IMG/VR virus record: IMGVR_UViG_3300020045_004025
Span: 1 to 38,632 of that record
Source of the DNA: a virus
Taxonomy: Duplodnaviria > Caudoviricetes
Length of the DNA: 38,632 bases
Direction: 5' to 3' (one strand)
In this document: positions 1 through 38,632 of the stretch, in pieces
How positions within the stretch are numbered: the first letter of the stretch is position 1
Layout: each line of letters opens with the position of its first letter
Program-made: the position numbers and the translations under genes
The notes under the pieces: generated by a model
Told to the model about the DNA's origin: nothing
Seen by the model: only the letters and a program-made list of their open reading frames with translations
Database searches by the model: none

Positions 1-121
1 AATTAAAATTGAAGCGGTTAAAGAATGGTTAGATAGTGGTGATAGTATCGAGGCTTCTGTAAGAATGCGTTATGTTACTATTTTACTTGCAATGGATTCT
101 AACAGTCCTGAGGACGTAACA
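1..121. repeat. Terminal 121-bp exact direct repeat (circular assembly overlap), left copy
   Basis: 1-121 is identical to 38512-38632, and an ORF reads through the junction. Confidence 0.97.
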
Positions 122-373
122 GAAAAAGCTAATTATGACGCTTATATTAATAAAATAGCTAATAAAGATGACTTCGAGTACATTCCTTATTTCTATATCA
201 TTAAAGAAGCGCAAAACGTAAGAGAAAGTAGTTTAGTTGTGGCTGGTAGTAATCATGCAACTGGATTAATAAACAACAATAAAAGTCAAGCCGAGAAATC
301 ACTTGAAGAAATCGAAGCCGAGAAATCACTTCAAACAACTGAAATGTTAAAACAATTATTAAACAAATTTTAA
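1..373 (+). CDS. 3' part of HK97-family prohead protease (begins at 38039 and wraps the origin; about 281 aa in total)
   Basis: In frame with the ORF starting at 38039. Motifs EASVRM and RESSLVVAGSN resemble the HK97 protease catalytic-Ser and E-x-S-x-V...N motifs. Lies between portal and MCP. Confidence 0.8.
   Translation, partial: IKIEAVKEWLDSGDSIEASVRMRYVTILLAMDSNSPEDVTEKANYDAYINKIANKDDFEYIPYFYIIKEAQNVRESSLVVAGSNHATGLINNNKSQAEKSLEEIEAEKSLQTTEMLKQLLNKF
288..331 (+). repeat. 17-bp direct repeat AAGCCGAGAAATCACTT x2
   Basis: Exact copies at 288-304 and 315-331, encoding AEKSL twice, just upstream of MCP. Confidence 0.9.
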
Positions 374-378
374 AGAAA

Positions 379-1566
379 ATGACACAAGAAGAAATCATTA
401 AAGCGTTGGGTGATAAAATCGACGCAATGAAAAACGAAAGCGTTTCTAAAGCTGAACTTATCGAAGTATTATCGCAAGTTAAAGAATTAGAAACTAAAGG
501 AGCAGAAGTTTCAACTATGAAAACAAACGTAGAAGAAATTGCTTTGAGAGTATTAGAATTGGAAACTAAAGGAGTTCCAAGCAACACACCAGAGAATTTA
601 GGTAGCTTATTAGCTGAGAAATCAGACGAATTAAAAGCTATGAAAGACAAATCAGGTGCAAGTGTGCAAATCCAACTAAAAGCGGTTGGCACAATGGCTG
701 AAAGTACTAATATTACTGGTCAAGTTCCACAAGCTGAAAGAGAAGCTGGAATTACAAGAATTGTAACACGTAATCCTTTTATTCTACAATTGGTAAACGT
801 TGGGCAAATTATGTCAAATGTTTGGGAATGGGTAGAACAAAAAAATAGAGAGGGCGGTGCTGCAATGACTGCTGAGGGCGCAGCTAAATCACAAGCTGAC
901 TTTGATTTGGTAGTAGCTTCTGCAAACGTTAAAAAAGTAACTGCATACATCAAAATCACAAAAGAGATGCTTGACGATGTTGCTTTAATGCGTTCTGAAA
1001 TTGACCAAGAATTAACCGAGTTAATCAACTTGAAAATTGACGAGCAATTATTGAGCGGTTCGGGTTCGGGTAATAACTTAACTGGTATTACAACTAACGC
1101 TACTGCTTGGTCAGCTGGTGCTTTTGCTTTAGCTATTCCAACACCTACAAAATGGGATGTTTTAAGAACTGCATTAAACCAAGTTAGAGTTAATTTGTTT
1201 GAGCCTAACTATATCGTTATGCACCCAACTGATGTAACTTCAATGGAGTTGTCAAAAGATTCAACTGGTCAATACATTATGCCTCCTTTCACTTCTGTAG
1301 ATGGTACAGTTGTAAGTGGTGTAAGAGTTGTTGCAAATACTGGTGTTACTATTGATAAATTCTTAGTAGGGGATTTCTCTAAAGCTGGTGTACGTTTCAA
1401 AGAAGGGTTGACTATCAATGTAGGTTACGAAAATGATGACTTTACTAAAAACCTTGTAACTATCTTAGCTGAGGCAAGATTAGTACAAAGAGTAAAATCT
1501 AATCATTACGGAGCTTTCGTTTATGGTGATTTCTCTGATGCTATTACTGCATTAACTAAAGCGTAA
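379..1566 (+). CDS. Major capsid protein, HK97 fold
   Basis: 395 aa with an N-terminal coiled-coil delta domain and motifs AEGAAKSQADF, KITKEMLDD, LLSGSGSGNNLTGI, VMHPTD, LVGDFS and FTKNLVTILAEAR. Confidence 0.95.
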   Translation: MTQEEIIKALGDKIDAMKNESVSKAELIEVLSQVKELETKGAEVSTMKTNVEEIALRVLELETKGVPSNTPENLGSLLAEKSDELKAMKDKSGASVQIQLKAVGTMAESTNITGQVPQAEREAGITRIVTRNPFILQLVNVGQIMSNVWEWVEQKNREGGAAMTAEGAAKSQADFDLVVASANVKKVTAYIKITKEMLDDVALMRSEIDQELTELINLKIDEQLLSGSGSGNNLTGITTNATAWSAGAFALAIPTPTKWDVLRTALNQVRVNLFEPNYIVMHPTDVTSMELSKDSTGQYIMPPFTSVDGTVVSGVRVVANTGVTIDKFLVGDFSKAGVRFKEGLTINVGYENDDFTKNLVTILAEARLVQRVKSNHYGAFVYGDFSDAITALTKA

Positions 1567-1570
1567 TAGT

Positions 1571-1696
1571 ATGGGACATTATTTAGAAACTACAATAGAA
1601 GTTACCTATAATGGTAAAACTACAAGAGTAGCGAAAGAAGATGCACACCTATACACAGAAAAGGTAAAAGAAGTTAAACCGAAAAAAGAAAAATAA
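1571..1696 (+). CDS. Small hypothetical protein (41 aa) after MCP
   Basis: Hand-translated MGHYLETTIEVTYNGK...; stop overlaps the next start (TAATG). Confidence 0.7.
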   Translation: MGHYLETTIEVTYNGKTTRVAKEDAHLYTEKVKEVKPKKEK

Positions 1697-2337
1697 TGCC
1701 TAATATAATTGATTTATCATACTTTCAACAAGCTAATGCTTTAAACATTCCTTTGAGTGTTCAAATGATAGTAGCTAATCCAACTTTAGAAACTCCGAAT
1801 AGTGCGACTGCATTAACGGAATTGATTACGAAAGTAGAAAAATCATTATTATTAAATGCGTTAGGTTTAACAACTTATAATGAACTACAATTAGCAATAG
1901 CGGATGAATTTACTAATCCGCTATATGCTAAATATCAAAAGTTAGTAGAAGGTGAAGAATATGATGGAAAAATATGGCAAGGATTAGATTATGAGTATAG
2001 TTTAATCGCTTGGAAAATCCAACAAGAGTTTTTATTTAATACTAACCAACAATTAACTGGAATAGGAAATGTTGAGGTTAAACCACAAGGAGCAAACTTA
2101 GTAACACCAGCTTATAAGATAGCTAATGCAAATGCTAATTTCATTCAACAATATCAAGGCGGTTATATGAAATATCCAATTATTTATAATGATGGAGAGT
2201 TTATTGATTGGTTTGGTTGCAATGATGAAATAGAAGTTAGTTTATATCGTTATTTAACTGATAAAAAAGTTGATTTTGCTGATGTTAATTTAGAAAACTT
2301 CAAAGTGTACGAAACTTATAATTCTTTTGGAATATGA
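1696..2337 (+). CDS. Putative head-tail adaptor/connector
   Basis: 213 aa; position directly after MCP; translationally coupled. Confidence 0.55.
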   Translation: MPNIIDLSYFQQANALNIPLSVQMIVANPTLETPNSATALTELITKVEKSLLLNALGLTTYNELQLAIADEFTNPLYAKYQKLVEGEEYDGKIWQGLDYEYSLIAWKIQQEFLFNTNQQLTGIGNVEVKPQGANLVTPAYKIANANANFIQQYQGGYMKYPIIYNDGEFIDWFGCNDEIEVSLYRYLTDKKVDFADVNLENFKVYETYNSFGI

Positions 2338-2843
2338 TAGTTTTTGAAGACCAATTAGCAAGAATAGTTGAAGTTTTGCCTGATGTGGTTGTAGGTAGTC
2401 AAACCGCTACTTTAAACTATGGTTGGGGAACTAAAGAGGTTCTTACTGAGTATTTAACTTTAAAAGGTAAATTAAGTTTCCCTTTAATTTGGTTAGAGGA
2501 GGGTCAAGATAGTAACGATTTAAGAGAGCCAAGTGTTAAACGTAATTCTCGAATAGTTATTTTACATGAAAGCCAAGCACCAAGCGAATTTAATCCTTAT
2601 CAACACGAGTACGATTTTAAACTAATCTTACAACCTATTTTAGATAATTTATTAATAGCACTAAATCAAAGCGGAATAAGTAGATATGATGATGCAAACT
2701 TTAGAACACAAAGAATAAAAAATTATTCTATGCGTGAAGAAGATAATAGTTTAGTATTTATTTGTAACGCTATTGTATTAGATGCTGAGATTACATTTAG
2801 CGGTCAATCGACTTGCTTACAAACAATTCAATTTAATAATTAA
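2334..2843 (+). CDS. Putative tail terminator/completion protein
   Basis: 169 aa with an FPLIWL motif, immediately before the major tail protein. Confidence 0.5.
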   Translation: MIVFEDQLARIVEVLPDVVVGSQTATLNYGWGTKEVLTEYLTLKGKLSFPLIWLEEGQDSNDLREPSVKRNSRIVILHESQAPSEFNPYQHEYDFKLILQPILDNLLIALNQSGISRYDDANFRTQRIKNYSMREEDNSLVFICNAIVLDAEITFSGQSTCLQTIQFNN

Positions 2844-2857
2844 AAAACAATAATCAA

Positions 2858-3784
2858 ATGGTTAAATATAATGAAAAAGATTGTCTTACTACACGTAAGA
2901 ATTTAGGCTTATCCGACTGCATTTTGCAAGAGGGTAGACTAACTGGGAAAATATTAGTTCCTAAAGGATGGTCAATTAATTTAACAACTGACGTATTCGA
3001 TAAAGACTATGTAAACGAGCAAATCCAATTAGGTAATTTTATTCCTATTTTGGGAGCGGTTGAAGCTACAAATAACACACCAGAAGCTACAACTGAGGAG
3101 TATCAAGGAGGCGTTATGTCAGTAGTTCGTAATGGATTGCCACAATTTACTTTTAAATATTTAAGAGGTTGGTTGTTTGCAAATGCGTTATCAACTTATA
3201 ACTCATTCCAAGCATACGACGTTTTATTTGTATTTTCAAGTGGCGCAATAGCTGGAGCAACAAACGGAACTACTTTTAGCGGGTTTGATTTAGGAATGTT
3301 GAACGCTGGAACATATATGTTTACAGATGGCTCTACTTCTGCAAGTGTTAGCACTACTATTCAGTTAATGAACGAAACTCAATTTAATAGAGATGTAGCT
3401 ATTTTGGACGCTTCTGTTTTAGATTTTAATGTGAACGCTGATATTTTCCCTATTACAGATATTGTGATGACTGGACGTGCTGATGTTTCAGATGGTAAAG
3501 TTTACTTTAAAGCGAAATTCGCTACTAATCAAAGTTCAGTTTTAGGTGGTATTGCTATTCCAAACTTAAGAGTTACCGTATCGGGAACTGCTGACACTAT
3601 CCAAGCGGGTACTTTAACTTATGAATCTTCAACACAAGAGTATGAATTTGAACCAACTGCAACACTTACAACGTCAACACCAGTTGTAGTACAATTGTAT
3701 GATTCTGTTAATTCAGTAGCTTGTGCTAAAATTGGTAATAAGTATTACAAAGGTGCAACAGATTCGATTACGCCGACTGCTTAG
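2858..3784 (+). CDS. Major tail (tube) protein
   Basis: 308 aa, beta-rich, with a C-terminal Ig-like region; followed by a terminator; synteny. Confidence 0.7.
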   Translation: MVKYNEKDCLTTRKNLGLSDCILQEGRLTGKILVPKGWSINLTTDVFDKDYVNEQIQLGNFIPILGAVEATNNTPEATTEEYQGGVMSVVRNGLPQFTFKYLRGWLFANALSTYNSFQAYDVLFVFSSGAIAGATNGTTFSGFDLGMLNAGTYMFTDGSTSASVSTTIQLMNETQFNRDVAILDASVLDFNVNADIFPITDIVMTGRADVSDGKVYFKAKFATNQSSVLGGIAIPNLRVTVSGTADTIQAGTLTYESSTQEYEFEPTATLTTSTPVVVQLYDSVNSVACAKIGNKYYKGATDSITPTA

Positions 3785-3805
3785 TAGTTAATAAAAATAA
3801 TTTTT

Positions 3806-3835
3806 AAACCATAATGTAAAAGTTATGGTTTTTTT
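3806..3835 (+). terminator. Intrinsic terminator after major tail gene
   Basis: Stem AAACCATAA/TTATGGTTT followed by a T-run. Confidence 0.7.
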
Positions 3836-3838
3836 ATT

Positions 3839-3846
3839 TATATTTG
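3839..3846 (+). promoter_or_regulatory. Bacteroidota sigma-A -7 promoter element TATATTTG
   Basis: Matches TAnnTTTG in an intergenic position. Confidence 0.65.
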
Positions 3847-3888
3847 TAAAATCATAATGATTTTTTTATTGGGGGATAAACAAGGATG

Positions 3889-3927
3889 AAATGCAATCAA
3901 TTAATTTTTGGTTGCATTTTGTTTTTT
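3889..3927 (+). terminator. Terminator-like hairpin closing a short transcript
   Basis: AAATGCAATCAA/TTGGTTGCATTT stem followed by a T-rich tract. Confidence 0.6.
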
Positions 3928-3940
3928 AAACAAGTAAATA

Positions 3941-4240
3941 ATGGAAATATTTAATAAGCATATATTCGGAAGTGATGCGGATTACTTCAAACAATTAAGT
4001 GTAATTGAGCAAGTGAATTGGATTAAAAAACATACTAATCAGCAAAACGATGACTTAATTAATGAGTTTTTAAGTAACATACCCGAAAATAACGATAAAA
4101 ATTGTATAGATTGTGGGAATAAGCGCAAAAGAATATCAGAGAAGATTGAATCCAATACTGAATCAGTCGGTAATGGAGGAATTGGTGTCGAAAATAGTAA
4201 TAAAAGACAACCAAGAGTTAAAAAAACAAAAAGAAAATGA
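3941..4240 (+). CDS. Hypothetical protein in tail region
   Basis: 99 aa ORF with an A-rich leader; the last 128 nt overlap the next gene. Confidence 0.7.
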   Translation: MEIFNKHIFGSDADYFKQLSVIEQVNWIKKHTNQQNDDLINEFLSNIPENNDKNCIDCGNKRKRISEKIESNTESVGNGGIGVENSNKRQPRVKKTKRK

Positions 4241-4571
4241 GTTTGAATTTGGATTAAGACCAAATTATAAAAAAATTGGAAAATATGCTAATGATGATTA
4301 TGCTTATAAAAAAAATATGATGAATCCTTTAGCTGGTTTTAATAATGTAGATTTAATATTTACGGGTGCTTTCGTTAATAGTCTTTTTGTTATTTCTAAA
4401 TCAGAAAGAAGATTTATTTTTGATAGCGGAAATGATAAAAAAGATAATTTAATAGAAAGATATGGCGAGGCTATAATGGGATTAAATCAAGTTTGGTTTA
4501 ATAAAAGACAAAGCGAAATATACCGATTAGTATTACAACAACAAATTAAACAAATTTATAAAATTGCCTAA
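4113..4571 (+). CDS. Putative tail completion/virion morphogenesis protein (GTG start)
   Basis: 152 aa, basic; VDLIFTGAFVNSL resembles the L-x-x-TG-x-F/L-x-x-S motif of neck/tail-completion proteins. Confidence 0.55.
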   Translation: MGISAKEYQRRLNPILNQSVMEELVSKIVIKDNQELKKQKENEFEFGLRPNYKKIGKYANDDYAYKKNMMNPLAGFNNVDLIFTGAFVNSLFVISKSERRFIFDSGNDKKDNLIERYGEAIMGLNQVWFNKRQSEIYRLVLQQQIKQIYKIA

Positions 4572-5163
4572 ATATAATTCAATAGATACGATAAAAGCAA
4601 AAGTTTTCTTTGAGATATTGAAAACTAAAAACTATCAATTGCTTAAACCTAAACCAAAAGAGAAAGGTTTAGAAGAAATATTCATATCAATTTACGATGA
4701 GTTTTTCATTAAGTCAGATAATTTAGAAGCGAAAAGGTATTTGGAGTTGAATAAGAATATTGCTTTCTTAAATTACAAAATAGCAGTTATTAAGCAAACT
4801 TTAGCATTTTTATACTATTCTACTACAACACGTCAAATGCGAATTGACTATTTAGAAGCGTTAAAAATAGGGTGCGGAATAGAAATCAATGTTGATGTAG
4901 ATTTTAGCGATGAGGTTAAACGTATTTTAACCGAGAATATCGGTTGGATTGAAAACGATTTAGCATTTGACGAGCAAGAATTAAAAGAAATGCTTAATAA
5001 AAGCCAAAATAAAGATTACGATTATCATGATAGTATAGGGGTTTTAAGTAATATTTTACCAAATAACTCACTATTAAAAGAGGATATGACTTTAGCGGTT
5101 TATATTACACTTGAAAAATTAGCACAAAAATTACAATCACAACAAAATAAAAAAGTAGCATAA
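4564..5163 (+). CDS. Hypothetical protein, possible tail assembly chaperone (TTG start)
   Basis: 199 aa, helical, directly upstream of the tape measure gene. Confidence 0.5.
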   Translation: MPKYNSIDTIKAKVFFEILKTKNYQLLKPKPKEKGLEEIFISIYDEFFIKSDNLEAKRYLELNKNIAFLNYKIAVIKQTLAFLYYSTTTRQMRIDYLEALKIGCGIEINVDVDFSDEVKRILTENIGWIENDLAFDEQELKEMLNKSQNKDYDYHDSIGVLSNILPNNSLLKEDMTLAVYITLEKLAQKLQSQQNKKVA

Positions 5164-7727
5164 TGTCGGAATTTATAGAAATTTTAAGTCCAAGTGCTTT
5201 AAAAGATTTACAGACTGCAAATAGCGAGGTTTTAACGCTTATCAAAAATATTGATAACGCTGGAAAAGCTATGCAAAATATAAAAACTCCAAGCGGTTCT
5301 GATAGCGCTATTAAGGATTTAACAAATAACTACAACCAACAAGCTAAAAGCATACAGAATTTACAAAACCAATTACAACAATTAGCAAAGTCTAAACAAG
5401 CGGTAATTGTACAAAGTTCAAACCTTGCAAGAACTACTGCAAATAATACTAAAAATACACGTGAAAATGCAGTAGCTAATCAAATATTAAGAACTGAAAC
5501 AGACCGACAAATCAGAGCTAATACGCTTTTAGGTGGCGCTTATGCAAAAGCCTCAGCACAATTATTAATATTAAAAAAACAAGCTAAAGATTACGCAATT
5601 GCTTTAGGTGAAACACACCCAAAAACATTACAAGCTATTGAAGACGCTAAAAACTTAGATGCAAGGATAAAAGATGCTGACAAAGCAGTAGGGGATTTTC
5701 AAAGAAATGTAGGTAATTATAGCGGAGGTATTGCTGGTGGTTTTCAAGCTATTTATAGTAAAGCACGTATTTTAGCTAACATATTGCCAGGAATTGGTAT
5801 TGCTGGAATATTTGGTTTAGCACTTGACCCATTGTTAGAGTACATTAAAGGATTAGATATTGTAAGCGGTAAACTTCATGGTTTAGCCGAAGCAAGAAGA
5901 CAAATAAATGATACAGAAATACAAGGACAAAAAAATGCAGTTGAAGAAACTTTAAAATTAAAGTCATTACTTGCTATTGCAAAAGATACAACACTATCGC
6001 TTCAAGAAAGAAATATTGCGGTTAAGGAATTGCAAGAAACTTACCCAGCATATTTAGGTAATTTAACAAAAGAGCAAATACTTGCTGGAGATACTGCAAA
6101 AGCTGAAAAAGAATTGACTTTAGCTATTTTATCACGTGCAAAAGCTAACGCAGCAGTTGAAAAAATAACAGAAAATCAAGGTCAAATTATTGATTTAGAA
6201 GAACAAATCAGATTACAAAAAGAGGTTTTAAGAATTTCAAAAGTTCCAAGAGTTATGGGAGCGGCTCAATTACCGCAAACAGACCCTTTAGAAATTGCAA
6301 TAAATCAAAGAAAGCTAAACGGACTTTTAAAAGAAAAAACTGAATTAGAAGCATTAAACAATAGGTTAACAACATACGCACTTGATAATCAAAAGAAATC
6401 TATTAAATTAGATTATGAGCAAGAGAAAATTAAAAAACCAAAAGATTCTAAAAAAGAAAAAGAAGAAAAATTCAAAGCCGATGTAAGTAGCTTAAAAGCT
6501 ATGGAACAAATGATTGCTAATTTAAAAGAGCAACAAGCTGGGGCGGATTTAACAAGTGAAAGATATAGTGCTTTAGGTAGTGTTATTAGTTTATTAGAAG
6601 AAACCTATAAAGGACTTGTTGAATCAATGAAGCCAAAAGAAACACTTTTAGAAATGTCTAAAGGTGTTAAAGATTTAACAGACGAAACAAAGTTATTATC
6701 GGATTCATCAAATAAAGTAGTTACAGATTTAGAAGCACAAAGACAACAAGAAATAAAAAACGCTGAAACATTAGCTAAATTAAAAGAGGCTACTGATAAT
6801 TATATTGCAAGTTTTAGCACTGGATTTTTAGGTAGTCAAGGTTTAGGTGCTTTTGATATTTTCTTTAAAGATATTGGTGGCGGTGTTACTGAATTTCAAC
6901 AGAAATTAGAAGCATTAAAACAAAGCGGGGCAGATATGACAAAAATATTCGCTTTGTATTTTGAGTCAATTGCTGAAAGTTCACAACAAGCGTTCAACAA
7001 AATAATGGAACTTTCAAACCAACGTTTTGAGAATGAAAAAATAAATCTACAAAAAGAGAAAGATATAGCTATTTTATTCGCTGGAGAAAGCGCAAGTGCA
7101 AAAGAAGAAATTAACCGACAATATGATGTAAGACAAAGAGATATTAGAAATAGAGAGGCAAAAGCTAAAAAGCAACAAGCTATCTTTAATATTCTTATTG
7201 ACACCGCACAAGGTGTTGTAAGTGCTTTAGCTTCTACACCACCAAACATTCCATTATCTATTGCAATCGGTGTTATTGGTGCGTTACAAGCTGGAATTGT
7301 AGCATCACAACCAACACCACAATTTTACAAAGGTACAGATAACGCTCCTGAGGGTTGGGCGTGGACACAAGAAAAAGGAGCAGAGGTTATTACAGATAAA
7401 AACGGAAAAATTAAATCGACTGGAAGTAATAAAGGTGCGCAAATGACTTACTTAAACAAAGGAGATAAAGTATTTACTGCTGAAAAATCAAAATTAATGT
7501 TTGATAATGGATTAAACAATATACTTTCATCAAATGGTATTTCAATGCCTAAAATAGAAGTTAATACACCAAATATCGATGTAAGCGGAGTTATTAAAGC
7601 AATTGAGAATAAAGCAAGTGTAAACTTAAGTATCGATAAAGGTGGATTAAACGCTTTTGTATCAAACGGACATAGCAGAAAGGAAATTACTAACAGACGT
7701 ATAAACGGAATAGGACAAAATGTATAA
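5163..7727 (+). CDS. Tape measure protein
   Basis: 854 aa, Ala/Lys/Glu-rich helical; motif GDFQRNVGNY; hydrophobic segments; C-terminal FYKGT...EKGAEVI. Confidence 0.9.
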   Translation: MSEFIEILSPSALKDLQTANSEVLTLIKNIDNAGKAMQNIKTPSGSDSAIKDLTNNYNQQAKSIQNLQNQLQQLAKSKQAVIVQSSNLARTTANNTKNTRENAVANQILRTETDRQIRANTLLGGAYAKASAQLLILKKQAKDYAIALGETHPKTLQAIEDAKNLDARIKDADKAVGDFQRNVGNYSGGIAGGFQAIYSKARILANILPGIGIAGIFGLALDPLLEYIKGLDIVSGKLHGLAEARRQINDTEIQGQKNAVEETLKLKSLLAIAKDTTLSLQERNIAVKELQETYPAYLGNLTKEQILAGDTAKAEKELTLAILSRAKANAAVEKITENQGQIIDLEEQIRLQKEVLRISKVPRVMGAAQLPQTDPLEIAINQRKLNGLLKEKTELEALNNRLTTYALDNQKKSIKLDYEQEKIKKPKDSKKEKEEKFKADVSSLKAMEQMIANLKEQQAGADLTSERYSALGSVISLLEETYKGLVESMKPKETLLEMSKGVKDLTDETKLLSDSSNKVVTDLEAQRQQEIKNAETLAKLKEATDNYIASFSTGFLGSQGLGAFDIFFKDIGGGVTEFQQKLEALKQSGADMTKIFALYFESIAESSQQAFNKIMELSNQRFENEKINLQKEKDIAILFAGESASAKEEINRQYDVRQRDIRNREAKAKKQQAIFNILIDTAQGVVSALASTPPNIPLSIAIGVIGALQAGIVASQPTPQFYKGTDNAPEGWAWTQEKGAEVITDKNGKIKSTGSNKGAQMTYLNKGDKVFTAEKSKLMFDNGLNNILSSNGISMPKIEVNTPNIDVSGVIKAIENKASVNLSIDKGGLNAFVSNGHSRKEITNRRINGIGQNV

Positions 7728-10449
7728 ACACGAATTAGAAATAGTTGGAATTGGTGCGCCTTTAATGTACGAAATTTGTGAGCCTATCGGTTTTGATGGT
7801 TTGCAATTTGAAACAGAGCAAGAAAGCAAACGTTTTGCACGTTCAATAAATTTCGGTGCGTTAGATAAGATTGAGTTTGTTAATGCAGTTGGAAACTTAG
7901 CAACTACACCACAAGTAAAAAATCAATTTGGCGATGTATCAGAATATTTAGATTATGGTTTAGAATGGCTTTTATACGGATTAGAACAACGAGGATTTGA
8001 ATTAGAAGCCTATTATCATTTATCAAAAGATGGTGTTTATTTTCCAAAAATGCAATTAGATTTTAGCGAAAAAGATATTACCGATGGTAAAGATTATGTA
8101 AGTTGTAAACTTATTGATATAGGTGTTATAATGGATTATAAACGTCAAGGCACTGAAATCTTTAACGCATTTAGCGACAAAGATTTTAAAGGCAATACCA
8201 TTACACCATTACCTACTTTTAACTATTTAAGACGTGCTACACCAGAAGAACAAATAAGTAAGTTTAAAGGGAATAATACAAGTGTTTCTGCAGAGGCGTA
8301 TTTTTCTTCTCAATTCTTATTTAGGTTTAATGTTTTAGCTAATAATTCGAATGTTGTTATTGAATCGGGAATAGAAAACACTTTATCTTTTTTAAGTCCA
8401 ACTATTGTAAAAGGTTCGGCACAAGATAATAACGGAATATTCAGACCTATTCCAGTTGATAGTGGTTCGTTTCAATTCTTTGAGGCAAAGAATGATTTTT
8501 CAAATACAACTATAAAGTTTAATAATATAAATGCAAGAGTAAGAGCGGTAAAAAACAACACAACTACAACAAACGTATTAACCGCTTCTGGAACTGCTAA
8601 ACTTATTTTATTAATAGGTGGTTTTGACTTAGCTACAGAGGGTTTTGATTATTACGAGTTATGGAATAAAGACTATAATACTATTACTGACTTTAATAAT
8701 GTTTTTACAAGTGTACCGAGTTCGTTAAGTATTACTATACCATTTGTTGAAAGAAGCAAAAGAGCGTATATATTTTTCGCTAATGATACTACTGCTACTT
8801 TCGATAATACAACCGATGAGGATTGTTTTGCAAGTATTCAAACCGAAGTTAACGCAATGGATATTGAAATAACCGCAACATCAACAGCAATAGATTCTGT
8901 TATTAAAGCGGTTAATTGGATTGATTTAATTAAACAAAGTTCAAAATATATTAGTAATTTACCGATTGATGCGCCTAAATTCGATGTAGGTGGCGAACAC
9001 TACAATAATGTAGTTTTTAATCGTAGAATGGTATCACAAAAAACTGACTATTTCAATGTTAAACCAAATGATGTTTTTGGAAGTGTTGAAGAAGTTTGTG
9101 CTGATTACGAAATTAATCGTAACGAAATATTTATCGATAGTTATGATAAATATTATACAAGTAATGAAATTGGAGTATTTGAGATAATACCAAGTAAAGA
9201 TTATCAAAGATATTACAACGACAGAGCGATGTTAAAATCGTTTAAATATGGTTATAAAACATATGAGCAAGAGCGTACTGCAGTCGGAACAAGTAATTCT
9301 ATTCACACAGAAAGCGAATGGTTATTACCAAACTTATTAGCAGACAATACAAAAGAAATTAATAATAATTTTGTACGTGATGCGTATTCTATTCAATCGA
9401 TAATAGATTTAGAAATTAAACAGCCAACAACGTCGACAAATGAAGATGACAAAGTTTACATTGAGGAATATGTAGCGTTGCAACCTAATAGCTTCGGAAC
9501 ATTCGGAGCAAGGTTATTAATGCGAATAGTAGGTAGTAATTTAGAAATACTAAACCGAGATAGCAATGGTGATAGCGGAAGCGTTGTAATAAATTGGGCT
9601 ATTTTAGGATTTAATGTTGGAGATAACTTTGAAATAACAAGCGGTGTAAACGTTGGTAATTATAGTGTTTTAGCTATTACAAATAGCGTTTTAACTTTAC
9701 AACCGATAGGTTTCACACCAGCTTTTTCAGGCGATGGATATATTAAAGTAAAATACTTCTATTCAAATGTAGCGTATCAAACGAGATTAACACAAGGAGT
9801 TATTTTACCATTAAACAACACGCTTTCAAGCATAAACTACTCAATCAAACGAAATATTTTGCGTTGGGGTTCGTGGATAGCCACTGCAATACTTTATAAT
9901 AAAACGTTATTAAAAAATACATTCTTTAAAAATAACGGAGCGTTTACAAGTCAATTAGTTGGAGAAAGCGCACCGATAACTGAAAACGCAAATGTAAATT
10001 ATACCGATTTAAACGAGCCAATTATTAACGCAAACGTGCATAATTTAAGTTTAGTAGCAAGTTATGAAAGCGTAGTTGATTATATGAACACTTACGCAAC
10101 CGACAGAGGTTTTGTGCGTTGTTATGATATGCAAGGAAATATAATCAAAGGTTACATACAAAAAAACGCATATAATCCATTTACAAAAGAATTTAATGTT
10201 ACATTAGAAGAAAAATATTATACGCCTTATTTGAATTTAACCTATACAAATGGTATATTAAACGTCGATGGAACTGATTACGATTTAGGCGGTGTTTCTA
10301 ATTGGTGGATATTTGAAAACAACTTCTTTAAAGTGTTTGATAAAAATAGTATTCCGATTTGTAACTTTTATAAATATAATTTTGTAATTTTGGATGGAAT
10401 TAGTTATACTACCAAACTTGATTTACAAAATGCCTTAATAGCATTATAA
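7720..10449 (+). CDS. Tail tip/hub structural protein
   Basis: 909 aa, beta-rich, directly after the tape measure gene. Confidence 0.65.
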   Translation: MYKHELEIVGIGAPLMYEICEPIGFDGLQFETEQESKRFARSINFGALDKIEFVNAVGNLATTPQVKNQFGDVSEYLDYGLEWLLYGLEQRGFELEAYYHLSKDGVYFPKMQLDFSEKDITDGKDYVSCKLIDIGVIMDYKRQGTEIFNAFSDKDFKGNTITPLPTFNYLRRATPEEQISKFKGNNTSVSAEAYFSSQFLFRFNVLANNSNVVIESGIENTLSFLSPTIVKGSAQDNNGIFRPIPVDSGSFQFFEAKNDFSNTTIKFNNINARVRAVKNNTTTTNVLTASGTAKLILLIGGFDLATEGFDYYELWNKDYNTITDFNNVFTSVPSSLSITIPFVERSKRAYIFFANDTTATFDNTTDEDCFASIQTEVNAMDIEITATSTAIDSVIKAVNWIDLIKQSSKYISNLPIDAPKFDVGGEHYNNVVFNRRMVSQKTDYFNVKPNDVFGSVEEVCADYEINRNEIFIDSYDKYYTSNEIGVFEIIPSKDYQRYYNDRAMLKSFKYGYKTYEQERTAVGTSNSIHTESEWLLPNLLADNTKEINNNFVRDAYSIQSIIDLEIKQPTTSTNEDDKVYIEEYVALQPNSFGTFGARLLMRIVGSNLEILNRDSNGDSGSVVINWAILGFNVGDNFEITSGVNVGNYSVLAITNSVLTLQPIGFTPAFSGDGYIKVKYFYSNVAYQTRLTQGVILPLNNTLSSINYSIKRNILRWGSWIATAILYNKTLLKNTFFKNNGAFTSQLVGESAPITENANVNYTDLNEPIINANVHNLSLVASYESVVDYMNTYATDRGFVRCYDMQGNIIKGYIQKNAYNPFTKEFNVTLEEKYYTPYLNLTYTNGILNVDGTDYDLGGVSNWWIFENNFFKVFDKNSIPICNFYKYNFVILDGISYTTKLDLQNALIAL

Positions 10450-10450
10450 T

Positions 10451-11554
10451 ATGAATATAGACAAAAGTTTTATAAAACTTTACTTAAACGACTTCGTAAA
10501 GGCAAAGAGTAGCGCAAACCCAAACGTCGCTACTCTACTTTACGATGGTTTTATAGTTCAATTACCGAATGAAACTTTTGTTCAAGAAACTAATAGCGAT
10601 GTTGATATTGCTTTTGCTGGTGGTATTCAAATTGATTTAATAAATAGTTGTGAAAAAATAATAAAAAACATAGATGATAACTTTTACTATACAAGTTTTA
10701 TTGATGATAAAGGGATTTCTCAGATACGATTTGAATTTGGTTTAATAAACGATAACTTTTATACTACACCGCTTTATTTGAAAATTACCGATTTAATTAA
10801 TGGTAATATTTACTATTCAAATAGCTTTTTGGTAACCGATTATTACGCTAAAACTACAACAAGAGTAGATTATTTTAATAATGGTGATGTAGTTAAAAAA
10901 TCTATTCGTTTAAACAACTGCTATTATCATACACCACAAAATAAACTTGACTTAAAAAGTTATACAACTACACAAGGTTTTCAAACAACATACCAAAATA
11001 CACCAACTTATTTACAGAAATATTTGATTGACCAATTAGATTTTTTAGTAAATGATAGCGTAACTGATATGCTATGCAAAGAAATAGTTTATATTAACAA
11101 CGTGCGTTCAACTATTTCAGAATACAAAGCAGATGAACGTATTGGAACTACTAACTTTTTAAGTGCTGAATTTTTAGTAAATCCTTTAAATCAGTTAAAG
11201 AATTGGAATTTACAGATATTACCAACTTTTGCGTTAGTTTCTTCTATTCCAATTAACACAAGTATATCAACTACTTTTAATGGATTAGTTTCGTTTACTT
11301 TTAATAAAAATGTAACTACTACAACGTCGGTAAAACTATATAACGGAACTACTTTAGTAGCAACTGAAATAGGTACTATTACAAACAATGTTATCGATGT
11401 AGATTTTAGTGCATATACTTTCGTAAATGGTAATTACACGTTAATAATTGATTTAGTAACAAGTAATTCAGAAAGCACAAATGTTAATACAACTTTTGAA
11501 ATAGCAACAGGACAATACAATAGTTCTCAATATAGTAATGATTATTTAATTTAA
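10451..11554 (+). CDS. Tail protein with C-terminal Ig-like domain
   Basis: 367 aa; the C-terminus (SFTFNKNV...YTLIID) is Ig/Big-like. Confidence 0.55.
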   Translation: MNIDKSFIKLYLNDFVKAKSSANPNVATLLYDGFIVQLPNETFVQETNSDVDIAFAGGIQIDLINSCEKIIKNIDDNFYYTSFIDDKGISQIRFEFGLINDNFYTTPLYLKITDLINGNIYYSNSFLVTDYYAKTTTRVDYFNNGDVVKKSIRLNNCYYHTPQNKLDLKSYTTTQGFQTTYQNTPTYLQKYLIDQLDFLVNDSVTDMLCKEIVYINNVRSTISEYKADERIGTTNFLSAEFLVNPLNQLKNWNLQILPTFALVSSIPINTSISTTFNGLVSFTFNKNVTTTTSVKLYNGTTLVATEIGTITNNVIDVDFSAYTFVNGNYTLIIDLVTSNSESTNVNTTFEIATGQYNSSQYSNDYLI

Positions 11555-11558
11555 AAAT

Positions 11559-11993
11559 ATGGCAACAACAAAGGCAAGTTTGATTTCAGCGGTTAATACA
11601 TTTATTACTGCAGTAATTGACGTAACAAAACATCGTAATTCGATGTTAGAACTAATAAATACATTCTTTTCAACAACGATAACCAAAAGCAATACCGCTG
11701 GAGCAAATCAATTTACATATAACCTTAAATTCAACAAAAAAGGTAATTTTGTTACTTGTAAAGGTTATATTAGAAACGATTACGCAACGATAAGAGGCAA
11801 TGAAATTTGTTTCACTCAAACAGATACAGAACTTTATGCAAAAACAAGTGATGATACTATTTCAAGCGGTGTATTATTTCCAAGTAATACCAATTGCAGA
11901 ATATCATTTGCTACTAATACAATCTATTTATTGGATTCTATTTCAAGTGGTGGAACATTACAAATTAACACAACTTACCAAGTAAACGACTAA
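11559..11993 (+). CDS. Putative minor tail/fibre-associated protein
   Basis: 144 aa, beta-rich; synteny. Confidence 0.5.
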   Translation: MATTKASLISAVNTFITAVIDVTKHRNSMLELINTFFSTTITKSNTAGANQFTYNLKFNKKGNFVTCKGYIRNDYATIRGNEICFTQTDTELYAKTSDDTISSGVLFPSNTNCRISFATNTIYLLDSISSGGTLQINTTYQVND

Positions 11994-11996
11994 ATT

Positions 11997-12722
11997 ATGG
12001 CAACAATACCTTTTGCATATATACAACAAAATGATATTATAGGGACTAATTTACTTCCTATTGAGTATTCATTTGAAAAAGATTCAACATTTACAACAAT
12101 AGCTGGGACTGGGACAAGTATAGTTTCAGATATTTATTATAATGTTTTCAGTGGCAAATATGGACTTACTTCTACTAATTTAGATTATCAAAATACTGAT
12201 TATAGTTTTTGGTTAACCGATGTGCCTTATATTTCTACATTTGACGGATATGCAATTTTGTCTTTTTATGTAAACGATATGTCAGATAGTGCAAAAGTAA
12301 GTATTGAATTATTTATTGACGGATTATCAATAAACTTATATACTTTTGATACTGCAAATAATGAGGTTTCAGATGATAATTTATGGCGTAGATACGCACA
12401 AAGATTTTTATTAAGTGTTGGTCAAGAAGTAACATTAAAAGTTACAATTGAAAAAGATACTTCAAGTAGTTCACCTACAAGACAAATTTATTTTGATGCT
12501 TTTAAATTAGAAATTGATGACAAAGGTGTAGGGTTGCCAAGTATATATATAAGTCCAGAAATTGAGCAAAACGCAACTGAGTTAGGTTTCACGCAACTTA
12601 CGACAACTGAAATAAACGCATTAACACCAACAGAGGGGTTGACAGTCTATAACACTACTTTACACGTTCTTTGTTTTTACGATGGTACGGATTGGAAAAA
12701 AGTAACTCACTCAAATATGTAA
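11997..12722 (+). CDS. Putative tail protein with carbohydrate-binding-like jelly roll
   Basis: 241 aa; WRRYAQRF and IYFDAFKLE are CBM-like; C-terminal TPTEGLTVYNTT..FYDGTDW is a fibre motif. Confidence 0.55.
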   Translation: MATIPFAYIQQNDIIGTNLLPIEYSFEKDSTFTTIAGTGTSIVSDIYYNVFSGKYGLTSTNLDYQNTDYSFWLTDVPYISTFDGYAILSFYVNDMSDSAKVSIELFIDGLSINLYTFDTANNEVSDDNLWRRYAQRFLLSVGQEVTLKVTIEKDTSSSSPTRQIYFDAFKLEIDDKGVGLPSIYISPEIEQNATELGFTQLTTTEINALTPTEGLTVYNTTLHVLCFYDGTDWKKVTHSNM

Positions 12723-12726
12723 TTTT

Positions 12727-15096
12727 ATGTTTAAAATAATAAAAAAAGGTAGTAATAATTTTTGGCACGTCTTTAACGATGGTGCTAAAAACGTTTCTAT
12801 TAGTGATTTTGAAGTAGTTTTAGACGATGTTTTAAACACATTTGTAATAGTATTACGAAATGGTGCAAACATTCCTCAAATAGCTTTAAGCGTTTTAGAT
12901 ATTATTGTAATCGATGAAACCGCTTCAAGTGTTGAAGAAACATTCTTAACCGCTTCACAATTAAGATCGAGATTAGTTGTTTTAGGTTATACTGCTTATT
13001 TGAATGGTAGCGGTGTAACCGAACTTTCACAATTAACCGATGTTGATGTAAGCGGACTTACAAATGGGCAAGTACTTGTTTGGAATAGTACAACTAATAA
13101 GTGGACTGCTACAACTATTGGAGGAATAACAACCCCAACACTTCAAGAAGTTACAACAGCTGGGAATGAAACCGACCAACCGATTATATTAGAGTCTTTT
13201 GGTTCAACTGCTACTATAGGCGCTAATGATTCAGCTGGGGAGTTTTATATAGAAACAAGCGAAAGCGGTGGAAATAAAGCTATTTTAAATACTACTAATA
13301 TAACCGCTGATAGATTATATGCTTTCCCAGATAGAGATATGACACTTGCTGGTTTAGATGATATACAAATAGTTCACGAAAACGAAGTAAAAACACTTGC
13401 TAAAAACACTGATGGGGAGTTTTCTTTTCCTCATGGAACTTTACAAGTAGGAAACAAGTTTTATATCGGAACACGTGAGGGTGCAACTTCTAAATTATTA
13501 CGATATAACGAACTTATTTTAGAAGAAAGCATTACTATTCCGTGTACTGCTACAATTGGTTTAGAAAGCCTTTGTACTGATGGAACACGTTTATATGGAA
13601 TTAGACATAATGGTGGAGTTTCTTATATTTTCGATTGTGATTTAGAAGACTTTACAGATATTCAATATAACACTATTTCGGGAGTTGATTTACTTGGAAG
13701 TCCTGCAATTGTTACCGATGGCACTTATATTTACGGAGTTGAAAATACTACTCCTACTTGTGACTTCTTTAAAATTAGAATCAGCGATTGGTCAACAATA
13801 TTGACAAATAGTTGGACTGGTGTAGGCGGTGGTCACGGATGTAAAATAAACGTTGCCGATGGAGTTGCGTATTTCAGTTCTCAATTAGGTTATTTTGCAA
13901 AAGTAGCATTATCTGATTTGACATATACGCAATTAGACTTAAGAAACTATTTGTCAATTATTACAGACGATTTAGCTTTTTGTCCTGCAAGTGATAATAC
14001 AGCATTTATTAATTATGCTATTGTAGGTGGCGAATATCGAGATACAACAACTGGCAAAGGCGGTGTTTTAATTGATACCGATGCAATGACTTTTTTGGAA
14101 TTTAATTTAATTCCTACTTACGGATTATTTTTTAACAACGATTATACTAAATTATATAATTGCTCAAATGTTGGTTTTATTGAAGAAATAGACTTCGAGA
14201 GCCTTATTTATAATTTGCAATTTAACCAGCCTTACACCTGCAATACTTACACGTTTAGACAGGGTGGTGTTCCGAATGAAATGTTTTTCAATACTTCAAA
14301 CGCTCCTTATTGTACTAATTGGATTAGTGGTGGTAATTTGTTTAAAATTGAATTAACACCTTTAGTATTACCTTTAATAACGGAACGTGAAAGCTACTAT
14401 AGAAATTTAGTATCTGTACCTACTGCATTGTCACAATTAACAGAAGATAGTACACATAGAGTTGTTACCGATGCTGAAAAAACTACTTGGAATGGTAAAC
14501 AAAGTGCTTTAGGCTTTACACCTGAAGACGTTTCAAATAAAAGCGATTCTTATACTACAAGTTCTTCAACTACTTATGCAAGTACTAAAGCTATTGTAGA
14601 TGGTTTAGCAACTAAACAAGATGCTTTATCTTACACGCCATATAAATTCATACAAGTATCTGACACACCTCACACGGGTACAACTGCTGAAACAATTTTA
14701 GCAACCGCAACAATAGTTGGCAATACATTACCAAGTACAGAAGTTTTAGAGGCGTTATTTGGAGTTAATAAAACGGGGACTGGTGGAGCTTATACAATTA
14801 GATTAAAAATAAATACTTCTAACACTTTGTCAGGCGCTACAACAATAGCAACATTTACCGCTGGTTCTTCAACCGCTCAATGGACTTTAATGTCAAGAAG
14901 TTTTACTTTATTGGGTGGTAATTTAAGAGGTTATCCATTTGCCACATCGCAAGTAAACGACGTTATGAACGTTGGTGGTGCAATAGGCTCAACTGCTTAT
15001 AATACAACAAACACTTTGTATATGTTTTGGTGTGTAACACTTGTTAATTCAGGAGATAGTATAACACCAAATTTATGTAACTTAACAAATAATTAA
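12727..15096 (+). CDS. Tail fibre/receptor-binding protein (mosaic, beta-propeller-like centre)
   Basis: 789 aa; fibre motifs LSQLTDVDV..NGQVLVWN, PTLQEVTTAGN and KTTWNGKQ; repeated TDGTxIYG blades. Confidence 0.75.
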   Translation: MFKIIKKGSNNFWHVFNDGAKNVSISDFEVVLDDVLNTFVIVLRNGANIPQIALSVLDIIVIDETASSVEETFLTASQLRSRLVVLGYTAYLNGSGVTELSQLTDVDVSGLTNGQVLVWNSTTNKWTATTIGGITTPTLQEVTTAGNETDQPIILESFGSTATIGANDSAGEFYIETSESGGNKAILNTTNITADRLYAFPDRDMTLAGLDDIQIVHENEVKTLAKNTDGEFSFPHGTLQVGNKFYIGTREGATSKLLRYNELILEESITIPCTATIGLESLCTDGTRLYGIRHNGGVSYIFDCDLEDFTDIQYNTISGVDLLGSPAIVTDGTYIYGVENTTPTCDFFKIRISDWSTILTNSWTGVGGGHGCKINVADGVAYFSSQLGYFAKVALSDLTYTQLDLRNYLSIITDDLAFCPASDNTAFINYAIVGGEYRDTTTGKGGVLIDTDAMTFLEFNLIPTYGLFFNNDYTKLYNCSNVGFIEEIDFESLIYNLQFNQPYTCNTYTFRQGGVPNEMFFNTSNAPYCTNWISGGNLFKIELTPLVLPLITERESYYRNLVSVPTALSQLTEDSTHRVVTDAEKTTWNGKQSALGFTPEDVSNKSDSYTTSSSTTYASTKAIVDGLATKQDALSYTPYKFIQVSDTPHTGTTAETILATATIVGNTLPSTEVLEALFGVNKTGTGGAYTIRLKINTSNTLSGATTIATFTAGSSTAQWTLMSRSFTLLGGNLRGYPFATSQVNDVMNVGGAIGSTAYNTTNTLYMFWCVTLVNSGDSITPNLCNLTNN

Positions 15097-15246
15097 ATGA
15101 AAACAATAATTGATAAGAATACAGAAGAAGTTTTATACGCTACAAATGTAGAAGTTGAACTTTTAGAAAACGAAATTGCAGTCGACGGATTAAGTGGCGA
15201 TTTCACACATTACAATTTAGTAACCAAAGAATTTTATAACAAATGA
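15097..15246 (+). CDS. Small protein (49 aa), possible fibre chaperone
   Basis: Hand-translated MKTIIDKNTEEVLYAT...; abuts the fibre stop codon. Confidence 0.65.
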   Translation: MKTIIDKNTEEVLYATNVEVELLENEIAVDGLSGDFTHYNLVTKEFYNK

Positions 15247-15506
15247 AAAACTTTATAAAAAACAATTACGACAGACATTTACTTTATACATTTGTAATCT
15301 TCTTTTTTGCATTATTTAGAATGAACTTAAAAGATACTGAATGGTTTGGAGTATTATTTATTTCTACATTATTTGCTTTTATTTTAAATTTAGGTAGAGA
15401 AATGTATTACGAGAAATTCCACGAAGCGCCTTTCGATATTTACGATGCTATTTATGGTGGCGTAGGTGGTTTATTAGCGGGGATATTATTTTTAACATTT
15501 ATATAA
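15243..15506 (+). CDS. Small multi-pass membrane protein
   Basis: 87 aa with about three hydrophobic segments; H..., RE.Y.E and D..D motifs. Confidence 0.7.
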   Translation: MKNFIKNNYDRHLLYTFVIFFFALFRMNLKDTEWFGVLFISTLFAFILNLGREMYYEKFHEAPFDIYDAIYGGVGGLLAGILFLTFI

Positions 15507-15508
15507 TT

Positions 15509-15637
15509 ATGAAAGAATTAAACGAAGAACAACAAAAAGCGGTAAAAGATGCGTTAGACTTATTGGATAGCGTTGGATTAGTAGATTGTGTAATTGTGCC
15601 GTCAATCGGTGCGCCACGTCCTCACAGACCGAAATAG
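15509..15637 (+). CDS. 42-aa peptide with Pro/Arg-rich C-terminus
   Basis: Hand-translated MKELNEEQQKAVKDALDLLDSVGLVDCVIVPSIGAPRPHRPK; typical AATTATG start context. Confidence 0.7.
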   Translation: MKELNEEQQKAVKDALDLLDSVGLVDCVIVPSIGAPRPHRPK

Positions 15638-15638
15638 A

Positions 15639-15974
15639 ATGAAAAATTTAGGAGCGTTTATATTACTTTATAATTTAGTTTGTATTTTAATAATGCAAAC
15701 AAATTGGTATTCTAACAATTGGCAAATTATAGATAGTATAGACACTCCTTTTTACATATCTTCGGCTATTATAGTGCTTTATATGTATCGTAAATTAAAC
15801 ATATTCCAAAAGCAATGTTATCTATTCGCTTTTATTTTTTTAGCGTTTAAATTAATCGATTTGAATTATCCTATTGATTATGTTAATTACAAGTTTTGGA
15901 GCATTTTAATAATCACAACACCGATTATATTACTAATTGAAAGGAATATAAATTATGATAGATTTAATAAATGA
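15639..15974 (+). CDS. Four-TM membrane protein (111 aa)
   Basis: ATG at 15639, one base after the peptide stop, is the likely start; four hydrophobic stretches. Confidence 0.7.
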   Translation: MKNLGAFILLYNLVCILIMQTNWYSNNWQIIDSIDTPFYISSAIIVLYMYRKLNIFQKQCYLFAFIFLAFKLIDLNYPIDYVNYKFWSILIITTPIILLIERNINYDRFNK

Positions 15975-16156
15975 GTAAAGAGCAATTTGATAAAATATTG
16001 AGTAAGTGGATAAGTCGAAAGCTATTAGTTTGGATTTTCGCTACAATTTTTGTTGCTTTTAAAATAATAACTAATACAGATTGGTTAGTGATTTCTTCTA
16101 TTTATATAGGAACAGAAACCGCACTAACATTTGTAGAAAAATATACTAATAAATAA
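15971..16156 (+). CDS. Putative holin
   Basis: 61 aa with two TM segments and SRKLLV motif, upstream of the endolysin. Confidence 0.6.
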   Translation: MSKEQFDKILSKWISRKLLVWIFATIFVAFKIITNTDWLVISSIYIGTETALTFVEKYTNK

Positions 16157-16168
16157 TACCCTTACAGA

Positions 16169-16471
16169 ATGACAGATTTAACAAAAGTCACCGCAGAAAT
16201 TGAGCGCATACGCCACCATCAAGATTTACAAAAGAAAGTAAACGAGGAAAATTCAAAGATATTACTTGAAATTAAAACCGCTTTAGTAGGTTCTGAAATG
16301 AACAATCATAAAGGCGTAGTTTCTCAATTAAAAGATATTGATGACCGAGTTGAGGACTTAGAAGATTTCAAAGGCGAAGTAAATGTTTATGTTAAACAAG
16401 CTAAATTTGTAATTGGTGCTTTAGTTGTTCTTTTATTAGGTATATTTGCGAAACTATTTAATTTAAAATAA
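16169..16471 (+). CDS. Coiled-coil protein with C-terminal TM (holin/lysis accessory)
   Basis: 100 aa coiled coil plus one TM; coupled to the endolysin. Confidence 0.55.
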
Positions 16472-16935
16472 TGATAACAACTACACAAGCTACTCAAAAA
16501 TATGGTGTTCCGAGTAAAAACCCAAACTATTTAACTACTTTAAACTTACCCTATCCAATGCGTTTAGCTTGGGACAAAAATATTAAAGTAAATAAAATCC
16601 AATGCCACAAATTAGTAGCTGATAAATTAGGTAAAATATTTACCGAGTTATTAGAGGTTTATGGCTATGATAAAATTGTTGAGTTAGGAATTGATTTATT
16701 TGGCGGTTGTTTTAATTTTCGTGCAATGCGTGGCGGAACTGCACCGAGTCGTCATAGTTGGGGAATAGCAATTGACCTTGACCCTGAAAGAAATCAATTA
16801 AAAGAAACGTCAAAAACTGCAAGGTTTGCACGTGCTGAATATAAACAAATGATTGATATTTTCTACAAACACGGATTTATTAGTTTAGGACGTGAAAAGA
16901 ATTATGATTTTATGCACTTTGAGGTTAAGGATTAA
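16471..16935 (+). CDS. Endolysin, M15 family Zn peptidase
   Basis: Motifs [18 protein letters not shown] (SxHxxGxAxD) and DFMHFE. Confidence 0.92.
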
Positions 16936-16940
16936 TTTTA

Positions 16941-16948
16941 TATATTTG
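16941..16948 (+). promoter_or_regulatory. -7 promoter element TATATTTG
   Basis: Consensus match directly after the endolysin stop. Confidence 0.6.
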
Positions 16949-16953
16949 CAGTA

Positions 16954-17038
16954 CTCATAATGCATAGTGTTTTTATAACACTTCATTAAACTACTAACAT
17001 TGGATTGAGGTGTCACTCGGTCGGTTAGTAGTTTTTTT
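16954..17038 (+). ncRNA. Candidate ~85-nt small RNA ending in an intrinsic terminator
   Basis: Promoter, then hairpin AGTGTT/AACACT, then a long hairpin AAACTACTAAC..GATTGAG/CTCGGTC..GTTAGTAGTTT with a U-tract; no ORF. Confidence 0.45.
16988..17038 (+). terminator. Intrinsic terminator after lysis genes
   Basis: 11-bp perfect stem 16988-16998/17024-17034 with a T-run. Confidence 0.75.
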
Positions 17039-17054
17039 ATATCTTATACCCACT

Positions 17055-17073
17055 ATTTAGACTAATTATAAAC
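17055..17073. promoter_or_regulatory. 19-bp palindromic operator ATTTAGACTAATTATAAAC
   Basis: One of five related boxes; starts 53 bp upstream of the -7 element at 17108. Confidence 0.65.
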
Positions 17074-17081
17074 TATATCAT

Positions 17082-17115
17082 TTTGTTATTAATATCAAAA
17101 TAAATGTTATATTTG
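17082..17115 (+). promoter_or_regulatory. Promoter (TTTG ... TATATTTG) driving the cassette array and accessory genes
   Basis: -33 TTTG at 17082-17085 and -7 TATATTTG at 17108-17115. Confidence 0.75.
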
Positions 17116-17125
17116 TAAAATAATT

Positions 17126-17240
17126 AACGTTTGGCAGCTTGGTGTCAGTTGCGGAATTTGAAAATAAATTTTTCTATTTAAGAAAAACGAACTTAGAAAC
17201 TATTATTAACCAAAAACAGCAATTGCACCAAACTGCTGTT
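17126..17240. mobile_element. attC-like recombination site 1
   Basis: AAC-GTTTG-GCAGCTTGGTGTCAGTTGC ... GCAATTGCACCAAACTGC-T-GTT; 115 nt with a bulged T and an inner sub-hairpin. Confidence 0.7.
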
Positions 17241-17256
17241 ATAAGTAGCTTTTATT

Positions 17257-17400
17257 ATGGAAAAACCAACTGCATACGAAAAGAATAACTTACCAATTGA
17301 AGTAAGGGAAAAGTATTGTGAAATAATTGAAAAATACCAATTGATTACGCATTACGAAAACGGAATAATAACAAAAGAGGAATTAATAAAAAAATTATGA
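17257..17400 (+). CDS. Cassette 1 ORF a (47 aa, hypothetical)
   Basis: Hand-translated MEKPTAYEKNNLPIEV...KKL; ATGA overlap with ORF b. Confidence 0.7.
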   Translation: MEKPTAYEKNNLPIEVREKYCEIIEKYQLITHYENGIITKEELIKKL

Positions 17401-17570
17401 AAAAGCCATTTAGTTTAAAAAGATTTTTAGTTCGATTATTACCAATATTTTTAGCAGAATTAATCGCTCCTTACATTGGAATAGTTGACACAATAGGAAA
17501 AGGAACTTATTATAGACTTTACGATGCTAAAAAATACGATGGAGCTGGTTTATTAGTTCGTCGCTCATAA
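17397..17570 (+). CDS. Cassette 1 ORF b (57 aa, hydrophobic N-terminal segment)
   Basis: Hand-translated MKKPFSLKRFLVRLLPIFLAELIAPYIG...RRS; the stop codon overlaps the cassette end box. Confidence 0.7.
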   Translation: MKKPFSLKRFLVRLLPIFLAELIAPYIGIVDTIGKGTYYRLYDAKKYDGAGLLVRRS

Positions 17571-17580
17571 AGTTACTTAT

Positions 17581-17705
17581 AACGTTCCGCTAGTACATCG
17601 TGGTACGGATAAGGATGCCAAATGTATCGGATAAACACAATTTATCCAAATACAAAACACTAATTAAATTAATCAATAATACCGTACTGCGTTGTACTAG
17701 CTGTT
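17581..17705. mobile_element. attC-like recombination site 2
   Basis: AAC-GTTCC-GCTAGTACATCGTGGTACGG ... CCGTACTGCGTTGTACTAGC-T-GTT; 125 nt; inner hairpin GGATAAA/TTTATCC. Confidence 0.75.
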
Positions 17706-17736
17706 AGCATTAGTGCGGTTCTTAAAACTGAATATT

Positions 17737-17940
17737 ATGAATTGCAGATGGATTGAAATAGATAAATTTGATTTTGAAAAAGAAACTGATTTTGATTGCT
17801 ATATTTTTATGGATAACAAAGTTGTAAAAGCAAAGTTTTTTAAAAATACGTTTTCTTTTAATTATGGTTTTTGTGGTAAAAAAGTACCAACACACGTTAT
17901 GAAAATTCCAATTCCAAAACAACCTAAAATATATTTTTAA
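17737..17940 (+). CDS. Cassette 2 ORF, DUF551-like protein (67 aa)
   Basis: ATG at 17737; starts WIEI and ends PTHVMKIPIPKQP, resembling DUF551 W-I...THWMPLPEPP. Confidence 0.65.
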   Translation: MNCRWIEIDKFDFEKETDFDCYIFMDNKVVKAKFFKNTFSFNYGFCGKKVPTHVMKIPIPKQPKIYF

Positions 17941-18007
17941 AACAAATTGTAGCATTGATGCTAACTCCTTTATACTCGCTATCAACCTATTTAAACCTAT
18001 ATAAACA

Positions 18008-18286
18008 ATGAATAAAAACTTTGACATAATAATTTACTCTAATTATTTTGAGTTAGAAAACAGAGTATTTGCTTTTAGAAAAAAGCAATTATTTGACATT
18101 ACCAATTTACCAACTTTAGTAAATTTAAAAGATAATAATAATTGTTTAGGATATTGGATTAATAGAAAATGGTTTACTTTGTCGAAATTAAATCTATTGA
18201 TTAAAAAAGAACAAAAAATAGTTGATGTAAGTAGTTTACAATGGTATCAACAAATAGAATTAGATTGTGTATTTAACTTAAATTAA
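18008..18286 (+). CDS. Hypothetical protein directly downstream of the cassette array
   Basis: 92 aa ORF with a GYWINRKWF motif. Confidence 0.75.
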   Translation: MNKNFDIIIYSNYFELENRVFAFRKKQLFDITNLPTLVNLKDNNNCLGYWINRKWFTLSKLNLLIKKEQKIVDVSSLQWYQQIELDCVFNLN

Positions 18287-18290
18287 AAAA

Positions 18291-18443
18291 ATGCCACCAC
18301 CAAAGAAAACAACAACAAGGGTAAATATAGTATTTATGCCTTATCAGAAATCGAGTAAAAGTTATAGTTTTCACATTGAAGAAAACTTAACCAAAGAAGA
18401 AAAAATAAAACAAATTAATGAATTTTTAAAAGAAGTGTTATGA
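18291..18443 (+). CDS. Hypothetical protein (50 aa)
   Basis: Hand-translated MPPPKKTTTRVNIVF...; ATGA overlap with the next gene. Confidence 0.65.
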   Translation: MPPPKKTTTRVNIVFMPYQKSSKSYSFHIEENLTKEEKIKQINEFLKEVL

Positions 18444-18976
18444 GAGTAGAAGAATTAAGGATAGGGAATTATTTAGGTCATTATGTTTATGAAAATGGAA
18501 TTATAATAAGCAGTAATGGAAAACAAATATCAGAAAATATTAACGATAAAGGTTATCCTCAAGTTTCTTTATTTTACAATGGTAAAAATTACTCAAGAAG
18601 AGTTCATAGAATTTTAGCAGAGTTATTTATTCCAAATCCAGAAAATAAGCCACAAGTAAATCATAAAGATAGGAATAGAGCAAATTATGATTTAGAAAAT
18701 TTAGAATGGTCGACTGCTAAAGAAAATGTAATTCATTCAGTTATTAATGGCGGTAGATTAAATTGGTTTAGAGATAATAAAATGTCTAAAAATCCGAAAT
18801 CTAAATTGTGCGAAAATGACGTTGTAAATATTAGAAGTTATTATAATAATAAAATATTTACACAAGTACAATTATCTAAAAAATATCAATTAGGAGTTCC
18901 TACAATAAACAAAATAATTAAAAATAAATTATGGAATTTCGCACTAACTAACCAAGAATTAAATATAGAACTATGA
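18440..18976 (+). CDS. HNH homing endonuclease with C-terminal HTH, fused to the termini of a resident gene
   Basis: RVHRILAELFIPNPENKPQVNHKDRNRANYDLENLEW is HNH_3-like; C-terminal KL..DV..IR...TQVQLSKKY is HTH-like. Confidence 0.9.
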   Translation: MRVEELRIGNYLGHYVYENGIIISSNGKQISENINDKGYPQVSLFYNGKNYSRRVHRILAELFIPNPENKPQVNHKDRNRANYDLENLEWSTAKENVIHSVINGGRLNWFRDNKMSKNPKSKLCENDVVNIRSYYNNKIFTQVQLSKKYQLGVPTINKIIKNKLWNFALTNQELNIEL

Positions 18977-19305
18977 TACTAACCGATAAATGCAAAGAGG
19001 AGTTTGAACTATGGTTTAGACAAAAAAAGGCAAATTCAAAATTCAGATTTTGGATGCTTATTGAAATTGAAGAAAGTGTTTTAAACGCACTTATAATTGA
19101 GTTTTTTGATAGTTTTGGGATTTATATAAGTGTAGAGGTTTACGGTAGTCCTGAATTTAAAATAAAATACGAATCTATTGTATCAATAAAAAGTGAAGAT
19201 TGGTATCTACAAGGTCAATTTAGTGAAATATATCTAACCCGCTCCGAAGCAACACAAAGCGCAATTTTAAAGGCAAACGAAATTTTTAATAACTTAAATA
19301 AATAG
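18973..19305 (+). CDS. Hypothetical protein
   Basis: 110 aa, coupled to the upstream gene; TRSEATQSAILKANEIFN. Confidence 0.8.
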   Translation: MILTDKCKEEFELWFRQKKANSKFRFWMLIEIEESVLNALIIEFFDSFGIYISVEVYGSPEFKIKYESIVSIKSEDWYLQGQFSEIYLTRSEATQSAILKANEIFNNLNK

Positions 19306-19309
19306 AGAG

Positions 19310-19465
19310 ATGAAAGAAGAAATTTTAAAAGAAGAAATTAATATTGATGATATTTGGATGGAAGTATGTAGTTGTGTTGTTCAAGATGCTTTTATTAACT
19401 CAATACACGTTACTGAAACTATTCAAAAATTAAAAGATAAATTTGTTATAAATAAAAAATTATGA
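19310..19465 (+). CDS. Hypothetical protein (51 aa)
   Basis: Hand-translated MKEEILKEEINIDDIW... Confidence 0.6.
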   Translation: MKEEILKEEINIDDIWMEVCSCVVQDAFINSIHVTETIQKLKDKFVINKKL

Positions 19466-19629
19466 ACGTAAAAGAATTAATAGAAATAAATGAAATTAAA
19501 TCTAAAACAATAACTGATTTAATATGTCATAAAAATACTAAAGAAGAAGAAAAAGAAACTCTATTAGCTTGTAGAAGATTTATAAGAGGTTTTATTTATG
19601 AATTAAAACAATTACAAAATGAAAACTAA
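19462..19629 (+). CDS. Hypothetical protein (55 aa)
   Basis: Hand-translated MNVKELIEINEIK...; overlaps both neighbours. Confidence 0.6.
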   Translation: MNVKELIEINEIKSKTITDLICHKNTKEEEKETLLACRRFIRGFIYELKQLQNEN

Positions 19630-19849
19630 ACTAATTTTATTATCAACTATTTTACTATTTAGTTGTGGAAGAAAAGAAGAAAAGAAAAGAAAATTTACAT
19701 TATCAGGAAGTGAAGATAATAATTGGAGTACTGCAAGCACAATAGAATGTGATAGTATTCAGATGCTAAGTTTAAATAAAGCATTTTATTATATAGATGG
19801 TCACAAATTTACTTTTTATTCAAAACTTATAAAAATACAATCAAGATGA
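19619..19849 (+). CDS. Small lipoprotein
   Basis: Signal peptide MKTKLILLSTILLFS-C with a lipobox. Confidence 0.75.
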   Translation: MKTKLILLSTILLFSCGRKEEKKRKFTLSGSEDNNWSTASTIECDSIQMLSLNKAFYYIDGHKFTFYSKLIKIQSR

Positions 19850-20352
19850 TAAATAAAATAAAAAATTACGCAATTATTACATTAATTATATGCGCCTTGT
19901 TACATTTAGTAAGTTGTGGAACTCGCAAAGTAAACAAATCAGACACCAAAGAAGAAAGTAAAACAGAGATTGTCGATACAAGTAAAACCGAAATTAAAAC
20001 AAATACCAATATTAAAGTTATCGATTGCACTGATACAGATGAAATTACAATAGCCCCAGTTGATAACACAAAAGAAATTGTAGTAAATGGTAAAACTTAC
20101 AAAAACGTATCTTTAAAGCATCGAAAAGTTAAAAACAATATAACTACTAACAAAGTTGAGAAAGTTGCTAAAATCGAACAGAAAGGTGTTTCAGTTAAAG
20201 AAGAAAGTAAAAAATCGGTTGCAATTAAACAAACCGAATCAACTAAAGGTAATTTTTGGAATTGGGTATTATTAATAATCTGTATTACTGCTTTCTTATT
20301 ATTTGTAATTTGGAGCAGAAAATACGTAAAAAAAGAAAGTGAAACAATTTAA
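19846..20352 (+). CDS. Putative unimolecular spanin (u-spanin)
   Basis: N-terminal lipobox LVS-C, Thr/Lys/Val-rich periplasmic region and a C-terminal TM (WVLLIICITAFLLFVIW). Confidence 0.75.
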   Translation: MINKIKNYAIITLIICALLHLVSCGTRKVNKSDTKEESKTEIVDTSKTEIKTNTNIKVIDCTDTDEITIAPVDNTKEIVVNGKTYKNVSLKHRKVKNNITTNKVEKVAKIEQKGVSVKEESKKSVAIKQTESTKGNFWNWVLLIICITAFLLFVIWSRKYVKKESETI

Positions 20353-20369
20353 TTAAAAAATTAGAAATT

Positions 20370-20732
20370 ATGGAATTATTTATTTGTTTGTCAATATTGA
20401 CAATTTTAGGTTTTATAATAGCTATGAAAAGCTATGATTATGAATTATTAGGTGCAATTATGTGTTTTATTTTTGGTATTTATTTATGTTTGCATATTTT
20501 ATTTTGCCTTGTTGCTACTTATGATTATAATAAATTTATTGTAAAAAGACAAGCATTTGTAGAAACTTTATATTATGCAAGAAAAAATAAAAATCAGTTT
20601 GAATTAGCTTCGATTACTAAAGAAGTTTCGGAATGGAATCAACAATTAGCATCTGCAAAATATGATAATAATGTTTTTTTATTAAAAGATTATACAGACG
20701 ATAGAATTATGTTATTAAAACCTATTAGATAA
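20370..20732 (+). CDS. Membrane protein (2 N-terminal TMs)
   Basis: 120 aa; hydrophobicity pattern. Confidence 0.75.
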   Translation: MELFICLSILTILGFIIAMKSYDYELLGAIMCFIFGIYLCLHILFCLVATYDYNKFIVKRQAFVETLYYARKNKNQFELASITKEVSEWNQQLASAKYDNNVFLLKDYTDDRIMLLKPIR

Positions 20733-20757
20733 ACTAAACCACAACACCACAACTACT

Positions 20758-20782
20758 AAACCACCTTAATCGGTGGTTTTTT
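20758..20782 (+). terminator. Intrinsic terminator
   Basis: AAACCACC-ttaatc-GGTGGTTT followed by a T-run. Confidence 0.85.
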
Positions 20783-20801
20783 ATTTAGAATTAATATAAA
20801 T
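20783..20801. promoter_or_regulatory. 19-bp palindromic operator ATTTAGAATTAATATAAAT
   Basis: Starts 54 bp upstream of the -7 element at 20837. Confidence 0.7.
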
Positions 20802-20836
20802 TAAGTTGTATTGTATTGTAATTAAAATAAAAGTAT

Positions 20837-20844
20837 TATATTTG
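20837..20844 (+). promoter_or_regulatory. -7 promoter element TATATTTG
   Basis: Consensus match, with TTG about 18-23 bp upstream. Confidence 0.75.
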
Positions 20845-20874
20845 CGTATAATTAATCACTAAAAAATAGAAATT

Positions 20875-21033
20875 ATGTATTACGCAGAAGAAATTATAGA
20901 CGGAATTTTATGTTTTAAAACAACGCCTAATGGAGAATGGAGACCTTTAGATGTTAGAACATTAACAAGTAGATTAGAAAAAGCAAAAGAAAGAATATTT
21001 CTTTTAGAAACTGAATTAGAAAATAAAAAATAA
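20875..21033 (+). CDS. Hypothetical protein (52 aa)
   Basis: Hand-translated MYYAEEIIDGILCFKTTPNGEW...; strong A-rich leader. Confidence 0.7.
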   Translation: MYYAEEIIDGILCFKTTPNGEWRPLDVRTLTSRLEKAKERIFLLETELENKK

Positions 21034-21038
21034 TAATT

Positions 21039-21215
21039 ATGAGTAACAAAGTAGGCTCACCGCCAAAGTTTAAAGTAGAAAGTACTACAATGCGAATTAG
21101 TCGAGTAGTTCCAAAAGAACAACACGATACAATCAAACAACAAGTAAACAATTTTATCAATCAACTACAATCCGAAGCACTACAGAAATGTGCGGATGAG
21201 ATTTTAAAAAAGTAA
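21039..21215 (+). CDS. Small basic protein, possibly DNA-binding (58 aa)
   Basis: Hand-translated MSNKVGSPPKFKVESTTMRISRVVP...; beta-strand/helix pattern suggestive of a ribbon-helix-helix fold. Confidence 0.55.
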   Translation: MSNKVGSPPKFKVESTTMRISRVVPKEQHDTIKQQVNNFINQLQSEALQKCADEILKK

Positions 21216-21219
21216 TGTT

Positions 21220-21513
21220 ATGGAATTTAAAGGAACAAAAGGGAAATGGGAAGTAACTAATCATAATGATGTATATTCTAAATATGCACTACCAATAGCT
21301 TTAATATATGATGGTAGTACAACGCTCAATTCATTTAAAGAAAGCGATATAGAAACTTGTAAATCCAACGCAAAACTAATCGCATCAGCTCCTGAAATGT
21401 TTGAGATGTTGAAAGATGTATTAGATACTAATAAGGAATACTGGGGACATGATGAAAACAGTGTTTATCAAATAGATGAAATTGAAAAACTACTAACTAA
21501 AATAACAGAGTAA
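21220..21513 (+). CDS. Conserved phage hypothetical protein
   Basis: MEFKGTKGKW...NAKLIASAPEM family motif. Confidence 0.8.
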   Translation: MEFKGTKGKWEVTNHNDVYSKYALPIALIYDGSTTLNSFKESDIETCKSNAKLIASAPEMFEMLKDVLDTNKEYWGHDENSVYQIDEIEKLLTKITE

Positions 21514-21770
21514 TGAAATACGATAGCACAAGAGCAGATTTAGATTTTCTTAATCCTAAAGAAATGGATGGCGAAATAGAAAAAAGCAGAAACGAGTTAT
21601 TTTGGGAATGTGAAGATAATACATCAGAAGCAATTAATTACGTTCACGAATTAGAAACTCAAATCAGAGAGGCTAAAGAATTATTAAAAGTTTATATTGA
21701 CGAATGCGGTCAAATGACTAACGGAATAGTAAAAAGTAGATTTAGTAAAATTTTAAAAGTATTAAAATGA
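21513..21770 (+). CDS. Hypothetical protein
   Basis: 85 aa, translationally coupled. Confidence 0.75.
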   Translation: MKYDSTRADLDFLNPKEMDGEIEKSRNELFWECEDNTSEAINYVHELETQIREAKELLKVYIDECGQMTNGIVKSRFSKILKVLK

Positions 21771-21904
21771 TAACCGACAACGAAATATTAGCTTTCATAA
21801 ACAAACCATCGATTAATCGAATTAGTTTAGTAGGAGAAAAATTAAAAGAAGTAGTAATTGAAATATTAACTGATAAAAAGAGAAATAATGACACTAAATT
21901 TTAA
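21767..21904 (+). CDS. Hypothetical protein (45 aa)
   Basis: Hand-translated; ATGA overlap. Confidence 0.55.
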   Translation: MITDNEILAFINKPSINRISLVGEKLKEVVIEILTDKKRNNDTKF

Positions 21905-22064
21905 ATTATCAAAAGACATTAAAGGTTTTACATTTGGAATAGGTATTGACTTTAAAACTAAATCATTAATGATAGGTTTCTTTTATTGGTGCTTTTCAAT
22001 CACAAGTGTAAAACTAAAAAAGAATATTAACAACATCGAAGTAATCGATTTTAAACAATTATAA
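21888..22064 (+). CDS. Hypothetical protein (58 aa)
   Basis: Hand-translated MTLNFKLSKDIKGFTFGIGIDF... Confidence 0.55.
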   Translation: MTLNFKLSKDIKGFTFGIGIDFKTKSLMIGFFYWCFSITSVKLKKNINNIEVIDFKQL

Positions 22065-22067
22065 GTT

Positions 22068-22898
22068 ATGGAAAAAATAAAAGTAAATGACAAAGTTAAA
22101 ATAATTGATTCAGACCAATTGTACACTACTTACTCTTTAATGTTTAACAAATTAGGATTTATAAATAAAGAAGTAAATAGAAAGCCTGATAATTATAAAG
22201 ATTTAATTTTTAATGTTGAAAAAAAATCAAGACACAAAACAGAGCAAGTAATGCTTTATTTTATAAAATGTGGTAACGTTGAATTATTAATAAGTAAAAA
22301 AGGAATTGAGAAAGCCGAAAAAACATACACTTTAACAGAAACATTCGTAAAAGAACTATGCAAAGAGCCAAATATTAAAGAGGCGTTTGTTAGAGAGGGT
22401 ATTGTTGAAGAAGAAAAGTTGGAAGTTGGGAAGTGGTATAAAGATACAAGAAGTGGGTCTGATGGTTTATTTTTCTTAGAAGAAATAAAAGACCATAAAA
22501 CAAATGGAATGAAGTCTTATGGATTTACAATGACAAATAAATGGGATTATTCAGCATATAGAAGTAACGAAGTTTTTAATAAACATATGCGTTTAGCCAC
22601 ACCACAAGAAGTAGAAAATGCTTTAATTTCGGAGGCTAAAAAGAGAGGCTTTGTTGATGGTATTAAATACAGAAGTCCGGAAATAAAAATTATAAATACT
22701 TGCAATAATAATTTTAGTTTTGATTTTTCTATAAATACATTATATAATAATGGTATAGCTATTTTTAGAAAAGGAACTTGGGCTGAAATAATAGAAGAAA
22801 ACCGCACAATTGAAATCCCTTTAAAAGATATTTTAGCAACTCCGAATAGTTACGAGTTAGGCGAAATGGTTAGAAAATTAGCAAATGATAAGTTATGA
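22068..22898 (+). CDS. Hypothetical multi-module protein
   Basis: 276 aa; modules LEVGKWYK, RLATPQEV and EAKKRGF...GTWAEII. Confidence 0.8.
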   Translation: MEKIKVNDKVKIIDSDQLYTTYSLMFNKLGFINKEVNRKPDNYKDLIFNVEKKSRHKTEQVMLYFIKCGNVELLISKKGIEKAEKTYTLTETFVKELCKEPNIKEAFVREGIVEEEKLEVGKWYKDTRSGSDGLFFLEEIKDHKTNGMKSYGFTMTNKWDYSAYRSNEVFNKHMRLATPQEVENALISEAKKRGFVDGIKYRSPEIKIINTCNNNFSFDFSINTLYNNGIAIFRKGTWAEIIEENRTIEIPLKDILATPNSYELGEMVRKLANDKL

Positions 22899-23242
22899 GT
22901 AAAATGTCAAACGTAGATAAAATAACTACAAGTGTTATGAGTTGTCAAATAGCATTAAATCAACTTGAGGCTATTAAATATACTCCTTACTATAAACAAT
23001 CGCTTAAAAACAAAATAAACGCTATTATACCCGAATTAATCAAAGCAGAACAAGATAATTACGATAAGTTTTTTGAAAGTAATTCAGAAAGTACCGACCA
23101 CGTTTATAAAGTTTTTGAGTTGTTTATAAAAAGAATTTCGGAAGTTCCAATTTACGACATGGAAAATATCTGTTATATGATTGATGCTTATGATAAAGAT
23201 TCTAAAAGTATGAACGGAATAACTAATAAAATATTAAGGTAA
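22895..23242 (+). CDS. Hypothetical protein
   Basis: 115 aa, translationally coupled. Confidence 0.75.
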   Translation: MSKMSNVDKITTSVMSCQIALNQLEAIKYTPYYKQSLKNKINAIIPELIKAEQDNYDKFFESNSESTDHVYKVFELFIKRISEVPIYDMENICYMIDAYDKDSKSMNGITNKILR

Positions 23243-23403
23243 TGGAATTTAAAATAGTAGAATATTGGTTACGAAACAAAGAAAATACTTATACCGAAAT
23301 AGCTGGTTATTTTAAAACAACCGCTTATTATGTGCAAACCGCAATAGATAAGTATTTAAAAGAGCCTTATATTATTCGACAAAGCAAACTTAATAATGAC
23401 TAA
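23242..23403 (+). CDS. Small HTH-like protein (53 aa)
   Basis: Hand-translated; TYTEIAGYFKTTAYYVQTAI is HTH-like. Confidence 0.55.
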   Translation: MEFKIVEYWLRNKENTYTEIAGYFKTTAYYVQTAIDKYLKEPYIIRQSKLNND

Positions 23404-23515
23404 AGCCGAAAAAACACGCATTTGGTACGCTAAAAATAAAGAGCGAAAAAAAGAATATAATAAAGAGTATTACAAACGAAAATTAATTGAAAAAATATTG
23501 TTTAAAGATGGCTAA
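23396..23515 (+). CDS. Small basic protein (39 aa)
   Basis: Hand-translated; WYAKNKERKKEYNKEYY. Confidence 0.5.
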   Translation: MTKAEKTRIWYAKNKERKKEYNKEYYKRKLIEKILFKDG

Positions 23516-24710
23516 AATAAAAGTAAGACTAAAACCGCACGAGGCAATAGCTTTAGGTTTTGAAGTAAAATCAGATTATAGCATTGGTAATCCAAAATAT
23601 TACTTATCAGATAGTCAAAACAAAGAACTATTAAAAATACGTTATATTCAGCAAACCGAATTTATTGAAGTAAAAAGAACTTTAAATAAAGATGGTGAAG
23701 TAGTTTCTAAAGTAGAAAAATTAAGCCCTAAAGAATTGATTGAAATACCTTTAAATCACGAAATTAAACGAGTTTCAACAAACGTATCAACTAAACAACA
23801 ATGGGTAATTACAGAGCCTATTAAACACGTTGAAATTGAAAAAGAAATCGATTTCTTAAATATTTTTAAAGGCGTAATCGAACCTGTGCAAATTGACAAC
23901 AAGTTCAAATCAAAAGCGTTATTCGATAGAGCGGTTTTAACAGACGTTCATGTTGGTATGAAAGTTAACGATGGATTTTCTTTGTATGATGGTTTATGGA
24001 ATGAAAACGAACTATTTAAAAGGCGTGATATATTTGTAAATGAAATCATAAAAAATCAAAAATCAAACGTTCTTTTACTTCACGAATTAGGCGATTTTAT
24101 GGATGGTTACGATGCAATGACTACAAGAGGCGGTCACGAATTACCGCAAAATATGGATAATCAAAAAGCATTTGATATTGGTTTGCAGTTTAAAATTACC
24201 TTAATCGACGCACTTTTGCAACATTATAATAAAATTCACGTTGTAAATATTTGTAATGACAATCACTCAGGTAGTTTTGGTTATATTGTAAATTCCGCAT
24301 TTAAGGTTTATATCGAAATGAAATATCCTAAAAATGTTGTAGTAGTAAACCAACGTAAATTTATTGACCATTACTTTTTTAATAATCGATGCTTTATATT
24401 AACACATGGAAAAGATGACAAAAGTCTAAAGTTTGGGTTTAAACCTAAATTAGACGCTATTCAAATTGAAAAAATAAAGAATTACATTGATGAATACAAA
24501 TTACATAACTATAAAATTGAGTTCGGTAAAGGTGATAGTCATCAGTTATTATTTGACCATACGAGTAGCACCTCATTTGAATATCAAAACTTTGGTGCTT
24601 TTTCGCCACCATCTGACTGGGTGAAAGTAAATTTTAAGAACACTAAAAGCAGTTTTACAACTATGAACTATTACGAAAATCAAAAAACTATTAACCATTA
24701 TATTTTTTAA
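23508..24710 (+). CDS. Calcineurin-like metallophosphoesterase
   Basis: Motifs TDVHVG, GDFMDG, NDNH, THG and GDSH; likely ATG at 23508. Confidence 0.85.
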   Translation: MAKIKVRLKPHEAIALGFEVKSDYSIGNPKYYLSDSQNKELLKIRYIQQTEFIEVKRTLNKDGEVVSKVEKLSPKELIEIPLNHEIKRVSTNVSTKQQWVITEPIKHVEIEKEIDFLNIFKGVIEPVQIDNKFKSKALFDRAVLTDVHVGMKVNDGFSLYDGLWNENELFKRRDIFVNEIIKNQKSNVLLLHELGDFMDGYDAMTTRGGHELPQNMDNQKAFDIGLQFKITLIDALLQHYNKIHVVNICNDNHSGSFGYIVNSAFKVYIEMKYPKNVVVVNQRKFIDHYFFNNRCFILTHGKDDKSLKFGFKPKLDAIQIEKIKNYIDEYKLHNYKIEFGKGDSHQLLFDHTSSTSFEYQNFGAFSPPSDWVKVNFKNTKSSFTTMNYYENQKTINHYIF

Positions 24711-24711
24711 T

Positions 24712-24804
24712 ATGGAAACAATAATTTTTATATCATTCGCTTTATTAATCTACATGGCATATCTTTTAGGAAAAAAAGAGGGAAAAAAAAATAAAAAACT
24801 ATGA
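24712..24804 (+). CDS. 30-aa single-TM peptide
   Basis: METIIFISFALLIYMAYLLGKKEGKKNKKL; coupled on both sides. Confidence 0.5.
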   Translation: METIIFISFALLIYMAYLLGKKEGKKNKKL

Positions 24805-24904
24805 AACCACTACACTACAGAAATGGAAATAATTACGATGTAATAGATTTTGTAAAAGATAATGAACTTAATTTTAACATTAGTTAAGGTAATATTTAAA
24901 GTAT
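24801..24904 (+). pseudogene. Truncated DUF3310-like 5' remnant
   Basis: MKPLHYRNGNNYDVIDFVKDNELNFNIS* followed by decayed G-N-I-x-K-Y codons; homologous to 25443-25670. Confidence 0.75.
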
Positions 24905-24910
24905 TTTTAT

Positions 24911-24918
24911 TATATTTG
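24911..24918 (+). promoter_or_regulatory. -7 promoter element for the endonuclease
   Basis: TATATTTG ending 25 bp before the ATG at 24944. Confidence 0.6.
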
Positions 24919-24943
24919 TATTTATTAATTAAATATTTAAAAT

Positions 24944-25450
24944 ATGATAAAACACGGATTATCTAAACATCCACTTTACAAAACTTGGAATAACGTAACA
25001 CAAAGAGTTGGAAAGCATAGGTCTTATAAAAATATAGGAGTATGTAATGAATGGCTAACTTTTATAAATTTTTATAATTGGAGTGTAAATAATGGATGGG
25101 AAAAAGGATTAACTATTGATAGAATAGATAATTTTGGTAATTATGAACCAAAAAATTGTAGATGGGTAACTATGAAAATTCAATTAAGAAATCAAAGTAG
25201 AAATAGATATTTTGAGTATAATAATGAAAAAATATTATTACAAGATTTATGTGATAAATATAATATAAATAGAAATACTTTTAACAAAAGATTTAGACTT
25301 GGATGGAGTATTGAAAAAATTATAGAAACTCCTATATTAGATTTAAGAGAAATAAGACTTGGTAAAAAATTAAGTGAAGAAACTAAATTAAAAATTAAAG
25401 AAGCATTAAAAGGTAATAATAATAGAATTAAAAATAAAAAACATGAGTAA
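24944..25450 (+). CDS. HNH-type homing endonuclease with NUMOD3-like tail
   Basis: HGLSKHPLYKTW, VCNEW, TIDRIDNFGNYEPKNCRW; C-terminal GKKLSEETKLKIKEALKG. Confidence 0.85.
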   Translation: MIKHGLSKHPLYKTWNNVTQRVGKHRSYKNIGVCNEWLTFINFYNWSVNNGWEKGLTIDRIDNFGNYEPKNCRWVTMKIQLRNQSRNRYFEYNNEKILLQDLCDKYNINRNTFNKRFRLGWSIEKIIETPILDLREIRLGKKLSEETKLKIKEALKGNNNRIKNKKHE

Positions 25451-25670
25451 TATACCATTACACTATAATAACGGAAAAGAATATGATTTAATTGATGTAG
25501 GAATTGATTATCAATTAAATTTTTTTAGGTTTAATGTTTTAAAATATATCTGTCGAGCTGGTAAAAAACAAAATGAACTGCAAGACCTTGAAAAAGCGTT
25601 AGACTATATTCAAAGAGAAATTGAATTTATACGAAAAGAAGAACTTAAAAAAATACAAGATGAGTCCTAA
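25443..25670 (+). CDS. DUF3310-family protein (T7 gp1.7-like nucleotide kinase domain)
   Basis: PLHY...NVLKYICRAGKK...DLEKALDYI. Confidence 0.85.
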   Translation: MSNIPLHYNNGKEYDLIDVGIDYQLNFFRFNVLKYICRAGKKQNELQDLEKALDYIQREIEFIRKEELKKIQDES

Positions 25671-25791
25671 ACAAAGAATATTAATAGTAATGAATTATTA
25701 TTACAGACGAGGTTATAATTCTGAAAGAGTAAATAAAGTGTATTTTAAAATAATTAAGAACAATTCTAAACTACACCCACCTATTGCGTAA
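25660..25791 (+). CDS. Hypothetical protein (43 aa)
   Basis: Hand-translated MSPKQRILIVMNYYYRRGYNSERVN... Confidence 0.6.
   Translation: MSPKQRILIVMNYYYRRGYNSERVNKVYFKIIKNNSKLHPPIA
25753..25771. promoter_or_regulatory. 19-bp palindromic operator ATTAAGAACAATTCTAAAC
   Basis: Starts 54 bp upstream of the -7 element at 25807. Confidence 0.6.
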
Positions 25792-25814
25792 AACAAAGCA
25801 ATAGATTAAATTTG
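25784..25814 (+). promoter_or_regulatory. Promoter TTG ... TAAATTTG
   Basis: -33 TTG at 25784 and -7 at 25807-25814. Confidence 0.7.
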
Positions 25815-25837
25815 ATAAACTTTAAAAAATAGAAATT

Positions 25838-26092
25838 ATGTTAGTAGAAATAAACTTTAAAACAGATGCTCCAAAATCTGAAATAATTAATTTAAAAGAT
25901 TATGGGTTTGATACTGAAACAAAATGGGACGACTTAACAGATGAAGAACGAAATGAAATCACTGATAGTTTATCTGAAAAATATTGCGTTTATTGTGGCG
26001 GAACAGAATTAAGTTATGAAAATAACTTATCAATTTATAATGATGAATTTGACGATGAAGAAATTAAACTAATAGAAAAATTAAAAAACTAA
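25838..26092 (+). CDS. Acidic hypothetical protein
   Basis: 84 aa, strongly acidic; first gene after the promoter. Confidence 0.75.
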   Translation: MLVEINFKTDAPKSEIINLKDYGFDTETKWDDLTDEERNEITDSLSEKYCVYCGGTELSYENNLSIYNDEFDDEEIKLIEKLKN

Positions 26093-26096
26093 CCAT

Positions 26097-26267
26097 ATGC
26101 AACAATCATATTTAGACTTCTGTAACGAAGTAAGTGGATATACATTCCACAACAAAAGAACTAAACAACAAGTGTATCGATTTCAAATGTATTGGAATGG
26201 TTTAACTCCTTATCAATGCTTTCAGAATTATGATACTAAAGTAATTGTAAAACAACATAACGTATGA
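26097..26267 (+). CDS. Hypothetical protein (56 aa)
   Basis: Hand-translated MQQSYLDFCNEV...; ATGA overlap. Confidence 0.6.
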   Translation: MQQSYLDFCNEVSGYTFHNKRTKQQVYRFQMYWNGLTPYQCFQNYDTKVIVKQHNV

Positions 26268-26488
26268 GTTCAAAAGAATATTTCTTAAAGTTATCGGAGC
26301 AGATTTACAACGATTTGCCCGATAACGAAAAACTTTATCTTAATCATTTAGGATTAGAAGTTAGACAATTACCAAGTAATGAAGATTTACAAAACGATGA
26401 CAATTATAAAAAAATTAGAAAACATCGTATTGATGCTTGGAATGAAGAACAAGAATATCTTTTCCAAAAGAGAATAAATAATAAATAA
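26264..26488 (+). CDS. Hypothetical protein
   Basis: 74 aa ORF. Confidence 0.75.
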   Translation: MSSKEYFLKLSEQIYNDLPDNEKLYLNHLGLEVRQLPSNEDLQNDDNYKKIRKHRIDAWNEEQEYLFQKRINNK

Positions 26489-26530
26489 TTACTATATTTA
26501 CAAATCTTAAATAATTAAATATCTTATCTT

Positions 26531-27025
26531 ATGAAACAAATTGCAACCGCTTTATTAAAAGCACAATCTGAAATGAGCAACCCGAAAAAAGGTGCTACAA
26601 ATCCATTTTTTAAGTCTAAATACGCAGATTTAAACGCAATTAGAGAGGCTGTTATTCCAATACTTAACGCAAACGGAATAAGTGTATTACAACCAATTGT
26701 ACACGTCGAAAACAAAAACTTTGTTAAAACTATTTTACTTCACGAAAGTGGCGAATTAATGGAATCTTTAACCGAAATTATTTATAACAAATTTAATGAT
26801 GCACAAGCGCAAGGAAGCGGAATAAGCTATGCACGTCGTTATTCTTTACAATCATTCGTTTGTGTTGGCGCAGACGACGACGACGGACAAAAAGCAGTAC
26901 AACCTAAGCCAAAAGCAACAACTGATATTTTGAAAAAAGCTAAAGATGGCAATTTTACTATTGACCAAGTTAAGGCAAAATACGAAGTTACAAAAGAACA
27001 AGAAAACGAATTTATTAATCTTTAA
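26531..27025 (+). CDS. erf: ERF-family ssDNA annealing recombinase
   Basis: NPFFKSKYADL, HESGE, QAQGSGISYARRYSL and DDDG. Confidence 0.92.
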   Translation: MKQIATALLKAQSEMSNPKKGATNPFFKSKYADLNAIREAVIPILNANGISVLQPIVHVENKNFVKTILLHESGELMESLTEIIYNKFNDAQAQGSGISYARRYSLQSFVCVGADDDDGQKAVQPKPKATTDILKKAKDGNFTIDQVKAKYEVTKEQENEFINL

Positions 27026-27037
27026 ATTATAATTAAA

Positions 27038-27331
27038 ATGTCAGAAAAAAAATCTTATTACGGAAGCATTGATTTTAGTAAATTATTAGAACAAGCTAAA
27101 TCAGGAAACAAAGCGTTTACAAAAAATGAAAATGGTAAAATTTATTTAAACGTTAAAGTTTGGGTAAATGATGAACTTGATAAATTTGGTAATTGTGCAA
27201 GTTTTCAATCAAGTTTTAAAGGAGCAACAAAAGAAGAAAAGTTTTACTTTGGTAACTTAAAAGAAAGTACACCAGTTGAAGATAAAGTAGATGCTTCAGA
27301 TATACCAAGTGAAGATGATTTTTTGCTTTAA
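27038..27331 (+). CDS. Putative single-stranded DNA-binding protein
   Basis: GKIYLNVKVW..D.FGN with an acidic tail ending EDDFLL; follows ERF. Confidence 0.7.
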   Translation: MSEKKSYYGSIDFSKLLEQAKSGNKAFTKNENGKIYLNVKVWVNDELDKFGNCASFQSSFKGATKEEKFYFGNLKESTPVEDKVDASDIPSEDDFLL

Positions 27332-27410
27332 AACAAGAACAAATGCTACAACTTCTAATAAAAACCTTTGAACTTTATTAAAAAAAGTTTGGTATATTGG
27401 AATAATTGAT

Positions 27411-27418
27411 TAACTTTG
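27411..27418 (+). promoter_or_regulatory. -7 promoter element TAACTTTG for the replication operon
   Basis: Consensus match, with TTTG at 27388-27391. Confidence 0.7.
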
Positions 27419-27420
27419 CT

Positions 27421-27516
27421 TACTCACTACATTAACAAAAGCATTATATTAATCCGATAATGAAACCGAAGTAGTGAGCGGTGGATTTATCGGATTAACT
27501 TTTTTTACTCACTATG
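27421..27516 (+). promoter_or_regulatory. Structured leader (pseudoknot/attenuator) of the initiator gene
   Basis: 12-bp stem TTAATCCGATAA/TTATCGGATTAA with a U-tract; loop GTAGTGAG is complementary to CTCACTAC (27423) and CTCACTAT (27508). Confidence 0.65.
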
Positions 27517-28200
27517 GACTACTTCAAATTAACTCGTGCTTTTTGGGATTTTGCTTTTGAAAATCCTGAAAAAATTAAACCAAATCATTGCGCTTTATAT
27601 CTTTTTATTGTTGAGCATTGTAATCGTTTAGGTTGGAAACATAAATTTGGTTTACCTACAACAATGGCAAAAGATGCTATTGGAATAAGAAGTTATAATA
27701 CTTATATAACTACTCTTAATGATTTAGTTGAATTTGAACTTATTGAGTTAATAGAAAAATCAAAAAATCAATACTCAAGTAATATAGTTGCTATATCAAA
27801 TTTTAATAAAGCACTTGATAAAGCACTTGATAAAGCATTGATAAAGCATAGTACAAAGCAAAGTGAAAGCACTATACAAAGCATTGATAGTATAGATAAA
27901 CAAGATACAATTATACCAATAAACAATATTACAAATAATGATTTATTTTATAATGATTTAATATTATCTGAAAGTTGGTTAGAAACTTGTGCAATGCAAA
28001 ACCAACCAAAATTTAATATTGAAGAAGTAAAAGAAAAACTTTTAATATTTAAAAATGACTTAAATCTAAGATTAGATATTAAACAACAAAAAAAAGAATT
28101 TACAAGTCATTTTGTAAGATGGTTAAATCAACAATCTAAAAATAATAACTCAAAAAAATACAATATAGATGAACTGCGAAAACAATTCCCCGACCTTTAA
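27514..28200 (+). CDS. Replication initiator (lambda O-like/DnaD-like)
   Basis: N-terminal winged-helix pattern, central low-complexity linker carrying DNA repeats, and C-terminal HFVRWL. Confidence 0.8.
   Translation: MDYFKLTRAFWDFAFENPEKIKPNHCALYLFIVEHCNRLGWKHKFGLPTTMAKDAIGIRSYNTYITTLNDLVEFELIELIEKSKNQYSSNIVAISNFNKALDKALDKALIKHSTKQSESTIQSIDSIDKQDTIIPINNITNNDLFYNDLILSESWLETCAMQNQPKFNIEEVKEKLLIFKNDLNLRLDIKQQKKEFTSHFVRWLNQQSKNNNSKKYNIDELRKQFPDL
27806..27887 (+). repeat. Iteron-like array, candidate replication origin
   Basis: Seven AAAGCA cores at an 11-12 bp period (ATAAAGCACTTG x2 exact), followed by AT-rich DNA, inside the initiator gene. Confidence 0.75.
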
Positions 28201-28432
28201 ATTAAAAACAATGCTTTTAATAGCTTCTGAAAGATTAGATAGCGAAATTCCAAATGTAGATAAAATGTTTGAGGATATTAAAAACGAATTTGGTCAAAGA
28301 AAAATACAAGATGTTATTGAAGCTATTAGACTTGGTTCGCTTGGTAAATATGGTGTGAACTATAAACTAACAATACAAGTAGTTTGTTATTGGATAAGAT
28401 GTTATACAGAACCTAAAATAGATAAACTATGA
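28169..28432 (+). CDS. Hypothetical protein (possible helicase-loader-like)
   Basis: 87 aa ORF following the initiator; start uncertain. Confidence 0.6.
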   Translation: MNCENNSPTFKLKTMLLIASERLDSEIPNVDKMFEDIKNEFGQRKIQDVIEAIRLGSLGKYGVNYKLTIQVVCYWIRCYTEPKIDKL

Positions 28433-28866
28433 TTTTAAAAGATGCTATTAAAAGACTATCATACACAATAAGCAAACAGAATAAACCAAATTCAACTGAT
28501 GCTGATGCTTTAAATTCAATTATTGAGTTTATGAACTTATCAAATAAGCAAGTTATAAAAGATAATGAACTACTTGCAAAAATGTATTGCTTTGTTTTAA
28601 AAGACTTTTTATTCTATTACAAAAACGTAAACTTTGCATCAAAGCAAATAAACAAAGATATACTTTCAAAACCTTTACAATATCATTTAGAGTGCTTAAA
28701 AATAAATTTAGACACAAACGAGTTAACTAACTTTTTAGAAGAAAACAAAGACAAAATAAACATCGATGCTTTTAAAGAATCTGCTGAAACTTGGGATATT
28801 GATAACGTAATTGCAAACTTTGAATTTAATTTTAACTTAGCTTTAAATACTTATAAAAATGTTTGA
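28429..28866 (+). CDS. Hypothetical protein
   Basis: 145 aa, translationally coupled. Confidence 0.75.
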   Translation: MILKDAIKRLSYTISKQNKPNSTDADALNSIIEFMNLSNKQVIKDNELLAKMYCFVLKDFLFYYKNVNFASKQINKDILSKPLQYHLECLKINLDTNELTNFLEENKDKINIDAFKESAETWDIDNVIANFEFNFNLALNTYKNV

Positions 28867-29725
28867 AAAAATTATAATACCCGAAGCTAAAGAAATTATC
28901 ACAAATGAAATTGATTTTAAAAAGATATTTCAAGAGTCTTTAATTGACCCGAGTGAAGAAATAAAACAACAACCAATAGCTATTTCAATTCGTGAAAGTG
29001 AATACAAAGGTAATTTATATCCAATTCCATTTGGAAGTTATGGAGATTTTAGTTGTATTGTTGGAGCTTCAAAAAGTAGAAAAACATTTTTTAAATCTAT
29101 GATTGAAGCTGGTTATATCGGTGGCAAAGCAAACATATTAAATCCATCGATTAAAGGTCACGAAACAAAAGATAAATTTGTAATATCATTTGATACGGAA
29201 CAAAGTAGCTTCCATACTCAAAGAGTTCAAAGGCGTGTTTTAGAAATGATAGGAGGTCAATGTGATTACTATAAAACATTTTGTTTAAGACAATACACAC
29301 CGAAAGAACGCTTCGACTTTATAGATTGGATTGTTTACGAAAGCGAATTTAAGGATAAAATAGGTTTAATGTCAATTGATGGTTTTGTAGATTTGGTTAC
29401 AGACTTCAATAGTTTAGAGCAATCAACTGGTTTAACTGAAAAGCTACTACAATGGACTGCAATAGGTAAAATGCATTGCACTGGAATATTACATAAAAAC
29501 TTCGGAACTTCAAAGCCAGTAGGACACGTTGGAAGTAGTGTTTTAAAGAAAGCTGAAACCGTTGTTTTTGTAGAAAAAAACGATAATATAACAATAGCAA
29601 AATGTGAGTATAGTAGAAACATACCTTTTGAACCTATTAACTTTGATGTAAATAAAGATTGGTTACCTTACGAAACTGATAACGATTTTAGTATTAAAGA
29701 TGAAACTTGGTTAAATAACAAATAA
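28859..29725 (+). CDS. RecA-like AAA ATPase (AAA_25-type, putative helicase)
   Basis: Variant Walker A GASKSRKT, FDTEQ, Walker B MSIDG, ILH and GHVGS..KKAET. Confidence 0.8.
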   Translation: MFEKIIIPEAKEIITNEIDFKKIFQESLIDPSEEIKQQPIAISIRESEYKGNLYPIPFGSYGDFSCIVGASKSRKTFFKSMIEAGYIGGKANILNPSIKGHETKDKFVISFDTEQSSFHTQRVQRRVLEMIGGQCDYYKTFCLRQYTPKERFDFIDWIVYESEFKDKIGLMSIDGFVDLVTDFNSLEQSTGLTEKLLQWTAIGKMHCTGILHKNFGTSKPVGHVGSSVLKKAETVVFVEKNDNITIAKCEYSRNIPFEPINFDVNKDWLPYETDNDFSIKDETWLNNK

Positions 29726-29759
29726 ATTAAAAATTATGAATTTAATAAAAATAAATTTG

Positions 29760-29850
29760 TATATTTGTTTATCGGAGTGGACGCCGAATTAAAAACATTA
29801 TAAAATTCCAACGCAGATAAAGACGTCCACCTTTTGAAGCGTTGGTTTTT
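29760..29850 (+). promoter_or_regulatory. Promoter TATATTTG plus kissing-loop leader of the NUMOD4-HNH gene
   Basis: Hairpin TCGG-AGTGGACG-CCGA; hairpin CCAACGC..CGTCCAC..GCGTTGG with a U-tract; the loops are complementary over 7 bp. Confidence 0.65.
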
Positions 29851-29856
29851 ACATTT

Positions 29857-30393
29857 ATGGAAATATGGAAAACAATTAAGGGATTTGAAAATTATCAAAT
29901 TAGCAATTATGGTAGTGTTAAAAGTTTAATTAGGGTTAATAGCATTAATACAAGGTATAAATCAAGAGAAAAAATATTAAAAGGTAAGATTAATAAATAT
30001 GGTTATAAAGAATATACTTTATCTAAAAATGGTAAAAGCTATTATTTTACAGCTCATAAATTAGTAGCTTTAGAATATATGAATTATAAACCAAATCCTT
30101 ATAAAATATGTATTGACCATATTAATGAAAATAAAATTGATAATAGATTAGAAAATTTACAAATATTATCAGTTAGACAAAATACATCTAAATCATTTTT
30201 AATAAAAAATAAAACATCTAAATACACTGGAGTTTCTTATTATAAAAGAGATAATAAGTGGGCGGCGAGAATATATAAAAATAAAAAATATATTCATTTA
30301 GGGTATTTTAATACAGAAATTGAAGCATCATACGTATATCAAAATAAATTAAAAGAAATATTAAATGAAGATTTTAGTAGTCAAAAACCATAG
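29857..30393 (+). CDS. NUMOD4-HNH-AP2 homing endonuclease
   Basis: MEIWKTIKGFENYQISNYGSVKS (NUMOD4), IDHINENKIDNRLENL (HNH), SKYTGVS..KWAARI..HLGYFNTEIEA (AP2). Confidence 0.92.
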   Translation: MEIWKTIKGFENYQISNYGSVKSLIRVNSINTRYKSREKILKGKINKYGYKEYTLSKNGKSYYFTAHKLVALEYMNYKPNPYKICIDHINENKIDNRLENLQILSVRQNTSKSFLIKNKTSKYTGVSYYKRDNKWAARIYKNKKYIHLGYFNTEIEASYVYQNKLKEILNEDFSSQKP

Positions 30394-30778
30394 AGGACTT
30401 GTTCCAGTTTACGAAAGTGATTATGAAAACTTCGCTAAAATTCCATTAAATGAGGAGTTTGAAATTGAGTACACAAAAAAGCGTAATTTAAAGTTTCATA
30501 AAAAATATTGGGCTTTATTAAAATTAGCTTTTGAAAACCAACAAGATTACAGAAGTATAAATGATATGCGTAGAGATATTGCAATAGTAAGCGGATTTTA
30601 TGATGAGGTTGTAAATCTAATTACTGGAGAAATACTAAAAATTGCTAAATCAATTTCATTTTCAAAAATGGATGAGACAGAATTTAGCGAGTTATACGAA
30701 AAAACAAAAGATACTATTTCTAAATGGTTGGGAATATCGGATGAAAATATAGAAAATGAAATAATGCAATACTTTTAA
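30365..30778 (+). CDS. DUF1367-family (NinB-like) protein
   Basis: RNLKFHKKYWALL and KSISFSKMDETEFSELY. Confidence 0.8.
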   Translation: MKILVVKNHRGLVPVYESDYENFAKIPLNEEFEIEYTKKRNLKFHKKYWALLKLAFENQQDYRSINDMRRDIAIVSGFYDEVVNLITGEILKIAKSISFSKMDETEFSELYEKTKDTISKWLGISDENIENEIMQYF

Positions 30779-30780
30779 AA

Positions 30781-30943
30781 GTTAGGAAAATTTTACTAAC
30801 TTTATATATTTAAAAGCTATTTTAATTGAATAATTTAGGAAAATTTTCCTAACAAGACTTAAAGATAAAAACATTGTATTGATACATTTTTTATATGTCA
30901 AACTCAATAAAATAAACAAAAAAGCTAATTGTATTGATACAAT
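30781..30943. repeat. Two pairs of palindromic repeats
   Basis: TTAGGAAAATTTT(A/C)CTAA at 30782 and 30835; ATTGTATTGATACA at 30873 and 30928. Confidence 0.85.
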
Positions 30944-30987
30944 ATTTTAGCAAAATTATATACAATAAACATTAAAAATTATATATT

Positions 30988-31269
30988 ATGTCATTATTGA
31001 AATCAGAAAAACAAGTATTAATAGTAAATGAATTTACAAAACTTAAATTCGTATTTACTGAACAAAATGGAGAACCAATAGAAAGTTATGAAAGATACGG
31101 AATGGACCACGTACAAAATTTAATTAACCTTTTAGCAGGAATGATTAAAAATAAAATATATCCTATTAAAGGCGATATATTAGATGAGGGTACTTGTAGA
31201 ATGGAAGTATTAAACAGATATTTTGAAATGAAAAACGATATTTTATGGATAATTTATGATATTTGCTAA
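30988..31269 (+). CDS. Hypothetical protein
   Basis: 93 aa ORF between DUF1367 and NinG. Confidence 0.7.
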   Translation: MSLLKSEKQVLIVNEFTKLKFVFTEQNGEPIESYERYGMDHVQNLINLLAGMIKNKIYPIKGDILDEGTCRMEVLNRYFEMKNDILWIIYDIC

Positions 31270-31898
31270 TGCCTAAATGTCAATACCATAAAACAAAATT
31301 CGAAGCTAAATACTTTAATCAAAAGTTTTGCTTATCAGATGACGAATGTATAAAAGCATTTAACGAAAGTGTTAAAATTGCAATTGAAAAGCAAAAAGCA
31401 AAGCAATGGCAAAAAGAAAAAAAAGAGATTAAAGAAAAGTTAATGACTAAAAGCGATTATGAAAAGTTACTGCAGAAAGAAATTAATACAATAGTTCGAT
31501 TAATTGATAAAGACTTTATTTGTATTTCTACTGGAAAACCATTAAACGACAAATTCGATGCTGGTCACTTTTATTCGGTAGGTAGCAATCCATCGTTAAG
31601 ATTTAATTTACTAAATATTTATGCTCAATCGGTTTATGCAAATCAATATCTTTCAGGCGACCAAATAAATTTTATAAATGGTATTGAAGAAAATTACGGA
31701 AGCGGTCTTAAATCGATTGTTTTACGCCTTAAAAAAGATTATCCAATATTAAAACTAACTCAAGAAGAACTAAAAGAAAAAATTACAATAGCAAGGTCAA
31801 TAGTTAAACACTTGAAACTTGAAAATAAAACTTATAATTCAGTTCAAAGAATAGAGTTAAGAAGAAAGTTTAATAAAATGATTGGAATTTATGAGTAA
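31269..31898 (+). CDS. ninG: NinG/Rap-family recombination endonuclease
   Basis: IVRLID...CISTG...DAGHFYSVG..LRFNLLNIYAQ...NQYLSG; ATG at 31269. Confidence 0.88.
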   Translation: MPKCQYHKTKFEAKYFNQKFCLSDDECIKAFNESVKIAIEKQKAKQWQKEKKEIKEKLMTKSDYEKLLQKEINTIVRLIDKDFICISTGKPLNDKFDAGHFYSVGSNPSLRFNLLNIYAQSVYANQYLSGDQINFINGIEENYGSGLKSIVLRLKKDYPILKLTQEELKEKITIARSIVKHLKLENKTYNSVQRIELRRKFNKMIGIYE

Positions 31899-32049
31899 AA
31901 AACAACCACCAAAACCCACAATAGAACAAAAAATAAAAGACTTAAATTATCTTTTGGTAAACGATAGATATAATCCAAAAGTTAAGGAGTTGCAGAGGGA
32001 AATACTATACTTTTTTATGGCGTTGTTATTTAAAACAATTATAAATTAG
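31891..32049 (+). CDS. Hypothetical protein (52 aa)
   Basis: Hand-translated MSKKQPPKPTIEQKI... Confidence 0.5.
   Translation: MSKKQPPKPTIEQKIKDLNYLLVNDRYNPKVKELQREILYFFMALLFKTIIN
32028..32046. promoter_or_regulatory. 19-bp palindromic operator ATTTAAAACAATTATAAAT
   Basis: Starts 53 bp upstream of the near-consensus -7 TATCTTTA at 32081. Confidence 0.6.
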
Positions 32050-32057
32050 CTTAAAAG

Positions 32058-32088
32058 TTTGGTAGTATTAAAAATATTACTATCTTTA
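32058..32088 (+). promoter_or_regulatory. Promoter TTTG-19 bp-TATCTTTA
   Basis: Near-consensus -33 and -7 elements at canonical spacing. Confidence 0.6.
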
Positions 32089-32115
32089 CGTCATAATAAT
32101 AAACAAATAGGAATT

Positions 32116-32484
32116 ATGAAAGCAAATTTTAATGATTTAAAAGGTAAAATACTAAAATCTATTGATGTCAATAGTCAAAATGATGAAATAACATTTAAAA
32201 CAGAATGTGGTAAAACATATTTAATGTTTCATGAACAATATTGTTGTGAAGGCGTTAGTATTGATGATATAAATGGAGACTTAGAAGATTTAATAGGTAA
32301 TCCAATTTTATTAGCAGAAAAAAATTCCAGTTTAGAAAACCCAGCTGGGATTATAAAAGAATATCAAGATTCTTTTACTTGGACTTTTTATAAATTAGCC
32401 ACAATAAAAGGGTATTTAGATATTCGTTGGTATGGAGAGTCAAATGGATATTATTCCGAAGAAGTAGATTTTAAACAAATTTAA
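32116..32484 (+). CDS. Conserved phage protein (HxQxCCE ... SNGYYS family)
   Basis: HEQYCCE, GDLEDLIG, WTFYKLAT and WYGESNGYYSE; ATG at 32116. Confidence 0.8.
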   Translation: MKANFNDLKGKILKSIDVNSQNDEITFKTECGKTYLMFHEQYCCEGVSIDDINGDLEDLIGNPILLAEKNSSLENPAGIIKEYQDSFTWTFYKLATIKGYLDIRWYGESNGYYSEEVDFKQI

Positions 32485-32485
32485 T

Positions 32486-32677
32486 ATGATATACTCCCAA
32501 CTATTCAACCAAACACAACTAAATAACTACAAATTAGGTCAAATTTTAAACGTTTCTACTACACAAGTAATTCAGTATAGAAAATCAAAAAACATTAACT
32601 ACGAGCGTTTAATTGAGTTTATGCAAAAACTAAATATTAAAAAATTAGAATACGAACAAATAAAAATAGAGTTATGA
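32486..32677 (+). CDS. Small XRE/Cro-like HTH protein
   Basis: LNNYKLGQILNVSTTQVIQYRK fits an HTH pattern. Confidence 0.65.
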   Translation: MIYSQLFNQTQLNNYKLGQILNVSTTQVIQYRKSKNINYERLIEFMQKLNIKKLEYEQIKIEL

Positions 32678-32940
32678 GAAAGCAAGTAAAAGAAGAAGTA
32701 ATACATAAAAAAATGTTATTAGAATTAGGTTTTGAGCCTATATCTGAACACGAAACGGATGGATATACTCACAAAGATTTAAAAATGTACAAATTGAAAT
32801 TAATGGAGGGTAATACTTATGGATTTATATTTCAATTTTCATCAAAATTTACGAAAGAATTAAAAACAATTTGGGAAGTGTTAGACGAAAAAGATAGAAT
32901 AATTAATGAACCTATAATTCCTGCAAATCAACACGGATAA
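32674..32940 (+). CDS. Hypothetical protein flanked by 17-bp direct repeats
   Basis: 88 aa; TAAAAATAGAGTTATGA at 32661 and 32944. Confidence 0.75.
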   Translation: MRKQVKEEVIHKKMLLELGFEPISEHETDGYTHKDLKMYKLKLMEGNTYGFIFQFSSKFTKELKTIWEVLDEKDRIINEPIIPANQHG

Positions 32941-32956
32941 AACTAAAAATAGAGTT

Positions 32957-33427
32957 ATGAAGCTACAATCAATGACCGACTATGTGTTGGAACAACAAAA
33001 TGACTATTGGAATGGAATAGAGTTTGAATATGGAAATACTTGCATTAATAATATTATTAGTTATGCAAAATTTCTAAAGTTAAACTTAGAAAAGTGGATG
33101 TTTATTCCTTGTGATAGTGATGGAAATGTTTTGGAAGAACCGAAAACACCACATACTTTTGCAAGTGAAAACTCTGATTTGTATATTAATAAATGGCAAA
33201 AAGAATGTGAACAATACCAACAAGCAAAAGATAATGTAATTTTTGAGGGTTTTGAATTTAATTTTAAAACTAAAGATATTGTATCAATAATTAAAGAAGA
33301 TTATCAAATTTGGCTTTATAAAAATGGTTATGTAACTATAAATGCTAAAGAAATAAAAACAATAGAAGACCTTGTAAACTACGATTTAACCCTAACCGAT
33401 AACGCAATAAAAAAATATAAGTTATGA
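32957..33427 (+). CDS. Hypothetical protein
   Basis: 156 aa; WMFIPCDSDGNVLEEP..YQQAKDNVIFEGF. Confidence 0.8.
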   Translation: MKLQSMTDYVLEQQNDYWNGIEFEYGNTCINNIISYAKFLKLNLEKWMFIPCDSDGNVLEEPKTPHTFASENSDLYINKWQKECEQYQQAKDNVIFEGFEFNFKTKDIVSIIKEDYQIWLYKNGYVTINAKEIKTIEDLVNYDLTLTDNAIKKYKL

Positions 33428-33678
33428 GAAAAGAAGAAACGATTGAGGAAGTTGCCGAGAGATTTCAACAAAATTTTAAAACAACTTCTGAAAAACCATA
33501 TTCTTTAATTTTTAAACTAGGATATGAATACGCACAACAACAAAACAAGAATTTGTATAGTGAGGAGGAGGTTTTGAATGTTTTGAGAGATTTTTATAAA
33601 ACTTTTGACCCTATTAAAAATCCACCAATAACAAGCACAATTCCTTTGTGGTTTGAACAATTTAAAAAGAAACAATAA
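33424..33678 (+). CDS. Hypothetical protein
   Basis: ETIEEVAE...YSEEEV...WFEQFKKK modular motifs. Confidence 0.8.
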   Translation: MRKEETIEEVAERFQQNFKTTSEKPYSLIFKLGYEYAQQQNKNLYSEEEVLNVLRDFYKTFDPIKNPPITSTIPLWFEQFKKKQ

Positions 33679-33875
33679 TGAAACAAACACCTATACAAGA
33701 GTTGATTGAACAACTTAGAAAAGATGGACATTATATAAATTCAGATTTAGAAAGTCATTTTTTAGAAAAAGAAAAACAAGTAATTGAGAGCGCAGTAAAC
33801 GATACTCAAAAGTATTTAACTGGTAAAGATGAAATTAATTTAGGAGAAATTTATTATAAAACCACATTTAAATAA
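33678..33875 (+). CDS. Hypothetical protein
   Basis: MKQTPIQELI...LEKEKQVI...YYKTTFK. Confidence 0.75.
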   Translation: MKQTPIQELIEQLRKDGHYINSDLESHFLEKEKQVIESAVNDTQKYLTGKDEINLGEIYYKTTFK

Positions 33876-33883
33876 AAATAACA

Positions 33884-34018
33884 ATGAGTATATTTCCTAA
33901 AAGATGGCAAGGTAGATTAATATCTTTGGACAAATTACCACAATATTATATTAAAGATGGTAAAAAATACGAAACAAAAACAAACAAATTAGTTAACAAT
34001 GGAAACACGAAATATTAA
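33884..34018 (+). CDS. Hypothetical protein (44 aa)
   Basis: Hand-translated MSIFPKRWQGRL... Confidence 0.5.
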   Translation: MSIFPKRWQGRLISLDKLPQYYIKDGKKYETKTNKLVNNGNTKY

Positions 34019-34490
34019 AATTACAGAAGAAACTGCTTTACGTTGGTTTAACGGAACAGATAACGAATTAAAGGAATTAGCAAAAATGACTTTTCCAGAA
34101 TTATTTAAAAAAGAACTCCCTAAAAGTTGGGAGGAGTTGGGAGAAATTAAAGGTTATTATATTACAAGTGATTCTGAAATAATTGATATAGATAATATTG
34201 AATCTAAGAGCGATTGTGCTAATACTTTCGCAACAGAAGAACAAGCAAAAGCATCAATAGCACTTGCGCAATTATCACAACTAAAAGCGGTTTATAATGA
34301 TGGATGGGTAGCGGATTGGAGTGAACCAGCAAAATTAAAACATTGTATTACTTTTTATGATAATGAAATATATAAAGATATATTATATAGTACTGGAGCT
34401 TTCTTATCATTCAAAGACGCTGAAACAAGAGATTTATTTTTAGAGAACTTTAAAGATTTAATACTCCAAGCGAAAAGTTTATTGAGTTAA
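33999..34490 (+). CDS. Hypothetical protein
   Basis: 163 aa; LPKSWEEL..AQLSQLKAVYNDGWVADW. Confidence 0.8.
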   Translation: METRNIKITEETALRWFNGTDNELKELAKMTFPELFKKELPKSWEELGEIKGYYITSDSEIIDIDNIESKSDCANTFATEEQAKASIALAQLSQLKAVYNDGWVADWSEPAKLKHCITFYDNEIYKDILYSTGAFLSFKDAETRDLFLENFKDLILQAKSLLS

Positions 34491-34523
34491 TTTGTGTTTG
34501 TAAAGAAAAAATAACTAATTTTG
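34491..34523 (+). promoter_or_regulatory. Promoter TTTG-21 bp-TAATTTTG for the terminase operon
   Basis: -7 at 34516-34523, with only 5 nt before the terS ATG. Confidence 0.6.
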
Positions 34524-34528
34524 TTTTT

Positions 34529-34948
34529 ATGGCAAGACTTACTGAATATAATTACGACTTATGTATTGAAATTTGCGAAGAAGTAGCGCAAGGAAGCAAT
34601 ATAATGCGTATTTTGGAAAATAATACTAATTATCCAAGTTGGTCAACTTTTAGACGTTGGAAGCGAGATAATGAAGAATTAAGAACGTTGTATATAAACA
34701 GCCAACAAGACAAAGCAGAAGCATTAGAAAAAGAAATGGACGATTATAGAGATATGTTAATTGCAAAAGAAATTGATGCATCTACTTACAATACTTTAGT
34801 TCAAACTTTGAAATGGAAAATGGCTAAATTTTATCCAAAAGTATTTGGAGAAAAACTACAACATTCCAACGACCCTGAAAATCCAATAAATATATCAATA
34901 TTAAATATTGACCCTTTATCAGATGCAACAAACGACAGCACTTCGTAA
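34529..34948 (+). CDS. terS: Terminase small subunit
   Basis: EICEEVAQG..YPSWSTFRRW HTH and KWKMAKFYPKVFGEK; directly upstream of TerL. Confidence 0.88.
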   Translation: MARLTEYNYDLCIEICEEVAQGSNIMRILENNTNYPSWSTFRRWKRDNEELRTLYINSQQDKAEALEKEMDDYRDMLIAKEIDASTYNTLVQTLKWKMAKFYPKVFGEKLQHSNDPENPINISILNIDPLSDATNDSTS

Positions 34949-36140
34949 AATATCAGCACTAAAAAAAAAGATATGGTGTATACAAGGTGGTCAAGGTGCT
35001 GGAAAAACAATAGCTATATTAATTCTATTAACTAACTACGCTTCAAGAAATCCTAATAAAGAAATTTATATAGCTTCAGCAGAGTTGTCAAAAATGCGTG
35101 ATACAGTACTAAAAGACTTCATTAAAATTTTGAGGTCTTTTGGTTTATATGAAAAGGTTAATTTAACTGGTGTTACTAATGGTCAACCATTATGTATATT
35201 TCAAAACAAATCTTTTATTCGTTTTATTGGATTAGATAAAGAGGATATAGGTAAAGGTTTACGTTCCGATGTTGTTTATTTAAACGAAGCCAACAAAACA
35301 AACTTTGAAACGTACCGAGAATTAACATCGAGAGCAAAGCGTAAAATTTTAGATTATAATCCTAATAAGCGTTTTTGGGCGCACAACGAAGTTATTCCTG
35401 ACAAAGATTGTGAGTACTTATGTTTAACATTTTTAGATAATGAATTTTTATCAGAAGAAGAAAGAAACGAAATTTTAGGCTATAAAGAAAAAGGTTATCA
35501 CAATCCTAATTTAGAAATTTACGATACAGATGAAAATACAAAATCTAACTATTGGCGCAATAAGTGGCGTATTTATGGTTTAGGGATTACTGGAATAGTT
35601 GATAATAAAATCTTTGAAAATTGGAAAAGAATAACAAATAGAGATTTTGAAGACTTAAGACTAAACTCGTATTTTGGGTTAGACTTTGGTGTTTCAGCTC
35701 CTACTGCTTTAGTTGAAATGAAAACCGATGGCGAAGGTACTTATTTCTTAAAAGAAAGATTATACAAACCCTTAAAAGAAATGAAAGGCACACTTTCAGA
35801 GGAACTTGAAAATTTAGGAATACCAAAACATATTGAAATAATTTGTGATAGTGGAAATGAATTAAATTTATCAGAGGGTAGAAAGTTAAAAAACGCTGGG
35901 TTTAATGTTATATTTGCAAAGAAAGGACAAGGTTCAGTAGTTTCTGCAATTGAAACAATGCAAAAAGCTATTATTTATTACACAGAAGATAGTAATAATT
36001 TAGAAGAAAATTACGAAAATTACCAATGGAAAACTCATAATGGTGAGGTTTTAGATATACCTGAGGAAACAAGAGAAGATGCAATCGATGCTACAAAATA
36101 CGTTATCAAATGGTATAGCGTTACAAGATATTTAACTTAA
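34923..36140 (+). CDS. terL: Terminase large subunit, PBSX/SPP1-like
   Basis: Walker A QGGQGAGKT, Walker B VVYLNE, DYNP, DNEFL, GLDFG, CDS and DAIDATKY; likely ATG at 34923. Confidence 0.95.
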   Translation: MQQTTALRKISALKKKIWCIQGGQGAGKTIAILILLTNYASRNPNKEIYIASAELSKMRDTVLKDFIKILRSFGLYEKVNLTGVTNGQPLCIFQNKSFIRFIGLDKEDIGKGLRSDVVYLNEANKTNFETYRELTSRAKRKILDYNPNKRFWAHNEVIPDKDCEYLCLTFLDNEFLSEEERNEILGYKEKGYHNPNLEIYDTDENTKSNYWRNKWRIYGLGITGIVDNKIFENWKRITNRDFEDLRLNSYFGLDFGVSAPTALVEMKTDGEGTYFLKERLYKPLKEMKGTLSEELENLGIPKHIEIICDSGNELNLSEGRKLKNAGFNVIFAKKGQGSVVSAIETMQKAIIYYTEDSNNLEENYENYQWKTHNGEVLDIPEETREDAIDATKYVIKWYSVTRYLT

Positions 36141-36153
36141 AAAAAAATAGATT

Positions 36154-36321
36154 ATGACTTGGGAACCACATTTAAAAATTAGATTAACAAACGGAATTGA
36201 AACATTTAATCATTGTTTTATGAAGCCTGATGTTTCAGATGAAGAAATGTTATTAGCTTTTAATAAGTTAAAAGAAAACTTTAAATCTAAAGAAAATATT
36301 ACCCTTAGTATTGGATATTAA
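36154..36321 (+). CDS. Hypothetical protein (55 aa)
   Basis: Hand-translated MTWEPHLKIRLTNG... Confidence 0.6.
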   Translation: MTWEPHLKIRLTNGIETFNHCFMKPDVSDEEMLLAFNKLKENFKSKENITLSIGY

Positions 36322-36332
36322 AATAAAGAATT

Positions 36333-36551
36333 ATGAACTTAATACAAGAAGCAAAAAATAGAGGTTATAGAAAAGGAACTGCAATAAGATATGTCCCTCA
36401 CGCAATTGATTATGTTGAGGGAGAATTTTTTGAAATTGAAGAAGGAGAAGTAAGAGCTTATGCAAAACCTGAACACGAAAGAAAAAGTTTTGATGATTAT
36501 AGACACGACACTTTATTTGATGGTTTTAAATGGGTTGAGATAGTAAAATAA
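36333..36551 (+). CDS. Hypothetical protein
   Basis: 72 aa; EAKNRGY...KWVEIV resembles the C-terminal module of 22068-22898. Confidence 0.75.
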   Translation: MNLIQEAKNRGYRKGTAIRYVPHAIDYVEGEFFEIEEGEVRAYAKPEHERKSFDDYRHDTLFDGFKWVEIVK

Positions 36552-36564
36552 AAAATAATCACTA

Positions 36565-36583
36565 ATTTATATACAATCTAAAT
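36565..36583. promoter_or_regulatory. 19-bp palindromic operator ATTTATATACAATCTAAAT
   Basis: Same family of box but starting only 28 bp upstream of the -7 element, so it overlaps the -33 region. Confidence 0.55.
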
Positions 36584-36592
36584 AAATATTAT

Positions 36593-36703
36593 TATATTTG
36601 TAGCAATTAATTGATGTGAAGTCGCATCAAACTATTACAAATGAACGTAAACACTAATTTAATATTAAAGTCTTAATCGATTAATTTCGGTTAAGGCTTT
36701 TTT
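36593..36703 (+). promoter_or_regulatory. Portal-operon promoter with hairpin and terminator leader
   Basis: TATATTTG at 36593; hairpin TTGATGTG-aagt-CGCATCAA at 36611-36630; terminator AAAGTCTTAATCGA/TCGGTTAAGGCTTT at 36667-36703. Confidence 0.7.
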
Positions 36704-36711
36704 GCTTTAAT

Positions 36712-37920
36712 ATGGTTATAAAATCAGTTAGCTTATTTGGTAGAGAACTTTTTAGAGTAGAACGTAATAGAAGCGGTCAGTTTTCATATACTTTTTTAGA
36801 TGGAAATTCATTTGTGGATAATGGTAAGTATATGGAATTTTACCTATCAAATCCAGTGCTTTCTACAATAGTAAACTTTTCAGCTACTTACTACTCACAA
36901 ATGAGAATAACTCATATTGGTAAAGATGGTAAAGTAATTGAAAATTCAGATTACACTAAACTATTGTACAACCCTAACTACTTTCAATCAAAAGAGGATT
37001 TCTTTTTTCAGCAAATGGTATTTTTATCGGTTACTGGAAACGATTATATTTATCAAATAAAACCATTTAGTAATTCAGTCCCAAATGCTATTTATAATCT
37101 TATTCCTAATGAAATAGATTTTAATAACACTAACAAAATAGACAAATTTATTATTACTAAAAATAATAAAATGGCTATTGAAGAAAAGATTATTAAATAT
37201 AATTTAGATGGTGTAACACATAATTTACCATTAAAATCAATTATTCCTACTTATGACTTAACTAACGGGTTAGTTGGTAATTCATTACTTACATCACAAA
37301 GCAGAGTTAAAGCAATTGCGCCAGTACTTTACAACATTAATAAAAATCTTATATCTAAAGGTATTAACCTTGAAATGTCATCAAAGTACTTAGGTAAAAA
37401 CGAAAGTACTGGAAACGAAGCTCAAATACAACAAGGAGATAGAAGTTCAATCGAAAACACTTTAGGAAGCAAATCGCTTATTTTAACTAATGCTAATGTT
37501 GATGTTAAGCATTTAGTTAGCGATATGAAAAAATTGTTTTTAGATGAGCAATACGCTGAGGACTTCAATAAGTGTTTATTAGCTTTTGGAATGAATAAAA
37601 ACGTTATTAATCCGTTTAGTAGGGATTCAACATTTGAAAACCAATCACAAGGTTTAATATCATACATTCAAAACCAAATACAGAATACTGCTGATAACAC
37701 AATGAACTCGCTTTCTCAAAGTTGGGGATTATTTGAAAAAGGAGAAAAGTTAAGAGCATCATTTGACCATTTACCAGTTATGCAATCTGTAATAAATGAA
37801 AAGATTAAAACGTTAACAGACTTTCAGAATATGGTTAAGTTAGCGAAAGAAAACGGAACTATGAATGATAATGATGCGGTTACAAAAACAAAGGAATTAA
37901 TGACTAAACTAAATTTATAG
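36712..37920 (+). CDS. Portal protein (HK97-like)
   Basis: 402 aa; LLYNPNYFQS..FF, GNDYIY and STFENQ; lies between TerL and the protease. Confidence 0.9.
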   Translation: MVIKSVSLFGRELFRVERNRSGQFSYTFLDGNSFVDNGKYMEFYLSNPVLSTIVNFSATYYSQMRITHIGKDGKVIENSDYTKLLYNPNYFQSKEDFFFQQMVFLSVTGNDYIYQIKPFSNSVPNAIYNLIPNEIDFNNTNKIDKFIITKNNKMAIEEKIIKYNLDGVTHNLPLKSIIPTYDLTNGLVGNSLLTSQSRVKAIAPVLYNINKNLISKGINLEMSSKYLGKNESTGNEAQIQQGDRSSIENTLGSKSLILTNANVDVKHLVSDMKKLFLDEQYAEDFNKCLLAFGMNKNVINPFSRDSTFENQSQGLISYIQNQIQNTADNTMNSLSQSWGLFEKGEKLRASFDHLPVMQSVINEKIKTLTDFQNMVKLAKENGTMNDNDAVTKTKELMTKLNL

Positions 37921-37922
37921 TT

Positions 37923-38042
37923 ATGAGTACTAAATTAACACCTAAAGAAATAGAAAACCAAATTAGCAAAGAACAAATAGAGAAAGCTAAAAAGGAACTA
38001 AACAAAAGATTACAAAACAACGATAAAGAAGTAAAAAAATGA
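37923..38042 (+). CDS. Small basic protein (39 aa)
   Basis: Hand-translated MSTKLTPKEIENQISK...; ATGA overlap with the protease. Confidence 0.6.
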   Translation: MSTKLTPKEIENQISKEQIEKAKKELNKRLQNNDKEVKK

Positions 38043-38632
38043 TTTGGAAATCAACTAACACACAAGGAGAACATACTTTTTTTGATTCAAAAGAGGAATT
38101 GTTTAAGCACATTAGAGAAAATAAAGATATTCTAATTGATGCTAAAAAGTCGGTTATTCAAAAATCAGTTGATAAAGGAAGCGCAGTTGTTTCAAAATGT
38201 TTGGATTTACTAAAGTTTACCGACCAATTAAAAGGTATTAAAATTGATGACAATTTCTATTACATAGCGGTTAATTCAACTATGATATTAGATAGTCACG
38301 ATGATTTACACGATAATGGATTATGGAAAAAATCAGTACAAGAAACGCAAGGTAAAAATTATTTAGTTTGTGATCACGAATTGGAAGTATTGCAAACAAT
38401 AACACGTAAAGAACACATCGAAATATTCACTGCTAAAATTCCTTTTTCATTAATCGGACAACCTTATAATGGAGAAACAGAAGTTTTGATTTATAAAGTG
38501 CCAAAAGACCAAATTAAAATTGAAGCGGTTAAAGAATGGTTAGATAGTGGTGATAGTATCGAGGCTTCTGTAAGAATGCGTTATGTTACTATTTTACTTG
38601 CAATGGATTCTAACAGTCCTGAGGACGTAACA
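38039..38632 (+). CDS. 5' part of HK97-family prohead protease (continues at window start)
   Basis: Open frame MIWKSTN...ILDSHDDLH..GLWKKS..YLVCDH..EASVRM running through the terminal repeat. Confidence 0.8.
   Translation, partial: MIWKSTNTQGEHTFFDSKEELFKHIRENKDILIDAKKSVIQKSVDKGSAVVSKCLDLLKFTDQLKGIKIDDNFYYIAVNSTMILDSHDDLHDNGLWKKSVQETQGKNYLVCDHELEVLQTITRKEHIEIFTAKIPFSLIGQPYNGETEVLIYKVPKDQIKIEAVKEWLDSGDSIEASVRMRYVTILLAMDSNSPEDVT
38512..38632. repeat. Terminal 121-bp direct repeat, right copy
   Basis: Identical to 1-121. Confidence 0.97.

Follow-up and report, generated by a model that had tools for sequence, protein, structure and literature searches.

An integron-like cassette array with a candidate promoter-distal insertion site in a tailed phage, and related arrays beside tyrosine recombinases of Bacteroidota

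RESULTS

The phage and its array

The DNA analyzed (the window) was the 38,632-nt IMG/VR record IMGVR_UViG_3300020045_004025. This 38.6-kb tailed-phage contig carries a 121-nt terminal repeat, and scans against PHROGs and Pfam identified genes for capsid, portal, terminase, tail, endolysin, Erf, NinB, and NinG proteins. The closest annotated matches across the array locus were weak ones to Flavobacterium phages, and the phage presumably has a Flavobacterium-type host. The original prediction was that the locus is an integron-like cassette array in a phage without an integrase. The lack of an integrase was borne out: no tyrosine recombinase was found among the 67 window ORFs with PHROGs and Pfam, and a six-frame search of the window with PF00589 gave no match, while 14 of 14 control genomes matched. 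Because CheckV put the completeness of the window at only 51%, the absence of a recombinase from the phage rests on the 121-nt terminal repeat. Five other array-bearing phage records searched also had no PF00589 match.

The array has two attC-like sites, exactly where they had been predicted. Site 1 (17126..17240, + strand, 115 nt) consists of AAC, a 4-nt bulge, a stem, an A-rich loop, the returning stem, and GTT; site 2 (17581..17705, + strand, 125 nt) was recognized by folding, by pairing, and by our site finder. The site finder, an ad hoc tool that does not catch every site, reported only these two in the window; in 60 shuffles of the window the mean was 0.017 sites, and no shuffle had two of them less than 1.5 kb apart. 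Folded as single-stranded DNA and compared with shuffled sequences, site 1 had z values of −2.7 (+ strand) and −3.1 (− strand), and site 2 had z values of −5.0 (+ strand) and −3.2 (− strand). Generic repeat finding did not pick the sites out of the AT-rich noise, and Rfam matched neither site, its only matches in the window being three chance snoRNA matches elsewhere.

Cutting after AAC gives two units. Cassette 1 (17129..17583, + strand, 455 bp) has two ORFs, of 47 amino acids (17257..17400, +) and 57 amino acids (17397..17570, +); neither matched a family in PHROGs or Pfam, and the second had no usable Atlas match. Cassette 2 (17584..17965, + strand, 382 bp) has one ORF of 67 amino acids (17737..17940, +), for which a DUF551-like small phage protein is a lead (Atlas score 0.89, with PF04448 on 29% of the matched cluster); the protein itself had no Pfam match. 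As predicted, the complementary ends are cassette specific: the ends of the same cassette pair at 14 of 15 and 12 of 14 positions, versus only 5 of 15 and 7 of 14 for the arms that face each other in the array. Scripted circular junction forms fold into a single long stem, interrupted by a 4-nt bulge after AACG, with + strand energies of −27.2 and −30.5 kcal/mol, compared with −18.6 and −24.2 kcal/mol for the sites in the array. Six of the eight mispairs on the + strand are G-T (counted by eye), the others being one C-A and one T-T, and the stems contain one bulged T besides. These data support the claim that the + strand is the folding strand. By the definitions of Nivina 2016, the + strand of the window corresponds to the bottom strand of integrons, and attI should be to the right.

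Just 5′ of the array lies a putative Bacteroidota-type promoter element (17082..17115, +), TTTG ... TAnnTTTG. We take this to be the Bacteroidota promoter motif. In three other loci (L309, L316, and L328) the motif likewise stands ahead of the leftmost site detected, and a promoter-like motif lies before the proximal end of the array in the cultured phage mumin6-1. A scan of the window for sigma-70 promoters found 15, with 11 expected. Promoters carried by the cassettes on the coding strand were considered and rejected, TAnnTTTG being present there in 1 of 114 phage sites; on the other strand it occurs in 20 of 114 sites versus 13 ± 3.4 in shuffled loops. Farther upstream, positions 16941-17040 hold a second TAnnTTTG motif followed by a hairpin that ends in a T run; this element, kept in L018 and L020, is possibly a small RNA or the terminator of the lysis operon.

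At the promoter-distal end of the array is an attI-like site (17962..17983, +; discussed below), and fixed directly behind it is a gene for a beta-rich protein of 92 amino acids (18008..18286, +). A chain of sites lies directly upstream of this gene in 24 of 28 loci, and three of the four exceptions have short flanks. The structural model of the protein had a pLDDT of 85, and its best fold match was to the N-terminal part of I-HmuI (Z 3.3). Considered as a possible accessory factor, it has no Pfam family and no solved relative, and it is unrelated to the Muminvirus gene at the corresponding position. Other small genes lie directly behind the attI-like site in L112 (1397-1594, −) and in L016 (about 7785-8020); by eye, their products look like ribbon-helix-helix or helix-turn-helix proteins.

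The site family

Sites of the same pattern were collected from phages (114 unique sites) and from bacterial hosts (222 sites, up to 3 of them from L190, which belongs to an unpublished genome). On the strand that reads from AAC to GTT, the mispairs in the phage sites were 170 G-T versus 71 A-C, and this strand was the better folder in 106 of 114 phage sites and 205 of 222 host sites. Of the 81 phage sites that are 110 to 130 nt long, 52 were aligned; they gave a covariation of 0.547 versus 0.146 when shuffled, with none of 500 shuffles as high; the value was at most 0.136 once the pairing partners were slid. One G·T pair is fixed, being found in 50 of the 52 aligned phage sites and in 201 of 222 host sites, and another aligned position is often C·A (26/52). 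The ends of a cassette pair with each other at 10.1 of 12 positions on average, compared with 6.7 of 12 for in-array arms (n = 85; 75 cassettes higher, 5 lower).

The asymmetric spacer (5 nt versus 1 nt) that the prediction listed as a difference from classical integrons is indeed present; it is a 4-nt bulge that belongs to the whole family: the R′ arm has a 4-nt excess in 190 of 222 host sites as well. No conserved bulge was found on the L″ arm among the 114 phage sites. Site lengths cluster at ∼124 to 128 nt, with minor classes near 60 to 90, 155, and 190 nt, and this tight clustering may reflect a constraint of helical phase or protein binding. The loops of both phage and host sites bear A-tract repeats.

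Gene direction differs between the two groups. Phage cassette genes are reversed relative to the classical strand in 85 of 86 cases, but in host arrays genes are on the classical strand in 80 of 89 cases (20-locus set). Thus, although the hairpin does lie upstream of its genes, as predicted, the layout is better read as the normal polarity from hairpin to attI with the genes reversed. We rejected the idea that this layout arose from host cassettes inserted in inverted orientation, because the polarity of the hairpins relative to attI is identical in phages and hosts. Three host arrays (L276, L292, and L143) hold runs of cassettes with the phage-type, reversed gene direction. In 29 of 85 phage cassettes the longest ORF starts within the hairpin, so that the 3′ arm of the stem encodes the N terminus.

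Cassette turnover between fixed flanks

Comparison of related phages at the locus, proposed as a check with the original prediction, revealed different cassettes between conserved flanks and breakpoints at AAC. Two contigs, L001 (found again as L017, L099, L110, and L306) and L003 (also L095, L108, and L308), share the window's sequence as far as the AAC at 17128 and then from the AAC at 17963 onward; between these shared flanks are wholly different cassettes, at least six in L001 and three in L003. The left flank (17054-17128) is kept at about 90 to 97% in L001, L003, and L015, and the right flank, starting at 17962-17963, is 93 to 95% identical to L001, L002, and L003 (L002 and L015 are possibly the same phage). 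The right-hand site is common to L002, L011, L105, L106, and L300, each with other arrays. The left junction at AAC is missing in L016, L018, L019, and L020.

In a public sequencing run (X2, from the same study as X1), one sequence (record 3) matched window positions 17580-17965 with 10 differences and stood between the end of a different cassette and the start of a different hairpin, so that cassette 2 recurs in another array with precisely its predicted ends. In two further runs, X9 and X11, the cargo of cassette 1 is followed by different hairpins. Together with the relocated unit of a cultured phage described below, these comparisons uphold the prediction of mobile, integron-like cassettes with AAC breakpoints. 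In L011, X6, and X9, similar cargo ends occur with a different upstream hairpin; the same cargo with different hairpins means that exchange away from AAC also occurs.

No circle back-joints were found in the contigs of 8 public runs, which are of other samples and each cover ≤0.12 of the words, a result that decides neither way. Nor was an empty platform found among 4 viral left-flank, 13 viral right-flank, and 6 metagenome right-flank matches, of which 7 of the 13 viral right-flank matches and one left-flank match are free of sites and look like chance.

Some sites were irregular. In two successive sites of L002 (600-1450), AAC is separated from the stem by the same folded, GC-rich insert of ∼160 nt, which is either a nested element or an assembly artifact. 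In mumin6-1 (L112, 5356) and mumin6-4 (L114, 4850), both on the minus strand, the few bases right after the GTT of one site differ, and only those of mumin6-4 would pair with the end of the same cassette, which suggests that template switching repaired the end or that the hairpin was swapped.

The attI-like site and the direction of insertion

The site at 17962..17983 is where identity to related phages resumes. A matrix was built on the attI sites of 13 of the 16 host loci that bear sites, a rule in the script having dropped the other 3. It ranked 17963 first among 77,220 positions, with 16.7 bits. The near tie was 22858 on the − strand, with 16.3 bits; this runner-up (22838-22858, −) is a short palindrome within the ORF at 22068-22898, with no hairpin site adjoining. 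The matrix likewise gave its highest score to the end of the array in L001, L003, L011, and L105. The distal sites of Muminvirus, Lillamyvirus, L009, and L016 were not among its top matches. An attI-like site with a family-specific motif lies at one end of the array, and we infer that it functions as attI.

Cultured lytic Flavobacterium phages (L112 and L114 to L118) bear arrays with the same site grammar, and those of Muminvirus and Lillamyvirus have 9 to about 14 sites each. A 439-bp unit that is in the middle of the array in lillamy9-1 is at the distal fixed site in lillamy9-7, letter for letter. The two phages are identical there over a 444-nt block bounded on either side by ATAAC, and the old position of the unit was rejoined precisely. 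The most proximal cassette is gone from lillamy9-7 as well, the cut being at AAC. Among five distinct arrays of the Mumin/Lillamy type, the proximal cassettes are common and the distal ones are all different. The relocation and these differing distal cassettes indicate that entry is promoter-distal, contrary to the predicted promoter-proximal insertion, as does the attI-like site at the right end of the window's array. In the window's own family, shared cassettes are nearly absent (one pair, 77%), and the polarity here is therefore read from the attI motif and from the other phages.

Host arrays and their recombinase

A pattern derived from the sites matched about 2,900 stretches in GTDB genomes. 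The 120 matches listed were mostly in Bacteroidota, with some chance matches. Within this set, 65 cases of genes between successive sites (2 of the 65 from L190) included 55 on the classical strand, and a tyrosine recombinase was on the attI side in 5 of the 80 loci with flanks.

The array-linked host recombinases match PF00589 and PF13495. They fall below the cutoff of TIGR02249, with a match broken into two parts between which model positions of about 182 to 240 are left out, and the host enzyme has ∼20 residues where VchIntIA (2a3v) has ∼62, being about 43 amino acids shorter there. By both comparisons, the I2 insertion of IntI is missing from the host enzyme. A profile of three such recombinases (E ≤ 1e−70) found the enzyme in 74 of 121 genomes of the genus Flavobacterium. 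Of the 76 matches, 20 were fetched, chosen for long contigs. A recombinase next to homologous host arrays had been suggested as something to look for, and sites lie directly 3′ of it in 15 of these 20 loci, one site being on the other strand; the remaining 5 loci have no site, 2 of them having short flanks. No sites were found around three other Xer-type genes. Comparison of 86 phage cargoes with 181 host loci gave only distant or partial matches and no near-identical cargo, suggesting, as far as these sequences go, that the phage and host cassette pools are largely separate.

DISCUSSION

We conclude, with a probability of about 80%, that the window contains a phage-borne array of two cassettes with a distal insertion site that is recombined by a host tyrosine recombinase, integron-like and without I2. 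At the level of sequence comparison, the units, their AAC boundaries, the relocation to a distal site, and the association with hosts are established. The Bacteroidota host enzyme would act on the + strand sites of the phage array, with cassettes passing through circles and entering at the fixed promoter-distal site (17962-17983); transcription would presumably start at the upstream promoter-like element. The linkage of the recombinase to host arrays favors the predicted host tyrosine recombinase as the likely catalyst. The literature holds I2 to be essential, which counts against an I2-less enzyme: in the available text of Escudero 2020 and Smyshlyaev 2021 (PMC8138268), recombination of folded sites is tied to I2. 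The folding strand is the locally G-rich strand in the window, in mumin6-1, and in P12002L, and if that strand were the lagging-strand template, excision would be favored (compare Loot 2017, as far as its available text goes). The skew also tracks the coding strand, and so this idea is hypothetical.

It is improbable that the cassettes are moved without any site-specific enzyme, by the phage's own homologous recombination or by hairpin-assisted replication slippage. The phage does encode Erf-like, NinB, and NinG proteins, hairpin swaps happen in or close to stems, and slippage without integrase deletes small cassettes in integron assays (PMC5371416, in the part available). However, the relocated lillamy unit shares only a core of about 5 to 7 nt at both ends and was reinserted, slippage accounts for loss but not for reinsertion, and the distal site resembles the host attI. 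Such processes probably contribute to the hairpin swaps only.

About equally improbable is a different enzyme, namely, a canonical IntI, the host's XerC/D, or the recombinase of a coinfecting phage or a prophage. The core is the AAC/GTT of integrons, and association with arrays is no proof of catalysis. Yet of six phage sites, only the P12002L site that has the same grammar failed to recombine with IntI1 (PMC9892861), IntegronFinder 2 reportedly gave only one complete integron in Bacteroidetes, and the three other Xer-type loci lack sites. That the stems are only signals for mRNA processing or stability (RNase III, for example), with the variation due to ordinary moron exchange, is very improbable: the phage folding strand is the coding strand (85/86), and so stems would form in mRNA too, but host sites have the same strand polarity (G·T in 201/222, bulge in 190/222) with genes on the other strand (80/89), the end complementarity spans the cargo, the breakpoints are at AAC, no Rfam family matches, and the AAC-precise relocation of the lillamy cassette contradicts it. 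A secondary RNA role of the stems beside recombination is possible.

Beyond recombination of the phage array by a host enzyme, we lean toward a wider proposal, with less assurance: that there is a second, phylum-wide integron family in Bacteroidota, whose I2-less enzyme works on folded single-stranded DNA sites and reads the 4-nt bulge and the fixed G·T. Lytic phages, carrying a copy of the host attI and their own pool of back-to-front cassettes, would have their accessory genes, antirestriction methyltransferases for example, reshuffled by the host enzyme in the course of infection. If this is true, folded-strand cassette recombination occurs without the helix thought to have enabled it, and a natural I2-less enzyme offers a direct test of how integrons arose. 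About six of ten sampled Flavobacterium genomes would carry a gene-capture system that current integron screens have missed, and the variable regions of small genes and methyltransferases in lytic Bacteroidota phages would be the product of host-catalyzed shuffling. Cultured phage-host pairs exist: Muminvirus and Lillamyvirus on Flavobacterium sp. LMO6 and LMO9.

The literature searched, in which subscription papers and bioRxiv supplements were thinly covered, contains no description of this site family. The claim of an undescribed system stands in that respect, but not for phage-borne sites as such. Qi et al. 2023 (PMC9892861) reported phage CALINs, clusters of attC without integrase, in virulent phages. 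One of their sites, attC1 of Polaribacter phage P12002L, called by HattCI, has the same grammar as the window's sites. In the available text, two sites are called in P12002L (our site finder gives 10) and treated as ordinary attC, attC1 failed with IntI1, and neither the site family nor the reversed orientation of the genes is described, nor is an attI or a cognate enzyme. According to the available text of Ghaly 2021, the integron-bearing phyla include Bacteroidota. Smyshlyaev 2021 (PMC8138268) defined an "integron-like" subgroup of simple tyrosine recombinases; the part available describes the insertion as essential to integron function and mentions no cassette arrays for members without it. 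The variable methyltransferase region of Muminvirus and Lillamyvirus (PMC7077304) belongs to the same cassette system as the window. Nilsson 2020 linked a difference in a methyltransferase, possibly a cassette gene, to plating efficiency; the words "integron," "cassette," and "integrase" do not occur in the main text.

Compared with classical integrons as described in the available parts of Nivina 2016 (PMC5027507) and Cury 2016 (PMC4889954), the arrays are alike in their AAC/GTT core, the breakpoints at that core, the complementary ends specific to each cassette, the imperfect hairpin with a G·T bias on one strand, the tandem arrangement, the single attI-like entry at one end, and, on the host side, the adjacent tyrosine recombinase. 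They are unlike them in several ways. The host recombinase is not an IntI with I2 and is oriented toward the array; where classical sites have conserved extrahelical bases and a roughly symmetric central spacer, these have a fixed G·T and, on the R′ arm, a 4-nt bulge; and in phages the genes are reversed, off the top strand, and the entry site is promoter-distal. Because the arrays work in an integron-like way but differ in three defining features, namely, the extrahelical bases or symmetric spacer, the top-strand genes in phages, and the IntI with I2, we regard them as a variant of integrons and not as a classical member.
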